Assembly: GCA_951406725.2 (NCBI GenBank)
Contig: OX597815.1
Location: forward strand, 215,078,001 to 215,142,000
DNA from: Octopus vulgaris
Lineage: Eukaryota
Length of the DNA: 64,000 bases
Direction of reading: 5' to 3'
Shown here: positions 1 through 64,000 of the stretch, in pieces
Layout of the letters: every line of letters begins with the position of its first letter
Position numbering within the stretch: the first letter of the stretch is position 1
Made by a program: the position numbers and the translations under genes
The notes under the pieces: model-generated
Seen by the model: only the letters and a program-made list of their open reading frames with translations
Database searches by the model: none
What the model was told of the DNA's origin: nothing

Positions 1-19000: not shown

Positions 19001-19811
19001 GTATTCAGGATTTTCTGCCTCATTTCTGCCATAGACTCTCTGTTTTCTTCAGCAAATGCAAGATCTTCAGTTACTGTTGTTTTTTCGTTTTCCTGGCTAT
19101 CTTTAACAGGTACAATAGAATTTCTTGTATCTTCAGGCCTTTGCGTACTTTGGTCAGATGGCAGTCTTTCAATTAAGCCTCGTGGCGGGCTATACTGTTC
19201 ATCTGATTCTTCATTTCCTTTGTGTCTTATATTTATGTCATTTTCCGTTGCGTGCTTGATCGCGCTTATTTCACTGTCTGTGAGTCTGTTATTTCTAAGG
19301 ATATCCCTCCTCACATTTGCTAATTTGTTCTCGTCCAAATAGGGCCTACTGTCTTGATTCCGTGTTCTCCATATACTGTAAGAGTTTGCGGTGTGTCTCT
19401 CTTGAGATGGCCTACCTAATGCATAGTAATAAGCGTATATTACTTCTTTATACTCTTCTCGGGTCCATTTGTTCCGCTTACATTTTTCTTTCTGTGGTGG
19501 TTGTGGTGGTGAACTTGGAGGGCTCGAGTTGGGGGATTTCCCGTTCAAGTGACCATCCATGTCCGTATTCGGAGAAGAGTTTGTGCCAGTTGATGACTTT
19601 TCGATCCCAGGCTGGCTCTTCCCTGGGGGACGCGCTTCCAGATTAACCATAGGACAAGCGATTTGGTATACTGATTTAGTTTTCCTTTTAGTTTCCAAAA
19701 ACATTTTGGTGCTACGATAATGTTATCATTTTTTAGCTTTGATTGGCTCGTGGGGAGACGGCCATCATTGCCGTTACAATTATAATCGTACCATTATAGC
19801 AGCCGTAGTCG
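16042..19811 (-). mobile_element. R4/Dong-clade non-LTR retrotransposon, copy 2 (apparently both ends present, internally deleted)
   Basis: Single ORF broken into 18235-19704, 17760-18194, 17500-17745 and 16195-17490. Contains RT motifs (YMDD), a CCHC knuckle (CRFC..ETVDHLISGC), RHD and a PD..D restriction-like endonuclease (KPDIVV..LLIDMSIP..KY). 3' UTR is followed by (TAA)n. Confidence 0.95.
16195..17490 (-). pseudogene. C-terminal RT thumb, CCHC and restriction-like endonuclease segment of the R4/Dong ORF
   Basis: 431-aa open frame with GGRGL, LHG, AAQDQ, CCHC, RHD and PD-(D/E)xK motifs. Separated from the upstream RT by an in-frame TAG. Confidence 0.9.
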
Positions 19812-20312
19812 GCTTATTATTGTTATCATCACCATTACTATCACTATCATCATTATCACCACCATTACCATCATCGTTATCATCATCACCATCACCATCA
19901 CCACCATCATCATCAATGATATTGTTTTATGTGTAGTCACAGCAGTATCTTATTATTGTTATTTTTGTTTTTTTATCATTATCACCATCACAGTAGTCTG
20001 TCTGTCTCGTTGGCTGGCTGACTGTCTTCAACGCCAGAGTTCTTGCCTGTCAAATAATACTTTCATATTTGGTTAACAATAGAACGGAGGTGAGGTTTGT
20101 GTTGGTTGAACTCTTTGAGTGTGTTTGTGTGTGTAGTTAGATAGATAGATTATCAGCACTATTACTATCATTATTATCATCATCACCGTCAGTGATATTT
20201 TTTTCTTTTTTTTTTTTTTTTTTAGGTGGGGTCCTGTCGGTCAAAAAAAGTTCAGATGTTTACTATTATTAGGCTTAAGAAAAATTAAGGAAGGGATGTT
20301 CTGTATTGTTCT

Positions 20313-20373
<61 letters not shown>

Positions 20374-20427
20374 CATTATTATTATTATTTTTTTATCATC
20401 ATCATCATCATTATTGTTATTATTATT

Positions 20428-20746
20428 CAGTAGTTTTATTTTTATATCGTGCTTTCACTTCACTACCGAGCGCAGCTCTGTGTGCCTTGGGTATGTGCTG
20501 TGGTTTGTTGTGATGCTCTTATGGTTACTGTATTGAACATGTTTTGCGTAGGATGTGTGCAGTGCCCAGTAGTGTAATTTTCTGTATGTTGTATATATTT
20601 GTAAGTCCTGGTGTTTTTTGTTATGTATTTGTCTGAATATCTTTTATCATACCTAATGCGCTTACTATGATAGGAATTGTTTCTGTTTTTAGATTCCACA
20701 TTCGAGTTACCGCTATTTCCAGGTCTTTGTATTTTGAAAGTTTCTC

Positions 20747-20747
<1 letters not shown>
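20428..20747 (-). mobile_element. Degenerate 3' fragment of a second R4/Dong family
   Basis: Aligns by eye to 61952-62275 (3' UTR plus ORF end). (TTA)n on both sides. Confidence 0.85.
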
Positions 20748-20782
<35 letters not shown>

Positions 20783-21555
20783 ATTTTGTCTGGAAATTTG
20801 TCCTAAGAAGAGGTGAGAGTTGGCGACGATTAGGTTATTTCAACCATTTGATATTAATCTTTGCCAAAAATTACTTCGTACACAACTGTTTCACAACTGT
20901 TCCGTCAGTAAGTGCGATTTCTTTGCTTTGGCAAGCGATCGCTTGTAAGACACGGCAGAACAATATTCTGTTAATTTCTAGTGAAAGGTCAAACTACTAT
21001 TTAGTCTCGTTTCTATCAAAGAATTTTTTCTACTAAGAAAATATTATCTGGAGTTATTAAGCAGTTTGCAATACCGTCTGCCAAATGTTCGGCAGAGATG
21101 TAAATATCAGCAGTCACGTGGTACTCTGTGAAAATATAGTCTTTAAAAAAATCGTTACAACTTTCACCGGATACATTTGTAGGAAAATAGTAAAACTAAC
21201 TTATATGATAGCACCTCTTTCACTGGCATAAAAATAATTCTAAAAAGTTTCCTCGAAGTTAGAAAAGTGTAGCTTTTTGTGACCATATTTCTGTTGAACA
21301 TACACTATCCTCGTTTCAATTAATTTAGAAAATAAAAAAAAAAGTATTTAGTAAAATAACTCAGCCGTTACTGAACTGATAGTGGCTGTGTGGTAAGTAG
21401 CTTGCTTACGAAGCACATGGTTCCGGGTTCAGTCCCACTGCGTGGCATCTTGGGTAGGTGTCTTCTGCTATAGCCTCGGGCCGACCAAAGCCTTGTGAGT
21501 GAATTTGGTAGACGGAAACTGAAAGACGCCCGTCGTGTATATGTATATATATGTA

Positions 21556-21634
<79 letters not shown>

Positions 21635-21656
21635 ATATATATATATATATATATAT

Positions 21657-22285
21657 AAAGAGCTATTTTTATCATATTTGTGGCTATGGCGAAAGAATGT
21701 ATCTGGTGGACGCGCCTGAAAGGATTAGAGACAAACACTTTCCTCTCTGGTCAATCTCTCATCAACTTCTTCAAGTATCACTTGAAGAGGAAAGTGAGAG
21801 TAGAGAGGCAAGTTTTGTCTAGTGAATGTTTTAAAAAAAGATGGGTGAATGTAGCAAGGATGGCACGTATGAATGACGAAGCCACCTTGACTATGATTCT
21901 ATGAACCGTAAAAATTAATACAGAGAGTTGCTTATTTGCAAAAAAAAAAAAAAGAAATATAACATGTGACTTCATTGACCGAGGTTACCGTGGTCTTTTC
22001 CGTAGGCTTTTCTTACCACGTTCTCCCCTTTACACTTCATATTGACATTTCTGTGATAACGATCCCTATTGATCAATTTTTTTGCTCTCCCCCCACCTTT
22101 TTATTTATTTATTTATTTATTTATTTTTTTGTTATTAACCCCTCCCTTTTTTTAGTCCTCTTTCTTTCCTTTTACGATCCCTTTTGATCGAAAACCACCA
22201 CTCCCTTTTTTTTACCCCCAAAAGAAAAGCTCTACCTTGTAATTTGTTCTATCTGTGTGCAGCCCTGTGTGGCTAATAAAGAAAC
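21657..22285 (+). mobile_element. Tx1/L1-like LINE 3' fragment
   Basis: Translates to AMAKECIWWTRLKG. Reverse-complement match to 29251-29420. Ends AATAAAGAAAC then (AT)n, with (TA)n on both sides. Confidence 0.75.
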
Positions 22286-22335
22286 ATATATATATATATC
22301 TATCTATCTATCTATATATATATATATATATATAT

Positions 22336-22678
22336 GCTCGTACATATGGACGGTGCTGAGTTGTCAAACATTTAAACCAAATTCTCTCAAAACAACTTGT
22401 CCGACCGTCCCATAGGCCTCCCTTTGAGAAACACTGATTTAACCTAAATTTGAGACACCAGCAAAAGAAGAAATAAAGATAGACTTTTTTTCAATTCCAA
22501 AGAATGCTTTATTGATGGAATTCTCACCTGGAATCGATTTTTGTAATTTTTTCAAGATTTATACACGCCCTGATACCGTCAGTATCTACATATCAAATTT
22601 GAGCGCGATCGGATGGAGAATGCCCGAGATCCTTGAAGACACACACACAGACAGACCGAACTGATTTTATATAATAGA
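22336..22678 (-). mobile_element. Non-autonomous Helitron-like element (family H2)
   Basis: Homologous to 7883-8372. Minus-strand 5' end reads A|TCTATTATATAAAA. Confidence 0.65.
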
Positions 22679-23191
22679 TGTGTGTGTGTGTGTGTATATA
22701 TATGTTTGTGTGTCTGTGTTTGTCCCCACAAAATCGCTTGACAACCGATGCTGGTGTGTTTACGTCCCCCGTAACTTAGCGGTTCGGCAAAAGAGACCGA
22801 TAGAATAAGTATTAGGCTTACAAAGAATAAGTCCTGGGGTCGATTTGCTCGACTAAAGGCGGTGCTCCAGCATGGCCACTGCCAAATGACTGAAACAAGT
22901 AAAAGAGTAAAAGATTATATATAAACATAAAGTAACATGCAATTTTGATGGAACGTATTTCTTTCAGATCACTGTAGAGAACAAAAGTTTGTAGTATAGA
23001 ACCAAAAGTGATCTCAGGTTGCTTGGTATTTCTTGAAACCAGGTTGATAGCAATACTCTGTGTAAAGCGTATATGGCTGTTATGTTTGTTGTCGGTCTTC
23101 AAATCGACCGTGAAGAAACAGAACAGATATCAAAGGCATTCCAGGCGTTACGATCCAGATCTTTTGTTCCATACTACATTGCCCGACGTGC

Positions 23192-23259
<68 letters not shown>

Positions 23260-23387
23260 ACGGTAAAGTATGATTTGAACAAGATTCAGATGATATTTCT
23301 AGAATGTCTGGTGATTACATAAGGGATCTTTTGTTGGCTCGTTTCATATATGGCAACGTCATGGCTGTCGTTCTACTATAGCTTCGT

Positions 23388-23388
23388 T

Positions 23389-23421
<33 letters not shown>

Positions 23422-23457
23422 TTACTACTACTACTACTACTACTACTGCTGCTGCTG

Positions 23458-23505
<48 letters not shown>

Positions 23506-23822
23506 ATGCTGCTGCTGCTGCCGCCGACTCCGCCTGCTCTGCCACCTCTATCTCCACCGCCGCCGCCACCACTCATACAATTATAATAATAAGAATAATA
23601 TTATTAATAATAATAGTAATGGTAATAGTGATGGTGATAATAATGATAATAGTAATAATAGTAATAGTGGTGTTGATAACAATGGTAATGTTAATAATGA
23701 TAATAATAACGGTATTATTGTTGATAATATTATTAGTTGTATTAACAATAATAATACTAATACTAATAGGAATAGTGTTGTTAGTGGTAGTAATAATAAT
23801 AGTAACAATAATCATAGTAATA
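23388..23822. repeat. Compound trinucleotide low-complexity tract (CTA/GCT/CCG then AAT/GAT)
   Basis: Direct inspection. Confidence 0.9.
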
Positions 23823-24087
23823 AAAACTTCGTTTCGATCTCGGAGGACAACCCCAACAGAATTAAATTTTTGTCCAATAATTCTAAGATTAAGAATTCTA
23901 TATACCAGTGTAAAATTTCTATAAATGGAAAACCTCTATAAATGGCTGATGATTGCTCAACATTTTAAGACTGTTGTAATACTTACAATGTTTAATAAAA
24001 TGATGTAGCTTGAAACGATCGTACCAAATTACCGAAGATATTCTTGTTGCTTATTTTGATACACACACACACACACACACACACACT

Positions 24088-24250
24088 CGACGTGCTTCTT
24101 TCAGTTTCTGTCTACCAAATCCACCTACAAGGCTTTAGTCGGCTCGAGGCTATAGTGGAAGAGACTTTCCCAAGGTGTCACGCAGTGGAACTGAATCCGG
24201 AACCATGTGGTTGAGAAGCAATCTTCTTACCACACAGCCACGCCTGCGCC
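24088..24250 (-). mobile_element. SINE family A copy
   Basis: Reverse complement of the head GGCGCAGGCGTGGCTGTGTGGTAAGAAG. Confidence 0.8.
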
Positions 24251-24297
24251 CATAGTAGTTAAATTCGTATCGATTTTACCCTTTTTAAGTAATTTTA

Positions 24298-24625
24298 GAT
24301 CAGACACAGCATGCTGCATGGATTCCAAGAAGCTCTTCAACAATGGAAATGCAAGAAATATTCATTTTGTCTCTGGAAATGAACAGGACATGTCAACAAT
24401 GGTTTGGTCAGTTTCGCTTGGGAAATTTTTCCCTCACAGATACCCATTGATCAAAACGACCAAGTTCTGTCAGTACTGAGCTTCTATAGACCGGAGATAA
24501 GGAAAATTCAAGCAAATTGTACGAGAATTAGCAAAACAATTCAATTCATATCACACTTCGATAATAAAATAACTTTATCAACTAAGAAACGTGTCTAAAC
24601 TTGGTTAGTTGGTCGTTCATCATCT
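24298..24625 (+). pseudogene. Degenerate mariner transposase N-terminal (HTH) fragment
   Basis: Frameshifted pieces IRHSMLHGFQ / ARNIHFVSGNE / TCQQWFGQFRLGNFSLTD / NVSKLG*LVVHHL resemble the mariner TCQRWF..FR.GNFSL.D and WVPHEL motifs. Confidence 0.6.
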
Positions 24626-27600
24626 GGCTGGTTCCCATTTTTATCAAAGAATTGCCTTCTTCTACAGAAGTATGTTATATTTATTTAGTGCGCTTGTTCT
24701 ACATTCAGTCATTAAATTATTGAAGGCTGCGTAATCAGAAATTTCACTCTTTAGATGGCGTAGAAAAGAATTTGGATCAATTTCAAGTTGTTCCTGGCGG
24801 AGCATGAGTAAAACACTGAGTGAAATATATATTAGTTCTATAGAAGCACATATATGTGCGTGCAAAACTTATATATGTACTCGGTTATGCTGAAATTGTC
24901 ATTATTAGAATGAAATGATATATTTGTCGTCATTAAAAGGAAACTATATTTCACTCCATCCATTTCCAATTACATGAAGCTTAAGTTTTAAGTTATGCGT
25001 ATCCTATATTTAAATTCATTAACAGCTCTTGTGTTTCAGTCCTCCTCCTTATATATTAGTAGATCTCAATTTCTTATCTACAAAATTAAAATGAATATTA
25101 AACATATATACACAGAAAGAACTTTTAGAAACATTCTTACGATCACTTAAAGGAAGAAGTTGCTTTGTTTTGGGTATGACAGTCACAATGGTTGTATCCT
25201 GTACCGTTAGTTGTAATCATATCTTCCTGAAAGTACAAAACAGAGGGAATAAAAACCATCAAAAGTTAACACAAAAGAATAGTGTGTATAAATTAAATAT
25301 AAACATACACTTAGACAAAACACAACGGGGAATGAAATTGAATGAGCACCAACGGTACCTGGAATTCTCATTTGGTATGCACATTGGTACCGATCGTTTA
25401 ACGAGCACAAACAAATTTCTTCTAAAATACGCTACTTTAAACCGAAGTTGAAGAATCACGCGCACGCGAGAAATATTTCGTATGCGTTCAAATTTGAAAC
25501 CGCCCGTTGATGACGTCTCTGAAAAATTATATGAAAAGGAGAACAGTTTAAGCCTTAAGACCAAAATAATATTCGTGCATATCTATCCTTTCATAAAATT
25601 AGAAAATATGCAGCTTATTTATTATGCTCACAACGCTGCGCATCCTCGGGTTCTCATCATTTATAATTTACCCATAGTATCTAAAACGGTGTCCTACCTA
25701 TATTATAAAGTAATGCAATTCGTTGTTAAAACTGCATGTACAGTTGTCTGTCTTTCCTCTATAACCATACCTAGAATCATTTCAAATTTATTGTTTAGTA
25801 GCATTGTGAGCTTTAGAGGATGATTCTAGTCGAGTGTCTAAAATGTAATCTTTGAACAGTCGCAGTTCAATTATAAACTCGCTTATTTCCAGTGCATTGT
25901 CGATTTATTATGCTAGCTATTTTTCTTCCTCGAAGTATCTTGTCCACTTATGTCTACAACGTAATATAAATATAGGCACATATGTTCTTTGGACTTTCCC
26001 AGTTCAATTATAAACTCATTAATTTTTGTTGTATTGTCAGTTTAATATTCATTTTTATTCTTACAATTTAGAATCGGCGTTTAACAATAGAGATGTTTGG
26101 AGCAATAAAACGACAAACTAAATTAACAGTTCAAGCAAAACGATAACATAAATCTCGCCGGTCTCGACGGGTCTGCAAAGGCAATGAGCTCAGCTCCTTC
26201 CTTCAAATAAAACCAAAAAAGTCTGCTGCTCCTCGCTATTTTTTCCTTCTCCAGGGCCTCTTGTCCACCTCAGTCTATGTTTAAATTTAAATATATACAT
26301 GTATATTTCCTTTGAGCAGTCACAGTTCAATTATAAATGCATTGATTTGTGTTGTATTCTCATTTTTACTCTTCTATTACAACAACCATGTAAAGCAATG
26401 GAAATGATTGAGAAGGTAAAACGACAGTCTCGGCCATCTTGATTCCGAATTCAGATACCAGGAGAGTTGGATTTGTTTGTCATCAGTGATAAGTCAATAA
26501 AACAAATAACGCTATTTATATTACTAAATTAATATCATTCATGCTTTATGTTAATAACTTATAAAAGATATTCATTAATTCTTAAAGTATAAAAACCAAC
26601 ACTTTACTCAAATACTGATAACTTGAACTTCCTCTTATTTAAATTATTATTTTTCTCTTTAAATTATATTTTGGAAATACAGAACAAGCCATCAGTCATT
26701 CTTTTTTTTTCTTTTTTGCCCTTCATTTATCAATTATATTTGCTATTCTAAGAGAGTGGTTGATAATTTTTGCTTAAGTGGAAAGAGTCATTAAATATCT
26801 TGTTAGCAATGTTTATTATTTTTAAGTCTATTTTTCTATTCTTCTAGCTTTCTCCTTTGCAATTATGCTACATTGCATGCAGTGTATATTATGCAACAAT
26901 TGTATTTCAGTATCGAAATACTCGTAGCGACTCAAGAAATACACAACTCCTATCGTGATCATTTAAATGATCCGCAAAATAGACAGACAAAAATGTTGTT
27001 ACACGTCAGAATTGACCTGTCGTTGAAACAATATCATGACCTATTGCCTGTCTTTGGGAAACGTACAGATGTCACAACATTCAGTTCCTCTTCCTACAAA
27101 TCTCAGTCATTGTGTCGAGTCGGATAAACAACGGACATCTACTAAAGTGTGCTTTCATTGAATAACTACGACACAGTAATAGCGCAAATTGTCAGGAAAC
27201 AGACTTGCTTGTAGAACTTCCCAGACTAATAAATTGATGCGATTGGTGTTTGATTTTAAATTTTACTGGTTGATGTTGAAAAGAAAACGTTGGCATGGAA
27301 TAAGTTTCGAAGGTTTTTATTCTGGGAAGGAAGGGTTGGATTAGTACAAGTAAGAGGAGAGTTGAGATATTAGGAGCCAAAGAGAGCTTTTCTAACATAG
27401 ACTACAATGCGACAGATGACTTCCGTTATAAGAAATAAGTAACAATTGAAGTCTAAAAGTGTGGTTTGAGTGGAAGACCTTACCGCTGGCAACTTTGCTT
27501 TCGCTACAATTCTCGAGGATAACATACACGTACCACAAGAGTGGGACAAAAACAAATCAGGTCTCCGAGAGATCTGAATTTACATAAACCGTACATTTAG

Positions 27601-27805
27601 CCACAAAATAAGAAAGGAAACTTGAGGTATCTGGAAAAAGGAAAAAGACACTGTAAACACCAAAAAGAAACATTACATTGATGCCAAAATATGGTTTTCT
27701 AATGAAATTGTCTCAGTTCCAGATTTATTACTACTAAAAACTTCATAACTAACATTAACGTTGTAGTTTTTAATGAGAGATGGTTTGGTTTTCGTCTGTT
27801 TTTTA

Positions 27806-28185
27806 TATTCTGAGTTCAAATTTCACCGAGGCCGACGATGCCCGTCATCATTCCGAGGTCGATAAAATAAGTGTAAACTGAACAATGGGGTTGAAGTAAT
27901 CGATTTATCCCCGAACGTGCTGACCTCGTACCAAAATTTGAAACCAGCATTAGACCATTTGCTTAAAGGTGGTATGCTAGCAGAATTGTTAGCACGCCGG
28001 GAAAAATGCTTTGCAGCATTTCTTTCGTCATTATGTTCTGAGTTCAAATTCCGCTGATGTCGATATTGTCTTTCATCTTTTAGGAGTCGGTAAAACAAGT
28101 ACCAGTCGAGCACAGAGGTGGATGTCATTGACTGACGCCCCTCCCCGAAATTGTTGACCTTGTGCTAAAGTTTGAAATAATATTA
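27806..28185 (+). mobile_element. Degenerate SINE family B copies
   Basis: TTCTGAGTTCAAATT B-box module and GGTCGATAAAATAAG motif, each present twice. Confidence 0.7.
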
Positions 28186-28244
28186 AATTGTTTGCTTATT
28201 TTTTTTTTAATTTGGCAGAAAGCAATTTTCAAAGTAACAACATA

Positions 28245-29250
28245 CGAAGGGGTACCCAAAAGAAACCGGAATTTCGCAATATTGTTTTATTCACTTAAGT
28301 TGTACACGTTTACACTTTTATCACCTTCAAAGTATTCTCCATTTGAAGCAATGCATCTGTCCAGACGCATTTTCCACTGTTCGAAGCTGTCCTGGAACTC
28401 TTGCGAAGTGATGCCTTTTAACGCCTCTATCGGTTTTTTTTTCTTCTCCTCTTCCACATCTGCAAAACATTTTCCTTAAAGGACATTTTTCATTCGGGGA
28501 AATAGAAAAAAATCGCAGTGAGTAAGATCGGGTAATAGGGAGGGTGGGTAAGCGGGGTCATCCCATTTTTGGTCAAAAACTGTTTCACACTCAAATCGGT
28601 GTGCGCAGGCGCATTGCAGTGATGAAACCACTACCCTCTACTTTGTCACAGGGGCGTTTTCGTCTCACCGCATCTCGCAAACGCTTCAGAACTACAAATG
28701 GAAAATGTCTGCTTGACATTTTGACCGAGCGGAATAAATTCTGTGTAGACAATTCTTTTCGCGTCGTTGAAACGAATCAGCATCGTCTTGACATTGGACT
28801 TCACTTGACACGGTTTTGTGAGGCGTGGTGGCATTGAATGCTTTCATTGACTTGATTGTTGCTTCGTTTCCGGGTCGTAGCCGTAGCATCAGCTTTCGTC
28901 ACCGGTGATGATCTTCGAAAAAAGGTACGTATCAACTTCCAACTGTTCTTTCAGTTCACGACACGCATTCTACCGTGACTGCTTTTGATCTACCGTGAGC
29001 AAGCGAGGCACAACTTTTGCTGCAACGCTTTTCATTTACATTTTCTCTCTCAATATTCATAGGCAGGAACTCCAGGACACGTTAGTCATATCAACAAATT
29101 CGTTAATTGTTCGGTGACCGTCCTCCAAGATCAAATCTTGAATTTTCATGATGTTTTCATTCGTTCGGGAGGTCGACGGTCACTCTGAATGAGGCTGGCT
29201 TTCAAGCAACAAGTGACCGTTCCTAAAGCGTGAAAACTACTCGTAAACAT
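28245..29250 (-). mobile_element. Mariner DNA transposon remnant
   Basis: TA followed by a CGAAGGGGTACCCAAAAG TIR-like end. Minus strand encodes ITGDES*CYGYDPETKQQSSQ* and KSNVKTMLI..F.D..IV..EF.P.GQ.V. Truncated by the adjacent LINE. Confidence 0.85.
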
Positions 29251-30358
29251 TCGCTAGACAAAAAACTTGCCTCTCTACTCTCACCTTCTTTTTCAAGTGA
29301 TACTTGAAAAAGTTGATGAGAGATTGATCAGAGAGGGTGTTTGCCTCTAATCCTTTTAAATGCGTCCACCAGACACATTCTTTCGCCATAGCCACTAGTA
29401 CGATGAAAATAGCTCTTCCTTCCCGTTTGAAGGAAGGAGGCGTGACGATATTGATGATAGACTCGACTGATAAAGCGACTCATCCCATACGTGAAAGCGG
29501 TCGCTCGGCATAAGCCCACAGGTCGGAAATGGTTGGACACTGTACTAGTGCGTGCAGAACGGTTTCGTCGCTCTGACCGCATCTCGGGCAGGTCGGGCCG
29601 GTGTTTTTTGAGCCGTGCCTGTAGAGCTTATCCCGAACGGGTAACGCTTCTCGATAGCACTGCAAGACCAGGGATCTCTGGAAGTTGTCCATAGGTCCCG
29701 GCCCGAAAGTCGTCTTGAACAGGCAGGTCAGGTATTCAACGTCAACGCCCAGATTCACCCGAGATCAACGTTGTACCTCCCCTCCATTAATCCTCTATAG
29801 AATGCTTTGGTTGTGATGTAGTCGCTTAAGGTCGACCCAGGACGGCAGAGTTGCTCCAGAGCAACGCGATACTCGCGGTGCCATTCGCCCTTCCTCGGTC
29901 TCTTCTTGATCCACGACTGCAGCTCGGTCATGGAGACGAGCTACAGGAAAGCACGTCGCACAAATGGTGACCACACCTGTCCACCGTCATCTAAGTAGAG
30001 CCGGAGATGTCGCAGTCTCAGTGCATGTCTACGCATCATCAACTACGGCTTGCCCATCCCTCTTTTCAGCGGGTGTTGGCAGCAAACGGATCGCCTGACC
30101 ATCGGAACGCTTCCTTTCCACAAGAAGCGGAAGAGGGTGCGTTCCAGTTTGGTGATGGTAGGGTCGGGACAAGGCACGACGGTCAGGTAATAGTTGATGA
30201 CGGATGCGATGTACGCGTTCGCCACCTACGCCCCACCTTTTGCAGGGAGAGAGTGGCCACTCTACTCGTTATCTCGTCCCAGTTCTTCTCCGTTTGGAGG
30301 TCCGGACCGAACTAGACCCCGAGCAACTTGACCGGCCAGTCGGTCCAGCATCCCACTA
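29251..30358 (-). mobile_element. Tx1/L1-like LINE ORF2 C-terminal fragment
   Basis: LFRFLWKG and REALPVRDKL..CPRCGQSDETVLHALVQC (CCHC of L1/Tx1 ORF2). Frameshifted. Confidence 0.85.
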
Positions 30359-30593
30359 CTGAGATAGATAGATAGATAGATATACGGATGTGTATGCATG
30401 CGTGTGTGTGTGTAATATATATAAAATTGTATATATGTGTGTGGGTGTATTTGTGTTTGTTCCCTACCTCCGTTTAAAAACGGTGATAAAGAAGCATATC
30501 TTAGTGAATTGAATAAATAGCTGGGACAAGACAGTATAAAGCAGAATATTGTGATACACACAACTGACATTCCTACCAACTTATAAAAATTTG

Positions 30594-30648
30594 TTGTAGT
30601 AGTAGTGGCGGCAGCAGCAGCAGCAGCAGCAGCAGTAGCAGCAGCAGT

Positions 30649-30680
<32 letters not shown>

Positions 30681-30866
30681 TAGTAGTGGTGATGGTAGTA
30701 TTAGTTGTAGTAATGGTGGTGTTGGCGTCGGCGTCGGTGGCAGCAGTGGTTGCAACAGTGACAGCAACAGGAGCAGCAGCGGTGGTAAAAGAAACCAGCG
30801 GCCGCAGCCATTGGTAGTGGTTGCAGCGACAGCAGCGGCCGCAGCCGGCGACGACCACAGCGACGA
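30594..30866. repeat. GC-rich (GCA/GTA/GCG)n trinucleotide tract
   Basis: Direct inspection. Confidence 0.85.
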
Positions 30867-31422
30867 TTCGTCAAGTTATAAGAGTAAAAACACTGCTGTA
30901 GTTGAGAGCCAGCGCAGTGGTTCTCAGATGAATAAATACGAATTCCCTAACCAAAACGAGAACATTTGGCAGGGCACTCCACTCTCATAATGGTTTCTGA
31001 TTTAGACAGAACGCCAACAGTTTTCGGAAGACAGGGTTCGTCGATATCATAACTCCATGGTACTTCATTTATTGACCCCTTATGAAAGGAAAACAATGTT
31101 GACATCTGCAGAATTTGAACTTGAAATGTAAAGAGTCAACACAAGTACCATAATGTTTTTTACCCGACGCGTTGACTATTCTACTAGCTCGGAGCATTTC
31201 ACTGTTCTTCTTGAGATAAAAAAAAATGTTTGTACCTAAATTCTTCTTTCTTCACAAATCGTGTTGGACAAGATTTAAAAGTTTTAAACATATTAATGAT
31301 AGTAAACATGGCAATTTGCCCCCCTCCCCCATACACACACCAGTTTTAATTCTCACTGACCCATCCAAGTATGGGATCTGTACAGTCTTAAGGCATAGGC
31401 TTACTAGCAGTTGTCCGCGGGT

Positions 31423-32099
31423 CAGGGCTGTACCACCAGCATTATCGACCCCCGGGCAGATTAATGCACTGAGCTCTATTTTAATCGTTGATTGACAGCA
31501 AACCACCAAACTTAGATAAGAATTGGCTTCTAGGCCCATTGGGCTGCAGAACAGCTGTCCGATGTGCTAATCCTTATAGTATTTATTTATTGACGGCAAG
31601 CTACAATATATATATATAGATTAAATTCGGGCTCCGGGACAACCATCCAGTGTGCTGGATGGTTGTTTATTACTGTAGTTTATTACTGGTTTCAAATTTT
31701 GGCTGAAGGCCACCAATTTCGGGGAAGGGGTAAATCAATTGCATCGACCCCAGTGCTCAACTGGCACTTATTTTATCAGCCCGAAAGGATGAAAGCAAAG
31801 TCGACCTCAGCGGCTTTTGAACTCAGAAAATAAAGACGACATTTTGCCCAGCACGGTAGCAATTCTACCAGCTCGCCGCCTTATATTTTATTATTGACAA
31901 GCTATAGCATACATGGACCAGAATTGGACCCCTAGATCTGTCCACTTTGCCCATACCTTAAAACGATACTTCTGGAGGTCTCACGGGTCGAGGGGCCCAA
32001 TTATAATCTATGTATGTTGTGATTAACTAGCAATAAATAAATACAATACCAGAGCATTGATTTGCCCGGGAGCCTATGATGCTGTTAAGACGGCCCTCG
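31423..32099. mobile_element. Putative old MITE with ~50-bp degenerate TIRs, interrupted by a family B SINE (31688-31881)
   Basis: CAGGGCTGTACCACCAGCATT..CCCGGGCAGATTAATGCACTG is an imperfect inverted match to CAGAGCATTGATTTGCCCGGG..ATGCTGTTAAGACGGCCCT. No clear TSD. Confidence 0.5.
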
Positions 32100-32942
32100 G
32101 TAGGGGCTATTTTTCACTTCTATGAGAAACACTACGCTAGCTTACATTCTTTACAATAAATAGCTTGATTCTAATTGTCGACTTCTTTTTATCGATAAAT
32201 TAGCATTGATCCTTGCAAGACTAGAACTCTGAAAAGTTACAGGAATAAACGAACCTTAACTATCACGCGTGTGTGTGCGTGTGTGTGTGTGTGTTAGATA
32301 GCTATGCTTTACCTTATCTAACTTTACCATATAGTTATGTTTACGTTTATACATATGTAGCAGACTGTACATGAGTGTGTTGAACGCTTTAATACTTGTA
32401 CCAGTAAAACACGACACATACGTGCACTCGTGTGTATGCGTATGTTTGTGGAAGAGAGAGGTGTCTTTTCTCCGCTCTGTATCATTTCCAGCAGAATGAT
32501 ATCGATAAATATAATTCATTCTTTCAAAGTGAAAAGTTATTTACGCTGTTTTTCACTTTTGCCAATTATCAATCTGTATTGGAAATGTCTAGAGTGCGGC
32601 AAATTAGAAAGAATAGCTCTGCTATAACACTTTCTGCTTCGTGAGTAACAAAACCCATTTAAAGCGATGATCTAGTCAAGCTTAATGGCTGATATAATTT
32701 TAATGCAAGTATTTGTACCGCCTTCCGAAATAGATATGTTAGACTGAAAACAACTTGTATGTATTTGCATTTTCTTCCTGTGAACAAAAGAACTGCAGTT
32801 GTTTTGGGTACATTGCTGATAAGGCAGAAGTTCGAATTTACGTCTGGTTGTTCAGTCAAGTGAAATCTTGCGTTTCAGATCATCGTTTAACGTTTTGAGT
32901 TGCTTTGTGTCTGTGTGTGCGTTTATAAATATATACATATAC

Positions 32943-32999
<57 letters not shown>

Positions 33000-33000
<1 letters not shown>

Positions 33001-33726
33001 TAGCTTAAGGTGACCCGCTCTACGCGCGGGTGAGGTTGTTACTGTTGTTTCCTTTCTGTTTCTTATCGCCACATTCTCCCTCTTTGTTTCTCTCTCCTTT
33101 CTCATTTTCCCACTCTCTTACTCTTCCTTTCTCTCAGACTTCCCCTCACTTTCTCTTACTCTTTATCTTTCTCTCTATCTTTCTCTCTGCCCTTTATAAA
33201 AAAAATTTGATTTCCGCGTTTCAATTACGAATCCGCTTCCACTTTACCATGTTGAAACTTTTGATTGAAATCGGGCAAAAGGTGTCCGATCTAGACCACC
33301 AACTGTCCCCCAAAATCAATAAAATCCCAGTTTTCACACCAAAGCAACCACTGTAGTGCCACAAAATGTCTCCCAATCAATTTCCCTCCTCAAGTTACCC
33401 CCTCCTGTAAATTTGAATCCCCTTCCAGACCTATTTAGAGCCCTTTTTACATAAAAATCCAATCTGTGACTACGTTCGCCTTCTTCATTTTATAGATAGG
33501 ATTAGATGCCAATCGCGCCAATCCGGAGGTGCTTAGAGCCCCCTTGAATCTTCTCAGCATAGCAACCGCATCTTTCCAGATAGTGAGTTTGAACCTACTC
33601 AACTCATCACGCCTTCTACGCCTGTGTCAATTTTCAGCTCGATCTGACCAGTGGTGTGGCCGCCAACCTCTGACGTAGCAAAACGTGCACACAATTTTGA
33701 CCCAAAGCCTCTTTTATATATATAGA
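33000..33726 (-). mobile_element. Non-autonomous Helitron
   Basis: Minus strand starts A|TCTATATATATAAAAG and ends with a CCCGCGCGTAGAGCGGG hairpin followed by CTAG|T. Confidence 0.85.
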
Positions 33727-34243
33727 TAGCAGAGAAACTTGGTCTTGCTCGGGATTAAAAAAGTTTATCATTGTTTTATTTGTTTCGGTATTATAACTCA
33801 ATTTCATTCGGGTCTATGCGGGCCACACTTTAAAGATGATGAATTTTGCCCTAGAGGCCACACCTTTCAATTGAGCAAACTCAAAATTGCCATGCAAACT
33901 CGCCAGGACTTTTAACATAGGTGTGCAAATTTTCAACTGAATCCTACCATATTTACTAACACTTTTGCCTGTATAACTACTTGTGAGACAACGTCTGCCC
34001 TTTTCACAAATATGTAGTAGACCTACAGAGATACCCAACCTTACTTGGGATTAAAATGGCATAGCTTTTCATTGTTTTACTTGTTTGGTTAATATAAGCC
34101 GATTTCATTCGGGTGTAATCGGGCCACATTTTAAAAGATGAAGAATTTTGTCCTAGAGGTCACGCCTTTCATTTGAGGGGAAAAAATAGTTGCCGTGCAA
34201 ACTCACCAGCACTTTTAACATAGGTGTGCATATTTTCAGCTCA
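33727..34243 (-). repeat. Two tandem ~295-bp diverged units resembling Helitron 3' ends
   Basis: CAGAGA.AC..GGGATTAAAA...CTAGAGG.CAC.CCTTTCA..ACTTTTAACATAGGTGTGCA occurs at ~33730 and ~34026. Confidence 0.55.
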
Positions 34244-34266
34244 ACCGACCACATAATGCACACATA

Positions 34267-34350
<84 letters not shown>

Positions 34351-34412
34351 GCATTAAATATATATATATACGCATTAAATATATATATGTACATATATAC
34401 GCATTATATATA

Positions 34413-34450
<38 letters not shown>

Positions 34451-34644
34451 CATTATATATACAAATGTATACAAATTATATGTATATATATGTATAAGTA
34501 GTTGAATGAATTATCCTAGTATGGATAATTCGGTTAACCGATACCTGGGTAGCAAATTCACGTCAGAAAAACACGGTTGAAGCTACATGCCAAGGGCAGA
34601 GATCACGTGCTTTCGTGTGGAATTTTGTGTGTTTTTTAATACAA

Positions 34645-34983
34645 ATAAATGAAAGAATGGAGTTGAACGACGATTTAACAAAATTCCTTTATTCTCGACA
34701 TATGTTTCGAAGGCTGCATATTCCTAATTTCGAATGAATAAGGGGTGCATTATGCTGCCTTCTCACCAGGAGAGACAAGGAATTATGTCAGCATCAAGAT
34801 GAACAAAAATCTAAAAGTTTTTGTTCATCTTGATGCTGACATAAGTTCCTTGTCTCTCCTGATGAGAAGGCAGCATAATGCACCCCTTATTCATTCGAAA
34901 TTAGGAATATGCAGCCTTCGAAACATATGTCGAGAATAAAGGAATTTTGTTAAATCGTCGTTCAACTCCATTCTTTCATTTAT
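34645..34983. repeat. Near-perfect hairpin palindrome (165/166-bp arms, 8-nt loop); inverted Penelope-like terminal repeat
   Basis: Arms 34645-34809 and 34818-34983 are reverse complements with ~2 differences. Confidence 0.95.
34855..34935 (+). ncRNA. Type I hammerhead ribozyme motif
   Basis: Stem I TCTC/GAGA; core CTGATGA (34859-65); stem II GAAGGC.GCATA/TATGC.GCCTTC; GAAA; palindromic stem III ACATATGT; GTC cleavage triplet (34929-31); AATAAA directly downstream. Confidence 0.85.
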
Positions 34984-35149
34984 ATATATATATATATATA
35001 TATACAGATATATACACTTTGTATATATATACATTATATATACATATTTATATATAGATACAGACACACACACACATACATATATATAAATATATATAGG
35101 AGGAGGAAACAATATTTTTTTCCATGTTATTGATTCCTAACATTAGCAG

Positions 35150-36032
35150 AGGACTACAAGCTTTGGAGAGAGAGCACAATCGATTACTTGATTACTTGAT
35201 TGATAGTTATTCTATGTATACCGGAAGGATGAAAAGCAAAAAAAAGAAAAAATAATAATTGATCACGGCTTGATTTGAACTCGGTACATAAAGGGACACA
35301 ACTAATTCCTGCAAGATCTTTTTTTGTTTTTGTTTTTCGTTTTTTCTACTATAAGCACAAGGTCTGAAATTTTGTGGAGAGAGAGAGAGCTAAGTAGATT
35401 ACAGCGACCCCGATGTTCAACTGCGACTTATTTTATCGGTTCCGAAAGGGATGAAAAGCAAAGTCGACCTTGACAGAATTTGAACTCAGAACATAAAGCC
35501 GGAATTAATTCCACTGAGCATTTTATCCGGCATAGTAACAATTCTGTCAACTCGCAGCCTTTTTCGTATTATAGTAATAATCCTTTCTACAATTGACACA
35601 AAGCCTGAAATTCTGGGAAGTACAGTAATAACTCTTTTTTATTTTTGGCACAAAGCCAGCAAAAATTGAGTGGAGGGGCAAGTTGATTACATTGACCTCA
35701 GTGCTCAACTGGTAATTATTTTATCGATCCTGAAAGGATTAAAAGTGAAGTCGACTTGTTTGACCTGAGAACATAAATACGGACGAAATACCTATTTCTT
35801 TACTACCCACAAGGGGCTAAACACAGAGAGGACAAACAAGGACAGACAAACGGATTAAGTCGATTATATCGACCCCAGTGCGTAACTGGTACTTATTTAC
35901 TCGACCCCGAAAGGATGAAAGGCAAGGTCGATCTCGGCGGAATTTGAACTCAGAACTCAGAACGTAAAGACAGACGAAATACTGCTAAGCATTTCGCCCG
36001 GCGTACTAACGTTTCTGCCAGCTCACCGCCTT
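35150..36032 (-). mobile_element. Cluster of family B SINEs
   Basis: Repeated CGAAAGGATGAAAGGCAAAGTCGAC..GAATTTGAACTCAGAAC modules ending in the head GCCAGCTCACCGCCTT. Confidence 0.85.
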
Positions 36033-36035
36033 GTG

Positions 36036-36373
36036 CTGAGACCCCCCTTTTGTCATGATTGACTATGGGATTGCACCTAGAAAGTTATCCTCCCAGACAC
36101 AGGTTCGGGCAAGTTTGTTTTATGGAAGACCAGTAGTCGCCAATGAATACCGGCCTCCCCTCTTCACGCCACCAGTGTTATCCAAAGGAAAGGCAAAGGC
36201 CGATACAGCTTGGCACCAGTGACGAAGCAACTCATTTTTACAGCTGAGTGAACTGGAGCAACGTGAAATAAAGTGTCTTGCCCAAGAACACAACACGCAG
36301 CCCAGTCCGGGATTCGAAATCACTACCTCACGATCGTAAGCTCGACGCTCTAACCACTGAGCCATGCGCCTTC
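36036..36373 (-). mobile_element. tRNA-derived SINE (family C)
   Basis: Minus strand GGCGCATGGCTCAGTGGTTAGAGCG (A box) ...TTCGAATCCC (B box), then CTTGGGCAAGACACTT (CORE-like). Related copies at 43081 and 56533. Confidence 0.8.
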
Positions 36374-36445
36374 ACGCCGCCTTGTATTAGAAGAATAGTA
36401 AACCTTTCTTCTATAGACACAAAGGTGTGGAAGGGGATGTTCATT

Positions 36446-37060
36446 ACATCGACCCCTAATGCCCAATCGGTAATATATCGACTCCGAAAAGATGAAAGGC
36501 AAAGTCGACTTCAGCGGAATTTGAACTCAGAACTTAAAGACAGACGAACTGCCGCTAAGCACTTTGTCTGGCGCACTAACGATTCTGCCAATTGATTAGA
36601 TCGACGCCAGTACTCAACTGGTACTTATTTCATCGACCCCGAAAGGATGAAAAGCAAAGTCGACCTCGGCGGAATTTGAACTCAGAACGTAAAGACAGAC
36701 GAACTGCCGCTAAGCACTTTGTCTGGCGCACTAACGATTCTGCCAATTGATTAGATCGACGCCAGTACTCAACTGGTACTTATTTCATCGACCCCGAAAG
36801 GATGAAAAGCAAAGTCGACCTCGGCGGAATTTGAACTCAGAACTTAAAGACAGACGAACTGCCGCTAAGCACTTTGTCTGGCGCACTAACGATTCTGCCA
36901 ATTGATTAGATCGACGCCAGTACTCAACTGGTACTTATTTCATCGACCCCGAAAGGATGAAAGGCAAAGTCGACCTCGGCGGAATTTGAACTCAGAACGT
37001 AAAGACAGTCGAAATGTCGCTAAGCATTTTGCCCGGCGTCCTAACGATTCTCCCACCTTG
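36446..37060 (-). repeat. Tandem array of ~4 x 155-bp SINE-B-derived units
   Basis: TCGACGCCAGTACTC starts at 36601, 36756 and 36911 (period 155). Units are nearly identical. Confidence 0.92.
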
Positions 37061-37833
37061 TATTAAAGAACTAATCTTTTCTACTTTATGCCACAAGGCC
37101 TGTATTAGAGAGATAATAACAACTATTTTGTTTTGTTTGTTTGTTTTTTTGTAATATATTGTGAAGCAGAAATGGAATTTTTAATCGTTTTGGAAATTAT
37201 TTGGAAACCTTTCTTTAAAATGTTCTAATGTTACTGTTAGTGCAATGATTTCTTTTGGCTGACACCTATATAGAGAGAACCCTCCAACTTCTTCAATCCA
37301 AAGAGTGAATAACGAATTTATAGTAAGTTCTTTCGGGTTAGATCATATTCTCGACATAATCCGTTAAGAGTTTCTCACCAAACGAAAAAAAATAACAGTT
37401 TAGCGAAGTAAAATGTCAACAATGGCCAAAGGAAAGCGTTAGGGATATCACAATGTAAGGTATTGAATGTTGCGATAAATATCAAGATATAACAATATAC
37501 ACAAAACTGAATAAGAAAGAGGGAAAATTGCTGTGAAGTAGAGTTGGGGTCGTGTAAGAAACGTTTGGTTGTGAGTTAGTTTCATTGATTTTTTTCCCCC
37601 GACAGATGACTCAGCCTTCCTTGAATATGATGATATCCTGAAGCTAGATCTCTGTATTTTTCACTGATTGTTGATTTGGTATTTAATGAAAAATATAATG
37701 AAAGTTTCTTATAATGTTTTGCTACAAAAACAGAAAATTGACAAGCCTCAAAATAAGATAAACTTTTTTTCGCCTGGAAGATATCCTAATGCTACAGAAA
37801 TCTCCAGTGAACTGTGTCATTATGCCCCATCCC

Positions 37834-37873
<40 letters not shown>

Positions 37874-38784
37874 TTAGTCTTATGAACTGCATCTAATCCT
37901 TCCAACTAAAAAAAAAAAGTTTTGCGAACAAACACTATAAGCCTCATTATGTGCACTTAGGAACCAGAATTCAATTTTACTCCGATATTCAAACTATTTA
38001 AGCTTCCATTACTGGAAAGAGAAAAACCATCTCGTGTCTGCAGATTGAAAAGGAGTGGGTGTGTATAACCTGTCAAGGACAAATGCTGCCTGCGTTCTGA
38101 ATCGTCTTAAAAGTTCAACTAATCGGATTAACTGAAGTCAGTATTAGTTTGAAATAACTGACTCACTGTGTACCGTAACATGATTTATCTACCATTGCTT
38201 TACAAATATATACATGTGTATCGAAGCAACACTGGAAAATAGATATAAAATGAAACCAGCAGAAACAATAGCATAACATGATAACTGTAAAATAAAGGTT
38301 AAAGGATATATATAGAAGAAACAATACAGAGAATGAACTTTCGTTTTAAAAGAAATGTTAAGAATAAAAAGATTCTTGAATGAATGTAATTCTTTCATAT
38401 ATGTGTGTATTTGTGTATTTAGAAATAGATAAATGTATGAATGAAAATTTCTCGCTTAAAATGCTTTGTGCTATATAAATTTTCTGTAGAAGTGTTCGCT
38501 CAAAATAACGACTTTCCATTTGCAACAAAAACACGATTGTTAATCAGATTTTGTGTGAAATATGCGACAACTGTCCCAGTGAGTTTATCGTGAATACTGT
38601 TAAAGATGGCATTATCTCTTAGCCACAGAGTAGAAAAGTGAAAGGAGGTGAGCGAGTGGCTTATGATTTCTGAGTTCAATTCAGCTGCCAGCGTTTTACC
38701 GTTTCTGAATTGATTAACTTACTCTGCGTTGTCCCTCTTCGTCAAACGGATGTTGTATTAAATAGTAATAAAAAAAAAAAACAC

Positions 38785-39250
38785 TACAATCTTGCATATG
38801 TTTATTCTTTTGGGGATCATATCCAATCTTTGGGCGTATATCACATGGCCAATTTCTACGGAGAAATCCAACAGAATTTTACAGTAATCATTTTCTATAC
38901 CAGTTTCCGGTCGAGAGATTTTCCATCTATTTTAAATCCAAATATCCTGACAACCCAATTTTTCATTTTCTACTTTCTTCTTTCTTCATTTGTATTGGTT
39001 TTGTCCCATATTGCTTCAGGTACACACTATAAATTCGACAGTTTATTAGACACTTAATTTCTCGTTGGTTTCTGTCTAGTTTTGTTTTAATAAGATTCGT
39101 TCAATTACTAGTTCTTGCACAAGTTATGACCAAAGTTCAACTTATCTCCTGTCCTCCTCCATTTCAATTAAGCCCACTTTTTTCTCATCCAGCCTGACAA
39201 ACTGTCCATGAAAACTGTTCATATAACACCATTCTTTTTCCCAGCTGCTC
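38785..39250 (-). mobile_element. Highly degenerate R4/Dong-type RLE fragment
   Basis: Minus strand gives PETGIENDYCKILLDFSVEIGHVIYAQRLDMI, similar to PE.V.EN...ILWD.PI.TD..I.A.RPDIV, plus an HGQFVR-like piece. 5' end at (TTA)n. Confidence 0.55.
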
Positions 39251-39283
39251 ATTATTATTATTGTTATTATTATTATTATTATT

Positions 39284-40439
39284 GAGCGAGAGAGCAGTGC
39301 ATGCCATCAAAGTGACACTGGGGTAAAATATACAGAGCCCAGTATACCAATCATGACTACCCGTCTGATAAGGGTACACTAGGCACATGGGATCTTTTCC
39401 TTTTGAACGGCAGATAATTTCTAGTTAACTAAACACTTTAAAACTTCGTATACTGGTAGAATGTGTCAAAATAAAACATTTTTTTCTCTTGGCTTTCTTG
39501 AGAAAATTGTAATTTGTTTGTTTAACGTAGTTTAATTTTTCGAAATTTAACTAATCCTATGCTCTCTTTTGAGCAAAAATCATTTGCTGCGTCTAAAACT
39601 GAGACAACATTCTGTAACTAACCCTAAACCTCCCCCTAACCCTAACCCTAATTTTTTTTTTCTTAAATGTTAAATTAATTTAATTTTGTAAAAAAAACTA
39701 AAGCAATGGAATTAAATTAATTTAACAATTAAGAAAAAAATTAGGGTTAGGGTTAGGGGGAGGTTTAGGGTTAGTTACAGGATGTTGTCTCAGTTTTAGA
39801 CGCAGCAAATGATTTTAGTTGAATGGAGGTAATCGATTGGTTAAAATTGCCGAAATGCTCGGATTTTCAGACGAAATATCTTACAAACTATAGAATTTTC
39901 TCAATAAAACCAAGAGAAAATGATGTTTTATAAACACATTCTACCAGTATACGAAGTTTCAAAGTGTTTAGTTAACTAGAAATTGTGTTGACATCTGCCG
40001 TTCAAAAGGAAAAGATCCGGCAAATGCATCACAACCATGTGTGTGCGACATGGTAATCTCATATCAAGATAAACGGCACATGACCTTGCAGGTGGGGCTC
40101 AGGTAAAATTTTCTTCTGTTCGAGTAACCCATCCCGCTAAGGATGTTGAACCCATGTTTCCAGAGGTGAATTATTCAAACCCAAAGAATCCCTCTCAACA
40201 CATAGCTATGATGCTCCCCCACTATTTCTGCTCATGATCAGAGATGCACATATCGTCAGCCACTAAGGGACATGCTCAACTGGTTAAGGTCAAACAACTG
40301 ACAAGCAAATCTGTGGTATTGAGCAGAATATTTGCTGTAGACCATCTTTTATACCAAGACAAACCAATGTACATGATAACACTTCCAATCCGTTAAGATC
40401 AGTAGCCACGAGAGCCACTGCCTGGTACTGCATCAGGGC

Positions 40440-40441
<2 letters not shown>
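39284..40441. mobile_element. Unclassified interspersed repeat between (TTA)n tracts, host of the foldback MITE
   Basis: Non-AT-rich block bounded on both sides by (ATT)n. Contiguous once 39390-40026 is removed. Confidence 0.45.
39390..40018. mobile_element. 629-bp foldback MITE with 8-bp TSD and internal telomere-like CCCTAA/TTAGGG repeats
   Basis: TIR GGATCTTTTCCTTTTGAACGGCAGAT at both ends; arms complementary almost to the centre. TSD GGCACATG (39382-89) / GGCAAATG (40019-26). Confidence 0.92.
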
Positions 40442-40487
<46 letters not shown>

Positions 40488-40488
40488 C

Positions 40489-41140
40489 AAAGGCGGCGAG
40501 CTGGCAGAAACGTTAGCACGACGGGCGAAATGCGTAGCCGTATTTCGTCTGCCGTTACGTTCTGAGTTCAAATTCCGCCGAGGTCGACTTTGCCTTTCAT
40601 CCTTTCAGGGTCGATTAAATAAGTACCAGTTACGCACTGGGGTCGATATATTCGACTTAATCCGTTTGTCTGTCCTTGTTTGTCCTCTCTATGTTTAGCC
40701 CCTTGTGGGTAGTAAAGAAATAGGTATTTCGCCTGTCTTTATGTTCTGAGTTCAAATTCCGCCGAGATCGACTTTGCCTTTCATCCTTTCGGGGGTCGAT
40801 AAATTAAGTACCAGTTGCGTACTGGAGTCAATCTAATCGACTATCCTCCCCGCTTAAAAAAGTTTCAGGCCTTGTGCCTATAATAGAAAGAATTATTATT
40901 ATTATTATCAAAGACGGCAAGCTGGCAGAATCGTTAGCACGCCGGGGAAATTTCTTAGGCGGCATTTCGTCCGTCTTAACGTTCTGGTTTCAAATTTCAC
41001 CGTGGTCAACTTTGCCTTTGATCCTTCGGAATCGATAAAATAGTATCAGTTGAACACTGGAGTCGATATAATCGATTCATTCACCCACCCCACCCCACCC
41101 CACCCAAAAAATCGTTGTCCTTGTAGCAAAATTTGAAACC
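40489..41140 (+). mobile_element. Family B SINEs (dimeric copy plus second copy)
   Basis: Head AAGGCGGCGAGCTGGCAGAAACGTTAG (A box), GAGTTCAAATTCC (B box), central GCCTTTCATCCTTTC.GGGTCGAT.AA.TAAGTACCAG. Confidence 0.88.
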
Positions 41141-41779
41141 ATTATTATTATTATTATCAATCATTTGTTATGGCGATATACAAGGGAGATAGTGAGTGTC
41201 GGATGAAATTTCGTTACGGTTCCTTACGCTCGAAATCAAATCCCATCAGGGTTAATTTTGTTTTATCTTTCTAAGAACAATAAAATAAGTACCAGTTAAG
41301 TATTAAGTTAAGCCAATATTAAGTATTAACGGGTTCAGTAAATCGATTACACCCCGACCCAAATATCTATTCTCGTGCTTATGTTAGACATCATTTTTGT
41401 TTTCACAAATATGGGTGTAGATGAAATGATAGAAAACTTCGAAAGCAATTCATTTTGGCAATAATTTTCTTCCTTTGTATTTTGAATTTAAATCCCGCCA
41501 GGACTGACTTTGCGTTTCTTCCTCCAGATTCAATAAAACGTATATCAGGCATTTTCTGAGGTCGATTAAATTGATCGTTGCCCATATGACATTATATCTA
41601 AACTATACGTGTTCACGTGACGGTTTTACAAATTATAGAGAATTATTCATAAAAGTATCATAAAATATATACGATGTTCATTATAGTTTTATTATTGACA
41701 CAATAGTTTTCCTTTAATGTACATACATTTTTTTATTCAAAACAGAAATTGATTACTCCTCCAGAGATCCTGCCGAAAT

Positions 41780-43075
41780 AAATAAAGAACCTGTTGTTCA
41801 GTAAACAAAATAACGATAACTTCCAGAAGTTTCTTAAGTACAATATTTTTAGAATACAGTTCTTCTGAATTTATCAGTTTCATTGAACTCCATTGAATAA
41901 AATAAGAGCTTTGAGATTTTCCTTTATCCGAATTCATCTTAGAGCAACGTAAAGTTGATCACGACTGAAAATAGACTCTGGCAAATATATTCCCACTTTG
42001 TTGAATAACTGTCTTTGCGGTGTTCATGGTTATGATAAAGGAGCGTGGAAATGAAAACTGGCGTCTTTTTAGCTGGAATGGTAGTGTTGTTTCAGTAAAA
42101 GCCAGGTTTATATTGAATATGAAAGCTAAATCTCCTACTCAACATGATCATACAGCTCTCAAAGTATTAATCTCGCATCATTACGTAGACCTTTTGTGAG
42201 ATTTCAGTTGTGCAGCAACATAATAATGGAACTGGTTTTTAGAGGCGAACATAAGGAGGCATTACTGAAGACATCATTTATGAAGAAACTCCATTAGAAA
42301 ATTAGTTCTCAATTGATGTCATTTATGCTCTCCTTAAAATATTTGAAAAACGCCTTTATCTAATATGATAGCATTATTACTTGTGAAGTTAATACAATTT
42401 GGCTTGATACTTTGTCGATCGTTTGCAAGCTTCATCGAGCTACTGTACAGCTGTTCGCTACTTTAATGATGTCTTCACTGTCAATCAGTTTATTGGGTAT
42501 CAGTACCGCGTATTCGGGAAACCCTTCAACACTCTCGGTAGAACCATTATTACTTGCTGAACTCAATTTTCACGTTCCCATTCAACTACATCAGCTAGAT
42601 GTATCTCCATAGAAACGAGAATTGAATGTGTTATTCAGTGATAGTGTATCTGATCCTTTTGGTAATATATCACCTGTCTGGCGAAACTCTCCTCCGAGAA
42701 AAAGCGTTTTAATTCCGAATGATTTGCAATTGTTCATAATATCATTGAGGAAGTCACCGACGATACAAAGAGGACTGCAAAACAACATTGATGTCTCTTT
42801 AACAATGAGTTTCTCGTCATAAAGACGATTAGAATGATTCGGGACCTATCGTGCATCTTGCATCCCCGTAATCTCAACATTGACTGAGGAGTACTCACTC
42901 GCCTCGCATCAAAGAAGAGGAAAACTTCGTTACAATTAAGAACTTTTATGGGCATAGCTGCTTTGAAAATGCATCTGAATGCAGTTGTTGCTTGAATAAA
43001 TATTGCACTGCCTTAACAGAAGAGTAAATTTCCACGTTGATGTAACGGTTGAATTTTTACAGTGAGTATTTATCA
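41780..43075 (-). pseudogene. Degenerate autonomous Helitron Rep/Pif1-helicase remnant
   Basis: Minus-strand pieces: INVEIYSSVKAVQYLFK, DARRVSTPQSMLRL.G.KMHDRS, LFLGGEFRQ (GGDFRQ), IMLLHN*NLTKGLRN, LPFQLKRRQF and NKVGIYLPESIFSRDQLYVAL. Confidence 0.85.
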
Positions 43076-43080
43076 TATTG

Positions 43081-43322
43081 GAAACACGTGGCTTAGTGGT
43101 TAGGATGTTGGACTCTTGATCGTAAGATTGTGGTTTCGATTCCTGGACAGGCAACAAGTTGTGTTCTTGAGGAAAATACTTCATTTCACATTCTCCAGTC
43201 CACTCAGCTGGCAGAAATAAATAATCCTGCGACGGACCGGCGTCTCGTCCCAGTGGGGAATATATACGTCATGGAAGTCTGGGAACCGGCCCTATGAGTC
43301 CATATGACTCGGGAAGGAACAT
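43081..43322 (+). mobile_element. SINE family C copy
   Basis: GTGGCTTAGTGGTTAGG..GGTTTCGATTCC head and CTCCAGTCCACTCAGCTG. Confidence 0.7.
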
Positions 43323-43348
43323 TTTTTAAAATTATTATAAAATTCAGT

Positions 43349-43560
43349 TAAGGCGGCCGACTGACAGAATCGTTAACATGCTGGGCAAAATGCTTAGCGA
43401 CATTTCGTCTGTTTTTTACGTTCTGAGTTCAAATTCTGTCGGAGTCGCCTTGCGTTTCATCTTTTAGGAGTCGATAAAATAAGTACCAGTTGAACATTTG
43501 GATCGATGTAATGACCCCCTCCCTGAATTTACTGGTCTTGTGCCTACAGCAGAAAGGATT
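43349..43560 (+). mobile_element. SINE family B copy
   Basis: AAGGCGGCCGACTGACAGAATCGTTA..GTTCTGAGTTCAAATTC. Confidence 0.75.
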
Positions 43561-44070
43561 ACCCTGGTCAAGGTGTAGTTAATGTAGTTTTTAATGCTGA
43601 TTTTACATCACGTACAGTTTTAAAGATGAGAAAGTTTTTTTGGTTTTAGCTCATGCATTATATAGAAATTCCAATTATTGACGTGTATGCATGTATTTCA
43701 TTTACATCATGGAAACATACCTTTAAAATAAACTACGTTATTCAGTGCAGCATAGTTTAGATGCAATATTTCATCATCTTAAGTTAACCAATCAAGTTTT
43801 TGTCTGGTGAAATAGGTATTTCAACATCTCAAATTGCCTGACGAAATATTTCATCATCTTAAATTCAATATCAATATAACCGTTTGTGTTTATTTCCTTG
43901 CTTGTTAACAATGCCAGGACATTGTAGAAATCGTCCTGATATGTTTTATGTCGACAGCGGCGGCGGCGTGTGTATGTATATATGTGTGTTAGTATGTCTA
44001 AATGTATATGAGTGTTTTTGCGTTAGCATTTATGTTAATTACATTTGCTCCAGTCTAATGACTGAAACAA

Positions 44071-44146
<76 letters not shown>

Positions 44147-44153
<7 letters not shown>

Positions 44154-45313
44154 GATACAAACTGGGACAAGAACGCAAAACATTTGGAAGATGATACAAA
44201 AAACACGGACGGGACATTCGAAGCCTTCAATCTTCAGTCAAGTACCGGATCATCCTCGCAATTTTGACTGATTAATCTTGAGATTGCTCCGACCTGGCTA
44301 GCCCCAAAGGAAAATCTAAGCCAAGCGCATTAGATTCCTTGGAAGAAAGCCTCGAATGTATACAAAACAAGGACGGGAACGAATAAGAATACAAAAATAC
44401 GTAAAAACAATAATGATAATAATAATAACAAAAACAGGACGTCACAGACAGGCGTCTTTTCGACAGGACGGGTGAACTTGAGCTGGCGCATTGGAAAAAT
44501 GCCTTGAAGCAAAGAGAGAAAAGAAATGTGTCTAGCCTCGGCAGCTGCTGAGCACGAAAAGGCAGGACAGCAGTCCAAAGTTAGTCACGTGTGAGGAGAA
44601 GAGAAAGGAAAAGAGGGACAGAGGAGGAGAGAAAAAAAGGGAACAAGGAACAAAGTAGGAGGAGAAGAGAGAGAGAGAAAGAGACAGATCAAAGAGGAGT
44701 GCAAAGTGTGAAAGGCAGAGAAATGTAGGAGAGGGGAGAGAGAGAGAGACAGTGTTATAGAGTCGTACCAAGTTTAAAGAAACATGTACTTACATACAAG
44801 ACCAAAAAGGGTACGGGCGTCGCTATATATATCTATGTATATGTAAAAAATACAAACTGGGACAAGAACGCAAAACATTTAGAAGACGATACAAAAAACA
44901 CGGACGGGACATTCGAAGCCTTCAATCTTCAGTCAAGAACCGGATCATCCTCGCAATTTCGGCTGATTAATCTTCAGATTGCTCCGACCTGGCCAGCCCC
45001 AAAGGAAAATCTAAGCCAAGCGAATTAGACCCTTGGAAGAAAGCCTCGAATGTATACAAAACAAGGACGGGAACGAATAAGAATACAAAAATATGTAGAT
45101 TTTCCTTTGGGGCTGGCCAGGTCGGAGCAATCTGAAGATTAATCAGCCGAAATTGCGAGGATGATCCGGTTCTTGACTGAAGATTGAAGGCTTCGAATGT
45201 CCCGTCCGTGTTTTTGTATCGTCTTCTAAATGTTTTGCGTTCTTGTCCCAGTTTGTATTATTTACATATACATATATATATATAGCAGCGCCCGTCCCCA
45301 TTATGGTCTTGTA
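44147..45313 (-). mobile_element. Unclassified non-coding element: 695-nt monomer, direct repeat and inverted arm (Penelope-like architecture)
   Basis: 44156-44402 is repeated at 44851-45097. 45096-45313 is the reverse complement of 44795-45013. Flanked by (TG)n and (TA)n. Strand is inferred. Confidence 0.7.
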
Positions 45314-45314
45314 G

Positions 45315-45348
<34 letters not shown>

Positions 45349-45454
45349 GTATATATATATATATAGGGGGAGTTTACGAAAATTCAAAAGATGAAGACAG
45401 ATGGTGTACAAAACAAACAGATGTATTAGTATAACGCTCAGGAATAGAAAATGT

Positions 45455-45490
45455 CTTTTACGTTTCGAGCCTACGCTCTTCTACAGAAAG
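45455..45490 (-). ncRNA. Degenerate minimal hammerhead-like motif in a Penelope-like terminal repeat (~45365-45600)
   Basis: Minus strand CTTT-CTGTAGA-A-GAGC-GTAG-GCTC-GAAA-CG-TA-AAAG. Core A6 is changed to T. Confidence 0.5.
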
Positions 45491-45725
45491 GGACACTGAA
45501 AAAACACAAGGAGAGAAAAAAATGTGTGTAGTGGCTAACGATCTATCGTGGCGACTGACTACCGGACAGAAGGGTCACAAAGAAAGTAATGATAATAATA
45601 ACAGTTTTACGTAAAGTTCAAAGGTTTTACGTAAAGTTACAAGGATTTTTCATTAAGAGTAGAGTCCACTATTATCCGTAGGTAGGAGAGGTGCAGCCAG
45701 AGGGTAAATGTCCGAAAGAGAATCC

Positions 45726-45785
<60 letters not shown>

Positions 45786-45873
45786 TATATATTATATATA
45801 TATATACATACATACAGACAGACAGACAGATACATACAAAGATAGATAGATAGATATACGTAGATATATACAC

Positions 45874-45911
<38 letters not shown>

Positions 45912-45915
<4 letters not shown>

Positions 45916-46986
45916 ACGAACCTACCATCGCTCAACTCGAACCCGGGACCCTACTAAGTCGAGTGACGACGATTGACCAGGCTCAGTCGAACGGAATCCG
46001 CCACAGAGAGAAAACGGTGGTGGGGGATGGCAGCGAACTCGAACCGCCGACCGGAGATAACAACAACAACAACAACAACAGGAGGAAGAGAGACACGGCG
46101 GAAGGCAATCGCTTACATTTAACAACAGTTTAAACAATTATTACAACATCAAATAAAACGTGAAACATATCAGATACATTAAAGAAAATAACATGCAACA
46201 GAATTAAAAAGAAAACAACAAAGGCATGCACAATACAGAACTTTGAAACAATCAAAACATTAATGTTTTGATGCAATATAGAGTTCGAAACAGTTCAACA
46301 TTAAAGTCTTTCTCTTTCTTTCTTTTTTTTTTTGACACAATTCTTTTTCTCTTCAACAATTCTTTTCTTCCTCTTCACCTCAATTCACAGTTCCTTTTTT
46401 GTTCTTTACAACAGATTACAATTTACGTCACAATCTCGTTTCTTTTACATTTCACATCAAAAATATAAACAAAACATACTGTTACAAACTCCTACTACAA
46501 TAGCCGTGCCTTTTCGCCGTAAACCCTCTCTTTCGCTCTACATGTCCCTAATGCTATCTGCCTGTCTTTCTCGCCACGCTTGTCATCCTCTTCTCTACCT
46601 CTCGCTTGTCATCTCTCACATTCACTGTCTGTCTTTCTCAACATTGTCGTTGCCTCTCGCCATCACCACCTTCTTAGCTGACCGTCCGTATCGACTGCTG
46701 TCTTTTGCCAACTGACTCCTTTCCGGCCCTTTTGCTGTCTCTGGCAGAACTGACCAACCCAGGCCAACTCTCTCTCGCCAACTGATCAACAAATCCAGCT
46801 CGTCGCATTTTAAGGGGCGGTTTCTTAAACTCTGCTTGACCGGAAAAGAGTCAGAGGTCTCTTTCAAACCCATTAATTTCTCCAGAAAATGACAGAACAA
46901 AGCGCCACAACTTTTTTCCAGACTCTCCGACTACAAACCAACAAAAGTGGGTCATAGCACTTTTTTTCTCAACTGACCTCGTATCA
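45912..46986 (-). repeat. 3' LTR (1075 bp)
   Basis: TGTTACG...CGTATCA, highly similar to 48795-49867. Confidence 0.95.
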
Positions 46987-46999
46987 CTACCCCCGCCCT
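46987..46999 (-). promoter_or_regulatory. Polypurine tract
   Basis: Minus strand AGGGCGGGGGTAG immediately precedes the 3' LTR. Confidence 0.75.
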
Positions 47000-47116
47000 A
47001 AGCTTTGTCGACCCGACAGAAGCACACTATATCCGTACCTCCGAGGGCGAGCTCCAGCAGATGTTCCAGGAACTGGAGGTCTCCCTGTGTAGCTTCTCTT
47101 CCATGTGTCTCGCTTC

Positions 47117-47524
47117 CTACTGCCACCACTTCACCACAGGCCACAAGTTGGCATCTTCCCTCTGCGGCTTGGGTAATGGCTCCGTCAATGCCGCGAGGCT
47201 ACCTACGAGCCGCCTACAATAGGCGCACCGTCCGAGAAAGTTCCTTAACTCCCTCACACAGGCAGGGTCCGGCCAATCCTTCACATTGGCCACCTCCCTC
47301 AGCGTTCTATGGCCCACATAGCACCTTGCTGTGACGTCCTTGTTCTGCACAACTATGGCCGACGACCAGGGACCGTTCCGCCTTTTCACTGCTCCCTGTC
47401 GCCGATATCTCCTCATCTTTTGCTGCCGAACTTGGACCATCCTCCGACCTTGCTGCCTCCTCGAGCGACGACCGCCCGGGTCGATGAAACGCTCCGCCAG
47501 GTCCGTGCGACCAACATCCTGCAT
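47117..47524 (-). pseudogene. Gypsy pol remnant (RT N-terminus fused to RT thumb)
   Basis: GPWSSAIVVQNKDVTARCYVGHRTLREV (~SPWSSPIV.VKKKDG..RFCVDYR.LN) joins directly to VKDWPDPACVRELRNFLGRCAYCRRLV (~WP.P.NV.ELRSFLGL..YYRRF). The YxDD core is absent. Confidence 0.8.
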
Positions 47525-48328
47525 ACCTCACGACCAACGTTCTACGCTTTTCACTAACGGTTGCTTCTTTCGCAACATCCGAGTGCCAACCAAGCACCGG
47601 CGACTCCCTGCGAGCCGCTTCCGCAACTGCATCGGTAGACCACCAACTCCTTTAACTGCGTTACTGTATTGGCAGAACTGGCCCTGCCGCTGGTTCACCA
47701 TCTGGCACGATTCCTCGATTTGTCCTCTACAAATCGCTTGTGCCATTTCCAAGAAATCAGCTAACCCAGCCAGCGCTCTGTCAGCTTCTGCCTCTACCAG
47801 GGTCCACCCGACCCTCACTCGAGCTTTCACTATGCACTGCCTGTCGGGCTCCACCAGCCCCAAGCAGCCATCAACCACAAAGCTCACCCAACACTGGAGC
47901 AGTCTTCCTGTTCTTGGTAGTCCTACCACCGTTCGCAGCCGTCTCGCCTCGTCACCAGGCTTGGTCCTCTTCGTTACCAGCTTCTGCACCGAAGACTTCT
48001 CAAAACGCAAGTTCGGCCGACAGTCCATCCACGCCTGTGGCCTCTCCACAGTGGGCACCACACAGTCGTCATGAGTCCCGAGAGACAGGGGTTCAGACGC
48101 CAAAGGACTCAGACACGGAACATCACCGCAGCAACCTCACACACAGCAGGCTCCTCGGACTCAGCAACATCAACTTCAGACTTAGCAAGCTCACACTCAG
48201 CAAGCTTTTCGTCCTGAGTCCCGGAAGACAGGGTTCAAGATGCCAAAGGCTCCAGACACAGAACAACAGCAGCAACTATCACAGACATAGCAGGCTCTTT
48301 GGGCTCAGCAATCTTTAAGGGTCCAGCA

Positions 48329-48452
48329 CCCACTTCAAGTTCCGCAACCACTTCAGGTTCCGCAACCACTTCAGGTTCCGCAACCACTTCAGGTTCGGCA
48401 ACCACTTCGGGTTCCGCAACCACTTCAGGTTCCGCAACCACTTCAGGTCCGC
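48329..48452. repeat. 18-bp minisatellite (ACCACTTCAGGTTCCGCA) x ~7
   Basis: Direct inspection; reads (EPEVVA)n on the minus strand. Confidence 0.95.
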
Positions 48453-48773
48453 ATCACAAGGTTCCTCTGGTTCACTTTCTTCATTATCTATTTCACATGT
48501 CGGGCAATCTCCGCCCACAGGACTACTCCTATCCCCGGTCCAACACTGATCCTCCAAAGCTGACCCATCCGTAACCTCAAGCTCTTGATGATCTTCCCGT
48601 AAGCCCTGTCACCTCTTCTCCAGCCTTCCCATGAATGCGTCTAGCTGTGTCCTCTAACCCCTCAACATCTCCACAATCAAGGCAAGCGAGATCTCTTCAT
48701 CTCCAGTCTGGCTACCAGTTCGTGCCTCCACCGAATCCATGGCGAACAACCGATCGACTGCAGCAATCAGGAT

Positions 48774-48792
48774 AATCCCACTACTGACACCA
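48774..48792 (-). promoter_or_regulatory. Primer-binding site complementary to the tRNA-Leu 3' end
   Basis: TGGTGTCAGTAGTGGGATT lies 2 nt after the 5' LTR. From memory, the tRNA-Leu(CAG/CAA) 3' end AATCCCACTTCTGACACCA matches with one mismatch. Confidence 0.85.
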
Positions 48793-48794
48793 GT

Positions 48795-49865
48795 TGTTAC
48801 TAACCTGCCGTCGCTCAACTCGAACCCGGGACCCTACTAAGTCGAGCGACGACGATTGACCAGACTCAGTCGAACGGAATCCGCCACAGAGAGAAAACGG
48901 TGGTGGGGGATGGCAGCGAACTCGAACCGCCGACCGGAGATAACAACAACAACAACAACAGGAGGAAGAGAGACACGGCGGAAGGCAATCGCTAACATTT
49001 AACAACAGTTTATACAATTATTACAACATCAAATAAAACGTGAAACATATCAGATACATTAAAGAAAATAACATGCAACAGAATTAAAAAGAAAACAACA
49101 AAGGCATGCACAATACAGAACTTCCGGAAACAATCAAAACATTAATGTTTTGATGCAATATAGAGTTCGAAACAGTTCAACATTAAAGTCTTTCTCTTTC
49201 TTTCTTTTTTTTTTTGACACAATTCTTTTTCTCTTCAACAATTCTTTTCTTCCTCTTCACCTCAATTCACAGTTCCTTTTTTGTTCTTTACAACAGATTA
49301 CAATTTACGTCACAATCTCGTTTCTTTTACATTTCACATCAAAAACATAAACAAAACATACTGTTACAAACTCCTACTACAATAGCCGTGCCTTTTCGCC
49401 GTAAACCCTCTCTTTCGCTCTACATGTCCCTAATGCTATCTGCCTGTCTTTCTCGCCACGCTTGTCATCCTCTTCTCTACCTCTCGCTTGTCATCTCTCA
49501 CATTCACTGTCTGTCTTTCTCAACGTTGTCGTTGCCTCTCGCCATCACCACCTTCTTAGCTGACCGTCCGTATCGACTGCTGTCTTTTGCCAACTGACTC
49601 CTTTCCGGCCCTTTTTCTGTCTCTGGCAGAACTGACCAACCCAGGCCAACTCTCTCTCGCCAACTGATCAACAAACCCAGCTCGTCGCATTTTAAAGGAT
49701 GGTTTCTTAAACTCTGCTTGACCGGAAAAGGGTCAGAGGTCTCTTCCAAACCCATTAATTTCTCCAGAAAATGACAGAACAAAGTGCCATAACTTTTTCC
49801 AGACTCTCCGACTACAAACCAACAAAAGTGGGTCATAGCACTTTTTTTCTCAACTGACCTCGTAT

Positions 49866-49867
<2 letters not shown>
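48795..49867 (-). repeat. 5' LTR (1073 bp)
   Basis: TGTTACT...CGTATCA, followed on the minus strand by the PBS. Confidence 0.95.
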
Positions 49868-49901
<34 letters not shown>

Positions 49902-49961
49902 AAAAAATGAAGTTCGAAAATGCTGCTGTATTATACATTTTTTTATTTTTATATATACATT

Positions 49962-50000
49962 ATTACATGTTTCAGTTCCTGAAATGAACCTTATCAAAAA
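49962..50000 (-). ncRNA. Degenerate hammerhead-like motif
   Basis: Minus strand TTGATAA-GGTTC-ATTTCAG-GAACT-GAAA-CATG-TA. Stem II and palindromic stem III (ACATGT) are intact; the core has 2 substitutions and stem I is weak. Confidence 0.4.
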
Positions 50001-50959
50001 AAGTTATATATAAAATATACATATATATATATACATACATACATACATTCGATCTATAACAATCTAGAGAAAATGTAATTCTCACCAGCTGTGTGTATGC
50101 GTGTGTGTGTGTGCGTGCGTGTGTTATTAATTAATTATTTGGCTTCCTCTGCTGACCCACCAGCGAGAGGGTTTTTCGGTTGAAGGTTGAAACAGCCGAT
50201 GTTCGTTGGATACCGTCTGGTGACATCAGTTCCTCCTGAGGAAAGCCCCATTCACTTTGGTGAGTGAAGAAGAAACACTTTCTTCTGGGTATTATTAACA
50301 ACACGCAGGCACGCGCGTGTGTGTATGTATCATATATCACGTGTTATATTTCAAACATATATCATACGCACGCACATTACACACACATACTATCTTGCAC
50401 GGTCAAACCATGTGTTATCTCTTTATTAAATCAATAAGTCATTCTTCAAGTCCATTGGTGTCAAAATGGAAAAAAAATAAATGAATTAGCAGGCTAGTAT
50501 TTCGTGATAAAACTTCAACAACTTATGTTTGAAATCTCATAAAATAATCATTCACAGTCGACTGGCTATTGACTCAACAATTATATGTTTGTTTCATTTT
50601 CTTAGTCTCGGTTTAGTCCGGTTTCCTATATCTACGAAACTATTCAACCATTTAAGTCTATATCTGTCCCAGATTTTTATCGACACAACCGCTCATGTGT
50701 ATATTTACACTATATCTGTTCTAAATTGTGGAAACAGAACCATTAATGTCCATAATTAACCGTATATGTCCTAGATTTATAGCTACAACAAACATTGGCA
50801 ATGGACGTTTAAATTACATTTTTACTTTTGGTTACTCATGACCTTTCATATGTACATTATCTGCACTGTCCACTTCATACTTGGTCAGTACAAATCCAAT
50901 GATAATTGATAATTAATGATAATAACGATAACAACAGCAGCAATAACAACAGCAATAAT

Positions 50960-51480
50960 AGTTTCAAATTTTTGCAAGAGACCAGCAAATTTGTGAGACG
51001 TGGGGAAGTCGATTATATCGACCTCAGTGCTCCACTGGTACTTATTTTATCGACCCCACTCAAGTAAAGACAGGTGAAATGCCGCTAAGCATTTTGCCCG
51101 GCGCGCTAACGTTTCGACAACTCGCCACCTGAAGAAGAAGAAGAAGAAGAAGAAGAAGAAGAAGAAGAAGAAGAAGAAGAAGAAGAAGAAGAAGAAGAAG
51201 AAGAAGAATCCTCTCTACTATAGGCACAAGGCCTGAAATTTGGAAGAGAGGCTAGTCGATTACATCGACTCCAGTTCGTAAATGGTACTTATTCTTATCG
51301 ACCCCGAAAGGGGTCGATGAAATAAGAACCACTTCTGACTTCAAATTCCGCCAAGGTCGACTTTAATTTTAATCTTTTCGGGTCGATAAAATAAGCACCA
51401 GCTGAGCACTGGAGTCAATCGACTTGCCGCCCTCCACCTACCGTAAACTACTGACCGTGTGCCAAAATTTGAAACCAGTA
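50960..51480. mobile_element. Family B SINE cluster in both orientations with (GAA)n at 51131-51207
   Basis: Family B modules on the minus strand, then on the plus strand. Confidence 0.75.
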
Positions 51481-52913
51481 TAAAGTGAAATAATGGTTTA
51501 CAGTAGCGAAATCCAATTCCCCAGAACAAGAATAAAATCAGTGGCGAGATATCTATTAGGAAAATAGAAGAGCCGTTTAGATTGAAATATTCTGTCAGAG
51601 TGACACTTCTTATATCCCTCTAAGAAAAGTTTCTTCTCCAGTGGTTTCTTTCCTTGAACATATATCATATGGACTTCGCTTCCTTTTGCTTCCCATATCA
51701 ATATGGTTTTAATCCTTTTACATTTTGCATTGACGGTTTTATGATTCTTAGAGCAACATCTCATTAGATTGTTTTCCTTCCTTTTATTTTGTAACTGCCA
51801 ACATACTAAATGGTTATTTGAGGCGTTTCATTGCTGGTTGCATGTTGCCTTATTGGGAATGGCTTCCAAGAAGAAAACTATTTAAAATGTTGTAAGTCTG
51901 GTATTTTTTCCATCACAGAAGATATTTCTAGTACAAATTATTTTCATTTTCTTAATTGCTAGCTTTAAAAATAATAATGATCATCTTGGAATCCTTCTTT
52001 ATCGTTGATTCTAGCATTTTAAGTACTGGGTTTCTATAACAAAACTATAAAAGTCATAAGTATCAACAAAGCTACTTGGAAAATTTCTGTTGAAAATTTT
52101 TCGAAGATTTAAGCAATTGTCATATTTTAGTTCTTAGTTTAATAATTGATTGGACAACGCTTTGTGAGATTGTTCATTGGAACTGGCTGGTTGTCTTGTG
52201 AACAGTGGTTATTACAGCAGTAATAAGTAATGAGCAGAGTCAAATTACATTTCTTGAAGGTTTTTTATTTTTAATTAGGTATTTTATTATGTACACAACT
52301 TCAGATGATTAGCTTTATTTATTAGAAGATGCTCGACAGAGCATTAAATTCCCATTTCCCCATCAGCGTGCTTGTTTGTGATTACATTGTTAGACTTGAA
52401 ATGATCTCAGAAAAAGCAACTCAGAAAAATCTACATAGAATATGTACATAATGTTCAAGCAAACGATTGGCTTATATAGTTCCACTTTTTTTTCATTTTT
52501 ACATCTTGTTTGATTTAATGATTATCGCTATTTTCGGTATTTTTACTAGATGAGTGTACTTATTCTTAGTTATGAAAATGGAGATACTACGCTAAATTCC
52601 ATTCATTCGTAGGTTGTGTAGAAAAACAAATGAGGATTTTTTTTTGTGACGAGAGGGGTAAAGAAGGAAAAATATGACGATGTACTGTATAGTAAATATA
52701 TTATATTACTAGTAAAATAACTCACTACATATTTGGTGAATACAGATTTTGCTGCTATTATACTGCTAATGGAATCAATACAATTAAAAATGAAAGCATA
52801 AATTGTGTAAATATCTAGAATAGTTATAGCTTCCGTGTAAAAAGGAATTTTAAAAGATGATCTTGTTATTTAACAAATATATGACTTCATGTTTATGAGT
52901 GTACATATACCTA

Positions 52914-52978
<65 letters not shown>

Positions 52979-53829
52979 TGGGGAGGAGTATGAATGTATG
53001 CATGTGTATGTGTTAGAGAGAGCGTAGAGGAAGAGATTTTTCAATGGACGCCTTATCTCAAAAGATATTAGATAAGCGAATAAGTATAAGACGATCATCT
53101 ATGGTCGAGAAGTCTAATTCCAGAATGCAGTCATTGTTGTTTAGTCCCCGAACCACCCTAATTGCGTAGGTCTGTGATCAAAAGTCTTCCAGTCGTTACC
53201 ATTCCGTCTATTTTTCAGACACTGCGCATTTATGACTACATTAATCTAACGCATAAAGCTGTGTCGAACTGAAAGTCTGTGCAGTATTTGGTCCACCAAA
53301 CGTCTACACTCTGTGTTTAAATCCCGCTGAAGTGGAAAATGGCATCTTACAAGAGATAAAATGTCTGTGGCTGTAATGTTATCTGCAATCATAATACTGA
53401 ATAGTGGATTGAATCAGGTTAATTTCTTTTATCTCGTTCTGCTCCTGTGTTGAGGCTATTCTTTGTATCCTTGTTTCTCACAATAGCTACTTCTTACTGG
53501 TGCATTTCTGTAATAAGGAACGACTTTGTTGTAAATGTCCCTGCAAGTAGGAAGCTCATTTATTTGTACAGTATACAAGTTTCGTAATTATGACTAAAAT
53601 GTGGTTAGATTCCTTACATATGTATATGGTTTCTTTTATTTTTATTTTTTGTAAAGATAGTGTTTACTTCTGTTTAGATCTTTTGTAAAGTCTATAAATT
53701 AACTATTGTTAGGTTGGTCTAATGCAGATATTTAGGTCGAATTCATTGAATATTTCTATCAGGTCGTTTCTGAATCTATCCATGGCATGAACTTGATGTT
53801 GTATGAAATTGTTAAAACCATCGCCACTA

Positions 53830-54230
53830 TATTCTTTTCTAATCTAGGCACAAAGCCCGAAATTTTGGGGAAGGGGGCCAGTCGATTAGATTGACTCCAG
53901 TACGCAACTGGTACTTAATTTATCGACCCCGAAAGGATGAAAGGCAAAATCGATCTCGGCGGAATTTTAATTCAGAACGTAGCGGCAGACGAAATACCTA
54001 TTTCTATACTACTCACAAGGGGCTAAATACAGAGGAGACAAACAAGGACATACAGACGGATTAAGTCGATTATATCGACCCCAGTGTGCAACTGGTACTT
54101 AATTTATCAACCTCGAAAGGATGAAAGGCAAAGTCGACCTCGGCGGAATTTGAACTCTGAACGTAACGGCAGATGAAATACGGCTACGCATTTCGCCCGG
54201 CGTGCTAACGTTTCTGCCAGTTCGCCAACT
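53830..54230 (-). mobile_element. Dimeric family B SINE
   Basis: Reverse complement of 40489-40890. Confidence 0.88.
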
Positions 54231-54336
54231 TACTATTGCCACTCTATCGTCCTTGATGCGAAAAATTAGAAGCAATTAAGTAAATTATATTTGTGTGTAT
54301 GTGTTTGTGAGAAAGAGAGTATTTCCATATACACAG

Positions 54337-54370
<34 letters not shown>

Positions 54371-54544
54371 ATGTGTGTGTGTGTTTATATATATATATAT
54401 GCATGTGCAATATGTACATATATAATGTAAATGTGTGTGTGTATGTGTTGTGTATGTGTGTACGCGTGCACAGGTGTCATGATGTCTGTATATTTATGGT
54501 AAGATACGATGCGACAACTTTTATTATACAAAACATTTTAATGT

Positions 54545-55603
54545 TGATAACGATGGGTTGGTGCCTTCCTCTCAGATCGCTCCTTCCAAGTCCAAGTTAA
54601 TGGTTCGCTGTCCGACGTCTCCAGTGCGAACAGTGGCGTGCCTCAAGGTACAGTGATTGGGCCCTTATTGTTCTTAGTCTTCATAAATGACTTGCCCGAC
54701 GACCTCACGCAACACACCCTTCTATTTGCCGATAATGTCAAACTGGTCGCTCCTTGCGGTGATATAGAGGATCTTCGTCGATGCCTCCACCAAATTTTGA
54801 GATGGTCTAACGAATGGGACCTGTGTCTGAACGTGTCAAAGTGCTGTCATCTGCCTGTTGGCTCTCCTCCTGCAACTCAACTTGATTTCGAGCCGGGTCG
54901 TCTGCTGCTGGAGATGACCGACCAGGTAAAGGACCTGGGTATCTTGGTGGATTCCTCCTTTTCGCCTTCGGCCCAGTGCGTCCATGCTGCCAACAAAGCA
55001 CGCGGAATTCTGTTCTTGATTCGACGGTCATTCGGAATGCTCACAGCAGCCATATTCCTACCGCTCTATGTCACGCTGGTGAGACCCATATTGGAGTACG
55101 GGATTCAAGCCTCTTCTCCTTATCTCCTCAAAGACATACAGCATCTCGAAAGAGTCCAGAAGCTGGCTACCCGCATGGTTCTTGGTCTCAAGCATTTGTC
55201 TTATGAAGAAAGGCTGAAGACGCTCGACCTTTATTCTCTAGAAAAACGACGACACCGTGGTGATCTCATTCTTGCTCACAACATCATAAGCGGAAAGTGT
55301 AACCTCGAAAGAGCTGTTCTTCACTCCTGCTCCAGAGCGTCGGCTGCGGAGTTACTCCGAAAAGCTCTATCTGCGACGATTTCGTCTCAATCGAAGGAGA
55401 GGGGCTTTCTCCGTCCGGGTTGCGGATCCGTGGAATAAGCTGCCGGACGAGATAGTGAAGATGCCGACGACCGCTCGGTTCAAAGTCTCCCTTGACCACA
55501 AGTGGCCTGAACTCTTTACATGAACACCACCCTGTACATAACTCCATGTCCCCCTACATGGCCTTGCTTTTTGCTTTTTGAACCAAAAAATTTACTAACT
55601 AAC
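54545..55603 (+). mobile_element. 5'-truncated CR1/L2-group LINE
   Basis: SGVPQGTVIGPLLFLVFINDLP..LFADNVKL, KDLGI, LVRPILEYG, LERVQK.ATR, LSYEERL..L.L.SLEKRR.RGDLI; frameshift near the C-terminus; short (ACTA)n tail. Confidence 0.9.
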
Positions 55604-56005
55604 TTTCACAATTCTAAAAGTAATCATTGATATCCTACAGTGACGACATTTATGTTGACGATGACGAAATTAAAGTTGACGATGATGAAATCGAGGTAGA
55701 CGACAAGGCAGTCGAGACTGAAGATATGGAAACTGAGGCTGACATTGGCGAATTTGAAAGGGAAACACCCGCGCGCACTTGTGTGTGCGTATGTTTGTGT
55801 GAGAGAGAGAAGCAGATGTTACAAAGTGATAAGTAATTCAAGGTTTAGGAATTTTGAAAATGTCATACACGAAACTTTTAGGCCTTGAGTCACTTTGTAA
55901 CTTCTGCTTGTTAAAAATAATTTTTAAAATACGTATACACATGTACTAAGTTCTGTTTATCTTGTTTATACTGATTATGAATACCAACAAGATAGCTAAG
56001 AGAAA

Positions 56006-56264
56006 CGACGAGTCGGCAGAAATGTTAGCACGACGGGCGAAATGCGTAGCCGTATTTCGTCTGCCGTTACGTTCTGAGTTCAAATTCCGCCGAGGTCGAC
56101 TTTGCCTTTCAACCTTTCGGGGTCGATAAATTAAGTACCAGTTTCGCACTTAATCCGTCTGTCTATCCTTGTTTGTCTCCTCTGTGTTTAGCCCCTTGTG
56201 TTTAGCCTCTGTGTTTAACCCCTTGTGTTTTGTCTCCTCTGAGTTTAGCCCCTTGTAAAGAAAT
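56006..56264 (+). mobile_element. Family B SINE with 17-bp TSD
   Basis: AAGATAGCTAAGAGAAA at 55989-56005 and 56265-56281. Confidence 0.9.
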
Positions 56265-56532
56265 AAGATAGCTAAGAGAAAACATTTCAAGGGAGCGTTC
56301 TGTAATGTTCTGTCTCGTGTATGTACTAGTGTGAAGTATGTGGGTGTCTTTTACCGATATATATCAGCGAAGAGTATTAACATCTGCGAGAAAAGCGAAA
56401 AACTCACACCGTCAGAAATTTAGTGAAATCAGTTAGGGATCCATTTGAAATCTTTAACTGGTGACAATGTTGATCACAACTTTTATATAAAATAAATAAA
56501 TTTGTGTCTGTTGTTACTATTAAATCTAAATG

Positions 56533-56680
56533 TTGCCTGGCTTAGCGGTTAGGATATCCGGCTCACTGTCATAAGGTCGTGAGTTCGATTCTCGGCGGCG
56601 CATTGTGTCTTTGAGCAAAACATTTTAGTTCACGTTGCTCCAGTCCACTCAACTGGCAAAAATGAGTTTTACCTGTAATT
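56533..56680 (+). mobile_element. SINE family C fragment
   Basis: TGGCTTAGCGGTTAGG..GAGTTCGATTC..GTTGCTCCAGTCCACTCA. Confidence 0.7.
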
Positions 56681-56877
56681 CACTACATATTTATGTTTAT
56701 TCTATTTCTTCACTTGAATGTTAACATTTTTTAATATTTATAGCACTATATTTTTTCTCTATTATTATTTTTATATACCATTATATATATATATATAATA
56801 ATAAATATTAGGGAATAAATCCAAATTTACAAGGAAAAATCAGATTTAAGATTGAATCCAATTTTATAGTAAAATAT

Positions 56878-57223
56878 TATATTATATCAAATTAGAGACA
56901 AAACCAATATTATACAAATCAAACAAAGAAAGACTTAAGCCAATACATAAAATAATTTATATAAATTAAAATTTAACACATGAATAACCACTACGATCGT
57001 TTCGTGTCAGCACATCTTAGACATTCTTCAGGTGGTTTCAAAACCTTCTTAGCTAAGAAGGTTTTGAAACCACCTGAAGAATGTCTAAGATGTGCTGACA
57101 CGAAACGATCGTAGTGGTTATTCATATGTTAAATTTTAATTTATATAAATTATTTTATGTATTGGCTTAAGTCTTTGTTTGATTTGTATAATAGTGGTTT
57201 TGTCTCTAATTTGATATAATATA
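56878..57223. repeat. Loopless palindrome (~172-bp arms, centre TTAG|CTAA); inverted Penelope-like terminal repeat
   Basis: Arms are reverse-complementary about 57052/57053 with a few substitutions and one 4-nt indel. Confidence 0.95.
57068..57119 (+). ncRNA. Type I hammerhead ribozyme motif (mirror copy on minus strand at 56986-57037)
   Basis: Stem I AACCAC/GTGGTT; CTGAAGA (57074-80); stem II TGTC/GACA; GAAA; palindromic stem III ACGATCGT; GTA triplet (57111-13). Confidence 0.85.
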
Positions 57224-57253
57224 TATATATATACACACACACATATATATGCA

Positions 57254-57955
57254 AGACGGCAAGCTGGCAGAATCATTAATACCGGACAAAATGCATTGCA
57301 GTATTACTTCCGGCTCTTCCTGGGTTCAAATGTTGCAGAGCTCCACTGGGGTCGTTGCAATTCACACCTCTGATCTCGTTGAAAAACTTAGAAGGAAATG
57401 GCAGCGAGCAGACGGACTCGTGTGTATGCCAAACAAAATGCTTAGCGGTATTTCGTCTGCCGCTACGTTCTGAGTTCAAATTCCGCCGAGGTCGACTTTG
57501 CCTTTCATCCTTTCGGGGTCGATAAATAAAGTGCCAGTTACGCACTGGGGTCAATGTAATCGACTTAATCCGTTTATCTGTCCTTGTTTGTCCTCTCTGT
57601 GTTTAGCCCCTTGTGGGTAGTAAAGAAATAGGTATTTCGTCCGTCTTTATGTTCTGAGTTCAAATTCCGCTTAGATCGACTTTACCTGTCATCTTTTCGG
57701 GTCGACAAAATAAGTAGCAGTCGAGCATAGGGGTCTATGTAATCGACAAGCCCCTCCTCAAAAACTCCAAGTCATGTTCCAGGTAAAGAACTAGTAGAAT
57801 CGTTAGGACGCCGGACAAAATACTTAGCAGCTATTCTTGTAGCATTACATCGTGAATTCAAATATTGCTGAAGTCGACTTTGCTTTTTAACCTTTCAAGG
57901 ATCGGTTTACCCCTCCCCTAAAATTACCGGCCTTATACCAAAGTATGAAACCATT
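57254..57955 (+). mobile_element. Family B SINE cluster
   Basis: Several head and B-box modules, including a dimeric copy at ~57400-57780. Confidence 0.8.
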
Positions 57956-58180
57956 ATGTTTATCTATAGCAAAACCTCCATAATCTAGAAACCCCTAAAA
58001 AGTATTAATCCATACCAAAATTAGAATCCCTGTGAAGGACGATCATACAATATTAATGTGTAGTATAATATATCACAACAAAACCACCATAAACCAAGAT
58101 CCCGAGTACAAGAATTTCAATAAGATTCACAATCATCATGCACGTCAAACGTACACTCGTCATCAGCAGCCTAACACATA

Positions 58181-58380
58181 ATCATTTCTTTACTACCCAC
58201 AAGGGGCTAAACAAGGTTAGATATCGACTCCAGTGTGTACTGGTTCTTAATTTATCGACCCCGAAAGGATGAAAGGCAAAGTCGACCTCGGCGGAATTTG
58301 AACTCAGAACGTAACGGCAGACGAAATACGGCTACGCATTTCGCCCAGCGTGCTAACGTTTCTGCCAGCTCGCCGCCTTA
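58181..58380 (-). mobile_element. Family B SINE with 13-bp TSD
   Basis: AGCCTAACACATA at 58168-58180 and 58381-58393. Confidence 0.9.
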
Positions 58381-58809
58381 AGCCTAACACATATAATGAT
58401 TGACGTACATGCAATCTAAACTGAATAATTTTTATATTCTCAAGATATAACTACTTCCTTCAAAAATTAAAGTATTACGCATAATAAATTTGAAATAATG
58501 TTAGATATTTTCATAATGTAGGTTGTCATATATGCTATACCAGATAGCAAGACTTTGTTTGACTGTGATTATTCATACAGACCGTAGGTAGATAATCCCG
58601 CTCTTGTTTAAAATCTAAAATAACAATAAAGGGAGATAACTACAATAAAATCAACAAATAGATATTTTTGTAACAAGAAGACTACCGAAATATAAGTACA
58701 ACAGTTGACTGGTGGAGGCAACGAATACGTTTTGGGCTTATTAAATATCTTCGGTGAAATATATTCTCCTCAGTTGGCAAGACATAGTGGTGTTATCAGT
58801 TTATCTCTG

Positions 58810-58851
58810 CGTGTATGTGTGTGTGTTTATGTGCTTCTGTGCACGCACACG

Positions 58852-58899
<48 letters not shown>

Positions 58900-58950
58900 T
58901 GTATGTGTGTATGTATGTATGTATGCATGTATATATATATATATATATAT

Positions 58951-59046
<96 letters not shown>

Positions 59047-59497
59047 TATATATTTACATATATATCTTTGCATGTAAAGATATGTATACATATATTTAGA
59101 TACATGCACATACCTAAATACATATACATAAATCGAGAGAGTGATCATTATATGTATGTGTGTGTGTATGTGTGTCTGTCTGTCTGTCTCTCTGTCTGTG
59201 TGTGTGTGTGTGTGTGTAAATAAATATATATATATATATATATATGCATATACACACCGTCGCTCGTGCAAGTACACATACACACCTCAAATGAGGGAAA
59301 GGAGCAAGAGATGTATATATATATATATATATATACACACACATACGTATCTGTGAGAATACACATGTATATATACATACACATGCATATATACATACAC
59401 ACACACACATATATATATGCATATATATTTGGATGTGTATTTAAATACTCATCCATCTGTGTCTGTTGTAAACAAGCTTTAAGTAAGTTTTTTATCA

Positions 59498-59550
<53 letters not shown>
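58810..59550. repeat. Compound (TA)/(TG)/(TATG)/(CT) microsatellite field
   Basis: Direct inspection. Confidence 0.95.
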
Positions 59551-59553
<3 letters not shown>

Positions 59554-59679
59554 ACTTTCTTCCAAACGTGAAATACTTGCAAACAACTTAGTATGTTTGC
59601 AGAAACACTTAAAGATGTAAATTTAATAGAAAAGTGAGATTTTAAAAGTGTCACTGCCTCTCACCTTTGATACACTATG

Positions 59680-60000
59680 ACATTCAGACAAATGCTTTCG
59701 ACTCTGGTGGCCCGATTCTCTCGCAGCGAGAGAATCTGATTTTGAGAAATTTTCTTGAAAAACTAGAAATGTTCTTTTTTTCTTTTTCTTCGAGGACTAC
59801 ACAGCTTGAATATATGATGGACTTAAAGTTAATGAACTTAAACAGGTCATCATTAAACGATACTTCGATGAAGAACTCAGCTTTAAGAAAGATATTCTTA
59901 CTCTGTCTATTATTTTATCCAAAGTGTGGGATCCTCGTTCTATGGTATTTACCTTATCACCGATATTGCCGGATAATGGAGTATATATAGATCTGCTATA
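59680..60000 (+). pseudogene. Possible very old Penelope-like RT remnant
   Basis: QTNAFDSGGPILSQRENLILRNFLEK resembles Q..G..MGSP.SP..AN.FM..LE; YLPYHRYC resembles YL.Y.S.HP. Confidence 0.35.
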
Positions 60001-60159
60001 CTCATTAGTATAGTCAACAGTCAGTGTCAAAGATGATCCCGAATAATGAATACTATTCACACATGTGTTGTGAGGATATTATGATGTCAAAATTGGCTTT
60101 GCAAATCCTATTTAAGGTAGTGAAGTCGTACACTGCGCTAGCTTTATATTTTTTGTCTT

Positions 60160-60386
60160 ACATGCTTCAGTCATTGGACTACTGCCATGCAAGGGCACCG
60201 CCTCGAAAGGATTAGTCGAACAGATCGATATCGATTCCCAGTACTTATTTTTCTTTAAGGTTGATACTTATGCTATCAGTCTCTTTTGCCCAACCGCTAA
60301 GTTACGGGGATGTAAACAAACCAACACTAGTTGTCACGCAATGATGGGGTACAAACATATACACAAAGGCACGCATACACACACGC

Positions 60387-60457
<71 letters not shown>

Positions 60458-60592
60458 CATACATACATACATACATACATACATACATACATACATACAT
60501 ACATACATACATACACGAGGGGCTTCTTTCAGTTTCTGTCTACCAAATCCACACACAAGGTGTGGATCGGTCCAGGGTTATTGTGGAGGACA
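60160..60592 (-). mobile_element. SINE family A copy with expanded internal microsatellite
   Basis: Reverse complement of the tail (22700-22910) and part of the head (GGGCTTCTTTCAGTTTCTGTCTACCAAATCCAC). Confidence 0.75.
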
Positions 60593-61888
60593 GTTATATG
60601 TATATATATTTATTTCTGTATTCTTGTAGCTCCATGTCTAGACATGCGCATATGTACTTAAAGGCTAAATTTTGGGAAAGTGTTATATTTTTGATAGTTC
60701 TATTGATGGCTGGTATCTATAATCTAATTAAGTTACTCCTTTCTGGTTTTGATAACCCTAATCTCTCACGATTAGAGCTTAACCAGTTTGTTACATATCC
60801 TTGTGCCCCCAATAATTACGGGTATAAACCTGAACTTGAAATCCGAGTAGAATAACAGTAAATGTCTCTGTAGTTGAGCGTAAATGTTTTATATTAGCTG
60901 ATTTTTAGCTTTATGCTGAGATCCGATGGGCAACTAATTTCCACTACAGTCCCTCTTCTCAGCCCCAAATCACTATTTCTGGTCTATTACGTTCGCATTT
61001 TATTGAGGTTTTTACTAAGACATTTCACCAGGACTCTTTCATATTATGAGCGGCTATGGCCTCTTCCACCCTATAGGTTTTTATCTCTTTAACCTCGGAT
61101 TATCTCTCCAACGGATCTCATTATACAGTGTCTTGGCTACATCATTATATCTCATTGGTAGATAATAATGCGATGTATATATGCATATATGTATGTATGC
61201 ATGCATGTATGTATGCATGCATGCATGCAGGTATGTATGTATGTATGTATGTATGTATGTATGTATGTATGTATGTGTGTATGTATGTATGTATGTATGT
61301 ATGTATGTATGTATGTATGTATGTGTATTAGTGTATGCATTCGTTTACCTAAGTGTCAGCATGAGTATTGTTAGAACTTTAACACAATCAAGTATTTGAT
61401 TAATTATTTTTCACAATCATTATTGTTTAATTCACTTAAAGGCTGATGATTTGGCTGTAGTGTTAGAGCGTCGAACAAATTTCCTTGCTGTATTTATTAA
61501 AACTCTTTGTGCTCTGAGTTCAAATCCCGCCGAGATCAACTTTACTTTTCATTCTTTTGTTGTCGATCACAAATTATCAGCCAAACGTTTGAGTCAAATT
61601 CATCCTCAGACCCTTTGCACTCACCCAAAATTCCGACTTTGTGTCTGTACAAGAAATTGATTTTTTATTTAGTTATCTACTTTCTTTTGATTCTTTTGTT
61701 ATATATTTTATTTATTATGTTTGTTATTGCTTGTGTATAATTAAGCATACGGATGTGATTTCGACGGTTAGAAGACAGCCTTGTTATCTATGCCTGCTTC
61801 ATCTAAAATACATCAACGCTTTTGTTGTATCTCGGAAGGGTTATTACGCCAATAATAAACACACACACACACACTGGGTCAATTTTAC

Positions 61889-61951
<63 letters not shown>

Positions 61952-61954
<3 letters not shown>

Positions 61955-63025
61955 TAGTTTTATTTTTATAGCGTGCTTTCACTTCACTACCGAGCTCAGC
62001 TCTGTGTGCCTTGGGTATGTGCTGTAATTTGTTGTGATGCTCTGATGGTTATTGTATGGAAAGTGTTCTGCGTAGGATGTGTGCAGTGCCTAGTAGTGCA
62101 ATTTTCTGTATGTTATATGTGTTTGTAAGTCCTGGTGTTTTTGTTATGTATTTGTCTGAATATTTTTTTATCATGCCTAATGCACCTACTATGATAGGAA
62201 TTGTTTCTGTTTTTAGATTCCACATTCTGGTTACCTCTATTTCCAGGTCTTTGTATTTTGAAAGTTTCTCCATTTCTTTTAGAGATACATTGTCATCTGC
62301 CGGTATTGATACATCAATTAGAAAGCATTTTTTTTCTTCATGATCTCTGACAACTATATCTGGTCTGTTGGCCTTAATTTCTCTATCTGTGTGTATCGGC
62401 ATATCCCAGAGTATGGTTGCTTTCTCGTTTTCTGTGACCTTTTCTGGTGTGTGCCTATACCATCTTTTTTCTGTTGTTATTCCATAATGTTGGCATAGCT
62501 TCCAATGTATGTAAGTTCCAACTCTGTCATGTCTGTGAATATATTCCTTCTTAGCCAGGACTGGGCAGCTAGAGATAATATGATTTATTGTTTCTTGTCC
62601 ATCTCCACATATTCTGCAGTTACTTGTAATATTTCTTTTCATTACATGTTTTTGGTAATTTCTGGTGGGGAGGCTTTGGTCTTGTGCTGCAATTAAAAAT
62701 CCCTCTGTTTCTGCTTTGAGTCCTGAGCTTCTCAACCATTGCTGGGATTTTTCTTTGTCTATTTCTTTTGCGTTTAGTTTAGTCCAGTATTTACCATGAA
62801 GGGGCTTTTCTTGCCATCGTTTTATCATGGTTCTTTGCTGTTCTATTTTTAGTTTGGATTTCATTTTTTTTATAGCTTTTGTTGTTTCTTCATCTTCTTC
62901 TTCTTCTTCATGTTTATTAGGTGGTATGATTTCTTGTTTGTATTTGTCAGCTTCCTTAAATACTGAGAACAGTTTTTTGTTTTGCTCGTGTTTTGCTGCT
63001 ATCTGGATCAGTTTTCCTTCCTTCC
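61952..63025 (-). mobile_element. 5'-truncated R4/Dong element (second family) inserted in (TAA)n
   Basis: Open ORF 62049-62864 with LHG, AAQDQ, CRIC..ETINHIISSC, RHD and RPDIVV..LIDVSIP..KY. Pure (TTA)n on both flanks. Confidence 0.93.
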
Positions 63026-63062
<37 letters not shown>

Positions 63063-63289
63063 TATTATTATTATTATTATTCAGTTGGTTAGTTATTTAA
63101 CTAACTAATCGATTGTTTGATTACTCATTCGGTTAATCACTCAGCCACAAGTTATGCTTGCCAAAGTCCTTTCGTCATTATTCTGAGTAGATTTGGTAGA
63201 CGGAAACCGAAAGAAGACCATGTATATATGTGTGTGTGTATGTGTGTGTGTCTGTGTGTGTCTATTATATATATAATATATATATATAT

Positions 63290-64000
63290 ATTTAAATAAT
63301 GAGGGAGATAAATTGAATATTAATTTAATTAATATCAATTTAAAACCAGTAGCCTAGCATATAAAAATCTGAGTAATTTATTCGGTGATAGACGAAACCG
63401 GTATACGATTAATTCTTGATTTTTATATAATTTTCATCTGTCTTGCCCGCCTATGTTCTGGTGTCCGCTGAATTTTCTCTGGAGAACATTCTTAGTAGTA
63501 GTTTGATCGTATGTGATCTACTTCTAGCAAATGGCTGCCCACATAGTGGTTTTTAGCCCTAAATATACACATGTATCGGAAGTTTCTCTGATTTTTCAGA
63601 TTTTTATATGCTACGCTACTGGTTTTAAATTGATATTAATTAAATTAATATTCTATTTATCTCCCTCATTATTTAAATGTTAAAAAAATTATGTTCTCTA
63701 ATAGGCAGCATTAACTGCAGTACATTATTTGCTGCAGAATTTGTTTCCGGAATTTAGCGCGCCAGAACTCAGACATTTGAAATTAACCACAATGTAATCG
63801 GTGAAATTAAGCACGTGTCTGGTTTTATACAGAAAACTGGTGGTTAGTTTTACAAATTATATTGCTTTTGGAACGATCGTACTGATGAATCTACGAACGA
63901 AGGATTACGTAATTTATTCGGTGATAGTCGAAATCGGTATACGATTAATTCTTGATTTTTATATAATTTTCATCTGTCTTGCCCGCCTATGTTCTGGTGT
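63290..64000 (+). mobile_element. Non-coding hammerhead-bearing tandem element (536-nt monomer) with inverted 5' arm
   Basis: 63373-63464 is repeated from 63909 onward. 63290-63372 is the reverse complement of 63596-63678. Confidence 0.85.
63876..63945 (+). ncRNA. Type I hammerhead ribozyme motif
   Basis: Stem I ATCGTA/TACGAT; CTGATGA (63882-88); long imperfect stem II; GAAA; stem III ATCGGT (ACCGGT in the upstream partial copy); GTA triplet (63937-39). Confidence 0.75.

What the first reader, a model, noticed from the sequence alone, without database searches (positions are those of the whole stretch)
34645..34983. 339-bp hairpin with mirrored hammerheads, one arm intact and one core-mutated
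Seen: 165/166-bp arms around an 8-nt loop. The + strand motif has the canonical CTGATGA core and is directly followed by AATAAA. The mirror motif on the - strand reads CTGGTGA (A6 to G), one of only ~2 arm differences. Inference: an inverted pair of Penelope-type terminal repeats made by template switching or fold-back during reverse transcription. A read-through transcript would form ~165 bp of dsRNA, a possible ADAR/Dicer substrate. An A-to-G change would also fit reverse transcription of an A-to-I edited RNA (speculative).
Basis: partly seen in the sequence, partly recalled or inferred. Interest (0 to 1): 0.7.

Follow-up and report, generated by a model that had tools for sequence, protein, structure and literature searches.

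The report
Head-to-head Penelope retroelement stump
The hairpin and its two hammerhead-ribozyme motifs are real, but it is an ordinary stump of an abundant Penelope-type jumping gene, likely made when two copies of the gene's RNA end were joined back to back, and its A-to-G change is likely a plain DNA mutation rather than a recorded RNA edit.

Summary
The 339-bp palindrome is real (165/166-nt arms, 8-nt loop, two arm differences). It is part of a 488-bp insertion (34496-34983) in a (TA)n tract: the mutated left arm runs on through a ~150-nt tail. The family has at least 846 core matches in the genome. Long copies carry a Hydra-type Penelope RT plus GIY-YIG frame. Of 89 head-to-head pairs, 81 have one long and one short 3' end, and 23 of 79 share no sequence between arms. 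This fits two primed cDNAs, not a fold-back. Both arms share an allele found nowhere else in the genome, so they likely come from one template. Editing is not supported: arm differences give A>G 21 versus T>C 22, and no hyper-edited arm was found among 264. A6G has a 5' G, which ADAR disfavours. One loose end: A6G recurs in 17 of 846 cores, about three times the neighbouring rate. The layout is published (PMC8557442, PMC4209133), and this scan found it repeatedly on other DNA, including this genome.

The parts
34496..34983 (.). Whole insertion: two 5'-truncated ends of a Hydra-type Penelope-like element joined head to head, between (TA)n-rich tracts
34496..34644 (-). ~150-nt tail, present only on the long arm; in a long copy the same sequence lies just upstream of the ORF start
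34645..34809 (-). Left (long, 'A-end') arm, with hammerhead core CTGGTGA (A6G at 34766) and a 1-nt deletion near 34783
34809..34817 (+). Junction and loop: one shared base at 34809; the loop is element sequence carried by the right arm
34818..34983 (+). Right (short, 'B-end') arm ending directly in (TA)n
34855..34935 (+). Type I hammerhead motif with intact core: stem I, CUGAUGA 34859-34865, long stem II 34866-34919, GAAA 34920-34923, short palindromic stem III, predicted cleavage after 34931
   Evidence: cleavage not tested
34893..34893 (+). C>A allele shared by both arms (mirror at 34735) and matched nowhere else in the genome by a 26-base pattern
34935..34940 (+). AATAAA overlapping the stem I 3' strand; no sign of use as a poly(A) signal in genomic copies

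Best explanation
This is a non-coding, 5'-truncated insertion of an abundant Penelope-like retroelement with Hydra-type motifs, in which two copies of the element's end lie head to head in a TA microsatellite, likely because both nicked target strands primed reverse transcription at two fixed start sites on one RNA and the two short cDNAs were then joined. Shown: family identity, the one-long/one-short end rule, (TA)n targets, short junction overlaps, and arms that carry the same subfamily alleles. Inferred: two-strand priming, a single template molecule, and joining by microhomology. The A6G change and the deletion likely arose in DNA after insertion. In a read-through RNA of either strand the antisense arm is made first, so both ribozymes are predicted to be trapped in a ~165-bp duplex and not to cut.
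For: Family: 846 core matches, 0 in the reversed control. [quoted passage not shown] End rule: 81 of 89 head-to-head pairs among 160 distinct loci have one tailed and one short end. (TA)4 or more follows 108 of 124 long ends and 120 of 128 short ends. Of 79 de-duplicated pairs, 23 have no arm overlap; junctions show overlap in 53, are blunt in 4 and hold inserted bases in 22 (BLAST edges, approximate). Same template: arms disagree at 23 of 536 diagnostic positions versus 36% when shuffled; this copy's arms share a genome-unique allele. Neutral decay: arm discordance 2.65% equals twice the tail's private divergence, 2.63% (46 pairs); spectrum A>G 21, T>C 22, C>T 47, G>A 39 (50 pairs). An Anolis PLE protein cuts and extends both strands and starts at two internal sites in vitro (PMC11167929, parts 1-2 of 4 read).
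Against: No intermediate was observed; two RNAs from the same source locus would give nearly the same pattern. The shared unique allele could also come from arm-to-arm conversion, although no link of discordance to spacer length was seen (rho 0.19, p=0.21). A6G is more frequent than its neighbours (17 vs 31 over six other A sites; p=3e-5 if sites were equal and copies independent) and sits in both arms of 2 insertions, so some A6G was template-borne. Eight of 89 pairs break the end rule. Loci were picked by exact patterns or best BLAST hits, which biases against heavily changed copies. The Hydra linker motif is missing.
Confidence: 0.85

Rival explanations
1. Same insertion, but A6G records an A-to-I edit in the template RNA, for example in one of two tandem terminal repeats of the transcript.
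For: A6G is the most frequent of the single-site changes counted: 17 of 846 cores in 15 insertions on several haplotype backgrounds, against 10 at the next A site and 2 for U7C. It is in both arms of 2 insertions. Octopus has very high editing, and lizard Penelope is heavily edited (PMC5625713 passages). Unchecked scan notes report hyper-edited copies in other families of this genome.
Against: No A>G excess among arm differences (21 vs 22), among rare changes (44 of 11,408 vs T>C 77 of 15,171, p=0.17), genome-wide at neighbouring sites (31 at six A vs 23 at five T, p=0.78) or between lineages (A/G 15, C/T 17). A6G arms carry no extra A>G in cis (5 of 900 vs 46 of 10,320). This arm has 1 A>G in 77 A, and no arm of 264 has more than 4 rare A>G. 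The 5' neighbour is G, which ADAR disfavours. The arms share a unique allele, so one edited template should have marked both. Seven of the 15 insertions belong to one lineage.
Confidence: 0.07
2. One cDNA folded back on itself and copied its own strand.
For: Short loop, near-identical arms and a shared unique allele; 13 of 46 pairs have spacers of 10 nt or less.
Against: The loop belongs to the short arm, whose cDNA lacks the tail present on the other arm. The short arm reaches further 5' in 29 of 79 pairs, and 23 have no overlap at all.
Confidence: 0.05
3. The palindrome is an assembly or chimeric-read artefact.
For: No contig in eight laid public runs spans the locus, and the best run shares 0.59 of sampled words.
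Against: Different fixed ends on the two arms, two arm differences, non-mirrored flanks, the same build at dozens of loci, and other head-to-head joints in independent contigs.
Confidence: 0.02
4. The hairpin is kept by the host as a dsRNA or small-RNA source.
For: It would form a very stable duplex.
Against: Arms decay at the neutral rate. No host-gene domain was found in 74 of 144 window ORFs scanned, only mobile-element domains. Transcription of this copy is not shown.
Confidence: 0.02

Closest known systems
Insertion unit of endonuclease-bearing Penelope-like elements (Craig et al. 2021, PMC8557442; passages, section 11 and supplement rows read)
   Same: An inverted 5'-truncated copy at the 5' end, a tail at one end only, a hammerhead in the terminal repeat, and a (TA)n target.
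   Different: The tail here is ~150 nt rather than 30-40. This copy is almost all terminal repeat, so the inversion forms a tight hairpin.
Hydra clade, including Hydra-1_Obim of Octopus bimaculoides (PMC8557442 section 11 and supplement)
   Same: DKT motif, C-terminal GIY-YIG without CCHH, CxxC and CxH near the C-terminus, (TA)n target, hammerhead.
   Different: No CxCX5C linker (an Asn/Ser-rich stretch instead), RWL for RWK, about 3.4 kb. By eye the protein start and the hammerhead differ from Hydra-1_Obim, so this is another family.
Type I hammerheads of PLE terminal repeats (Cervera and de la Pena 2014, PMC4209133; part 1 of 4 and passages read)
   Same: Short palindromic stem III thought to need dimers; the paper already reports pairs 100-700 bp apart on opposite strands.
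   Different: Stem II is long (54 nt) with an inner hairpin; activity untested here.
Poseidon_Ac of Anolis (Frangieh et al. 2024, PMC11167929; parts 1-2 of 4 read)
   Same: Two fixed RT start sites defining a tail, AT-rich target, hammerhead cleavage not needed for insertion.
   Different: Another clade. Its data are in vitro and do not show formation of the head-to-head joint.

Membership tests
Penelope-like elements (EN+) | Single ORF with PLE-type RT and GIY-YIG endonuclease upstream of the terminal repeat | tested here: met
   Broken but recognisable in long copies: tblastn E=3e-70 for RT, 3e-12 for EN; 42 homologues. The window copy has no ORF.
Penelope-like elements (EN+) | Inverted 5'-truncated copy and one-sided tail | tested here: met
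   81 of 89 pairs
Penelope-like elements (EN+) | Hammerhead motif in the terminal repeat, on the ORF strand | tested here: met
Hydra clade | DKT motif in place of DKG | tested here: met
   SDKT in L078
Hydra clade | C-terminal EN without CCHH; CxxC and CxH around the conserved E and N | tested here: met
   L081 EN alignment
Hydra clade | RWK motif | tested here: inconclusive
   RWL at the aligned place in L078, one copy
Hydra clade | CxCX5C linker before the EN | tested here: not met
   No such motif in any frame of the 560 nt before the EN in 8 of 8 long copies; the open frame has no cysteine in five. I therefore call it Hydra-type, not a proven member.
Hydra clade | Insertion into (TA)n | tested here: met
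   108 of 124 and 120 of 128 ends
Hydra clade | Placement inside the clade in an RT tree | not tested
   The reference proteins were seen only in the paper's supplement and were not available as tool sequences.
Type I hammerhead ribozyme | Conserved core and three stems | tested here: met
   Right arm: constrained fold -26.1 vs free -28.6 kcal/mol; stem I pair U-G 125, U-A 39, C-G 33 of 200 arms; inner pair C-G 158, U-A 21, U-G 19 of 209 (few independent events). The left arm fails at A6.
Type I hammerhead ribozyme | Self-cleavage | not testable with these tools
   No arm is truncated in the two 10-nt bins around the cleavage site.
ADAR-edited retrocopy | Strand-biased, clustered A>G with 5' G depleted | tested here: not met
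Non-LTR retrozyme | Tandem non-coding units with a hammerhead in each, no ORF | tested here: not met
   The arms are inverted and the family has coding copies; definition from bioRxiv 2026.07.22.740005, part 1 of 5 read.

The most novel reading that the evidence does not exclude
The catalytic A6 of this family's hammerhead is selectively edited in source transcripts and written back into the genome, so ADAR switches the ribozyme off and leaves ribozyme-dead copies at three times the background rate, this arm among them.
Probability: 0.07. Interest if true: 0.6.

Novelty: new member of a known kind. Interest (0 to 1): 0.2.

Why it matters
The locus itself is ordinary. The family adds modest value. 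How PLE inversions form is still described as open (PMC8557442 discussion passages), and the near-strict long-end/short-end rule with same-template arms is genomic support for two-strand priming at two fixed start sites. The family also targets (TA)n without the cysteine linker proposed to mediate that targeting. Hundreds of such hairpins could supply dsRNA to ADAR in an animal with heavy editing, but that was not shown here. If A6 editing were real, it would link RNA editing to control of a retroelement ribozyme.

Tried and rejected
Rfam scan: no hammerhead family hit; only sub-threshold microRNA models on hairpins. Pfam on broken ORF pieces and five homologues: weak hits only. Sequencing runs: no RNA holder listed on record. 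Eight runs laid, all contigs, none spanning the locus; the four guessed to be RNA showed no listed cluster of A>G or T>C, but contigs cannot test editing. An apparent T>C excess over a longer region (p=0.001) disappeared in the terminal repeat alone (p=0.17); it is in any case opposite to editing. An apparent purine bias among lineage sites vanished over the wider region. Search for hyper-edited copies with a forced A>G at a TA site: 5 matches in 4 insertions, none with a second A>G in the 31 bases and none clustered. Arm homogenisation in tight hairpins: not detected. AATAAA as a poly(A) signal: rejected for genomic copies. Literature: a search for PLE plus twin priming gave 1 unrelated review (listing only); a five-term search for edited retrocopies gave 0. 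These narrow searches do not show absence from print. Look-up of earlier findings by sequence gave nothing. Rows dropped: overlapping loci merged (200 to 160), one segmental duplicate and one tandem duplicate removed from pair counts, loci picked for A6G left out of the family-wide spectra.

Full report
Observation. The palindrome is as described: arms 34645-34809 and 34818-34983, loop 34810-34817, and two differences, both in the left arm (A6G at 34766 and a 1-nt deletion near 34783). The right arm holds a type I hammerhead motif: core at 34859-34865, a 54-nt stem II, GAAA at 34920, a short palindromic stem III and predicted cleavage after 34931. The constrained fold is 2.5 kcal/mol above the free fold. 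Lineage variants keep stem pairs (stem I pair U-G 125, U-A 39, C-G 33 of 200 arms), though these are few events. Rfam did not detect it. That A6 is needed for catalysis is recalled knowledge, not tested here. AATAAA overlaps the stem I 3' strand and follows the cleavage site, not the core.

What it is. A 24-base core pattern matches 846 places in the 2.8-Gb genome, the reversed control none. [quoted passage not shown] The named homologues are octopus proteins, so the host is likely an octopus (inference). Motifs match the Hydra clade of PMC8557442 (section 11): DKT, no CCHH, CxxC and CxH, (TA)n target. The CxCX5C linker is absent in 8 of 8 long copies and no tree was built, so I call it Hydra-type. 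It differs by eye from the published Hydra-1_Obim.

Anatomy. Among 160 distinct loci there are 89 head-to-head pairs within 120 nt; 81 have one tailed end and one short end, 8 do not. (TA)4 or more follows 108 of 124 tailed ends and 120 of 128 short ends. Of 79 de-duplicated pairs, 23 have no overlap between arms, the long arm reaches further 5' in 22, the short arm in 29, and 5 are equal; 53 junctions show overlap, 4 are blunt and 22 hold inserted bases. In the window the junction shares one base and the loop belongs to the short arm. Tight hairpins are common: 13 of 46 pairs have spacers of 10 nt or less. Many arms stop 140-160 nt upstream of the cleavage site (78 in two 10-nt bins), and none in the two bins at the cleavage site, which suggests that uncut RNA was the template.

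Mechanism. A simple fold-back cannot give non-overlapping arms or a tail on the arm opposite the loop. Two cDNAs primed from both target strands at two fixed start sites can. This is inferred, by analogy with the Anolis protein, which cuts and extends both strands, starts at two internal sites and does not need hammerhead cleavage (PMC11167929, parts 1-2 of 4). The arms come from the same source: they disagree at 23 of 536 diagnostic positions versus 36% in shuffles, and this copy's arms share a C>A allele matched only twice in the genome, once per arm. Arm discordance (2.65%) equals twice the tail's private divergence (2.63%), as expected if arms start identical and decay neutrally. In read-through RNA of either strand the antisense arm comes first, so the ribozymes are predicted to be trapped in the -289 kcal/mol duplex.

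Editing. In 50 pairs (7,509 nt, 194 differences, 193 polarised) A>G is 21 and T>C 22 (p=0.65). Rare changes in the terminal repeat: A>G 44 of 11,408, T>C 77 of 15,171. Genome-wide: 31 at six A sites, 23 at five T sites, against 824 exact matches. Lineage sites show no purine bias and A6G arms have no extra A>G. No arm of 264 is hyper-edited; the window's left arm has 1 A>G in 77 A. A pattern aimed at edited copies gave 5 matches without clusters. The 5' neighbour of A6 is G, depleted at ADAR sites (PMC5625713 passages).

Against that reading. A6G occurs 17 times in 15 insertions, more than the next A site (10) or U7C (2), and about 3.3 times the mean of six neighbours (p=3e-5 under equal, independent rates). 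It lies on several haplotypes, 7 of 15 in one lineage, and in both arms of 2 insertions. Inheritance from an A6G source explains part of it; the rest is unexplained. My sample is biased against heavily changed copies. Unchecked scan notes report hyper-edited copies in other families of this genome; I tested this only in this family. I leave 7% for editing.

Artefact and function. No public contig spans the locus, so it is not independently confirmed, but the distinct ends, non-mirrored flanks and other head-to-head joints in three of four runs argue that it is real. Of 144 window ORFs, 74 were scanned; only mobile-element domains were found. Expression is unknown.

Comparison and verdict. PMC8557442 describes the inverted 5' copy with a one-sided tail, and PMC4209133 reports hammerhead pairs on opposite strands 100-700 bp apart. 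The scan has logged the same build at least eight times, twice in this genome, including the long/short rule; I had the rule and the Hydra reading before that look-up. The finding is a new member of a known kind. Interest 0.2, for the mechanistic clues at family level, the long tail and the missing linker.

Noticed in passing
L078-L085, 560 nt before the EN domain: The family targets (TA)n although its RT-EN linker is Asn/Ser-rich and lacks the CxCX5C motif proposed to be linked with such targeting.
   Followed up: partly
family-wide, about 30-45 nt upstream of window 34809 in family coordinates: Strong common 5' stop of arms (78 arms in two 10-nt bins); possibly the transcript start or an RT pause.
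   Followed up: no
window 56921-57184: Second palindrome with 134-nt arms and CTGAAGA...GAAA on both strands; possibly another head-to-head hammerhead stump.
   Followed up: no
window 44932-45177: Mirror pair of identical CTGAAGA-bearing stretches on opposite strands, with a third copy near 44237.
   Followed up: no
window 39576-39816: ~240-bp hairpin whose arms contain CCCTAA/TTAGGG units (alignments).
   Followed up: no
window 11052, 11781 (-) and 63882 (+): Further CTGANGA motifs in repeat-like context.
   Followed up: no
window about 3300-7500: Long low-GC array with 3-base periodicity and strong GC skew.
   Followed up: no
window 969-1565, 16198-18290, 29483-29764, 54551-55435, 62052-63080, 42594-42845: RT and zf-RVT fragments of LINE type, and a weak PIF1-like helicase fragment.
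   Followed up: no
P0002, P0013, P0026: Octopus proteins annotated as 'GATA zinc finger' or 'myb-like' match this element's RT piece at 49-84% identity and look like mis-named retroelement ORFs.
   Followed up: no
window 34766 and 34862: In a + strand hairpin RNA the intact arm's A6 would face a C; A-C mismatches favour ADAR (recalled), so this copy could be edited today if transcribed.
   Followed up: no
L125/L126 and L088: Whole head-to-head units duplicated after insertion (same junction 18 kb apart, and 1.1 kb apart).
   Followed up: no

What the first reader, a model, noticed from the sequence alone, without database searches (positions are those of the whole stretch)
63290..64000. 536-nt ORF-less tandem monomer with hammerhead and inverted 5' arm: best retrozyme candidate
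Seen: sequence from 63373 recurs at 63909 (period 536). The first copy begins inside the ribozyme (only ...TAGAC-GAAACCGGTA-TACGAT remains), while the second junction has the whole motif. An 83-bp inverted arm (63290-63372 versus 63596-63678, 2 mismatches) caps the 5' end. No ORF lies in the monomer. Established: partial-tandem plus inverted 5' structure is typical of Penelope insertions, and tandem hammerhead monomers can be processed to unit-length and circular RNAs in retrozymes. Inference: a non-autonomous unit able to yield a ~536-nt RNA.
Basis: partly seen in the sequence, partly recalled or inferred. Interest (0 to 1): 0.75.

Follow-up and report, generated by a model that had tools for sequence, protein, structure and literature searches.

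The report
Decayed Penelope-mobilised hammerhead retrozyme copy
This is one old, damaged copy of a protein-less jumping repeat of about 540 letters that carries a predicted self-cutting RNA motif, a known kind of element, and the ends of its many copies show two fixed start points about 105 letters apart that a Penelope-type enzyme likely used to paste it into TA repeats.

Summary
In detail: 536-nt period, 83-nt inverted arm, no ORF. The copy ends 106 nt past the window (1.37 units). It belongs to a dispersed family (at least 187 exact ribozyme-motif hits, one ~19-unit array) with a ~70%-identical sister family. The middle is not a Penelope ORF end. The hammerhead is supported family-wide (94% of cells paired, two compensatory pairs). 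This copy has only one ribozyme 5' half, and its complete motif carries a private U·U mismatch, a lost tetraloop and the subfamily's A·C closing mismatch, so it is unlikely to release a 536-nt RNA. Copies end at two fixed sites about 105 nt apart; two-armed insertions use one site at each end (17 of 17). The window's arm is this one-sided Penelope 'tail', longer than the 30-40 nt in the papers read. No coding partner sharing the repeat was found, and no RNA evidence for a circle. The scan noted the same two-start pattern earlier for 360- and ~490-nt families of this genome. Verdict: new member of a known kind (non-LTR retrozyme / non-autonomous Penelope-like element).

The parts
63263..63289 (.). 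(TA)n microsatellite at the left end, likely the insertion target
   Evidence: Sequence; family ends abut (TA)n/(CA)n in most loci
63290..63372 (-). 83-nt inverted arm = unit positions 306 to 224, lying wholly inside the one-sided tail; its outer end is the distal start site
63373..63908 (+). One 536-nt unit (family units about 540-552 nt), 33% GC, no ORF
63373..63410 (+). 3' half of a hammerhead (stem II 3' strand, GAAA, palindromic ACCGGT, predicted cut after 63403); 5' half missing
63523..63615 (+). Predicted long-range helix (63523-63532 with 63606-63615) enclosing the proximal start site; conserved in both sister families, broken on both strands in this copy (63530, 63614)
   Evidence: mostly invariant pairs, one pair with a two-sided change; for the two letters
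63569..63576 (+). Proximal (short) terminus, unit positions 197-204, AC-rich; the copy's own 3' end is this site in the second unit, 106 nt past the window
   Evidence: 40 of 77 forward ends
63577..63678 (+). ~105-nt Penelope-type tail between the two termini; distal (long) terminus at 63678
   Evidence: 30 of 77 forward ends at the distal site; 17 of 17 two-armed copies use opposite sites
63680..63870 (+). Middle of the unit; non-coding, conserved in the family, no Penelope protein likeness
63875..63946 (+). Complete type I hammerhead, predicted cut after 63939: stem I 63875-63881/63940-63946, core 63882-63888, long stem II 63889-63929, GAAA 63930-63933; damaged in this copy
63909..64000 (+). 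Second, partial unit (3' repeat); continues to G000:C2:215142106, then TACA/(TA)n and a LINE fragment

Best explanation
The stretch is a 5'-truncated, decayed copy (1.37 units plus an 83-nt inverted arm) of a dispersed, protein-less ~540-nt repeat with a predicted hammerhead ribozyme, likely pasted into a TA microsatellite by a borrowed Penelope-type enzyme. Shown: family, period, no ORF, two fixed termini about 105 nt apart, one at each end of two-armed insertions, TA/CA flanks, and RT+GIY-YIG Penelope elements with the same flanks in this genome. Inferred: the enzyme nicks both DNA strands and starts reverse transcription at two internal sites of the RNA. Here the proximal start gave 734 nt, running through one ribozyme junction, once round the unit and through a second junction, and stopped at the stem II loop. 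The distal start gave only 83 nt. The template had intact ribozyme junctions, most simply a re-joined ~540-nt circle (about even odds against an uncut read-through transcript). This copy is likely dead as a source of unit RNA.
For: Family: 139 matches in 39 scored of 2612 candidates; 155 and 32 exact ribozyme 5'-half hits vs 1 control hit each. Termini: of 77 loci, 40 end at unit 190-212, 30 at 295-312, 7 elsewhere; 29 have an inverted arm; in 17 of 17 with both ends canonical the ends are opposite (p 5e-6). Five more opposite pairs and none alike among 25 further loci (read by eye). The sister family shows 8 of 8 with a 96-nt tail (by eye). This matches two RT start sites and extension of both strands shown in vitro for a lizard Penelope (PMC11167929). 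Ribozyme: 94.3% of 1344 cells paired, 30-43% when slid; two compensatory pairs. The two repeats within a copy differ by 6.6% on average vs 11% median between copies (below the median in 41 of 42 pairs), as if identical at insertion. No 5' end falls at the predicted cut (unit 31/32); the nearest are 26, 28 and 44, and nine copies read through it. Coding Penelope elements with an intact 781-aa ORF, (TA)n ends and 456-504-nt partial tandems exist here.
Against: No coding element sharing this repeat was found: blastn gave no hit against 30 GIY-YIG loci and only a sister-family insertion and 25-28-nt matches against 27 longer ones; one search listed 150 scored matches of 6136 candidates, most not examined. 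The compensatory changes are two inherited events, and pairs-with-change did not beat the shuffle (498 of 500 reach it). The 10.1-11.1 pair is unpaired in 30 of 56 rows. Dispersed copies reach at most 1.6 units (847 nt), which a circle does not need to explain. Repeats within a copy are closer than the nearest other copy in only 11 of 42 pairs. At C15.2, 4 of 14 ribozyme pairs differ as C upstream and T terminal, more than background predicts (p 0.004); one circle copied twice should give identical letters. In vitro, uncut RNA was the main substrate (PMC11167929). The loci are best-scoring or first-listed hits, not a random sample.
Confidence: 0.78

Rival explanations
1. Same family and enzyme, but the template is a linear uncut read-through transcript from a partial-tandem master, with homology-guided jumps that rebuild the terminal repeat. 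The ribozyme is slow or dispensable and no circle is involved.
For: Ribozyme mutants did not change insertion and unprocessed RNA was the main substrate in vitro (PMC11167929). The window's subfamily spread with an A·C closing pair (30 of 80 loci typed AT at 10.1/10.2). C15.2>T in 17 of 73 terminal ribozymes vs 2.4% background. Only 1 of 9 predicted Xenopus retrozyme dimers cleaved (Li et al. 2026). Lengths look like ordinary 5' truncation.
Against: Compensatory changes and a switch to a palindromic, dimer-type stem III suggest cleavage was kept. No other site shows a shared upstream/terminal difference that a fixed dimer master would leave. The terminal vs upstream difference at 15.2 is not significant (17 of 73 vs 1 of 15, Fisher p 0.29).
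Confidence: 0.4
2. It is the truncated 3' end (pLTR plus 3' UTR) of an ordinary coding Penelope element.
For: Same terminal anatomy as coding elements; a long non-coding 3' UTR exists in coding families here. One copy abuts a Penelope ORF fragment (L282).
Against: In the 80 + 25 loci mapped, sequence upstream of a ribozyme is unit sequence up to the truncation point, never an ORF in line; a ~19-unit array exists; tblastn best E 0.33. In L282 the Penelope arms are 77% alike and the repeat arms 95%, so they are separate events of different age.
Confidence: 0.05
3. A satellite unit spread by DNA-level amplification or excision from the array at C2:212.11 Mb.
For: The array has higher-order repeats (periods 1101 and 1637) and near-identical unit pairs.
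Against: Array units form their own clade with private letters and do not include the window's subfamily. Fixed opposite termini, 5' truncation and inversions are retrotransposition marks, and the array itself has them.
Confidence: 0.03

Closest known systems
Metazoan non-LTR retrozymes (Cervera and de la Pena 2020, PMC7229834, passages seen; Li, Clavereau, Pollet 2026, bioRxiv 10.64898/2026.07.22.740005, parts 1-3 of 5 read)
   Same: ORF-less, low-GC repeat with one type I hammerhead per unit; monomers, partial dimers and an array; a stem II closing mismatch as in axolotl HHR_Amex2 (U·U, as in the sister family here); unit size within the 51-972 nt range of Li et al.
   Different: Unit ~540 nt vs 150-450 nt in the 2020 paper; long stem II with GNRA loop; A·C closing pair in this subfamily; mostly dispersed partial tandems; cleavage and circular RNA untested; this copy lacks two whole ribozymes.
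EN+ Penelope-like elements (PMC8557442 passages; PMC11167929 parts 1-2 of 4; PMC3846280 passages; PMC4209133 part 1 and passages)
   Same: Partial tandem (pLTR), adjacent inverted truncated copy, one-sided tail between two RT start sites, microsatellite targets, hammerhead with palindromic stem III.
   Different: No ORF; tail about 105 nt (96 in the sister family) vs 30-40 nt in those papers; no coding partner identified.
Non-autonomous Chlamys elements such as MRC1 (PMC8557442, passage)
   Same: Non-coding Penelope passengers forming pLTRs and head-to-tail copies.
   Different: Those resemble a coding family at the 3' end; that clade is described as lacking canonical hammerheads.

Membership tests
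Non-LTR retrozyme | Type I hammerhead in each repeat unit | tested here: met
   Family. Rfam does not reach threshold.
Non-LTR retrozyme | Tandem head-to-tail units of a few hundred nt, GC under 45% | tested here: met
   Period 536-552, GC 33%; ~19-unit array
Non-LTR retrozyme | No protein coding | tested here: met
Non-LTR retrozyme | Active copy: two consecutive units with complete hammerheads (Li et al. 2026) | tested here: not met
   Not met by this copy (one 5' half). Met by sequence in L003, L004, L006, probably L262, and the array.
Non-LTR retrozyme | Self-cleavage of the RNA | not testable with these tools
   Fold only: the constrained monomer ribozyme lies 11.7 kcal/mol above the free fold for this copy, 8-9 for intact palindromic-stem relatives, 2-3 for the long-stem-III subfamily
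Non-LTR retrozyme | Expressed as unit-length linear and circular RNA | tested here: inconclusive
   No listed holder is on record as RNA; contigs only
Penelope-like element (non-autonomous) | Partial tandem pLTR and adjacent inverted truncated copy | tested here: met
   29 of 77 loci have an inverted arm; 35 of 77 exceed one unit
Penelope-like element (non-autonomous) | One-sided tail between two fixed termini | tested here: met
   17 of 17; tail about 105 nt, longer than described
Penelope-like element (non-autonomous) | Terminal sequence shared with a coding partner | tested here: inconclusive
   None among the GIY-YIG loci examined; most of the 6136 candidates not examined
Autonomous Penelope-like element | RT plus GIY-YIG ORF between the repeats | tested here: not met

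The most novel reading that the evidence does not exclude
A ~540-nt ribozyme-made RNA circle is copied into DNA by a Penelope enzyme from two start sites held about 105 nt apart by a conserved helix, and the lineage has been selected for a deliberately slow ribozyme (A·C or U·U closing pair, palindromic stem III, recurrent C15.2U in the first-copied ribozyme) so that enough RNA stays uncut to be inserted.
Probability: 0.2. Interest if true: 0.6.

Novelty: new member of a known kind. Interest (0 to 1): 0.36.

Why it matters
How animal retrozymes re-enter the genome is still mostly inferred. This family gives a genomic footprint that ties an ORF-less hammerhead repeat to the two-start-site chemistry shown in vitro for a Penelope enzyme. 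It also gives exact start coordinates and natural ribozyme variants with which circle versus linear template can be tested. The copy in the window is itself a fossil, and younger families in the same genome, noted earlier by the scan, are better test material.

Tried and rejected
RNA evidence: no RNA holder listed. Contigs of runs only guessed to be RNA cover family variants; one 341-nt contig at depth 345 joins 63895 back to 63420 with many differing letters, but genomic partial tandems give the same joint, so it is no evidence. No splice joint from the GTAAGT in loop II was listed. ADAR footprint: rejected, A>G 0.97% vs T>C 1.26% of rare letters in 450 near-invariant columns; changes were not polarised on tree branches. 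Deaminase WRC bias: not significant (p 0.19 and 0.62). Terminal vs upstream bias at C15.2: not significant (p 0.29). A 12-nt pattern for that allele was at chance level (159 hits vs 329 control). One search's divergence and 5'/3' tables were spoiled by a 1-nt offset and redone by alignment; only its subfamily typing is used. My early note that the sister family's ribozyme is decayed was wrong. The array as master: rejected. L282 as a chimera naming the partner: rejected. Subfamily order: not resolved (midpoint root; repeat divergences overlap). The free fold of 63865-63955 is not the hammerhead and not better than shuffles (z 0.18); 63490-63700 likewise (z -0.61). The circular unit folds better than 40 shuffles (z -3.3; array unit -4.0), but this does not tell circle from line. 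Dropped rows: 3 of 80 loci without a usable forward end; distant reverse hits in L003 and L011; 5 of 61 ribozyme rows left out of alignment A1; in the sister family L126, L129 and L137 have reverse pieces not adjacent to the 5' end and were not counted.

Full report
Observation. The repeat, its 536-nt spacing, the 83-nt inverted arm with two mismatches and the lack of an ORF are all real. Beyond the window the repeat runs 106 nt further and ends in TACA/(TA)n before a LINE fragment. The insertion is therefore 83 nt inverted plus 734 nt forward, or 1.37 units. Below, m is the position in the unit (m1 = 63373).

Family. A DNA search gave 2612 candidates, 39 scored, 139 matches. Exact patterns for the ribozyme 5' half gave 155 hits (G at 10.1) and 32 hits (A at 10.1, the window's subfamily), against one control hit each. 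Eighty distinct loci were mapped on the unit and 25 more later; they are best-scoring or first-listed hits, not a random sample. Wherever a copy is long enough it repeats at the unit period, and none runs into an ORF in line. The element has no likeness to seven Penelope proteins from this genome (best E 0.33). One array of about 19 units (period 550, 88-89% matches, higher-order periods 1101 and 1637) lies at C2:212.108-212.119 Mb; its units form their own clade and are not the source of the window's subfamily. A sister family, about 70% alike with a 533-nt period, has 2777 candidates.

Ribozyme. Rfam does not call it. On 56 aligned copies the type I fold pairs 94.3% of 1344 cells, against 30-43% when slid. 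Two pairs change on both sides (stem I: UA 36, UG 14, CG 5; stem II: UA 33, CG 17). These are two inherited events, and the count of such pairs does not beat the shuffle. Subfamilies differ in stem III (a three-pair hairpin vs a palindromic ACCGGT of the kind proposed to work as a dimer, PMC4209133) and in the cut triplet (GUC vs GUA). The normally conserved G10.1-C11.1 pair (PMC4209133) is unpaired in 30 of 56 rows, A·C in the window's subfamily. It is U·U throughout the sister family, as in axolotl HHR_Amex2 (PMC7229834). The window's complete motif adds a private T at 63928, loss of the GUAA loop and C15.2>T. Its constrained monomer fold lies 11.7 kcal/mol above the free fold, against 8-9 and 2-3 for relatives. 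The upstream motif lacks CUGAUGA. Long-range pairing of the single 5' half with the intact upstream 3' half is possible on paper, but release of a unit needs both cuts. I infer that this copy is dead. Its repeats differ by 4.1% and its tree tip is 2.9%.

Termini. Of 77 loci, 40 end at m190-212, 30 at m295-312 and 7 elsewhere; the flanks printed are mostly (TA)n or (CA)n. Twenty-nine have an inverted arm. In all 17 where both ends are canonical, one is short and one long (p 5e-6). Five more such pairs appear, the array has the same ends, and the sister family shows 8 of 8 with a 96-nt gap (these two counts by eye). This is the one-sided Penelope tail. In vitro, a lizard Penelope protein cuts and extends both target strands and starts at two internal RNA sites, and the sequence between them is the tail (PMC11167929). 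The papers read give tails of 30-40 nt (PMC8557442, PMC3846280, PMC11167929); here it is about 105 nt. The window's arm (m306 to m224) is a copy begun at the distal site that stopped inside the tail. A ten-pair helix enclosing the proximal site is conserved between the two families but shows little covariation.

Mobiliser. [quoted passage not shown] By the linker description in PMC8557442 this is the Neptune/Nematis type. These elements have (TA)n ends, 456-504-nt partial tandems and variant hammerheads. None of the loci examined shares sequence with this unit, so the kind of enzyme is inferred and the partner is unknown.

Circle or line. For a circle: repeats within a copy look identical at insertion (mean 6.6% vs 11% between copies); no 5' end sits at the predicted cut while nine copies read through it; the ribozyme kept its pairing; and none of the 32 exact hits of the window's subfamily lie in an array. 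Against: dispersed copies reach only 1.6 units; the subfamily spread with a weakened closing pair; C15.2>T occurs in 17 of 73 terminal ribozymes, scattered over the tree, against 2.4% background; and 4 of 14 ribozyme pairs differ as C upstream, T terminal, though terminal vs upstream is not significant (p 0.29). Uncut RNA was the main substrate in vitro (PMC11167929). I put the odds about even. Sequencing runs gave nothing usable.

Comparison. It works like a non-autonomous Penelope passenger, and the family meets the sequence-level definition of a non-LTR retrozyme (PMC7229834; Li et al. 2026, who sampled no mollusc). Cleavage and circular RNA are untested, and this copy fails the two-ribozyme test. 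A search for cephalopod, hammerhead ribozyme and Penelope listed one paper; some searches were the other searches. The scan's own unchecked notes report the same two-start pattern for 360- and ~490-nt families of this genome; none matched this sequence. I saw the pattern, before those look-ups. Papers seen: Li et al., parts 1-3 of 5; PMC11167929, parts 1-2 of 4; PMC4209133, part 1 and passages; PMC8557442, PMC7229834 and PMC3846280, passages; no supplements. Hammerhead position numbering is applied from my own knowledge.

Verdict. A real feature and a new family of a known kind, represented in the window by a decayed copy. Interest 0.36.

Noticed in passing
window 56797-57223: A second, unrelated hammerhead element as a near-perfect palindrome (arms 56878-57052 / 57053-57223, a hammerhead on each strand). 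The left arm is about 80 nt longer, again a one-sided tail between (TA)n runs.
   Followed up: partly
G000:C2:212107971-212119237 (L182, L183): ~19-unit array of the same family with higher-order repeats, an inverted arm ending at the long site and a 3' end at the short site.
   Followed up: yes
L011:1-622 and L122-L151: Sister family (533-nt period) with a conserved U·U closing pair, a fully palindromic 10-nt stem III and a 96-nt tail.
   Followed up: partly
L112-L115: Young two-frame Penelope elements (479-aa upstream frame plus 781-aa RT/GIY-YIG frame) with 99-100% identical partial tandems and a hammerhead-like motif with U3/A8; another family (L120) has a CCGAAGA core.
   Followed up: no
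window 63373; L002; L015: Three copies begin at the top of the stem II hairpin, whose loop also reads as a splice donor (GTAAGT); possibly an RT stall point. Weak numbers.
   Followed up: partly
window 62052-63080, 16198-19722, 3-2656 (minus strand): Fragments of LINE-type frames; a short SINE-like end lies at about 63160-63260 (label recalled). A LINE fragment also follows the element beyond the window (L021:3140-5692).
   Followed up: no
L116 (G000:C11:74852900): A copy with an internal 261-nt duplication of the middle of the unit.
   Followed up: no
L282 (G000:C12:39005700): A copy joined at m88 to an older inverted Penelope ORF fragment; likely a deletion between neighbouring insertions.
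   Followed up: yes
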